Of a stretch of 25,405 nucleotides of DNA, positions 1 through 25,405 are shown one piece after another. The stretch lies in NCBI GenBank assembly GCA_046761065.1, contig JBHIFL010000060.1:1-25405 (forward strand). Direction: 5' to 3'. The position numbers and the translations under genes were made by a program. The number at the start of each line of letters is the position of its first letter. The first letter of the stretch is position 1. This stretch comes from Candidatus Heimdallarchaeota archaeon (lineage in GTDB: Archaea > Asgardarchaeota > Wukongarchaeia > Wukongarchaeales > JBHIFL01). The notes beneath the pieces were generated by a model, which had not been told where the DNA came from, made no database searches, and saw nothing but the letters and a program-made list of their open reading frames with translations.

Positions 1-162
1 TCAAGGGTATTTATCTGCTAAGGTGAAAGATATTGAGGAAACGGTAACATTAACCATGAGTTATGTTCCTGAACGAGCTACAAGCATATTATTGAAGGGT
101 TAATCCAATATTACCGGAAAAGCTAAAAAACTCTCCCTCATCGAGCACAGCATGATACAGAA
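1..162 (+). repeat. Direct repeat copy 1: duplicated divergent-promoter region plus the first 3 codons of the amidohydrolase
   Basis: Aligns to 4194-4356 with 5 substitutions and a 1-nt indel in an A run. Homology ends after ATGATACAGAA. The copy runs off the left edge of the window. Confidence 0.97.
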
Positions 163-619
163 CATGTCGGAATCCGTAGCTCTACGCGTCTATATGGAAA
201 ATGTTACTCATCGTGAATACCTTTTCAAAGCCTTTTAACCCTGCTTTCCAGCTTTGACTTGGGTTCATGGTGTAGGGACCCTTGGGCTTTAGAGTCTTGC
301 GCAAAACCCATTTTAGGGATTCGTATCTGGCTGATTCCGCATTTTTCTAGTTGAGGTATCCTATTCCCCTCCGATTTTTAGCCAAACCCTGTTAAAAATG
401 TGTGCAGATGCGTTCCTTCTATTTCTAGAACGTTCCTACCGCCTTTTGATAGTGTTTAGTATTGGGATGCAAATTTAAGATACAGGGCATCCAGTGTTCC
501 TGTGCAGTATCAGTTCCCCTCCTTGATTTTACCAATGTTTCCACGAATCACCAGGGATTTTGCCGATCGCGTGCATGTGTTACGGAACAGAAGTTTCGGT
601 TTCCCATGACTCACAGTTT

Positions 620-1290
620 TCTTATCCCCATTACTTCAAACCAAATTACAGTAGCCCAATTACTATTTTCAAGCAAACTTTTTCTCAGTATTTACGGACT
701 GGTTGGGAAAATTTGAGAAGAAGGATTTTACCGTCCCTTGTGTTTCCTATTCCTCACAAAACCTATTGGTGAACCTACTTCTGATTGGTGGTTTCCAGCC
801 GTTATATTTCCCCTGCCCGTTGGGAACCATAGTATTCCTCGCGCTCATATTATCCCACTGATGTGTCCCATTTACTATTGAAAACCTTGAGTAACCTTTA
901 CTCTAATTATTCTGTAGTATTAGAACAAGCTTCTCTCGTTTTTGTTCCCACACCAGCTTTCTAAATCTTTTCCAATAACCTTGACCAACCATGATGGTCA
1001 CAGGGCTCTTTTCGAACGCTTTTTGAGGGTGTCCCACTCGTCCAGGCGTGCAGAAACTTAGTTGACGTCTTTATGTCCCTCTTGGCTCCCTTCCATCCTA
1101 CTCAACTCATCCACTCAAAAGCGAGCTTCATTCACAGGCAAATTCGCGATAAGATCCAATTAACATTAGATCACGGAGGCAGATGAACTCCCTCCAAATG
1201 GTTAGTCATATGATTATCCTAGTATAAGCTATGGTCGAAAAATTCTGGTACTCATGTTATACATGCCTATTGCGTAGATCCTGCAAGGAC
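620..1290 (+). pseudogene. Possible heavily degraded IS5/IS1182-like DDE transposase relic
   Basis: Fragments in different frames occur in the expected order: PITIFKQTFSQYL (DUF772-like P..l.K.l.lqyl), LSKSFPITLTNHDGHRALFERFL (Ls.FR.rL....lF...l), DELPPNG*SYDYPSISYGRK and HAYCVDP. Many stops and frameshifts; the resemblance is by eye only. Confidence 0.35.
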
Positions 1291-1474
1291 TTGGTTAAAT
1301 CTTTGTGATAACAAAGAGTTTAAGAGAGGAGGCTACCAGGACTAAACTGCGGTTAATATCTTTTTGTAAAATGATCCCAAGCTATGACGCTTAAGCCAGT
1401 TCGAGGGGATCCGCAGCCGAATCCTCCTCTCACAAAATTCTTTTGGCTGTTCTTGTTGGATCAACCCCCTCCTG

Positions 1475-3022
1475 CTAGGGACATTCTGGAGGAAAGTTTT
1501 CCGGTCCTGCATAGTATGTACTACTCCACAGGATAGTATTATGAGAATAGTGCGTCCCATTATAAAACCCTACTTGAACAACAAATGGCAGATCCGCATA
1601 CTTGTAGATCCGGACACAGGAGAGGACATCGGCGTCGTATGGCGCAGTATTTCCATCATATGCATAACCTGGTCCACAAGATCTTTGCTCAGGGATCTGG
1701 ATCTGCGCCCAAACAGCAACCCTGTCTACGTAGATATCCCCAAACCCACTTCGTTCTTTGCTTTCAGCCAAGCCTCCAACTCTTCCGGTGAAGAGTTCAT
1801 CTACAACAACGGTGCGATGTATTGGTATTTCCTCGTTTCTATTGCTATTGAAAAACAAAAACGATAGACAATCCTCAGAGGGATACACAGCGATGCTATA
1901 ATAAATTTGATGGGTAGAGGACCAACCGGAGGGAGGTAAAATGTTATCTCCAATGTAACCCACCCCCGGTTTTAAATACATCCAAAACATACCCCAAGAG
2001 TGGGGTGGGAGACTTGTGTTTCCCCCTTGTAATCTAATGAAGATATTCCGGCCATTATATGCGAATCCACATTGGGCAAAGACCCCATCTTCGGTTGTCG
2101 CACTTACAAAAAAGTAGTAGGAAACTCCTACAGGTGGCGAGGTCCAATCCATGCCACTTGTGGGCATTTCAATCGATTGGTACTCAGTGTAGGGGGGTGC
2201 CATGGATACCCCGTATTGCCAACCTGCGCCGGTGTCTTCCTGGGAGACGATATAGTCAACTTCGGTTTCATTGAGCATCCGCCGGTACACATGCACCTCA
2301 TCCAGCATACCATCCAGGTAAGCGCATTCATAAGGCGAATAATACGCTCTGCCCAATAGCGCGCCCGTCCAATCATCGAAATTAGGCCGTCCGGGCTTTT
2401 TTGGGATGGTAGGGGTTTGCGTTCCATTGACGTAAAATCTGGCCACTTTCGCGCTTCTGTCAAATGTCACCGCGACGTGAGTCCATTCATGCAGAGGGGG
2501 TTTGTAGTTGGTAAGGTAATGGGGTCCATAGAATCCCAGTTTGAGATACCCCGTACTATTGGTACCAAACCAGACCATTTGGTTATTGTCAGCCCCACCC
2601 CAAGCTCCTGCATCGAAGAAGATTGTGTTGGCTGGATCGTTACCTGTATTGCTGTCCAAGTTGATCCACGCAGTAATTGTGAAATCCGTGTTATCCAAGC
2701 GGAGTAAATTGGGCTTGTGGAGATCTACATAATCATTATACCCATCCATTTCCAAAGCGCTAAAAAGTAATCCTTCATCGTCATCCGTCAACCTTGCGCC
2801 GTGATTGGTTCCATGATGCCCGTACCCTGAGGAATCTTGCAATTCATTATTATGCATACTCTCAAAGTGCATGTCCGACACCCGAGTTCCCGAACTCGAG
2901 GGAGCCAGCACTGAATAGTTCGGTTGAATGAGACTCATAAACCAAAACAAACACAACCCACACAAAAACACGCCCTGCAAGAGCGCTTTTCTGGCTTTTA
3001 TCCGCGATTGCAAACTCCACAC
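1475..3022 (-). CDS. Secreted LamG-like jellyroll (concanavalin A-like) protein with a beta-rich C-terminal domain, possibly G1 glutamic peptidase-like
   Basis: Basic then hydrophobic signal/anchor segment. LamG motifs: DSSGYGHHGT, ALEMDGYNDYV, FTITAWI, WTHVAVTFD, FYVNG, LDGMLDEVHVYRRML. GTG start with GGGAG upstream. Confidence 0.85.
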   Translation of the reverse strand: MWSLQSRIKARKALLQGVFLCGLCLFWFMSLIQPNYSVLAPSSSGTRVSDMHFESMHNNELQDSSGYGHHGTNHGARLTDDDEGLLFSALEMDGYNDYVDLHKPNLLRLDNTDFTITAWINLDSNTGNDPANTIFFDAGAWGGADNNQMVWFGTNSTGYLKLGFYGPHYLTNYKPPLHEWTHVAVTFDRSAKVARFYVNGTQTPTIPKKPGRPNFDDWTGALLGRAYYSPYECAYLDGMLDEVHVYRRMLNETEVDYIVSQEDTGAGWQYGVSMAPPYTEYQSIEMPTSGMDWTSPPVGVSYYFFVSATTEDGVFAQCGFAYNGRNIFIRLQGGNTSLPPHSWGMFWMYLKPGVGYIGDNILPPSGWSSTHQIYYSIAVYPSEDCLSFLFFNSNRNEEIPIHRTVVVDELFTGRVGGLAESKERSGFGDIYVDRVAVWAQIQIPEQRSCGPGYAYDGNTAPYDADVLSCVRIYKYADLPFVVQVGFYNGTHYSHNTILWSSTYYAGPENFPPECP

Positions 3023-3099
3023 ACTCCCTAAAAGGATTACATCACATTGATATGCATATCATTTAGTCAACCAAGGAAGAATATTGAATCTAATCTCAA

Positions 3100-3747
3100 T
3101 TAACTACTAATTGTCACCTGTATTGGGGTTGAAGATACACTGAAACGATGTGCACCCCTGGTTCGTAGCCCACACGCAACGACGATGTCATAACTCTCCT
3201 TGGGCTTGAATTCCACATTGATATACGGGGAGGTTTCAACCTTCCATACAAAAACGTTAGTAAATGTTTGATTTAATGCTAATTCTACGTAACCAGGAGC
3301 TATAGTTACCATGAGAAACTCGACACTAGCTGCATATACTATAACACTTTCATTATTGAGCACTTTCATGTCTAAACTACCGTAGAAGCCCACGGGTTCC
3401 GAACTGTTCACGTTAGTCATCCGACTGACAATGAGGACTGCGTCCCCTACTCGGGGTGTGGTATCATTCACGCCCACATCCAACCGGATCCCTTGGGAAA
3501 AGGTCGAGGTTTCAGCGGCAAACCTTTCAGGAATAGCGGGGGATGTGTTGTTTAAATAAATAGTTTTAACTGGGGATACTGGTGGAGTTGTTGTCGTAAT
3601 ATAAATCGGAGTCGTCTGGGGATTTTCGGATGTTGTTTGAGCTTGTGGGCGGGTTTCATTTGAAACAAGTTTAGAAAGAGCTAGGGATATAGTCATTACT
3701 CCCATAATTATAATGATGAGAAAGATTATTATCTTTTTTGACTTCAT
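3100..3747 (-). CDS. Membrane-anchored protein with a Thr/Pro-rich linker and an Ig-like (BsuPI-like) domain
   Basis: MKSKK followed by a hydrophobic helix, then the linker TTPIYITTTTPPVSP. Ig-like pattern: PRVGDAVLIVSRMTN...DMKVLNNESVIVY...FVW...SYDIVV. Confidence 0.75.
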   Translation of the reverse strand: MKSKKIIIFLIIIIMGVMTISLALSKLVSNETRPQAQTTSENPQTTPIYITTTTPPVSPVKTIYLNNTSPAIPERFAAETSTFSQGIRLDVGVNDTTPRVGDAVLIVSRMTNVNSSEPVGFYGSLDMKVLNNESVIVYAASVEFLMVTIAPGYVELALNQTFTNVFVWKVETSPYINVEFKPKESYDIVVACGLRTRGAHRFSVSSTPIQVTISS

Positions 3748-3969
3748 ATACTCAATTTCCTTTTTAATTGTAGACTTTTATAATATCATATATTAGTATA
3801 CATATTTAAATCTTTATTGAGAATATAAACATTTAAAATATTAATTTATTGGTATTATTTTTTTATAATCACATTCTTTGATAGCTTAGTAAAGCGTATA
3901 GGGATAGCGCGGGGAGTTTCAAAGCGGTTAAAAAGTGAATACACGGGAGTAAAAGCATAGTTTCAAAGC

Positions 3970-4167
3970 TCAGTTAACATGAACTGCGTTCAGATATGCA
4001 TCGAGCTTCTCTTTGAAAAACTGAATCGCCTCCTCCTCCTATGGCGAACCGGAGGGCATGGGTGTGAACTCCATCAACTTCTCCCAATTTCGTTGGAGGG
4101 CTTCTATGGATATATCATTCACAAGCAGGCTCAAGAGGTCCTTATCTTCTGAGGAAAGCCAGATCAT
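3970..4167 (-). pseudogene. 5' fragment of an M28/M20-clan metallopeptidase, with internal TAG
   Basis: Reads MIWLSSEDKDLLSLLVNDISIEALQRNWEKLMEFTPMPSGSP*EEEAIQFFKEKLDAY..., matching the 'L..f.pr.sGs..E..a..yi...l' N-terminal pattern. TAG at 4039-4041; ends after 66 codons. Confidence 0.65.
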
Positions 4168-4193
4168 ACGCAGCGCTCCACAAAAACCTAACA

Positions 4194-4356
4194 TCAAGGG
4201 TATTTATCTGCTAAGGTGAAAGATATTGAGGAAACGGTAACATTAACCGTGAGTTGTGTTCCTGAACGAGCTACAAGCACATTATTGAAGGGTTAATCCA
4301 ATATTACCGGAAAAGCTAAAAAAACTCTCCATCTTCGAGCACAGCATGATACAGAA
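4194..4356 (+). repeat. Direct repeat copy 2: divergent promoter region driving the intact amidohydrolase
   Basis: Near-identical to 1-162. Confidence 0.97.
4309..4324 (+). promoter_or_regulatory. Putative BRE/TATA-like element, probably giving a leaderless transcript
   Basis: GGAAAAGC-TAAAAAAA lies ~25 nt upstream of ATG 4346, with no Shine-Dalgarno sequence. Confidence 0.4.
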
Positions 4357-5539
4357 GAAACTCCTAGAAAGATGTCAGGAAATCGCTCCCGATCTAGTGA
4401 AGCTCCGACGCGATATTCATGCAAATCCTGAATTAGGCTTCCAAGAGGTAAGAACAAGCAAATTGATCGCTGAAAGGCTGAGCCGCCTTGGTCTTGAGGT
4501 ACAGACCAACATTGCCGAGACGGGTGTGGTCGGGCTCCTCCGAGGGGGGCGACCGGGGAAGACAATTGCGCTTCGAGCTGATATGGATGCGCTGAGCATT
4601 CAAGAACAAACAGGTGCGGAGTATCAGAGCCAAATTCCCGGAGTGATGCATGCCTGCGGTCATGATGCCCATGTGGCCATGCTTCTCGGGGCTGCGCAAA
4701 TATTGCAGGAGCTGCAAGTGGAGATCCCAGGAAACATCAAGTTCATTTTCCAACCTGCAGAGGAAGGACCGGGTGGGGCAGCGAAGATGGTGGAGGAGGG
4801 TGTGCTGCACAATCCCGATGTGGACGCCACTATCGCCCTGCATGTTGACGATGAAACGGAAGTAGGGCAGATCAAGATAAAGTCAGGAATTGCTACAGCC
4901 GCAGCGAATGCGATGCGCATAAAAATCCAAGGAAAAGGAGGTCATGCGGCTTACCCCCACAAATCCGTTGATGCAATTGTGGTCGCCGCCCATGTGATCC
5001 TAGCGCTCCAGACAATTGTAGCCCGCGAAACTGATCCGTTAGACGCAGTAGTGGTCACAATTGGGGTGATAGAGGGGGGAGACCGAAACAACATAATCGC
5101 AGAGAAGGTTATCATGGAAGGGACAATTCGTACGTTGAATGATGTAACCCGCAAGGCAACCTTCTCAGCCCTCCAGCGGATAACGGAGCAAGTTTGCACC
5201 GCGATGCGTGCGGAATGCGAGATAGAGATTTTAGAAGGGTATCCTCCTGGGGTGAATGATCCACAGCTGATAGGAATCTTCCGAAAGGTAGCAGAGGAGC
5301 TTCTTGGCCCAGAAAACGTGAAAATCGCCGCAGTGCCCGAAATGGGCGCGGAAGACTTCTACGAGTTCGGATTTGGCATTCCAGCGGCGATGTTCCACTT
5401 AGGGATTGCGAATAAAGAGAAAGGAATCACATTTCCCGGACATCATCCACGGTACGACATCGACGAGGATGCGCTACCATTAGGAGTCGCAATTTTAGTG
5501 GCCAGTGCCCTCAACTTCCTTCAAGAATGCAAGGATTAA
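4346..5539 (+). CDS. M20D family amidohydrolase (N-acyl-amino acid hydrolase / carboxypeptidase)
   Basis: Motifs RRDIHANPELGFQE, ALRADMDAL, MHACGHDAH, FQPAEEG, GKGGHAA, MGAEDF and HHPRYDIDE. Confidence 0.95.
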   Translation: MIQKKLLERCQEIAPDLVKLRRDIHANPELGFQEVRTSKLIAERLSRLGLEVQTNIAETGVVGLLRGGRPGKTIALRADMDALSIQEQTGAEYQSQIPGVMHACGHDAHVAMLLGAAQILQELQVEIPGNIKFIFQPAEEGPGGAAKMVEEGVLHNPDVDATIALHVDDETEVGQIKIKSGIATAAANAMRIKIQGKGGHAAYPHKSVDAIVVAAHVILALQTIVARETDPLDAVVVTIGVIEGGDRNNIIAEKVIMEGTIRTLNDVTRKATFSALQRITEQVCTAMRAECEIEILEGYPPGVNDPQLIGIFRKVAEELLGPENVKIAAVPEMGAEDFYEFGFGIPAAMFHLGIANKEKGITFPGHHPRYDIDEDALPLGVAILVASALNFLQECKD

Positions 5540-5586
5540 AGACCATTTAACGGGTTTCCAGTGAGACCATGTTGCGATAATCCCTT

Positions 5587-6948
5587 TCACCAAGGCGACA
5601 TAGTTGCGACAGCCATGTCTGAAACCTTCCCTTTTTCGACGTCTATCAACGCTTGGTCGATTATAGCAAGTGCAGCGTCCAAATCCTCTTGAGGTATGTT
5701 AAGTGGTGGGGCGATCCGCAAGACGGACTTGCCAAGGGTCGTTAACAACAAGCCAAGCTCTCCGCATCGCCAGCAAACCTTCCGAGCTTCGAGTTTTGCG
5801 GGGGCCTTGGACTTGTGATCAGTCACCAAGTCGACACCAATCAGCAGTCCTTTTCCTCGCACATCACCAATGAGCGAATGAGTCTCTTGCATCTCAGTAA
5901 AACGTTTCATGGTGTACTGCCCAATCTTGGTTGCGCGGTTCAGCAACTGATCCTCCTCGATAATGTCTAACACGGCGAGTGCGGCAGCACAAGACAGAGG
6001 ACTCGCTTTAGTTGTCAGAAAGCAAGCTGGTGCATCGGCAGCATCGGCGACCTCCGCTCGGGCAATCACGCCGCTGAGCGGGACTCCCGCGCTTATTGCC
6101 TTCCCAAAGATGATCATATCAGGATCAATCCTGAAGTGTTGGATGCCAAACCATCTCCCCGTACGACCAAACCCACACTGAACCTCTTCAGAAGCAAACA
6201 GGATGCCATTATCAGAACACAACTCTTTCAGGGCCCGAACCCATTCCTCGGGTGGCATAATAATGCCCGAATCCCCTTGGAACGGCTCGGGGATGATAGC
6301 AGCAACCTCTTCTAGTGGGATGTAATTTTCAAACATAAACTTAGCATACTCAAGGCAGGTCAGCCCACAGTCAGGATAATTCTGGTCAAATGGGCAGCGA
6401 AAACAGTTGGCATATGGGATATGATAGCATTCTGGGACGAGGGGCCCTAACTTCCGACGCATTCCAAGGGATACAGCAGTCAAAGAGAGAGCTCCAAATG
6501 TGCTCCCGTGGTAACCTTGAAGAAACCCTACAAGTTTGATTCGAGAGGTGGCCGCTCTCGCCAATTTCATTGCAATGTCATTTGCTCCGGATCCGGAGAG
6601 ACCAAAAACCGTTTTCTTCTTGAAGGGTCCCGGAGCCAATTGGTTAAGGCGTTCAGCAAGGCGGACAGGTAATTCGTTGTACTCGTAGACCATCGCATAG
6701 TGCAGAAGCTGTTCAGCCTGTTCTTTGACTGCGGCGACCACCTTTGGATGGCAATGTCCCACTGTCAAGGTAGCTGCACCAGCTAGAAAATCAATGTAGT
6801 CGTTCCCATCAATGTCCCAGATGTGTGCACCGCTCGCGCGCGCGGTGACAACAGGGTAATATGCGAGTCGGACACATCGACCAATTGCGTTGCGATCTCG
6901 TTCGACAACATGGAGCGCCTTGTTCAGTTTAGACAAATTTTTCACCAT
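5587..6948 (-). CDS. PLP-dependent class III aminotransferase-fold enzyme, isoleucine 2-epimerase / amino-acid racemase-like subgroup
   Basis: Motifs DIDGNDYIDF, GHCHPKV, SGSGAND, YHGSTFG, EPFQGDSG, EEVQCGFGRTG, FGK(PLP Lys)AISAG, GDVRGKGL, LRIAPPL; C-terminal Trp. Confidence 0.88.
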   Translation of the reverse strand: MVKNLSKLNKALHVVERDRNAIGRCVRLAYYPVVTARASGAHIWDIDGNDYIDFLAGAATLTVGHCHPKVVAAVKEQAEQLLHYAMVYEYNELPVRLAERLNQLAPGPFKKKTVFGLSGSGANDIAMKLARAATSRIKLVGFLQGYHGSTFGALSLTAVSLGMRRKLGPLVPECYHIPYANCFRCPFDQNYPDCGLTCLEYAKFMFENYIPLEEVAAIIPEPFQGDSGIIMPPEEWVRALKELCSDNGILFASEEVQCGFGRTGRWFGIQHFRIDPDMIIFGKAISAGVPLSGVIARAEVADAADAPACFLTTKASPLSCAAALAVLDIIEEDQLLNRATKIGQYTMKRFTEMQETHSLIGDVRGKGLLIGVDLVTDHKSKAPAKLEARKVCWRCGELGLLLTTLGKSVLRIAPPLNIPQEDLDAALAIIDQALIDVEKGKVSDMAVATMSPW

Positions 6949-7269
6949 AGTTTTTTATTCGACTCTATCCTAAACGTGTCAAACTTCAGTTTTTAATCCA
7001 AGTAATAAAGGTCCCAAAAAGATGAAGGAATAATACAGGAAGATGTGTAAGGAAGGATATAAGGCTTATTGATACTTCAAAAGGTGATGGCTACATTTTT
7101 CTTAGGGATTATAAAATATCTGAGTTCTGAGAAAACAGATTTAAACATATCAATTTTCAAGTTGCTACAATCCCATCTTAATATTGAATCACAAAAATCG
7201 CAGGAAATATTCCAAAAAGTTGCTACAAAATTTAGGATTTATCTTAGTTAATTCTCAGGAGGTTCAGCT

Positions 7270-8637
7270 ATGGGTCTTGAAGAAGCAATCAAGGAGTATA
7301 TCAGTAAAAGGCCAAAATCTAAGGCACTTTATGAGAAAGCAATCAAAGTAATACCTGGGGGGACCTCTCACAATCTGAGACTTTGGGGGCTCCCCTCCCT
7401 CGGCGCTTTTCCATACTATGCGGTAAGGGGCAAAGGTGCCAAAGTGTGGGATGTTGACGGGCATGAATATATCGATTACTGGCAAGGCCATTGGGTGAAC
7501 ATCCTCGGTCATGGGAACGAACAGGTAGCAGCAGCCATAAAGAAAGCATTACAACTGGGTCCGCACTTGGGCTTGGTGACGGAAGCCGAAGTTAAATTGG
7601 CTGAACTGATTGTAGAGATTGTCCCCTGTGTGGAACAAGTGAAATTTGGAACAAGCGGCACCGAAGGATGTATGTATGCGGTTCGAATAGCGCGCGCCTA
7701 TACTAAGCGGAAGACCATTATTAAAATGGAAGGAGGGTGGCATGGTCCAAGCACGGATCTTTGCTGGGCCGTTCACTTGCCATATACTAATGAGGTAGGC
7801 CTCCCGGTTCCAGACTCCGCAGGCCTCCCGGACACGATGAATGTTATTACGATTCCTTTTAATGATCCAGACATCGCAAAGCAGGTCATACGGGAGCATG
7901 CAAATGATTTGGCGGGTGTGATCCTTGAACCACTCCTCGGGGCGGGGGGAATAGTTCCTGCCGAATCGGGGTACCTTGAAGTCCTGCGGGAAGAAACTGA
8001 AAACATAGGTGCCTGTCTGATCTTCGATGAGATCGTGACTGGATTTAACCTAGCGCTTGGCGGCGCGCAAGAGTATTTCGGAGTTGTGCCAGATCTCGTG
8101 GTTCTAGGAAAGACAATGGCTGGTGGTGTTCACATTAGCGCCGTTGGAGGGCCAGAAAAGATTATGGAGGTTACAAATCCATTAAAACCGGGAGAAAAAT
8201 ATAGTGTGGTTACGATGGGTGGGGGGACTTTCTCCTCCCATCTGATATCCCTTCTAGCGGCGTATGAAACCCTTTCAATTCTGAAAGAGAAAAAAGACCA
8301 GATCTATCCACAGTTACAGACGTTCGGGGACAGGTTGCGGTCCCGAATTCGGGAAGAGATTATTCCTAACACCAGTCTCATCTTGAAATGTACTGGAGCG
8401 GTTGGGGGGATTGGATTACACTTTATGACGAAAGATATTCCGCCTATCAATGCAGAAAATATTGAAGGGAATCTCCATAAAGAGCAGCAAAAGGAATACT
8501 TCGTTCGGATGCTCAATCAAGGGATTCATACCATGCATGGTGTAGGGCGTCTGTGCACAGAGCATGGAGAGTCAGAGATTGAAACGACAATCGATGCAAT
8601 CGACACAGTGGTCAAGGCTATCGAAAGATCATCTTGA
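7270..8637 (+). CDS. Glutamate-1-semialdehyde aminomutase-like class III aminotransferase (divergent HemL paralog)
   Basis: Motifs IPGG, DVDGHEYIDY, SGTEG, ARAYT, EGGWHG, LIFDEIVTGF, LGKTMAGG and GGTF. GGAGGT ribosome-binding site upstream. Confidence 0.88.
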   Translation: MGLEEAIKEYISKRPKSKALYEKAIKVIPGGTSHNLRLWGLPSLGAFPYYAVRGKGAKVWDVDGHEYIDYWQGHWVNILGHGNEQVAAAIKKALQLGPHLGLVTEAEVKLAELIVEIVPCVEQVKFGTSGTEGCMYAVRIARAYTKRKTIIKMEGGWHGPSTDLCWAVHLPYTNEVGLPVPDSAGLPDTMNVITIPFNDPDIAKQVIREHANDLAGVILEPLLGAGGIVPAESGYLEVLREETENIGACLIFDEIVTGFNLALGGAQEYFGVVPDLVVLGKTMAGGVHISAVGGPEKIMEVTNPLKPGEKYSVVTMGGGTFSSHLISLLAAYETLSILKEKKDQIYPQLQTFGDRLRSRIREEIIPNTSLILKCTGAVGGIGLHFMTKDIPPINAENIEGNLHKEQQKEYFVRMLNQGIHTMHGVGRLCTEHGESEIETTIDAIDTVVKAIERSS

Positions 8638-8903
8638 GGTTCTACTCACCGAATAATACCCCTGAACACAGGAAAGGGGAACCTGATGCATTTCTTTTTG
8701 GAACTATGCCAAGAACATTCTGTCCTCAAAATAGACTTGGTCTAAGTGTTTCGTTAGGAAAGGGTACCATATTTCGCGACTTGAAAGGCAAGGAGCGAAA
8801 AGAAGTGTTGAGTATAAAGGCTTCCATGGCTCATACCATAATTATAAAAGTTAATTTGGAAGGGTCCTGGTTTTGTTTCATGGGCATCTAAAGGGATTTA
8901 AAT

Positions 8904-9311
8904 ATGCCAAAGAGTTTGATGGAAGTTCAGAGTTTGATGGAACGGTAGTGGTTAGCCGGTTTTGCCACTGAGAACCAGAAGAATGCTCCTCATGTTGTTC
9001 CCGTCTTCTTCACCTACAAAGATGGAAACGTGTATGTGCATACGGATCAAAAATCGAGTAAAGTTCGTAATCTCTCGAGAAATCAAAATGTGGCAGTTGC
9101 TGCTTACAACGGACAAGATGCAGTTATTAATTGGGGCAAAGGGCGAATTATTGACAGTAAAGAAGAATTCATTGAAAGAACACAAGATCATATCAATAAG
9201 TATAAGCTAAAACTCGCCAAAGATGGCAAAGACTCACTAAGAATACCTCTATTTAACCAAAGGGTTCTTTGTATTATTGAAGTTACCTCTAAACGAATAA
9301 TATTTTGGTAA
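8904..9311 (+). pseudogene. Pyridoxamine 5'-phosphate oxidase-like (PPOX/FDOR split-barrel) protein with an in-frame TAG at codon 15
   Basis: The frame from ATG 8904 reads MPKSLMEVQSLMER*WLAGFATENQKNAPHVVPVFFTYKDGNVYVHTDQKSSKVRNLSRNQNVAV, the typical AT...G.PH.VPV.F...S.KvrNL..np.V pattern. TAG at 8946-8948. Confidence 0.8.
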
Positions 9312-9536
9312 CTTTTAATATGCTGTCCTTTGTTAGGATTTTTTCCCCAGAATGGGCGAATGCTTCATATTCCATCAAAAAAGGCATTAAATATGTTATG
9401 TGGGCTATGGTCTTATACTTTCCATGTAAATCAGATGTTTACCGCTTAAAATCCGATTCAACCTCAGATAATGAATTAGCAAACTATTTGATGAAAAAAT
9501 ATTGATATATTGCCAATCCTGGAGGCATTCCTTAAA

Positions 9537-10679
9537 ATGATTGAGATCTATTGTACACGATGTGGCCGCGCTCAGGACAAATATACCGAGTGGAGATGCC
9601 CTTGTGGGGGGCCTTTTGAAATTCACAATGAGACTCCCTTCGAGTGCGACAATATTCTCTTACGAGATCACACAATCTGGAGATATCGCAAGATTCTTCC
9701 CCCAATTGAACCAAAATCAATTGTGTCGTTAGGGGAAGGGATGACGCCCTTGGTTCCATTAGAAACGTCTCCGGCAAGAATTTATGCAAAACTAGAATAC
9801 GTAAGTCCAACTGGGTCACTCAAAGATCGGGGGGTCACTGTCATGGTGAGTAACATGAAGGAGGAAGGCGTCAAGAAGGCTATTGAAGACTCGTCAGGGA
9901 ATGCAGGTGCGTCCGTTGCTGCATATTGCGCGCGAGCCGCCATTGGATGCGAGATCTTTGTCCCAGAGAAAGTCCGGGTTGGGAAAGCAACCCAAATCGT
10001 TGCGTATGGCGCAACATTAAGAAAAATTCCGGGAGGACGAGAGGCGGCAACAGCGGCAGCCCGCAACGTAGCGGCTCATACGTTCTACGCCTCTCATCAT
10101 TGGAATCCGTTTTACCTCCAAGGAAAAGAGACGATGGCGTATGAAATTGTCGAACAATTGGAATGGAATGCTCCAGATTATGTGTTTATCCCAGTAGGTT
10201 CGGGATCCACCTTCTACGGAGCTATCAAGGGATTCACAAAACTCATATCGGTGAACATCATAGACTCCTACCCAACACTTATTGGAGTACAGTCAGACCA
10301 GTGTGCCCCGCTCTATTCAGCGTTAACAGGAAGTCCATTTGATGTAAAAGCTCCCATAAACACGATAGCTGATGGTATTTCAGTACGAACACCAGCTAGA
10401 CTTGATGACATAGTTAAAGCCGTGAAACAACCCAAAGCTGAGGTGGATCTAGTTTCTGATCCAGAAATAATTGATTCTTTGAAAACCTTGGGGGGAAAAG
10501 GATTTTTTGTGGAACCGACCTCCGCCGTGGTCTATGCTGCATGGCAAAAGCGACTGAAGAAAGGACAAATCGACGCTGAAGATTGTGTGGTGTTGGTTCT
10601 TACGGGAATTGGCCTAAAGACTATTGATACTATGGTCCCAATTTTTCCAATGAGTTCTCACAAAGCTTCTTCGTCTTAG
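9537..10679 (+). CDS. thrC: Threonine synthase-like PLP fold-type II enzyme with an N-terminal Zn ribbon
   Basis: Motifs CTRC...CPCGG, IWRY, SLGEGMTPL, PTGSLKDRG, DSSGNAG, PVGSG and VEPTSA. GGAGG at 9521-9525 favours ATG 9537 over TTG 9510. Confidence 0.85.
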   Translation: MIEIYCTRCGRAQDKYTEWRCPCGGPFEIHNETPFECDNILLRDHTIWRYRKILPPIEPKSIVSLGEGMTPLVPLETSPARIYAKLEYVSPTGSLKDRGVTVMVSNMKEEGVKKAIEDSSGNAGASVAAYCARAAIGCEIFVPEKVRVGKATQIVAYGATLRKIPGGREAATAAARNVAAHTFYASHHWNPFYLQGKETMAYEIVEQLEWNAPDYVFIPVGSGSTFYGAIKGFTKLISVNIIDSYPTLIGVQSDQCAPLYSALTGSPFDVKAPINTIADGISVRTPARLDDIVKAVKQPKAEVDLVSDPEIIDSLKTLGGKGFFVEPTSAVVYAAWQKRLKKGQIDAEDCVVLVLTGIGLKTIDTMVPIFPMSSHKASSS

Positions 10680-11031
10680 TAAGTGAATGTTTGGGGCTTC
10701 AACTCATTTATAATACAATTGGTAAGAACCTCGCCTGCACAAGAAACCGACCTAAACGAGAGTTTATTTAAGAAAAAACCCTGTAGGATGGTGTTGGATT
10801 TTTAATTTTACCGACTGGTCTCTTAAACATTAATAACCCTGAACGTCGAACCCTCCGATCTTCATAGATATTTTCAAAATAGTAGAGCGAGCCTTAAGAC
10901 CGATTAGTGATTTTCAGCTCGGTTGCATTGTCCTTACGAGCAACTGAAAAGACAACATAATTAAGCCACAAAGCTTAGGAAATATATCGTTGGTTTAGCT
11001 AAATGAGAATTCCGGAGAGAGGAGATTTCAG

Positions 11032-12507
11032 ATGAGTACCTCGGTTAGAAACAAGGATAAGGTCAAAATTGAAACACGGACCAAAATCGTTTGTACTCTT
11101 GGCCCCGCTTCAGAATCGGAGACTACCTTAAAACAGATGATGGATGCAGGAATGGACGTTGCGCGAATCAATTGTGCCCATGGAAGTTACGAGGAATATA
11201 AGAAACGAATTGGTACCTTAAGAACTCTATCAGATAAGATAGCCGTTTTAGTTGATCTTGCTGGTCCGAAAATCCGAGTTGGGGAGATGGCTCAGAACGT
11301 TTTTCTACAAGAGAACAGTGAAATTGTTTTAACCACAAAAAAAATCGTGGGAAATGAGCAGACAATCCCCCAATCGTATGAAGAACTCCCATGTCGCGTA
11401 AAAAAAGGTGATACTATTTTTATTGATGAGGGCCTTATTCAATTGGAGGTATTATCGATTCCAAATGAAGAGGAGATTGTTAATCGAGTCGTAAAAGGAG
11501 GTCCTTTGCGAAGTAAGCGTGGAATCAACGTACCAGGTGCTCCTCTCCTTCGTATTCCTACCCCCAAGGATTACAAGGACATTAGGACAGGAATCGAGTT
11601 GGGGGCGGATTACTTTGGTATCTCATTTGTAAAATCCCGGGAGGATGTGGAGCGAATCAAAGAGATCATCAGTGACCATGGAGAGGAAATTCCGGTCATT
11701 TCAAAGATAGAAACCGTCGAAGCAACTGAACAGTTTGATGAGATCTTACAAGTGTCCGATGGGATTATGGTCGCTCGTGGCGATCTCGGGGTGGAATTAT
11801 TGCCCGAAAAAGTCCCATTGATCCAAAAAAAACTCATCAAGAAATGCAATATTGTAGGTATTCCAGTAATCGTTGCTACCCAAATGCTAGAATCAATGAT
11901 TGAAAAACCACGTCCAACGCGTGCTGAAGCATCGGATGTAGCGAATGCTGTTCTTGATGGCGCCGATGCGATTATGCTGTCTGGCGAGACTGCCGTAGGG
12001 AGGTACCCTGTCCAAGCAGTGAAGGTAATGGATCAAATTGCCTCAATTGCAGAAAAAGCGATTCCACGGACATATCAAAGTGAAAGTGAGGCGCAATCAG
12101 TGGCAGAAGTCATTGGAGAGTGTGTCAACCTAGCTGTAGACAGACAGATAATTAATGCCGTCATAGTTTCGACCAAAACAGGTTTTTCTTGCCGCATGAT
12201 CTCAAAATTACGCCCAAAGGCCCCAATAATAGCAACAACTCCCTTTAAATCCATTTATAGACGATCGTCGCTAGTTTGGGGCGTCACTCCCCTCTTAATG
12301 AAGGAAATGAGTAATTCCACAGATGAACGGGTTTATCATTCCATCAAAGCAGCTGTGGAAAAAGGACTTATTAACCATGATGACACGATCGCTTATGTAG
12401 CTGGAAGTCTTTTAGGAACTGCAATAATGACGGAGACAAATCTATTTCAAATCTACAAAGTCGCCACAGTTTTAGATAGTGTAAAAGTGATCCAACGATT
12501 TGATTAG
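11032..12507 (+). CDS. pyk: Pyruvate kinase
   Basis: Motifs RTKIVCTLGPAS, GMDVARIN, DLAGPKIR, ISKIE, DGIMVARGDLGVE, ATQMLESM, PTRAEASDVANA and MLSGETA. Confidence 0.98.
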   Translation: MSTSVRNKDKVKIETRTKIVCTLGPASESETTLKQMMDAGMDVARINCAHGSYEEYKKRIGTLRTLSDKIAVLVDLAGPKIRVGEMAQNVFLQENSEIVLTTKKIVGNEQTIPQSYEELPCRVKKGDTIFIDEGLIQLEVLSIPNEEEIVNRVVKGGPLRSKRGINVPGAPLLRIPTPKDYKDIRTGIELGADYFGISFVKSREDVERIKEIISDHGEEIPVISKIETVEATEQFDEILQVSDGIMVARGDLGVELLPEKVPLIQKKLIKKCNIVGIPVIVATQMLESMIEKPRPTRAEASDVANAVLDGADAIMLSGETAVGRYPVQAVKVMDQIASIAEKAIPRTYQSESEAQSVAEVIGECVNLAVDRQIINAVIVSTKTGFSCRMISKLRPKAPIIATTPFKSIYRRSSLVWGVTPLLMKEMSNSTDERVYHSIKAAVEKGLINHDDTIAYVAGSLLGTAIMTETNLFQIYKVATVLDSVKVIQRFD

Positions 12508-12582
12508 GTGAGTTACAGAAACAAAACAAATCAGAAAACCCCCAAAATATATTATTCCTTCCCCAAAGATATGTGATAGAAG

Positions 12583-13290
12583 ATGAGAACAACGAAAAAC
12601 ATCCGGGGACTGGAATTTAGGCTAGTACTTGAGGATCCTTTTATTGAGCAATATCTTAGGAACAAGAATCCAGTAGAGTTAACGGATCTCGGAGCAGGAA
12701 CCAATAATGAGATAGCTATATCCTTTTTAGACCAAACGCCTCAGTATTTTGACGGAAAACAAGTAATCATTTATCTGGTAGATATGAACCCTTTGTGGTT
12801 GTCGATGCTTTCCCAAAAACTCCCAAAAACCAACCAAAAAATTTTATTAATTCAAGCTGAACTTGAACAATTGACAATAGAAGCCCGAATCATCGAATCA
12901 ACAGTTCGGGTGTGCTCTCAAAAGTGCCTGACCCCAACTATACAAACCCTAATGCAACAATATCGATTTCCACCTGCATGTATGGATCTTGTTGTCTTTA
13001 ACCGGGATATGATGGGATGGTTACAATACTTCAACGCAAACACAGGTCGTGTCCTCCAAGAAACGCATAAAATTCTAAAGAGCGATGGGCTTTTAGCTGT
13101 AACACAACCTGGACTGAAATACCAACATCCTCATAATCTACTGGAAAATAATGGTTTTACTTTTGTAAAACGAGGCGTTCTCCAATTGGATACAGGAACA
13201 CTCATTGAAAGCCCGGATCCCATTTTTAAAGACCCAAAACTTCGGGAATACATTTATTTAGTTTATCAAACTCATTCCAACGATCGGTGA
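12583..13290 (+). CDS. Class I SAM-dependent methyltransferase-like protein
   Basis: Motif I TDLGAGT, acidic motif LVDMN, MDLVV, and ETHKILKSDGLLAV. Confidence 0.75.
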   Translation: MRTTKNIRGLEFRLVLEDPFIEQYLRNKNPVELTDLGAGTNNEIAISFLDQTPQYFDGKQVIIYLVDMNPLWLSMLSQKLPKTNQKILLIQAELEQLTIEARIIESTVRVCSQKCLTPTIQTLMQQYRFPPACMDLVVFNRDMMGWLQYFNANTGRVLQETHKILKSDGLLAVTQPGLKYQHPHNLLENNGFTFVKRGVLQLDTGTLIESPDPIFKDPKLREYIYLVYQTHSNDR

Positions 13291-13299
13291 AGTTTTAAA

Positions 13300-14064
13300 T
13301 TGCCATACTGCCAAATCAACACACAGAAAATATATTATACAGCAAAAGGGGCGGGATTGAGCCTGTTGTTCATTCATGGAGCAATGGGAACACATCTGCA
13401 ATGGAAAACGCAGATGCGTTTTTTTTCAAAAACCTACCATGTAGTGACAGTGGATTTACCAGGCCATGGCCAGTCCAAGCCCCCACTAGGAAAAATCTCA
13501 ATCGGTTATTATGCAACAATGATTTCTGACCTCATCGTAAAATTAAGTTTAAAGAAACCAGTAATTTGTGGTCATTCGATGGGGGGAGCAATTGCTTTGC
13601 AATTGGCTCTCGATAAACCAACCGAGCTTGGGGCACTAGTACTCGTTGGAACAGGGGCAAAGCTTAGGGTGCACCCTGATATTCTTACGGCTTTTCGCAC
13701 AAATTGCAGAGAGGCAATTGAACAGTTTTTGGGACCATGGGCCTTTTCAAAAAAGACCGACCAAACAATAATCGAAGAAGTGAAACAACAAATTATAAGA
13801 ATCAACCCTCAGATTGCCGTGGCAAATTGGGAAACATGTGACGCCTTCGATTGCCGTGCGAGATTGGAAGAGCTCCAACTCCCTACAAAGATCATCGTTG
13901 GAGAAGAGGATAAATTGACTCCTGTATGGTATTCTGAATATTTACTAAATCAGATTCGCGGATCCACACTAGAAAAAATTCCAGAAGCTGGCCATTATGT
14001 AATGTCGGAGAAACCTCAAGAGTTTAACAAGGCAATACTTTCCTTTTTAGAACGAATGTTTTAA
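13300..14064 (+). CDS. Alpha/beta hydrolase
   Basis: FIHG, DLPGHGQS, nucleophile elbow GHSMGG, GEED and AGH (Ser-Asp-His triad). TTG start 9 nt after the previous stop. Confidence 0.93.
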   Translation: MPYCQINTQKIYYTAKGAGLSLLFIHGAMGTHLQWKTQMRFFSKTYHVVTVDLPGHGQSKPPLGKISIGYYATMISDLIVKLSLKKPVICGHSMGGAIALQLALDKPTELGALVLVGTGAKLRVHPDILTAFRTNCREAIEQFLGPWAFSKKTDQTIIEEVKQQIIRINPQIAVANWETCDAFDCRARLEELQLPTKIIVGEEDKLTPVWYSEYLLNQIRGSTLEKIPEAGHYVMSEKPQEFNKAILSFLERMF

Positions 14065-14437
14065 CAAGGCCCTTGGATGATGGTGTTAGTCTACAACAAG
14101 TTTGAAAACAAGAAAGAATATACAAATATAAGCATTTTAATTAAAATTAATTAATTTATTACTCTCTGATACTTACATGGAACACAAGTATCTTCATAAT
14201 AAATCTAGTTGGCAAGTATGGTTTTTTCAGGTTTCTTTAAATAGGTATTATTTTTTAGCTGTGTTTACTGAGTCTTCATTTGAAGATATCACAAAAGCAT
14301 ATAGGAATAAGAATTCTAAAGACAAATTATCAAAGAACATGCTTTATTACTCTCATCAAATGGTTATAATAGTTTTTGGAGAAAAATCAAAAGGTTACCT
14401 TTTTTTCCTACCAAAGTTATTTTTGTGGGGGAGAAAA

Positions 14438-17044
14438 ATGGCAGACCAATCGCTGCAACCCGGGTCCGAAGGTGAATCACGCGAGATTACCACAACAGAG
14501 ACCCTAGATCAATTATTAGAATCTGGAATTGTGACACTTATCTCAAAGAATGGGAACAGTTATCCGGTTTATACGGGAAATTGGGAAATCATCCCTTCTA
14601 GCCTAGGGAATTTCTTTGAAGAATTAGACTGCTATTTAAGTACAAAAGATATTGGAAACATTACGACAATCAATGTATATTTCGGGAAAAAAAATCAACG
14701 AATCGAATTGGAAGGCTTGCTACCCTATGGCATGATCTTGACCAGGCAACCAGTTCCAGACATAGGAGAATTAATAGCGCTCAATTTTACTCAATATAAT
14801 ATTGATGAAAACCTACTGACAGGTTTAATGAACGACTCAGGTGAGCTCCTTCAGCAAATGATGAGTTTTTTTCCCCAATGTGAGCAAGAGCCGCGAATTG
14901 AGCTCATCAGGTTTTTAGCTCCGGTAATAGTTGATGCCTTCCGAGAAGGCCATTTAAAGAAGCTCGTACATGAAACAACTGGTTCTGAACATTTTTTAAG
15001 AACCCATGAAGTCTGGGGATCTGGAAAACGTCTCCCGTTGAGTATGGGGGGAACTAAATCCTGGGTTTTTAAAACAGTGTATGGTACCGAAGATACTACC
15101 CTTCATTCACTTGTGAGTTGGGTCTTAGATCAATTGGCTCTCTTTATGGACGAATTCAACTCATATATGGCGCAACCAGATCGAACTTCAATCTTGGAAC
15201 GCCTTATAGAATCAGGCTTTGAAGACTTAGACACTTTTACAGGAACCCCTATTGAGTGGATAACACAAGTTGAGGAAGCAATCAAGGATTTTACGTTTAC
15301 AGAACCCCAAGAAAGGAGAGTACGGGACTTTTTCCGAAATGAAATGAAAAGATATGTAGCAAAAGTATCGATTCCTTCAGTGATTCGTGTCTACATGAAA
15401 ATGATTCATGAAAAAAAGGGCACAGACAAAGAATTCGAATTTATTGACACCTTTGGAGAGTATTTGCAACAAGCCCTCATTGAAATCCTTGATCAAGGTG
15501 CGACGGTGCCTGAAGACCCCAGAATATTTGTCCAATCTCAATTCTCGGGTATATTTACTGAATTTCGCAAGCAATATGAGATTTCGAGCCAAGGAGCCTT
15601 TAATTCTCTAGTAACGAAAACCCTTGAATCAATTCCTGAACTCAATCTTCCCCAAATATTTCTTGATTCAGGTTATCTTCGTAACTGCTTAACCAATTCT
15701 TTAACACAATTGAAAAAAAGCGTTAGTAAAAAGATATCTTACCAAAAAGAACAGTTGGCTGAAAAAACGCAAATCTTAGATGAAGAAAAGATAAAAATAG
15801 ATGAAAAACGCCAGATTCTTTCCGAAAAAGAAAATATCCTTCTGGAGAGGAGTGAACACCTACTTTCTGAGAAAGAGCGGATCAATACAAGAGAACGAAA
15901 ATTAATAGATGAGAAAGATAGATGGGATGAAAAAGAAGCGGAATTAAATACTGAAGAAATCAAACTAGAAACCGAAAAACAATCTATAATTCAAGCGCAG
16001 ATGACGTTGAATGAAAGCGTCGCCCGCTTATCCACAGAGAATCAGCAATTAATTGCTAAACAGAAGACATTAACCATAGAGAAAGGGAATGCAGAGGAAC
16101 AACTTCAACAGGCAGCAATCTTGGGGGGGGAGCCATCACACGAGAGAGAATCACTAATAAGGCAAATTCAGGATTATGAAACAGAACTAACAACTGTTTC
16201 TGAACTGAAACAGACCTTGAACAATGGACTTGCTGCTCTTGAAAAGGAACGATCAGTCTTAGATGAACGAAACAGTGTACTGACCGCGAGAGACGACATT
16301 TGGAAAAAAGAAATTGCTAAATTACATGAAGCCCGGGAAAAGTGGTCAAACAATATCCAAGCTCTCAAAAAAGAGAAAGAGGTACTAGAAGAAAATTTTG
16401 CCTCTTTGGAAAAGGATCGAACCCATCTAAATAGAGAACGCACTGCATGGGAGGCAGATCGCAGAGATTTGCTCGAAAAAGTTACCGAATTGGAACAAAA
16501 GAAGAAGACCCTAGAAGATACACAAGCTGCTCTTCATGAAATTATCAAATTCGTGAGACAAAAGATGGAGCAAGAATTCGGTGAGATTATTACTTATGAA
16601 GTAGACGAAATAGCAAATCTTGTCCAGAAGTTTCGAACAAAGGTACCTACTTATTTTGAAGAGGCTTGTAAATCTAGGGGTTCCATAAGGATTGAAGAAG
16701 AGTGGTTCACCGACATTTTCCAAGAAACCCCCCAGAACTACAAACAAACCTGCGAGTTTGAGGAGCTCAAAGAGCATTTGAGGTATTGGGCTTCTCCTGT
16801 GGGAGGGATTTATCCTCAGAGAATAGAGATCTTCTTAACCAAGTCTGGTGGCAGGAAAACTGGGTATGCGCTGTTCCTATTTCAAGATCAACGAAGCCGA
16901 TACTCGCAACAAATTGGTGCGGTTATGGCTAAAGAAATGCCTGAGGGAACCCTCTTATTACGTGATCTACGTGAAATATGCCGGCAACTCAGTGAACACT
17001 ATGATTTACTGATTAAACCGGAAACAGGTGAACAAAATGTCTGA
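14438..17044 (+). CDS. Large hypothetical protein: longin/roadblock-like N-terminus, helical middle, hinged long coiled coil, globular C-terminus
   Basis: 868-codon ORF from ATG 14438 with GGGGAG upstream. Strict heptads at 15734-16552. No transmembrane segment or canonical NTPase motif. Confidence 0.9.
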   Translation: MADQSLQPGSEGESREITTTETLDQLLESGIVTLISKNGNSYPVYTGNWEIIPSSLGNFFEELDCYLSTKDIGNITTINVYFGKKNQRIELEGLLPYGMILTRQPVPDIGELIALNFTQYNIDENLLTGLMNDSGELLQQMMSFFPQCEQEPRIELIRFLAPVIVDAFREGHLKKLVHETTGSEHFLRTHEVWGSGKRLPLSMGGTKSWVFKTVYGTEDTTLHSLVSWVLDQLALFMDEFNSYMAQPDRTSILERLIESGFEDLDTFTGTPIEWITQVEEAIKDFTFTEPQERRVRDFFRNEMKRYVAKVSIPSVIRVYMKMIHEKKGTDKEFEFIDTFGEYLQQALIEILDQGATVPEDPRIFVQSQFSGIFTEFRKQYEISSQGAFNSLVTKTLESIPELNLPQIFLDSGYLRNCLTNSLTQLKKSVSKKISYQKEQLAEKTQILDEEKIKIDEKRQILSEKENILLERSEHLLSEKERINTRERKLIDEKDRWDEKEAELNTEEIKLETEKQSIIQAQMTLNESVARLSTENQQLIAKQKTLTIEKGNAEEQLQQAAILGGEPSHERESLIRQIQDYETELTTVSELKQTLNNGLAALEKERSVLDERNSVLTARDDIWKKEIAKLHEAREKWSNNIQALKKEKEVLEENFASLEKDRTHLNRERTAWEADRRDLLEKVTELEQKKKTLEDTQAALHEIIKFVRQKMEQEFGEIITYEVDEIANLVQKFRTKVPTYFEEACKSRGSIRIEEEWFTDIFQETPQNYKQTCEFEELKEHLRYWASPVGGIYPQRIEIFLTKSGGRKTGYALFLFQDQRSRYSQQIGAVMAKEMPEGTLLLRDLREICRQLSEHYDLLIKPETGEQNV

Positions 17045-19391
17045 TAAACGATTGAGCGGTACCATGGCATTGCCAGGGGTAAGTGATCTTAAAGCAATTC
17101 AACTGCTTCAGACCTATCCACCTTGGATGGATCAAATCTGGAAGAGTAAGACACTCCCTGCAGGGTTAATCCTTGCTCTCTCTCAAACTGCGAACATTCC
17201 TAGCGATTTGGTCGAGATAATCCACTCCTACGGCTTAAAAGCCATTGAATTCATAAAAGCATATTACAAATTGATGATACGGATTCAAACAGGGGGCGAC
17301 CTGGAAATTGCGAGGGAAGAATTACGCGATTTATGGAATCGTTATCGCAATCAAATACCTATCGCCCACTTCTTCGCAAAAAGTTTGAATACCACCATCA
17401 AACAAGTCCTTTTAGGTTTAGACCGAAAAGAGAAATCAATTACTCGATCTAAAGACCGAAAAGAAAAACTCCTTGAATACCAGATCCTTCCAACTTATTT
17501 AGAGACCACAACACAGGTTCTAACACCTTGGGTCGAGATGGAAAATTCCGTTTCAACAAAGGTAATCGAACAGGAAAAGGCCGAAGGAATTCCATCGGAT
17601 GTCTTCTCCTACAGATTGGAGATCCTTGAAACTTTAACCACGGGTTCCAGCGAACTACCTGAAACATATCCCAAATTACTTAAAATTACCAACGAAAGGC
17701 TTCAAAAATGGTGCGAGAAAGGTTTTCTGAAGAAAGCACTTTTAGAAATTACTGGATTCGAAGATGTTCTTGCACATTTGCTCAAAGAATCAGGCCTTAC
17801 ATACTCCCGTCTAACCGAACTCTTAGCTGCCGCAAAAGATCTTGAACAAATGAGACCATATTTAGACATTCTTCGAGTAATGGAGGCGGTGGAAGAGCGA
17901 TTTAGGCCAAGATTTAGTCAGATTTCCATTGAGATTCAACTTAAGATGTTTCTCAAAAACGAACTCACAGCAGAGGACCTAACCTGGTTGAAAGGTCTCC
18001 TGTTTGAAGGGCAATCCAGTGAAGCTAGAATGCATCGCCTGCGATTAACTGATCAAGAAGTAATTGATAAGCTCGTGGAATATTGGAAGATAAAACAAAC
18101 CATCAGAGATCAATTTCGTATAGGGGATGCGAAATCCGAAGAAGATACGGCTCTCACTGAGAAATTTGCAGGGAAGATTTTAAATTTCGTAGTCTATAGT
18201 CCTTTAAGCACATTAAAACTCTTCACTGAATTATATGATTGGATAATCGTTCATGTTTCCGATATTGGCATAGAAATTCGAGCCATGAGGGACCAGTATC
18301 GGCGCATTATGCAAATTGCCAAAGCAATTGGAGAACTTGTAAAAGAGATCCAATTAGTTTGTACAGATATGGACTCGGAACAAATCCGAGCCCTCCTTCA
18401 TTCAGTATTTATGGATGAACAATATGTAGAAGTTCTACAAAAGATCCCCTCCACCCCATCCGCGCTGGCTCGAACAACCTTTCAGGAACATGGCCTGTTC
18501 AAGACCTATCCAAATTTAATAGCACATAATGGTTGGTGGCCCCTTGCATTAGAAACTTTGATTCAATTTGAAGAAAAAGTCAGACAAATTGGAACCGCAC
18601 GTCTTGTGGAAAAAAAGGACGAGTTTGATCTTGAACAAGCAAATATAAGCGTTGCTTCAGCTTTAATTAAACAGTTATCAAGTATTAGCGCCCAAGCTTT
18701 GTCCAAGTCTCATCAGACCACTATATTGCCTGGCTATGATACTGATTTTTCTATAAGAAAAGCTTTAAACCCTTTGGTGGAAATTGAACGAAGAACTCGG
18801 GCTAATCCGCGAGAAGTTTTACTTCAGGTATTAAATGCGGAAGTACCTATGCCTATGGGGAATCAAACTACCAAGCAAATCCTGGTAAGTGACATATTTC
18901 AGGATGATCTCGAGAAATATGAAACCTTGATGCAAGGTATTAAACCACAGACCCATATTCTTGATTTATGCGACTACTTTTCTTATGAAATTGTGAGTGC
19001 CTTAATTAGTAATATGCTGCCTCATTATGAAAGAATGGGGCTAGAGAACACTCTGGAGAATATCAGCGACGAATACGTCTCACTTCTGCGTCAAATGAGA
19101 AATTCTCTTAGGAAATCTGGAAGCCGAGATGAATGGGGGAAAATGATGACAAGTTTAATGCGTTTTTCAAAGAGTGTTGAACGCATCCTTGACAACACAC
19201 AGCAGTATCGGAATACATCTCTTACCCAACTAGCAAACTACATCCTCCAGCCGAGTAAATTTCTGCAAGGTGCCTTAAAAGATGTAGGATTCGGACGTAA
19301 GGGGATTATTCGTGAGTCCATCGAAAAAACTCTTAAGGAAGTAATGACCCTCCAGCGTCTCTTGAGACATCTTCGCTTAGCAACTATGTGA
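17037..19391 (+). CDS. Large hypothetical all-alpha protein
   Basis: ~784-aa ORF whose start overlaps the previous stop (ATGTCTGA), implying translational coupling. L/E/K/I-rich amphipathic helices, no transmembrane segment. Confidence 0.9.
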   Translation: MSDKRLSGTMALPGVSDLKAIQLLQTYPPWMDQIWKSKTLPAGLILALSQTANIPSDLVEIIHSYGLKAIEFIKAYYKLMIRIQTGGDLEIAREELRDLWNRYRNQIPIAHFFAKSLNTTIKQVLLGLDRKEKSITRSKDRKEKLLEYQILPTYLETTTQVLTPWVEMENSVSTKVIEQEKAEGIPSDVFSYRLEILETLTTGSSELPETYPKLLKITNERLQKWCEKGFLKKALLEITGFEDVLAHLLKESGLTYSRLTELLAAAKDLEQMRPYLDILRVMEAVEERFRPRFSQISIEIQLKMFLKNELTAEDLTWLKGLLFEGQSSEARMHRLRLTDQEVIDKLVEYWKIKQTIRDQFRIGDAKSEEDTALTEKFAGKILNFVVYSPLSTLKLFTELYDWIIVHVSDIGIEIRAMRDQYRRIMQIAKAIGELVKEIQLVCTDMDSEQIRALLHSVFMDEQYVEVLQKIPSTPSALARTTFQEHGLFKTYPNLIAHNGWWPLALETLIQFEEKVRQIGTARLVEKKDEFDLEQANISVASALIKQLSSISAQALSKSHQTTILPGYDTDFSIRKALNPLVEIERRTRANPREVLLQVLNAEVPMPMGNQTTKQILVSDIFQDDLEKYETLMQGIKPQTHILDLCDYFSYEIVSALISNMLPHYERMGLENTLENISDEYVSLLRQMRNSLRKSGSRDEWGKMMTSLMRFSKSVERILDNTQQYRNTSLTQLANYILQPSKFLQGALKDVGFGRKGIIRESIEKTLKEVMTLQRLLRHLRLATM

Positions 19392-19419
19392 TGGGACCTC
19401 AAAAGGGAAATAGTGTCGA

Positions 19420-19447
19420 TTTTTTTAATAACCTGGCAAGCCTTTTT
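19420..19447 (+). terminator. Possible archaeal oligo-T terminator(s)
   Basis: T7 and T5 runs 30-55 nt after the stop at 19391. Confidence 0.35.
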
Positions 19448-19741
19448 GGATAATATGAATGTAAATCAGAAACCTTTAAAATTTTTCCCAAACAATGAAA
19501 GGCATTCATTTTTTACCATACATATGAAAAAAAGAATGTAGTTTTGACTTAAGATATTACTTACCATTCTTTGCATAAATAATACTAAAAGAACGAAATT
19601 TAATTAATAAAATTATTGCTTAATATTAAATAATATATTATTATGTAATAAATTAAATCTGTTAACTCTTATTTTCACTAATGATGATGAGCCACAAAAG
19701 GTAAAAGTATTGAATTGAAAAATAGTATGAGGGGTAATGTT

Positions 19742-21241
19742 GTGACACAGCCAAACGAACTTCAAAGGGTTAAGAAACAAGTTCTGGCACAAATAAAAAG
19801 CGTTGCAATGGAAATTGAGGACAACATCTTACGCCAAGAAACTGACCGGGCATTAAAGAGCTTGGAAAACTTCGAAGGAGATCCAGACCAATTTCTCACC
19901 GATGCAAACGAGATTCTAGGCAATCTAGTTCGACTGCTTGGCGAATACGATAAAAGACGCAGCGACCTGCGGGCCCTCTATGCGGATCTTGACGAGATCC
20001 AACAATCAGCAGCGACACCAGAGGGGCTTGTGGAAATGTTAGGTTGTTTAGATTATCCAGAGGCTAGATACGCTGCAATAGAACTCATTCAGGCCACATC
20101 GCTTCTAGCGCAACTATCGCGAGGTGTGTTTGTTGGAGAGTATGCCGAGTGGATCCGGGAACAGGCACGGATGGCTCTCCGAGATCTTCTAGGCACAGGA
20201 AAAGGACGCTTTCAAGCTGATATTGCAACTCTATATGGTCTAGGAGCATCCAAGATTCTCCGTGCGATCAGACGTGATCCCACAGGAGGCGAACTAAGAC
20301 AAATGATACAAGAAGAGCAAATTAATTACTCAGCGATAGTATCAGTTGCAAAACGAATAGTGGTCGGCCTCCAACAGGAAATCCTCATGCCACTCTTTCA
20401 GGAGACTGAGCGTGAAATGAGGGAGGGGCTGCTCGCCTACATTGTGCCCCCCGAGGAAAGACGTTTGGACGATACTTTAATTAGGAAATTGGCCAAATAT
20501 GTGGATCCTGAGCTTGTCATCCGATCCAGGTTGGCAACCCCATTCGAAATAACACTAAAACGGAAATCTGTCCCCCTCTTCGCAAATTTTTTAAAGCTTT
20601 CTGACGATCTTGCGAGACTGCTCAGCCTTTTCCCAACACATTTGCACCAAGCCGATCGAAAAACCATAAGCAAAACCATCAATATGATTAGAACCACAGT
20701 TAAAGAACTCCACGAGACAAGTGCTTTGCGAGATCTCAGTGATCTTAAAGATGAAGAAGAGACAGAACGGCGCTTCTTACTTCTCCTTCTACGAAAGGAA
20801 TTCCTCTCCGACTTAAGAAAACGAATCAGTTGGGTTTACGGACAAGTTTCAGAAGAGGCACCTCTCCCAACAGAAGTACGCAAGTTCTTTGAACGGGAAA
20901 TTGTTTCCTATGTGGAAGATTTCGCACAAACTGTAACTGATCTTTCAATTGAAGACCTCCAAGCAAACCTTTCAGCATGGCGTAGATGGTTGCACCGTAT
21001 TGAAGTTCAATTTAATATCTCAGAGATCCAGATGCGCCCATTTTTGAGATTTGCGCCAGACAACTTCATTGCAATGGAAAGGGTCAAATTACACCCAAAG
21101 CATCTTATGAAGGTCAATTCTATTCTGAAACGGCGAAAACGCCTAGCGGCAATAGCACGAAGGGGTAAAACGGCTGAGAACGCCTTAACCAGTTTAGAGG
21201 CATTATTTGCTTATTTAGAAAAACGGCTGAGAACACCTTAA
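19742..21241 (+). CDS. Hypothetical all-alpha protein, C-terminus affected by a tandem duplication
   Basis: ~500-aa ORF. GAGGGGT upstream favours GTG 19742. Preceded by a very AT-rich ~320 bp spacer. Confidence 0.88.
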   Translation: MTQPNELQRVKKQVLAQIKSVAMEIEDNILRQETDRALKSLENFEGDPDQFLTDANEILGNLVRLLGEYDKRRSDLRALYADLDEIQQSAATPEGLVEMLGCLDYPEARYAAIELIQATSLLAQLSRGVFVGEYAEWIREQARMALRDLLGTGKGRFQADIATLYGLGASKILRAIRRDPTGGELRQMIQEEQINYSAIVSVAKRIVVGLQQEILMPLFQETEREMREGLLAYIVPPEERRLDDTLIRKLAKYVDPELVIRSRLATPFEITLKRKSVPLFANFLKLSDDLARLLSLFPTHLHQADRKTISKTINMIRTTVKELHETSALRDLSDLKDEEETERRFLLLLLRKEFLSDLRKRISWVYGQVSEEAPLPTEVRKFFEREIVSYVEDFAQTVTDLSIEDLQANLSAWRRWLHRIEVQFNISEIQMRPFLRFAPDNFIAMERVKLHPKHLMKVNSILKRRKRLAAIARRGKTAENALTSLEALFAYLEKRLRTP

Positions 21242-21272
21242 CCAGTTTAGAGGCATTAATTACTTATTTAAA
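21167..21272 (+). repeat. 53-bp tandem duplication (2 copies, 4 mismatches)
   Basis: AAAACGGCTGAGAACGCCTTAACCAGTTTAGAGGCATTATTTGCTTATTTAGA versus AAAACGGCTGAGAACACCTTAACCAGTTTAGAGGCATTAATTACTTATTTAAA. Confidence 0.97.
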
Positions 21273-21283
21273 AGTAAAGAAAA

Positions 21284-21349
21284 TTGATCACACGGAGATC
21301 AACTTCTTTGAAAGATGTTATAACATCATTCAGGATGTAACCCCACACC
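21284..21349 (-). ncRNA. Putative TnpB right-end / omega-RNA scaffold remnant
   Basis: Three consecutive inverted repeats overlap and follow the tnpB 3' end: GGTGTGGGGTTACATCC, the palindrome GATGTTATAACATC, and TTGATC-N7-GATCAA. Confidence 0.5.
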
Positions 21350-21998
21350 TTCTATCCCATCCGTATTGAACGCTTTTGGGAGTGCTTTTTTTAAGGGTGT
21401 TATAGGCCCTATTAACATCAGTAATGATCAGGTTGCCTTTTGCAGATTTGAATAATCTTCGGTTCTTCTTTTGCCCCAGATAGATCTTTTTATGTTTGAT
21501 GGGAGGGCTAATCTAAGAAACTACACTTGGATGTGTGACTTTATTCTTGCAAGAGAATATAAATTCCTTTTTCTACCGCTTTACATTCTATCTACTGGAT
21601 CAGCTTAGAGAAAGGGAACTAACCACAACCCTGGTTGGTTTTACATCCCATATTTGCGTGTTGCTTCCATTCTGTATTATAACTAATCACCAGTGTGTCC
21701 ACATCACGTCATGTTGCCCATACAAGTCCACAACCAATCAACTGACCTTATGAAAGTAGTCACGGAGCTTGTGATTCTGCTTAACAGTTAATTCTTTGAG
21801 CTTCATGCCCGTTTTAATCTCTTGATGATCATAGATCTGCTGCAACCGCGCCTGCTCTTTGTTGTAAAATTGATTGATTGACTTGACCACTCTGCCCAGT
21901 ATAACAATCGGTTTTACCCCGAAGTTATTGACTAACATAACGAGACTGTAGACCCCATATATTGCGACAGCGCCCTTTTCCATTTTAAAGACCTTCAA
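21326..21998 (-). mobile_element. tnpB: IS200/IS605-family TnpB pseudogene, 5'-truncated
   Basis: Across frameshifts and stops: KPIVILGRVVKSINQFYNK, HKLRDYFHKVS, LVISYNTEWKQHANMG, FPFSKLIQ*IECKAVEKGI, SHTSKCSFLD, RRLFKSAKGNLIITDVNRAYN, DGIEGVGLHP. Confidence 0.92.
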
Positions 21999-22001
21999 CA
22001 G

Positions 22002-22315
22002 AAATTATTGAAAGCAACCACCATCCAAGGATGACGATATATTCAAGTTCTCGCCCCCTATCCTACTGGTTGGCGCATTCCAACTTCAAAATCGGTAAAA
22101 ATGGCTAAATTTGCAGTAAAAAGAGGAATCTGGCCACTTTACGCAAATGAATGTGGAAAATTTACATTAAACGTCATACTGGAAAAAAAACACGACCTGT
22201 ACAAGAGTATTTAGCAGATCAAGGCAGATTTAACCATCTAATGACTGATTTTATCCGAGAAATTCAAAAACAGACAGATGCGATATAGGGCATCGTGTTC
22301 CAGAGATATGAGTGA
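22002..22315 (+). pseudogene. porB: 3' relic of pyruvate/2-oxoacid:ferredoxin oxidoreductase beta subunit
   Basis: Reads KLLKATTIQG*RYIQVLAPYPTGW...AKFAVKRGIWPLY...(frameshift at A run)RPVQEYLADQGRFNHL...IREIQKQTD. Confidence 0.88.
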
Positions 22316-22334
22316 GAGAGATAATTTGCTCGTT

Positions 22335-23258
22335 TTAGGAGATAGACATTAAAAGAACTCCCAGACACACGATCAGAATTCCCACAAGGCGATTAAGAGT
22401 TGGCTTTTCCTTAAGAACAAGGATGGCAATCAGTGCTGAAAAAAAAGGGCTCACACTAAAAATAGCAGAGCTTTTAGCAGCCCCAAGCAATGTTATCGAA
22501 ACTAACATCAGCCATGATCCAATTCCGAGGCCAAGAATTCCTGCTATTCCTAAAAGAGCCAGAGAGAATTTTGATGGTTTTTTCACGGGTTTTTTAAATG
22601 GGGAAAATAAAAAGACCAGAAAAAGGATTAATCCGACTAATGAAACTCTAATTGCATTTGCTGATAGTGGAGAAAAATACTTGAGACTAAATCCTAACCC
22701 AAACATCGTAATCCCCCATGTGAAGGCAGCCAGAATTGCAAAAACTGTAGGTCCTAAGTGTTTTTTAAACGAAAATTCCGGGGTATGTAAAGAGTGCCTT
22801 GATAGTCGAGTTGCGCTTAAGGTTTTAGTAGTGCTGACCAGTATAACTCCACTAACAATTATTATAGACGCTAGTAACGCTAAGAGGGTTAATTCTTCAG
22901 TTCTGAAAATGAAAGTGAAGAATGCAACAAAGAGAGGGAAAATGTTACTTATTCCAACAATAAACGAAACTTCCGCGCTTCTTAGACATTTGAAGTAGAG
23001 CCAATCGCCAAAGCCCATGCCAATGAAGGTAATAATAATTAAAAACACCACTTGAAACCAATCAAACGGTAGCTGGCCTAAAAAGTCCTCCCAAAAGATA
23101 GCAATAAGAAGCGAAAAAAGTCCCGCAGTGGATGTTCTGATCGCATTTGCTAATAATGGCGAAGTATCTTCCATCGCTATCGCATAAAGAGATGGTGAGA
23201 GGGCCCAGCTTAAGGCTGCTCCAAGAGCCAATAGAACCCCTAGCAATTGGTTCACCAT
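22335..23258 (-). CDS. EamA/DMT family transporter
   Basis: About 10 hydrophobic helices in two internal repeats (SPLLANAIR / SPLSANAIR), ending ILVLKEKPTLNRLVGILIVCLGV. Confidence 0.93.
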   Translation of the reverse strand: MVNQLLGVLLALGAALSWALSPSLYAIAMEDTSPLLANAIRTSTAGLFSLLIAIFWEDFLGQLPFDWFQVVFLIIITFIGMGFGDWLYFKCLRSAEVSFIVGISNIFPLFVAFFTFIFRTEELTLLALLASIIIVSGVILVSTTKTLSATRLSRHSLHTPEFSFKKHLGPTVFAILAAFTWGITMFGLGFSLKYFSPLSANAIRVSLVGLILFLVFLFSPFKKPVKKPSKFSLALLGIAGILGLGIGSWLMLVSITLLGAAKSSAIFSVSPFFSALIAILVLKEKPTLNRLVGILIVCLGVLLMSIS

Positions 23259-23351
23259 CTTGTCGTTGTTGTGTGAAGACTACCTCGATTTAATCTAGAA
23301 GTATGCGCGTTTTCTTCTAAGAGCCGGAATCTGGTGACATATAATTTCTTC

Positions 23352-23500
23352 TATAGCATCCTGTCAGATATGATCCAGTCTCAAATTAAATCATTCACCT
23401 GTGATGCATCGCTTTACATGCCAGTTCGAGGGGGGTTCTGTTTCTAGAAATACGATCAAATATTACCTCCTAAATGCAAAAATCTCTTTGGGTTTTGGTT
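23352..23500 (-). pseudogene. Decayed copy of the DUF531 3' end, part of the tandem duplication
   Basis: Colinear nucleotide similarity with 24520-24670 following the shared CATATAATTTCTTCT block (TCTCAA..TAA.TCATT..CCT, TTCGAG, AAAAATCT..TTGG). Confidence 0.55.
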
Positions 23501-23508
23501 TAGAGAGA

Positions 23509-24427
23509 TCATGAGATCGAAATCAAAAGGACTCCGAGGCAGACGAGCAAAATCCCTACAAATCGACTTATAGTAGGCGTTTCCTTGAGAATAATAATGG
23601 CAATTAGTGCGGTAAAAAAAAGATATACACTGAAAATAGCAGAACTCCTTGCAGTTCCAATCAATGTTATTGAAATTAACATCATAAATCCTCCAATTCC
23701 ATTGGAAAGAACTCCAGCGAATCCTAATATAGATAAAGAGAATTTTTATGAGTATTTGGTCTTGTTTCTAAACGGGAAGAGCAAATAAACGAAAAATAAA
23801 ATAGCTCCAACCGAAGACATCCATATCGCATTTGCAGAAAGGGGAGAAAAATACTTAAGACTGAATCCTAGCCCGAATATTGTAATCCCCCATGTGAAGG
23901 CGGCCAAAACTGCAAGTCCTGAGGTTTTTACATATTTTTTGCTGTAGTTTTTAGAATATATGGAAAATGACTTGTATTTTGATCAACACTTGAATTTTTG
24001 GTCATACTGATAATAATGACTCAGCTAACAATAATTGCGGACGTAAGGATGCTCATGGACGTTAATTTCTCAGTTCTAAAGAGGGTAGCAAATAACAATG
24101 CAAAAAGCGGGTAACTGTTGCTTATCCCTGCAACAAACGAAACTTCCATGCGTTTTAGACGCCAAAAATAGAGAAAATCGCCAAACCCCCTACTTAGGAT
24201 GCTAATTGAAACTAAAAATACCACTTGAAACCAATCAAAAGACATTGACTCAAGAAATCTTCCCATAGGATTGCAGTAATAAGTGAAAATATTCCTCCAG
24301 CAATGATTCAAATCGTATTTGCCAAGAGTGGAGATGTATTTTTCATCCCTAATACATAAAAAGAAGGTGCATTAGCCCAGTATAGGGCTGCCCCAAGAGC
24401 AAATAGGACGCCCAACAAATAGTTCAC
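23509..24427 (-). pseudogene. EamA/DMT transporter paralog pseudogene
   Basis: Full-length similarity to 22335-23258 (VNYLLGVLFALGAAL..., FDWFQVVFL, FRTEKLT, FTWGIT). TGA stops at 24308-24310 and 24021-24023, plus frameshifts. Confidence 0.92.
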
Positions 24428-24519
24428 TAGTTATCATCATTTTATGAAAGTTAACCCTGTGTTCTAGATGTTTGACTTAACTTTTGGGAGCCAGAACACA
24501 ATAGCATATAATTTCTTCT

Positions 24520-25086
24520 CTAATGTCCTACCAATGGAAACTCAATCTCAAGGTAAGTCATTATCCTACTAGGCACTGCCCCTAAAGCCGTGCAAGTTTC
24601 GAGAGATAGCCCCTGCCCAGAAGTTATATCTAGATGATAGTTTCCCAGCTCAAAAATCTTCCTTGGTAGCCCCTTCTTTCCCAAGCCAAAAATTAGGCAC
24701 ACCGATTTCCCCTGGCGCAGAAGTTGAGCAATGAAAAAGGCATTTACAGCCTTTCTAGGTTTTGGGTGACATGTTGTTATGATGATTGTCCCGAGTTGTG
24801 GGGGAAAGCCTCGATCCACAAAGGAAAAATTAGAAAAACGGCCGGTTTGAGCAAGTTGGAGCAAATATTGCCCTTTTTGGCCTATCGTAGTTGTTTTGGT
24901 AAGCCATCTAGCTACTTCAAGGGGTGTTTTGAGAGTAGGGTCGAAAGGAAAGCCAAATGTTGTCAGGTTACAGTTAAAAGCTAGCGTAATGGGGCCTACC
25001 CGTGCTAAGGCCCTTCGATGCGCTTCATGAAACTTCACAGGATCATAAGAATTATAGAGCCCTAAGGTGAGCCGTCCATACTTCAT
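24520..25086 (-). CDS. DUF531 family archaeal protein, putative SPOUT-fold methyltransferase
   Basis: Motifs LTLGLYNSYDP, HEAHRRALAR, FPPQLG, FGLGKKGLP, HLDIT and SLETCTALG. Confidence 0.88.
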   Translation of the reverse strand: MKYGRLTLGLYNSYDPVKFHEAHRRALARVGPITLAFNCNLTTFGFPFDPTLKTPLEVARWLTKTTTIGQKGQYLLQLAQTGRFSNFSFVDRGFPPQLGTIIITTCHPKPRKAVNAFFIAQLLRQGKSVCLIFGLGKKGLPRKIFELGNYHLDITSGQGLSLETCTALGAVPSRIMTYLEIEFPLVGH

Positions 25087-25124
25087 GGGAGGTCTTTGAA
25101 TAAGAGGTTACGTATTTCTTTTGG

Positions 25125-25340
25125 TTGGTTCAACTTCGAGCAACACCAATGCCAATCGCTAATGAGGCCAAAGTCGTTCAGTTATCTAGAAGTGGAGTAG
25201 CTACTATATCAGTAAATATCCCTATGAGGTATTCACATTCTCCAAATGAAGTTGCTGCATTAAGATATCTTGAGTATACTTCTGAACTTTTAACTCAAAC
25301 CATATTTGAACTTACTCCACAGATTAATTTTACTCCATAA
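25125..25340 (+). pseudogene. C-terminal fragment of an M42 (TET/FrvX) aminopeptidase
   Basis: QLSRSGVATISVNIPMRYSHSPNE matches the M42 C-terminal P.RY.HsP.E motif. Only 38 bp separate it from the divergent DUF531 start, leaving no room for the N-terminal ~80%. Confidence 0.85.
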
Positions 25341-25405
25341 GCTTCTTTATTCATCCAATGCACTTAAAGCATATAATTAACCTATGTTTAACCTATGACT
25401 CAACA

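Follow-up and report, generated by a model that had tools for sequence, protein, structure and literature searches.

The systems that come closest to the locus described here are the SMC, Rad50 and ASRP proteins (models TIGR02168 for SMC and NF045487 for ASRP), with their N- and C-terminal globular parts and two near-equal coiled-coil arms separated by a central break, and the tethers of eukaryotes, that is, the golgin rods and the CATCHR proteins of the exocyst, COG, GARP and Dsl1. The initial annotation of the window (the whole stretch of DNA analysed, 25,405 nucleotides) called on both, as well as on defence, to account for three large co-oriented ORFs without a recognisable catalytic motif or transmembrane helix, here named g1, g2 and g3 (Table 1). 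The description of the ORFs was confirmed: all three lie on the plus strand with intact frames in the ORF listing of the window, the motif scan found nothing catalytic, and Kyte-Doolittle means over 19 residues reach no more than 0.89-1.23, hence no transmembrane segment in any of them.

Table 1 Coordinates of the features of the g1-g2-g3 locus in the window.
Feature	Position	Strand	Remarks
AT-rich spacer before g1	14065-14437	+	373 nt, 27.9% GC
g1	14438-17044	+	868 aa; head, coiled-coil rod and tail; start according to homologues P0020, P0021 and P0022
g1 N-terminal region, putatively globular	14438-15730	+	residues 1-431; best conserved part of g1
g1 coiled-coil rod	15731-16573	+	residues 432-712, 281 aa; arms of ~131 and 146 aa
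Central helix break Gly-Gly-Glu-Pro (GGEP)	16124-16135	+	g1 residues 563-566
g1 C-terminal conserved domain	16574-17041	+	residues 713-868, 156 aa
Coupling junction	17026-17044	+	AGGTGA (17026-17031) inside the 3' end of g1; g2 ATG at 17037; 8-nt overlap with the g1 stop (17042-17044)
g2	17037-19391	+	784 aa; all-helical; most conserved core at residues ~339-520
AT-rich g2-g3 spacer	19392-19741	+	350 nt, 24.6% GC; conserved in close relatives, above all over its final ~75 nt
g3	19742-21241	+	499 aa, not 508; helical, Arg/Leu-rich; basic KRRKRL patch near the C-terminus
53-nt tandem duplication over the g3 stop codon	21167-21272	+	adjoins the TnpB remnant
Truncated IS605-type TnpB remnant	~21305-21956	-	clear wreck beside g3

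With SMC and Rad50 proteins g1 would share its inferred layout, with globular parts at both ends, two near-equal coiled-coil arms and a central break, and its partner gene, g2, follows immediately downstream. However, it lacks Walker A (GxxxxGK[ST]), the Walker B/D-loop context and the ABC signature: a regular-expression scan of g1 found no Walker A, the alignment of the head has no P-loop-like conserved block, and [LFY]SGG (the ABC signature) is absent from the whole protein. The N-terminal region far exceeds half an ABC head in size, the hinge consists of a short turn, with neither a dimerisation domain nor a zinc hook, and g2 matches neither the kleisin nor the kite family. SMC-type HMMs scored on g1 far below their cut-offs (TIGR02168, 17.9 against 567 bits; NF045487, 15.8 against 300; TIGR02169, 8.9 against 729), and their alignments all fall within residues 421-736, which is the rod.

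The eukaryotic tethers resemble the locus in the combination of a long coiled coil with large, all-helical, soluble and non-enzymatic proteins. The Pfam models for exocyst, COG, GARP, Dsl1 and golgins (GRIP/GRAB) gave no match with the full-length proteins (E up to 1) or with eight domain-sized pieces of them (E up to 10); in contrast to the tethers, there is no small GTPase in the neighbourhood of g1-g2-g3, and the family occurs in one small lineage instead of being spread across Asgard archaea. A likeness to Roadblock/LC7 (PF03259), longin and longin-DENN proteins was seen by eye at residues ~20-120 of g1, which alternate helix and strand in a similar order in the low-confidence AF2 secondary structure (pLDDT <50). 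A PF03259 search of genome G000 returned 12 Roadblock genes, g1 not among them, and no DENN or longin model of Pfam matched g1; hhalign of residues 1-135, 1-260 and 740-868 against ten Roadblock proteins of its own genome gave probabilities <1%, which speaks against Roadblock homology. The earlier ties to golgins/CATCHR, to SMC with accessory subunits or to defence thus found no footing: no family model rises above noise, the ABC-ATPase motifs are absent and the genomic context is a conserved one of housekeeping genes.

The correction of the three starts is a practical result for the gene models. The longest ORF of g1 begins at 14177, yet the Met at 14438 is the start in all homologues; the in-frame ATG at 14177 leads gene callers to a g1 that is 87 codons too long. 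The conserved start of g2 is the ATG at 17037, inside ATGTCTGA, while g3 starts with GTG at 19742 (ATG in the relative L025), with GAGGGG 8 nt upstream. The AT-rich spacers reported before genes 1 and 3 are indeed poor in GC (27.9% and 24.6%, respectively, against 42% for the window overall), and the first presumably carries the promoter of a g1-g2 operon. A scan for sigma-70 promoters and terminators, which is unsuited to archaea, found such sites no commoner than in shuffled sequence, and Rfam gave no match over the whole window. Open frames amid decaying neighbours had also been noted: g1-g3 are intact, but so are the neighbours with family matches, the TnpB remnant being the one clear wreck. 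What look like frameshifts in the g1 and g3 of L025 are scaffold gaps (NN) and no sign of decay.

By sequence comparison g1, g2 and g3 are true orphans, restricted to one small Heimdall-group lineage of Asgard archaea. The few MAGs in which relatives occur (59-89% identity, independent assemblies) all carry the label Hodarchaeota or Heimdallarchaeota. When 400 genomes of the phylum were searched, each gene had a true match in G000 only and none in the 399 others; for g2, three further genomes gave marginal matches of ~90-125 aa (E ~2-5e-4). An exhaustive HMMER search of 1.84 billion proteins with the g2 profile recovered its own 50% cluster alone, a metagenome scan added only three loci, and two pattern scans of GTDB species genomes found no relatives. 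The lineages at 59-85% identity share one PK-methyltransferase-hydrolase context, a sign that the locus was inherited vertically. Since the genes belong to one small clade and have no sequence or usable structural tie to eukaryotic proteins, they say little about eukaryogenesis for now.

g1, g2 and g3 are real genes under purifying selection, with housekeeping-like rates for g1 and g2. The dN/dS analysis that the initial annotation had suggested gave values of 0.05-0.23 against relatives (g1, 0.20-0.23; g2, 0.05-0.18; g3, 0.09-0.14), compared to 0.04-0.12 for the neighbouring pyruvate kinase and 0.16-0.23 for EamA. The suggested survey of synteny in archaeal MAGs separated the three genes: g1 and g2 are adjacent in all seven loci that contain the junction, but g3 adjoins g2 only in the ~85%-identity clade of the window.

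The 8-nt overlap of g1 and g2 seen in the initial annotation is correct, and some form of this junction (an 8-nt or 11-nt overlap, or a 1-nt gap) is kept at every one of the seven loci, always with AGGTGA or GGAGGT as the ribosome-binding site ahead of g2. The constant adjacency, the conserved ribosome-binding site and the stop/start overlap together indicate that g1 and g2 are made together. Both overlap and ribosome-binding site persist at saturated synonymous divergence (dS >1.7 to L004), which argues for selected co-translation, and a co-translated partnership of g1 and g2 is very probable. We propose, tentatively and with a probability of about 0.4, that the two-gene g1-g2 operon, found only in this narrow Heimdall-group lineage, encodes a non-enzymatic structural pair. 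In such a pair g2 would be a stoichiometric binding partner of g1, bearing in mind that operon partners need not bind, and it is the pair, not the trio, that is worth expressing.

The structural part of this proposal draws on the architecture of g1. Identity to the most distant homologue is 58% over residues 1-431, against 53% over the whole of g1. GGEP contains the only Pro of the rod and lies 6-9 residues off its midpoint (572.5). The homologue P0022 has a rod of 491 aa with Pro 666 and Pro 675 at the midpoint (675.5), and its surplus of ~210 aa aligns as 105 aa on either side of the hinge; it has an additional Pro at 731. In P0020 and P0021 the hinge is weak, with Gly present and no Pro. 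The central position of the helix break in the 281-aa and the 491-aa rod, the only two length variants, suggests that the rod is an antiparallel coiled-coil hairpin. g1 would then fold back on itself, with arms roughly 20 nm long, and the N-terminal region and the C-terminal domain would sit together as one head, so that the resulting shape would be SMC/Rad50-like without any ATPase. A complex prediction for such a composite head (g1 1-470 with 680-868) scored 0.01 and was counted neither way. It is quite doubtful that g1-g2, with g3 as a possibly facultative third part, forms a hairpin-rod assembly of SMC shape but without ATPase that arose in a single Heimdall-group lineage; such an assembly would be a new device for the cytoskeleton, for tethering or for organising chromosome or membrane, with new folds in the g1 head or in g2.

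An alternative for g1 itself is an extended, parallel dimeric coiled coil with a central linker, as in intermediate filaments, crescentin or golgins. g1, with its head at one end and its tail at the other, would then form filaments or act as a long tether, and g2 would be its partner or regulator. The head-rod-tail layout, with a rod of ~281 aa divided by a central linker, and weak matches of coiled-coil type to HmpF, CRWN_N and ADIP fit this arrangement. However, the break is central at both rod lengths, 281 and 491 aa, something that a parallel rod does not need, and g1 has a large, well conserved N-terminal region where intermediate filaments have disordered heads; we regard a parallel rod as unlikely. 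A central break is also what the linker of a parallel dimer would produce.

It is similarly unlikely that the locus encodes three functionally unrelated, lineage-specific proteins, of which g1 and g2 have nothing in common but a transcript and form no stable complex. No tool gave evidence for binding, there is no co-varying family context beyond one clade, and conserved adjacency is weak evidence because the genomes compared are close kin. Against this stand the stop/start overlap and the ribosome-binding site, kept up to the divergence of L004, from which the co-translated pair derives its support.

The soluble multi-subunit helical complex first envisaged survives in part: the proteins are soluble and helical or coiled-coil, and g1 is coupled to g2, but g3 is linked only loosely and the trio is weakened. 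A single three-subunit scaffold or tethering complex would agree with the adjacency of the three genes on one strand in the window and four close relatives, with the narrow phyletic range common to all of them and with the position of g3 in the divergent lineage, where it keeps the strand of g2 ~9 kb downstream. g3, however, is the immediate neighbour of g2 in no clade but that of the window. In the lineages at 72% and 65%, g2 is succeeded by the gene of an M24 peptidase on the minus strand, and metabolic genes stand as a block between g2 and g3; in L003 (65% lineage) this block comprises seven opposite-strand genes over ~9 kb. The presence of the block in two distant lineages weakens a three-part complex. 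There is no sequence relation among g1, g2 and g3 either (probability of paralogy <2%), and no internal repeats were found in g2 or g3. The region upstream of g3 is conserved, which makes a promoter and a 5' UTR of its own probable, and g3 is probably transcribed from this promoter, in line with the separate transcription considered in the initial annotation. Taken together, a single complex of all three appears rather improbable. g3 may be a helical protein of this lineage with its own transcript rather than an obligate subunit; it may have come to lie beside g2 in the window's clade when the genes in between were lost or moved elsewhere.

Searches for motifs, families and folds bear on the non-enzymatic part of the proposal. 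The scan of g1, g2 and g3 brought up no conserved motif for a Walker A site, an ABC signature, a GTPase, a metal site or a nuclease. On the whole proteins, Pfam, NCBIfam, PADLOC and PHROGs returned only coiled-coil or chance-level matches; Pfam on the eight domain-sized pieces gave no match above chance (E up to 10), and PDB profile searches gave none below E 0.05. AF2 models were of low confidence both for the g1 head (4-row alignment; mean pLDDT 48.9, <50 over residues 1-253) and for g2 (12-row alignment; mean pLDDT 41.4, pTM 0.24), and in Foldseek against the PDB these models reached best E values of 0.38 and 0.93 (TM <0.11 for g2), respectively. The best lead of the ESM Atlas for the g1 head, DUF2357 (0.89, 163 shared features), is under the trust line of the tool, and there was no lead for g3, whose model has a pLDDT of 0.43. 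A wide VIA-align search with the g1 head peaked at Z 8.4 on a helical sub-bundle, a value that counts as noise for helical models; the fold searches with this head cover residues ~245-430 only. The sequences point to non-enzymatic g1 and g2 proteins, though the well conserved g1 head might have an enzymatic or nucleotide-binding role with unrecognised motifs.

A defence or mobile-element module of a new kind, for which the nearby IS605/TnpB sequences and a weak coiled-coil similarity of g1 to the JetC, DndD and PbeC models might speak, is very improbable, as the PADLOC matches are coiled-coil noise at E 0.01 or worse (PADLOC-DB 2.0: E 0.011-0.4, in the coiled-coil region of g1 only, none for g2 or g3) with PHROGs no better, the gene context points to vertical inheritance, substitution rates resemble those of the housekeeping neighbours, and nuclease and NTPase motifs are absent.

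Copies or remnants of IS605/TnpB lie near the locus in the window and in relatives. The only Walker-A-like string in the three proteins is in the tail of g3 and is not conserved in relatives. The second copy of the 53-nt duplication is out of frame; the g3 of the window therefore ends in a tail that its relatives do not share.

The three large, intact, co-oriented orphan ORFs described in the initial annotation (g1, g2 and g3) were confirmed with small corrections: their products are 868, 784 and 499 aa long and, judged by substitution patterns, they are real, constrained genes. Pairwise Nei-Gojobori dN/dS values against relatives (g1, 0.20-0.23; g2, 0.05-0.18; g3, 0.09-0.14) compare with 0.04-0.12 for the neighbouring pyruvate kinase and 0.16-0.23 for the EamA transporter. 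Comparison with the most distant lineage gives dN values of 0.15 (g2), 0.24 (g3) and 0.35 (g1), against 0.20 for pyruvate kinase; g2 and g3, close to the latter figure, are thus not fast-evolving, while g1 evolves faster. This suggests that rapid divergence alone is unlikely to account for the lack of detected relatives elsewhere. Seeming frame breaks in one relative (L025) are NN scaffold gaps. In another (L002, 13925-13940) g3 has a 1-nt deletion close to its 3' end and is therefore called as two pieces of 444 and 47 aa, which could reflect an assembly error or genuine decay.

The contig belongs to a 4.4 Mb MAG (234 contigs, 91% complete, 8% contaminated). Alignment with homologues places the g1 start at the Met at 14438; the recorded call (955 aa) begins at an in-frame ATG at 14177 and is apparently 87 codons too long. 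The recorded g2 call (775 aa) is apparently 9 codons short at its 5' end, which hides the conserved stop/start overlap. The long spacers before g1 and g3 are AT-rich as claimed (27.9% and 24.6% GC vs 42% window-wide).

Features of the g1-g2-g3 locus and its surroundings (nucleotide positions in the window unless residues are given)
Feature	Position	Strand	Remarks
g1, g2, g3 ORFs	14438-21241	+	filled by all three
g1 N-terminal region	residues 1-431		well conserved
g1 rod	residues 432-712		heptad-rich
g1 C-terminal domain	residues 713-868		conserved
Excess 5' stretch of recorded g1 call	14177-14437	+	
5' stretch missing from recorded g2 call	17037-17063	+	
g2 start	ATG 17037	+	8-nt overlap with g1 stop; AGGTGA at 17026-17031
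g3 start	GTG 19742	+	ATG in relative L025; GAGGGG upstream
Tandem duplication	21167-21272		53 nt, 92% identical, across g3 stop codon
Extra segment between g3 and EamA	21273-22334		about 1.06 kb
TnpB-like matches	21305-21956	-	truncated, frame-broken
Aminotransferase-PALP spacer	8638-9509		about 870 nt; short ORFs only

The three proteins constitute a family-level orphan set, as far as the searched sequences extend. Word-indexed searches of 5.8 billion clusters returned 3-8 relatives per protein (59-89% identity); those few with names belong to MAGs designated Candidatus Hodarchaeota or Heimdallarchaeota and are all annotated 'hypothetical protein', while a short, partial relative of g2 is labelled Aenigmarchaeota. 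Among 400 genomes of the phylum, profiles of each protein found a real match in the window's own genome only, with no paralogues there; both remaining genomes of its order lacked a match, and the g2 profile gave marginal matches in three other genomes (about 90-125 aa, E 2-5e-4). Run exhaustively with HMMER against 1.84 billion representatives, the g2 profile recovered its own 50% cluster plus one fragment. Pattern scans with the N-terminal head of g1 and with g3 yielded no match across 185,579 species genomes, and a metagenome scan added three loci. All three proteins are real orphans under constraint, restricted to a single small clade of a phylum of general interest.

In agreement with the initial annotation, no membrane-spanning hydrophobic segment and no conserved nucleotide-binding, metal-binding or nuclease motif was found in the three proteins. 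Pfam, NCBIfam, PADLOC, PHROGs and PDB profiles gave coiled-coil-type or chance matches far under cut-offs, and neither a sequence relationship among the three proteins nor internal repeats in g2 or g3 were detected. Because the alignments are so shallow, structure predictions are poor: mean pLDDT is 48.9 for the g1 head (residues 1-253 <50) and 41.4 for g2 (pTM 0.24; all-helical, about 39 helices), and 0.43 for the ESM Atlas model of g3; fold searches with these models returned noise only. A Roadblock or longin domain in the first ~120 residues of g1 is not supported at the sequence level: PF03259 finds 12 Roadblock genes in the genome, g1 not among them, and profile-profile comparison yields a probability of <1%. 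The analogies drawn earlier to eukaryotic tethers, SMC complexes and defence systems gained support from none of the tests run, which revealed no link to eukaryotic proteins.

There is good evidence that co-translation of g1 and g2 is selected. In all seven loci containing the g1 3' end, g2 is present and the junction type is constant, with a ribosome-binding site within g1 and a start/stop overlap of 8 nt (as had been noted for the window) or 11 nt, or a 1-nt gap; the junction is kept even in comparisons saturated at synonymous sites. The same conservation provides moderate evidence for a physical partnership. Of the soluble multi-subunit complex proposed initially, a coupled g1-g2 structural pair is plausible; the three-subunit version is weakened by the separability of g3.

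Synteny, suggested as a check together with dN/dS, agreed for g1-g2, linked in all seven loci, but not for g3, which follows g2 (conserved spacer of ~340-350 nt) only in the clade of ~85% identity. In the 72% lineage a minus-strand M24 peptidase gene follows g2 and a minus-strand FAD-binding gene precedes g3; in the 65% lineage g2 and g3 are separated by about 9 kb with seven genes, of which six are on the opposite strand. Of two contigs from JGI sample 3300009034 (L003:1-885 and L004:13224-14489), one ends and the other begins within g2 (residues 1-424 and 488-782), so the two probably adjoin in a single genome; the combined order is g1-g2, seven genes, six of them oppositely oriented (M24 peptidase, GlmS-like and others), and g3. 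Given the separation in both lineages, the adjacency in the window is probably derived. A promoter of its own is most likely for g3, in line with the separate transcription envisaged earlier.

The anatomy of g1 was deduced from an alignment of four full-length sequences. The rod measures 281 aa in three and 491 aa in the homologue P0022, and helix-breaking residues are central in both length classes: GGEP at 563-566, containing the only rod Pro, vs midpoint 572.5 in the window protein, and Pro 666 and Pro 675 vs midpoint 675.5 in P0022, whose additional residues fall 105 on either side of this hinge (MAFFT). Arms that are equal and grow in step are a requirement of an antiparallel hairpin but not of a parallel dimer. 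The equal growth of the arms favours the former, although only two length classes are available, the homologues P0020 and P0021 have Gly and no Pro at the hinge, and P0022 has a further Pro at 731. We propose, with a probability of about 0.6, that g1 forms a fold-back rod of ~20 nm bringing its N- and C-terminal parts together. On architecture alone the SMC/Rad50-like hairpin rod is the nearest known kind; g1, however, fails the defining ATPase features and is thus not a member.

Conservation extends to the surrounding genes (pyruvate kinase, methyltransferase-like and alpha/beta hydrolase genes upstream, EamA downstream), a pattern that favours vertical inheritance over a defence island or mobile element. 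The segment between g3 and EamA is absent from close relatives (spacer ~62 nt) and carries the remnant of an IS605-type TnpB gene, with 78% DNA identity to a portion of the intact copy (410 aa) in the relative L006 and protein matches over residues 191-405. The adjoining tandem duplication resembles a by-product of the insertion rather than a diversity-generating repeat; because 53 is not divisible by 3, g3 takes from the second copy a new six-residue C-terminal tail, absent in relatives. A further possible insertion, or else a decayed gene, is the spacer that separates the second class-III aminotransferase gene from the PALP-family gene; its counterpart in L002 is ~270 nt long.

Follow-up and report, generated by a model that had tools for sequence, protein, structure and literature searches.

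A conserved small alpha/beta domain in a lineage-specific coiled-coil protein of an Asgard archaeon, with a roadblock-type sandwich as a tentative candidate fold

The window analysed here is the whole stretch of 25,405 nucleotides of DNA from a Candidatus Heimdallarchaeota archaeon, and it encodes a long coiled-coil protein in which residues 19–122 are a real, conserved small alpha/beta domain. The leading single candidate for the fold of this domain is a sandwich of the roadblock type (MglB/LAMTOR2-like), an assignment that is possible but tentative, as suggested by predicted models. Taken as a whole, the observations are best explained if the domain is a constrained alpha/beta module in the composite head of a non-ATPase hairpin protein that docks in a scaffold, an explanation to which we would give an even chance of being right.

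The open reading frame (ORF) that covers the domain runs from 14177 to 17044 on the + strand and has 955 codons, but its first ATG, at 14177, is the wrong start. Comparison with its relatives indicates that the real protein has 868 residues and starts at the ATG at 14438. In the alignment the same methionine opens the homologues P0002, P0003 and P0004 as well as the fragment P0007, and a ribosome-binding-like motif, GGGGGAG, is found at 14427–14433, 4 nt 5' of this ATG. Because the homologues begin there and this motif lies upstream, we place the start of the gene at 14438. The preceding 260 nt are AT-rich, and 87 codons of the ORF upstream of the real start are spurious. Automatic gene calls that take the first ATG yield a wrong product of 955 aa, of which the database entry P0001 is an example. 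The frame thus divides into two features:

14438 to 17044, + strand: true gene for the 868-aa coiled-coil protein (residues 88–955 of P0001), stop codon counted in; based on the methionine shared with the homologues, the GGGGGAG motif and the orthologues called as 869 aa at loci L011 and L012.
14177 to 14437, + strand: spurious 5' extension of the ORF, an AT-rich intergenic stretch that is open by chance; missing from every homologue.

The domain had been proposed in a sequence-only reading that quoted seven short peptides. All seven are present, in order and in one frame, at 14528–14791 of the window, which corresponds to residues 31–117 of the 868-aa protein, and the numbering of the domain in that reading, approximately 20–125, is right when counted from the ATG at 14438. 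The segment that contains these peptides is real coding sequence under constraint and not a chance ORF. Its dN/dS against the L011 orthologue is 0.16, a value that indicates purifying selection on the domain. Residues 19–122 are also the best-conserved block of the protein, with 69% identity to P0004, the most distant homologue and the one used as the conservation reference, compared with 37–59% in the other blocks; as there are only about five close sequences, this conservation cannot single out functional surfaces. A foreign origin of the cluster on the basis of composition was rejected, its GC content being 0.404 against 0.420 for the genome.

Two AlphaFold2 runs were used to predict the secondary structure of the domain, one with residues 1–433 and 4 sequences (pLDDT 50) and the other with residues 12–153 and 5 sequences (pLDDT 48). 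The pLDDT of the domain never exceeded 60 in either run, a low confidence; as only five close sequences exist, AlphaFold2 was working nearly in single-sequence mode. DSSP assigned the same order of elements to both of these low-confidence models (pLDDT 48–50), namely alpha-beta-beta-alpha-beta-beta-beta-alpha, in which a short helix precedes strand 1 and two helices follow the sheet:

14492 to 14803, + strand: the domain in question, residues 19–122, with a predicted helix at 23–28, strands at 29–36 and 41–48, a helix at 56–69 and strands at 77–83, 97–106 and 110–117; based on the peptide positions, the two low-confidence AlphaFold2 runs, conservation and dN/dS.
14807 to 14878, + strand: predicted helices spanning 124–147 (124–133 and 135–147) past the last strand, corresponding to the C-helix if the domain is of the roadblock type; based on DSSP of both AlphaFold2 models, low confidence.

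The sequence-only reading had given the order as beta-beta-alpha-beta-beta-beta-alpha. In these low-confidence models the overall order holds, but two of its elements have to be reassigned, since RIELEG lies in a loop and DIGELIALNF, read as the closing helix, is the last strand, the closing helix being at 124–147. The predicted succession of helix, two strands, long helix, three strands and helix is exactly the topology that Tran et al. 2024 give for roadblock (RB) domains of the MglB/LAMTOR2 type, and longin domains have no N-terminal helix (PMC10933270). The longin order is beta-beta-alpha-beta-beta-beta-alpha-alpha. The predicted order of elements therefore fits a roadblock domain and does not refute the roadblock idea.

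Two conserved stretches adjoin the domain. Directly before it is an acidic and Thr-rich sequence, ESREITTTE (residues 13–21, window 14474–14500), which stands out from its surroundings in conservation: all five family members have it, P0007 with a single Thr-to-Ser change. It could serve in binding or as a site of modification. After it is a poorly modelled region (residues 123–245) with a cluster of invariant polar motifs (window 14867–15052), FFPQCE (144–149), DAFREGHLK (166–174), TTGS.H (180–185) and MGG (203–205). Its conserved Cys, His and acidic residues could form a metal or active site, although invariance means little with so few sequences.

In a hypothesis built on the sequence-only reading, residues 19–150 would belong to the roadblock/longin fold superfamily as a divergent member, would dimerise and would serve as the docking site of a small Ras-superfamily GTPase, making the protein a GTPase-regulated tether or scaffold. 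MglB with MglA and Ragulator with the Rags are the models for such docking. We regard this hypothesis as possible but doubtful. The topology given above speaks for it, although other alpha/beta sandwiches have the same order of elements. The domain also resembles roadblock/LC7 domains (PF03259; MglB/LAMTOR2 type) in its size, about 105–130 residues, in its predicted N-helix, two strands, long central helix, three strands and C-helix (low-confidence models), and in its setting, a host genome rich in roadblock domains and small GTPases; Asgard examples of roadblock/LC7 domains have been solved by Tran et al. 2024 (PMC10933270). It differs from them in a 13-residue insert between strands 3 and 4 and in being fused to a helical and coiled-coil protein of 740 residues, being neither stand-alone nor fused to a GTPase.

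The search for a sequence relationship to PF03259, or to the roadblock ORFs of the same genome, was negative throughout. With five family members as queries, no Pfam model matched the domain even at E values up to 10, and NCBIfam and PADLOC returned nothing for the domain and only coiled-coil noise elsewhere in the protein. A scan of the host genome with PF03259 gave 13 matches, none of them on this contig (C60), and a scan with the longin model PF13774 gave one sub-threshold match, on another contig. When jackhmmer was seeded with a roadblock protein of the same genome, it converged on 20 ORFs, and the present gene was never recruited, even at E values up to 10. An HMM of the domain run against all six-frame ORFs of the genome revealed neither a paralogue nor an enrichment of roadblock ORFs, and the best hits of a sequence profile search of the PDB were unrelated proteins (best E 0.058).

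In hhalign of the domain alignment against the profile of the 20 roadblock members, P ranged from 0.009 to 0.07 across settings. In the greedy setting (P 0.009) the alignment extends from end to end with the elements in register. Under one fixed protocol, however, the score is 14.9, and when 400 random windows of 142 residues are taken from the same genome this value falls at about their 90th percentile. Windows of the same protein that are entirely helical score just as well against the roadblock profile, so that the in-register alignment has no statistical weight. The C-terminal region of the protein gave about the same non-significant result as the N-terminal domain (P 0.05). An internal duplication was rejected, with P 0.26 for the N-terminal against the C-terminal domain in hhalign. 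By these sequence comparisons, support for a roadblock fold amounts to none.

Structure searches were limited by the quality of the models. Foldseek against the PDB with a low-confidence model gave nothing above background, and a wide VIA-align search with both low-confidence models likewise gave nothing above background; at such model quality the absence of roadblock or longin structures from these searches, and from the Atlas shape search below, is uninformative. The ESM Atlas has no model of this protein. A shape search of the Atlas with the low-confidence model reached TM values of 0.26 or lower, nothing above background, and of two feature searches one returned DUF2357/McrBC at 0.87–0.88, which is noise level, and the other no usable match. 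A homodimer of residues 12–153 predicted with ESMFold2 scored 0.00 with a partner pLDDT below 50, and is evidence neither for nor against dimerisation.

The components that a GTPase-docking protein would need are abundant in the host genome, which has, besides its 13 PF03259 matches, about 20 roadblock ORFs by jackhmmer and about 37 matches to Ras-like GTPases. Contig C60 carries no roadblock ORF and not one of the 37 Ras-like matches, and there is no GTPase domain among the ORFs of the window, leaving the proposed GTPase-interacting head unsupported. In Asgard archaea, GTPases and their RB or longin partners do not usually share an operon (PMC10933270), and the lack of a neighbouring GTPase is therefore weak evidence against the hypothesis. 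We consider it unlikely that the domain has a GTPase partner.

Elsewhere in the same genome (G000), a Ras-like match on contig C89 adjoins two roadblock matches (216–1791), with a third about 7 kb away (8529–8789), and five Ras-like matches occur within 14 kb on contig C51 (4484–18160), a contig that also carries a jackhmmer roadblock ORF. These two contigs are better places than the window to look for matched GTPase-regulator pairs. Among Asgard proteins, the longin- and roadblock-GTPase fusions of MK-D1 (LG and GR) share with the present protein the Asgard lineage and possibly an RB-like module in a multidomain protein; these fusions have recognisable GTPase and RB or longin domains, whereas this protein has neither (PMC10933270).

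If the earlier reading of the domain were right, the protein would resemble the longin SNAREs Ykt6, Sec22 and VAMP7, in which an N-terminal profilin-like alpha/beta domain is followed by a sequence that forms a coiled coil. In these proteins, however, the SNARE motif is about 60 residues long and is followed by a membrane anchor, whereas the present protein has a coil of about 270 residues that is interrupted at its centre and separated from the domain by a helical region of 300 residues, and it lacks both a transmembrane segment and a lipid-anchor motif. The helix predicted at the N-terminus of the domain suits roadblock and not longin, and the domain has no match to PF13774.

A sensing domain of the PAS or GAF type, with an N-cap helix, two strands, a helical insert, three strands and an exit helix, could pass a small-molecule or other signal to the helical and coiled-coil part of the protein. 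The gross order of elements in the AlphaFold2 models is the same, such domains often adjoin long helices, and GAF and phytochrome rows are present among the non-significant Foldseek rows. We nevertheless find this improbable, since no PAS or GAF model in Pfam matches any of the five family members at E values up to 10, the segment between strands 2 and 3, of about 28 residues with one helix, is short for a PAS core with its three or four helices, and an output domain is absent.

The remainder of the protein consists of an N-terminal globular region of about 430 residues, a coiled coil of about 270 residues with one break, and a C-terminal globular region:

15173 to 15727, + strand: helical bundle, residues 246–430, the sole confidently modelled part of the protein (pLDDT 70–84).
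15728 to 16117, + strand: coiled-coil arm 1, residues 431–560, from sequence and alignment; the NCBIfam and PADLOC matches here are coiled-coil noise.
16118 to 16138, + strand: Gly-Gly-Glu-Pro break, ILGGEPS, residues 561–567, near the midpoint of the coil; it holds the only Pro in residues 425–720 and is at the midpoint in P0004 also.
16139 to 16537, + strand: coiled-coil arm 2, residues 568–700, from sequence and alignment.
16538 to 17041, + strand: C-terminal globular region, residues 701–868, which probably adjoins the N-terminal region if the coil folds back; 59% identity to P0004 compared with 37–47% for the coiled-coil arms, and no family match.

By eye, the C-terminal region has a mixed alpha/beta look.

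In P0004, the JGI homologue (L010:10001–13222), the coil is 210 residues longer, 109 of the extra residues preceding the break and 101 following it. Measured between the conserved anchors that flank the coil, the Pro/Gly break of each protein is at the midpoint or no more than about 9 residues from it, at 563–566 here (anchors 431 and 713) and at 666 and 675 in P0004 (anchors 429 and 921). The arms have thus lengthened together while the break kept its central place, as antiparallel pairing of arm 1 with arm 2 predicts, and the rod is therefore probably either a hairpin or an antiparallel dimer. Of these, we favour an antiparallel hairpin as the probable form of the coiled coil, although an antiparallel homodimer would also fit the symmetric arm lengths. 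The head on a long rod of the sequence-only reading needs amending, because the rod is probably folded back; in such a hairpin the N- and C-terminal globular parts would share one head.

This layout is similar to that of SMC, Rad50 and MukB, in which N- and C-terminal globular regions are likewise split by two equal coiled-coil arms with a central break; the arms lengthen jointly in P0004, and helical proteins are encoded next door. That the N- and C-terminal regions are a degenerate ABC head of this type without nucleotide binding, and that the three-gene cluster is a decayed SMC-kleisin-like complex, is nevertheless highly improbable: the hairpin-like coil, the two downstream helical accessory genes and weak matches to SMC, to an archaea-specific SMC-related protein and to JetC point that way, but those matches are confined to the coiled coil, with 9–18 bits against cut-offs of 300–567 and no family match outside it, the Walker A, signature and Walker B motifs of an ABC ATPase are absent when the sequence is read by eye, the 430-aa N-terminal region is far larger than the N-terminal half-head of SMC, the arms are much shorter, at about 130 residues each, and ESM Atlas shape matches to AAA_15/AAA_21 clusters have a TM of only 0.26 or lower.

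The coiled-coil gene is the first of a conserved trio, of which the second and third members are as follows:

17037 to 19391, + strand: co-transcribed gene for an all-helical orphan protein of 784 aa (P0005 from Met 4), with an 8-nt overlap with the stop of the coiled-coil gene; the same succession is found in L010, L011 and L012, and there is no family match.
19715 to 21241, + strand: third orphan gene of the trio, for a helical protein of about 500 aa (P0006); homologues in close relatives only, with the same position in L012.

In none of the three proteins was an enzyme, transmembrane or ATPase family detected. Samples such as JGI 3300009034 and ENA ERZ23499022 contain the cluster. Its order recurs in L010, L011 and L012, flanked by genes for a pyruvate kinase, a methyltransferase-like protein and an alpha/beta hydrolase and followed downstream by EamA and DUF531 genes. 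In the JGI relative, an amidohydrolase gene, an IS605 OrfB/TnpB-like gene and a 186-aa ORF have been inserted upstream of the cluster, between the methyltransferase-like gene and the alpha/beta hydrolase gene (L010:6170–8934); this insertion is absent in the window.

All three proteins of the trio are confined to close relatives, with identities of 65–89%. The relatives of the coiled-coil protein are P0002 and P0003, each of 869 aa and 81% identical, P0004 of 1073 aa, and the fragment P0007. An exhaustive HMMER search of 1.84 billion representative proteins recovered only the protein's own small family (2 clusters), a word-index search found 4 homologous proteins, and a profile search of genome contigs found no further homologue. 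In scans of the order and the phylum, none of the 399 other genomes of the phylum contained the family. The supposed Asgard origin of the DNA is right, as the NCBI records for homologues of both downstream genes bear the names Candidatus Hodarchaeota or Heimdallarchaeota, and in these searches the coiled-coil protein is restricted to a narrow lineage of the Hodarchaeota/Heimdallarchaeota type.

The explanation that we prefer is the composite head. Residues 19–122 are a constrained alpha/beta module that probably forms one element of a composite globular head, not a free head on a straight rod, the remainder coming from the other N-terminal residues, up to 430, and from the C-terminal region (701–868). 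In the manner of SMC or Rad50, though lacking an ATPase, the coil of about 270 residues appears to fold back at its central Gly-Gly-Glu-Pro break, which would hold both regions at one end. We infer this head from the hairpin, as neither the domain nor the C-terminal region has a confident three-dimensional model. A possible role for the module, and the most likely one, would be protein-protein docking in a structural scaffold that would also contain the 784-aa helical protein, whose gene is translationally coupled to this one, and perhaps the downstream 500-aa helical protein. A scaffold role is what one assumes by default for orphan proteins that are long and helical, and it has little predictive value.

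At present, this work provides a well-delimited, conserved and lineage-specific orphan domain at which current prediction tools fail, together with a corrected gene start, evidence that the rod is a hairpin and a conserved three-gene unit. Roadblock domains are widespread across prokaryotes (PMC12962969), and a confirmed roadblock fold would therefore not by itself be a eukaryote-like feature; interest would rest on the architecture and the lineage and not on the fold alone. Should the domain prove to be a GTPase platform of the roadblock type carried by a hairpin coiled coil, the Asgard toolkit of GTPase regulators would gain a new architecture, and a concrete three-gene scaffold would become available in the archaeal group placed closest to eukaryotes. 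In the fullest form of this idea, which we regard as a long shot, a highly divergent roadblock-type platform in the head of a non-ATPase hairpin coiled-coil protein would allow one of the approximately 37 Ras-like GTPases to recruit or switch the three-protein helical scaffold. If so, GTPase-controlled coiled-coil tethers would have a prokaryotic counterpart in the lineage nearest eukaryotes.

Follow-up and report, generated by a model that had tools for sequence, protein, structure and literature searches.

The window (the whole stretch of 25,405 nucleotides that was analysed) encodes a genuine orphan stalk protein that resembles the arms of SMC proteins. This 868-aa protein, P0001, carries 39 heptads with a break at their centre; in a longer homologue both arms are extended by the same number of residues, and the gene is part of a conserved cluster of three. 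What such a rod looks like when folded is a matter of prediction. On balance we lean towards an intramolecular antiparallel hairpin that would turn at the central LGGEP break and form a stalk of ~20-22 nm. The features discussed below are these.

14438..17044, + strand: P0001 gene, encoding an orphan coiled-coil protein of 868 aa; start ATG 14438
14438..15733, + strand: N-terminal globular region, residues 1-432; a mixed alpha/beta part followed by a helical one in a low-confidence model
15734..16111, + strand: arm 1, 18 heptads, residues 433-558
16112..16153, + strand: central break, 14 residues AAILGGEPSHERES, residues 559-572 (heptads 19-20)
16154..16552, + strand: arm 2, 19 heptads, residues 573-705
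16553..17041, + strand: C-terminal region, residues 706-868; helices followed by a predicted small beta/alpha domain
17028..19391, + strand: P0002, orphan protein, 787-aa ORF directly downstream of the coil gene
19715..21241, + strand: P0003, third orphan protein, 508-aa ORF; an 86% identical homologue occupies the same place in contig L003

The ORF of the coil gene spans 14177-17044. We place the start of P0001 at ATG 14438 because the homologues P0004 and P0005 (both 869 aa), as well as P0006, begin at the equivalent position. The coil, 15734-16552, is in frame with this ORF and corresponds to ORF residues 520-792, that is, to residues 433-705 of the 868-aa protein.

Heptads, central break and arm lengths

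The original prediction divided the coil into 18 heptads (ISYQKEQ...AEEQLQQ), a 14-residue break and 19 heptads (LIRQIQD...LHEIIKF), all in one register. On re-reading this division is exact, and a single register runs through all 39 heptads of 15734-16552. It is also correct that position a is hydrophobic and d often charged: position 1 is one of LIVMFWY in 36/39 heptads, with the three exceptions (A, A and P) all at the break, while position 4 has a charged residue in 26 of the 39 and a hydrophobic one in 3. At position 5 the corresponding counts are 21/39 and 10/39, the hydrophobic residues lying mostly in arm 2. Every heptad of arm 1 except the last has a Leu-type residue at position 1, with positions 4 and 5 mostly charged. 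The coil thus has a narrow hydrophobic seam, one residue wide, and 41% of its residues are charged. In 20,000 composition-preserving shuffles scored for hydrophobic position 1 in the best register, the mean was 13.8 and the maximum 22 (against 36/39 observed), so the regularity of the heptads is far above chance. There is no tandem repeat beneath the heptads at the DNA level; therefore their periodicity resides at the level of protein, and a recent duplication is not supported as their source.

Heptads 19-20 read AAILGGE PSHERES and contain the sole Pro and the sole Gly-Gly of residues 406-736, some 330 helical residues. The phase of the heptads is unbroken through this segment, which is exactly 14 residues long in P0001, P0004, P0005 and P0006. 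An uninterrupted phase is something that a continuous rod needs and a hairpin does not. The sequence of the break is not conserved, GGEP being found solely in P0001: P0006 has LADNPET LADEKSP, which contains Pro and is still central, and a third lineage (P0028) has an 11-residue break, EETVSDTKRDD, without Gly or Pro.

The arms had also been thought to interdigitate through their Trp residues. The positions given were right: the Trp of arm 1 is in heptad 10, which counts as the ninth from the hinge, and arm 2 has Trp in heptads 8 and 10. A third such heptad in arm 2, the 15th, had been missed, and in all three Trp stands at position 1. As an argument, however, this is weak, because the Trp of arm 1 is not conserved and is Leu in P0006.

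More can be learned from arm lengths. P0006 (1073 aa, 47-53% identical) is the sole homologue of differing length. Compared with P0001 it has 42+63 = 105 extra residues ahead of the break and 4+101 = 105 beyond it, which is 15 heptads per arm and gives arms of 33+34 heptads instead of 18+19. Arms varying independently in length would have spoken against a hairpin; what is seen is the same gain of 105 residues in each. This is one comparison, with two independent arm lengths in all, and by our own rough estimate the probability that chance alone would make the two extensions equal is low, although far from negligible. Internal duplication in the extension of P0006 does not rise above a heptad-preserving null and is not supported as a trivial cause of the equality. 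Identity between P0001 and P0006 is 59% in the N-terminal region, 59% in the C-terminal region and 37-46% in the arms; the heads are thus better conserved than the arms.

Models of the arms and alternative arrangements

AlphaFold2 monomer models were made for P0001 and P0006 with an alignment of four sequences. In the model of P0001 two helices, H406-561 and H567-713, extend beyond the limits first proposed for the arms, and only LGGEP (562-566) between them is non-helical. In that of P0006 the helix is broken only at 663-673; a second Pro (P731) leaves it intact. The arms have pLDDT of 80-90 in P0001 and 70-79 in P0006, whereas the N-terminal and C-terminal heads are below 50 in both. The P0001 arms superpose on 5nnv_D (Z 13.6, rmsd 2.3 A over 252 residues, model 435-692), on 5xg2 (Z 13.7, rmsd 2.4 A, 237 residues) and on 2ch7_B (Z 15.7, rmsd 6.7 A, 307 residues, model 409-717). 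For P0006, 2ch7_B covers 513-819 and 5nnv_D covers 538-795. The modelled arms thus match solved antiparallel hairpins symmetrically around the break, as predicted by a monomer method in which an intermolecular coil is impossible and long helices tend to be folded back. An atlas fold search and a Foldseek search against PDB with the full model, in which the heads are poorly modelled, gave coil-shaped matches only. In a scan of e-e'/g-g' charge pairs over all heptad shifts the peak, S=269, fell at a register other than that of the AlphaFold2 pairing, for which S is about 260. Both arms are net acidic, and per-heptad mirror correlations between them, for hydrophobicity and for charge, have no clear peak.

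The equal extension of the arms, the models that turn at the break and the superpositions make the hairpin of ~20 nm, as first proposed, the best-supported reading, and it stands as a prediction only. If it is correct, the rod would be a 39-heptad coiled coil with a Leu seam one residue wide, folding back at LGGEP into an intramolecular antiparallel two-helix coiled coil with ~150 helical residues per arm. The 430-aa N-terminal and 160-aa C-terminal regions would then be neighbours at one end of the stalk and may form a composite head, the far tip being a bare loop with neither a hinge domain nor a zinc hook. The arms would serve as a stalk of variable length and tolerant sequence, in which the parts near the head are kept and the distal parts lengthen equally on both strands. 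Since P0001 is without NTPase motifs, the stalk might be a passive spacer or scaffold, and its partners would probably be the co-transcribed orphans P0002 and P0003.

Several other arrangements can be suggested. In the first, two chains, straight or with a slight kink, run head to tail, and arm 1 of one pairs with arm 2 of the other, giving an extended antiparallel homodimer: a dumbbell that would measure ~40 nm, or about 72 nm in the case of P0006, and bear an N+C' head at both ends. Such a dimer fits the symmetry of the coil and the +105/+105 constraint just as the hairpin does, and it could even be an open, domain-swapped state of the hairpin. A continuous helix would suit the unbroken phase across a break of exactly 14 residues, as well as the P0028 lineage, where the break lacks Gly and Pro. 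However, Pro and Gly-Gly would fall exactly on the dyad of a straight dimer, where they have no obvious purpose, and the break segment is non-helical in the models of both length variants. Hence we regard this arrangement as unlikely, though deserving of serious attention.

The second is the kinked rod that was offered originally as the alternative to a hairpin, namely a parallel, in-register dimer of ~40 nm with a flexible central linker, of the kind seen in intermediate-filament-like proteins and in cytoskeletal proteins rich in coiled coil. The ~300 residues, the central linker and the single heptad phase throughout are what such a rod would have. Faint precomputed matches to CRWN_N, HmpF and HALZ, together with weak NCBIfam coil matches, also agree with it to the extent that they reflect generic coiled-coil character. 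In a canonical parallel rod both a and d are mostly hydrophobic; P0001 has a single such position per heptad (36/39, against 3/39 or 10/39 at the other). Because position 4 (26/39) or position 5 (21/39) is charged, a parallel in-register homodimer would be expected to stack like charges in its core, with 21-26 like-charged self-pairs. A parallel rod also gives no reason for both halves to gain exactly 105 residues, and the globular N-terminal region of 430 aa is unlike the short heads of the intermediate-filament type. All this makes it very improbable.

Least probable of all, and in our opinion only just worth listing, is that the Leu seam does not serve self-pairing but forms a heteromeric bundle with helices of P0002 or P0003, or that the arms exist for the most part as single helices stabilised by charge: a narrow seam with 41% charge is weak for an autonomous two-stranded coil, the overlap of P0002 with the coil gene is consistent with translational coupling, and P0002 is more conserved than the coil protein (in the P0006 lineage, 75% compared with 47-53%), but equal lengthening of the arms is left unexplained and a hydrophobic residue at every seventh position in 36/39 heptads is atypical of single helices. 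Single-alpha-helix arms were rejected, as i/i+4 opposite-charge pairs are not enriched (10 against 10.2 expected in arm 1, 15 against 10.7 +/- 2.7 in arm 2).

An orphan family in a three-gene cluster

The probable ATG of P0002 is at 17037, so that this gene and the coil gene share 8 nt. Homologues of P0002 are 72-86% identical and adjoin the coil gene downstream in every contig examined (L002, L003, L004, L010 and L023). Together with P0003, the two genes make up a conserved three-gene cluster.

The family of the coil protein is restricted to a few Hodarchaeota/Heimdall-type Asgard archaea and consists of four clusters at 90% identity plus fragments. In Pfam, NCBIfam, PADLOC and PHROGs the coil protein has only weak matches restricted to the coil, and P0002 and P0003 have none. 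A PDB sequence search with a profile of the N-domain and with P0002 and P0003 returned nothing meaningful, and in an exhaustive search of 1.84 billion representative proteins the N-domain profile retrieved no family but its own. Among 300 other genomes of the phylum, the C-terminal domain had no match outside the source genome, and P0002 had three borderline ones (E 3.6e-4 to 8.7e-4, 27-28% identity over ~100 residues). The full coil protein matched nothing in 40 relatives. A further scan of genome contigs was also empty, and a metagenome scan added one close copy.

Two leads to known families were followed. A feature search of a protein atlas pointed to DUF2357 (score 0.90), which was rejected, the family model being blank in the genome even at E<=10; the atlas search with P0002 gave no usable match. 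Roadblock/LC7 (PF03259) was a candidate for two segments, the N-terminal ~110 residues and the C-terminal domain; hmmscan was blank even at E<=10. The Roadblock model finds 12 genes in the source genome, and the coil gene is not among them. When four-sequence profiles were compared by hhalign with these 12 Roadblock domains, the probabilities were at most 1.8% for the N-terminus and at most 0.6% for the C-terminus, near those of internal control segments, the heads being poorly modelled.

With so tiny a family, the immediate impact is modest. Nevertheless, if the hairpin is real, the family would offer a simple natural system for studying how the strands of a coiled coil are matched in length (+15 heptads per arm), and it would point to an uncharacterised complex of three proteins. 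The cell biology of the hosts, Hodarchaeota/Heimdall-type Asgard archaea, attracts study because it may hold hints of how eukaryotes arose.

Comparison with known coiled-coil systems

A likeness to Rad50, SMC and RecN was part of the original prediction. It holds for architecture only: the motifs of the ABC-ATPase head and matches to its families are absent. In the arms of SMC, Rad50, RecN and MukB, N- and C-terminal regions are linked by a long intramolecular antiparallel two-helix coil of the kind predicted for P0001. The Smc fragments on which the modelled arms superpose (5nnv from B. subtilis and 5xg2 from P. yayanosii; rmsd 2.3-2.4 A over 237-252 residues) are of this type, and in SMC-type arms, as in P0001 compared with P0006, both strands change length together. 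SMC arms are, however, less regular by far than the 39 in-phase heptads of P0001. The SMC hinge and the Rad50 CxxC hook have no counterpart, as had been noted from the start; the tip is a polar loop 5-14 residues long, residues 433-705 lack Cys, and CxxC occurs nowhere in the protein. A Walker A motif, GxxxxGK[ST], is absent from the whole of P0001, and the look-alike MGGTKS is not conserved in P0006. For an LSGG signature or Walker B, there is no family match at ORF residues 790-955 and no hhhhDE motif, and the SGG of KSGGRK varies among homologues (LGGQ, LDGR, SYGE). P0001 matches neither SMC_N, AAA_23 nor other NTPase families in Pfam or NCBIfam; the match to TIGR02168 lies in the coil region only and, at 17 bits, is far below the cut-off of 567. 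The true SMC of the genome is encoded on another contig. Judging from its sequence, P0001 belongs to neither SMC, Rad50 nor RecN.

The archaea-specific SMC-related proteins (ASRP, NF045487) are likewise archaeal and have long coiled coils, and P0001 matches them weakly at residues 508-823. That match reaches 21 bits, where the cut-off is 300, and is confined to the coil, the ATPase head being missing.

Intermediate-filament-like rods (crescentin, lamin/CRWN) share with P0001 a rod of ~300 residues with a central linker, and there are the faint matches to CRWN_N. Rods of this type are parallel dimers with short heads, in which a and d are both hydrophobic. P0001 differs in its one hydrophobic position per heptad, its equally lengthening halves and its large globular N-terminal region.

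In the cytoplasmic signalling hairpin of a chemoreceptor (2ch7), long antiparallel helices run without interruption to a bare tip, and this structure is tied as the best structural match to the P0001 model. Methyl-accepting chemoreceptors have a conserved tip motif, whereas tip sequence varies in the P0001 family, and P0001 has no MCPsignal match in Pfam or NCBIfam, no transmembrane segment, no HAMP and no methylation-site pattern. The modelled P0001 would resemble the chemoreceptor domain in shape only.

It is tempting to see in the three conserved orphan genes a nucleotide-free structural machine specific to Asgard archaea. Its core subunit would be of SMC-like topology, with a composite head on a two-stranded stalk of adjustable length, but without ATPase, hinge or hook, and the machine would help to organise the cell as a passive molecular ruler or tether in the archaeal lineage closest to eukaryotes; we consider this quite a long shot. 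Most of the long antiparallel coiled-coil hairpins known so far belong to SMC/Rad50-type ATPases, as their arms, to dynein stalks or to chemoreceptors, where an enzymatic or sensory head is linked to a functional tip. In P0001 the hairpin topology is predicted without a recognisable enzyme and with a bare tip, from an unusually minimal coil of one Leu per heptad.

The coil gene and its heptad rod

The heptad stretch at nt 15734-16552 is in frame with the coil ORF and encodes residues 433-705. The relevant features of the window are:

Window 14177-17044, + strand: open reading frame holding the coil gene
Window 14177-14437, + strand: probable untranslated extension; 87 open codons, AT-rich, preceding the likely start codon (14438)

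The homologues P0004 and P0005 (both 869 aa) and P0006 (1073 aa) all start at the equivalent of ATG 14438 (MADQS/MSEEL; MADQS in the window). Hence we take the coil protein as 868 aa, and all residue numbers refer to this form. An AT-rich spacer and a GGGGAG motif lie upstream of this ATG. Some database gene calls use a 955-aa form that includes the upstream stretch; judged by sequence, its 87 codons are probably not translated.

The rod has exactly the build that the original prediction gave it: 18 heptads, the 14 residues AAILGGEPSHERES and 19 heptads, all in a single register. Its hydrophobic first and frequently charged fourth position were also found, position 1 being L/I/V/M/F/W/Y in 36 of 39 heptads and position 4 charged in 26/39 and hydrophobic in 3/39. 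Position 5 is hydrophobic in 10/39 (mainly in arm 2) and charged in 21/39. Against the 36 observed, shuffling these residues 20,000 times gave a best-register mean of 13.8 and a maximum of 22. With position 1 hydrophobic and positions 4 and 5 mainly charged, the coil has, unusually, a seam just one residue in width. The heptads of 15734-16552 are not underlain by a tandem repeat at the DNA level. Within residues 406-736, the sole proline (P566) and the sole Gly-Gly (563-564) both fall in the break. The predicted lack of a CxxC hook is borne out, the coil having no Cys and the whole protein no CxxC; Walker A is likewise absent from the whole protein.

Arm lengths and predicted fold

The original prediction of an antiparallel hairpin of ~20 nm named independent variation of arm lengths as its refutation. 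Only P0006 differs in length, and its arms do not vary independently. Its rod runs for 69-70 heptads in a single register, and heptads 34-35 (LADNPET LADEKSP) contain prolines. Alignment places 42+63 = 105 extra residues before the break and 4+101 = 105 after it, giving arms of 33+34 heptads compared with 18+19 in the window's protein, exactly 15 more on each side of a break that is still central. The hairpin thus survived this test, which is one comparison without a statistic, its chance probability being estimated at roughly 0.05-0.15. Identity between P0006 and the window's protein (P0001) is 59% in the heads and 37-46% in the arms.

Counted from the break, the arm-1 Trp site is 9th in the window's protein, between the arm-2 Trp heptads that are 8th and 10th, as predicted, and 24th in P0006, between the 23rd and 25th. 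The two flanking arm-2 Trp heptads are conserved in P0006; the arm-1 Trp is Leu there, and arm 2 of the window's protein has a third Trp heptad (15th) that the prediction did not list. In a scan for internal duplication no signal exceeded a null that preserves the heptads; the equal growth of the arms is therefore not accounted for by one recent duplication. Self-comparison of residues 431-920 of P0006 (L002:10001-13222) has its strongest offsets at 21 and 42 residues, with scores of 381-388 where the heptad-preserving null reached at most 326, which suggests a weak three-heptad super-repeat.

AlphaFold2 monomer runs were made on a shallow, four-sequence alignment. For the window's protein they predict helices at 406-561 and 567-713 with only LGGEP (562-566) non-helical; pLDDT is 80-90 in the arms and below 50 in both heads. 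For P0006 the helices are 411-662 and 674-952 (arm pLDDT 70-79) and the sole break is ADNPETLADEK (663-673), the helix running unbroken through a further proline, residue 731. Geometry was inferred from structural alignments to solved structures, with Z-scores of a size common for long helical models: the B. subtilis Smc arm fragment 5nnv_D matches residues 435-692 of the window's model over 252 residues (Z 13.6, rmsd 2.3 A), P. yayanosii Smc 5xg2 matches 440-685 over 237 residues (Z 13.7, rmsd 2.4 A), and 2ch7_B, a chemoreceptor hairpin, matches 409-717 over 307 residues (Z 15.7). The corresponding P0006 ranges, 538-795, 543-788 and 513-819, are all centred on ~666. Since the superpositions centre on the break, both models are antiparallel two-helix hairpins turning there, although a monomer run is unable to choose an intermolecular coil. 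With ~150 helical residues in each arm, the predicted stalk is about 20-22 nm long, compared with about 37 nm for P0006.

Predicted hairpin and alternative arrangements

An intramolecular antiparallel hairpin turning at the central break is, on slightly better than even terms, the arrangement we prefer, because it survived the arm-length test and was predicted for two length variants. With antiparallel pairing, every layer could hold Leu from one strand. In a scan of e-e'/g-g' charges the peak register differs from the AlphaFold2 pairing, and per-heptad mirror correlations between the arms, both net acidic, have no clear peak.

An extended antiparallel dimer of two molecules would satisfy the same symmetry. 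Four proteins, moreover, share a break of exactly two heptads that preserves the phase; this counts against the hairpin, since a continuous helix needs it and a hairpin does not. Such a dimer, or an open/closed pair of states, therefore stays viable, and we give the dimer perhaps a modest minority chance. A parallel rod seems decidedly improbable: in an in-register homodimer the second residue of the core, at position 4 or 5, would pair with itself, and as it is charged in 21-26 of 39 heptads, like charges would be stacked in the core. Partner-bound or other arrangements we rate lowest. A single alpha-helix is unlikely, there being no i/i+4 salt-bridge enrichment and a hydrophobic residue at every seventh position.

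Gene neighbours, family and identity

Pyruvate kinase, a 235-aa protein and an alpha/beta hydrolase precede the coil gene in this order, the hydrolase directly, in three lineages (window, L003 and the P0006 contig, L002). In L002 the hydrolase is separated from the 236-aa protein by extra genes, including an amidohydrolase and an IS605-type OrfB:

L002:7770-8363, opposite strand: IS605-type OrfB/TnpB-like gene in an otherwise syntenic neighbourhood

The amidohydrolase gene is just upstream of it, and the window has none at this place.

Downstream, the 787-aa protein (P0002) is found in the window, L002, L003, L004, L010 and L023; its probable start, ATG 17037, gives an 8-nt overlap with the coil gene. 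Next comes a ~500-aa protein (P0003), both in the window and, at 86% identity, in L003; these two were the contigs followed to this point. Neither has a family or solved-structure match. P0025, a partial P0002 homologue (86% identical), carries the NCBI label Candidatus Aenigmarchaeota, probably a binning error, since all other members are Hodarchaeota/Heimdall-type.

A word-indexed search of 5.8 billion clusters returned four coil-family clusters: the window's own, P0004 and P0005 (both 81% identical to it) and P0006 (only 47-53%, versus 75% for P0002 in that lineage). The members that carry a name are from MAGs under the labels Candidatus Hodarchaeota and Candidatus Heimdallarchaeota. Exhaustive HMMER with an N-domain profile against 1.84 billion representatives found the family itself, a 339-aa fragment and nothing else; the full protein had no match in 40 relatives, nor did its C-terminal domain have one in a sample of 300 genomes from the phylum. 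One further close copy (L023) came from a metagenome scan, and a third lineage is represented by a fragment:

L023 (JABAOC010012046.1) 4001-6567: coil-gene copy, ~82% identical; reads in frames 2, 3 and 1 in succession, the frame changing near 5019-5044 and 5384-5389
L010:3-1013: P0028, 336-aa C-terminal fragment with the same 19-heptad arm 2

The two frameshifts of the L023 copy mean either that it is a pseudogene or that the assembly is wrong here; downstream, the 787-aa ORF is intact. The break of P0028 is the 11-residue EETVSDTKRDD, without Gly or Pro, and its arm 1 apparently has three extra residues including Pro (QPI) two heptads before the break. Compared with the window's protein, the break thus seems to have lost three residues to arm 1.

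The N-terminal ~110 residues have a strand/helix order that could fit a Roadblock fold. Neither hmmscan nor a whole-genome family model, whose 12 matches are other genes, supported this, and hhalign against those 12 domains gave a probability of <=1.8%; for the C-terminal domain the same three approaches gave no support. The 12 Roadblock/LC7 genes of the genome exceed the Pfam cut-off, and three lie within ~8 kb on contig C89 (L011, L018, L020). A DUF2357 lead from a protein atlas failed, and the precomputed marks for CRWN_N, HmpF and HALZ are coil matches of faint or weak strength.

SMC/Rad50/RecN identity is rejected: the head motifs are absent and the family models score low, over the coil only (TIGR02168, 17 bits against a cut-off of 567; ASRP, 21 against 300). 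The genome's real SMC is on contig C180. Our best inference is that the coil protein would be a passive stalk or scaffold of variable length, presenting a composite N+C head and working with its two orphan neighbours. The protein family is new and very small, and its architectural principle is a known one.
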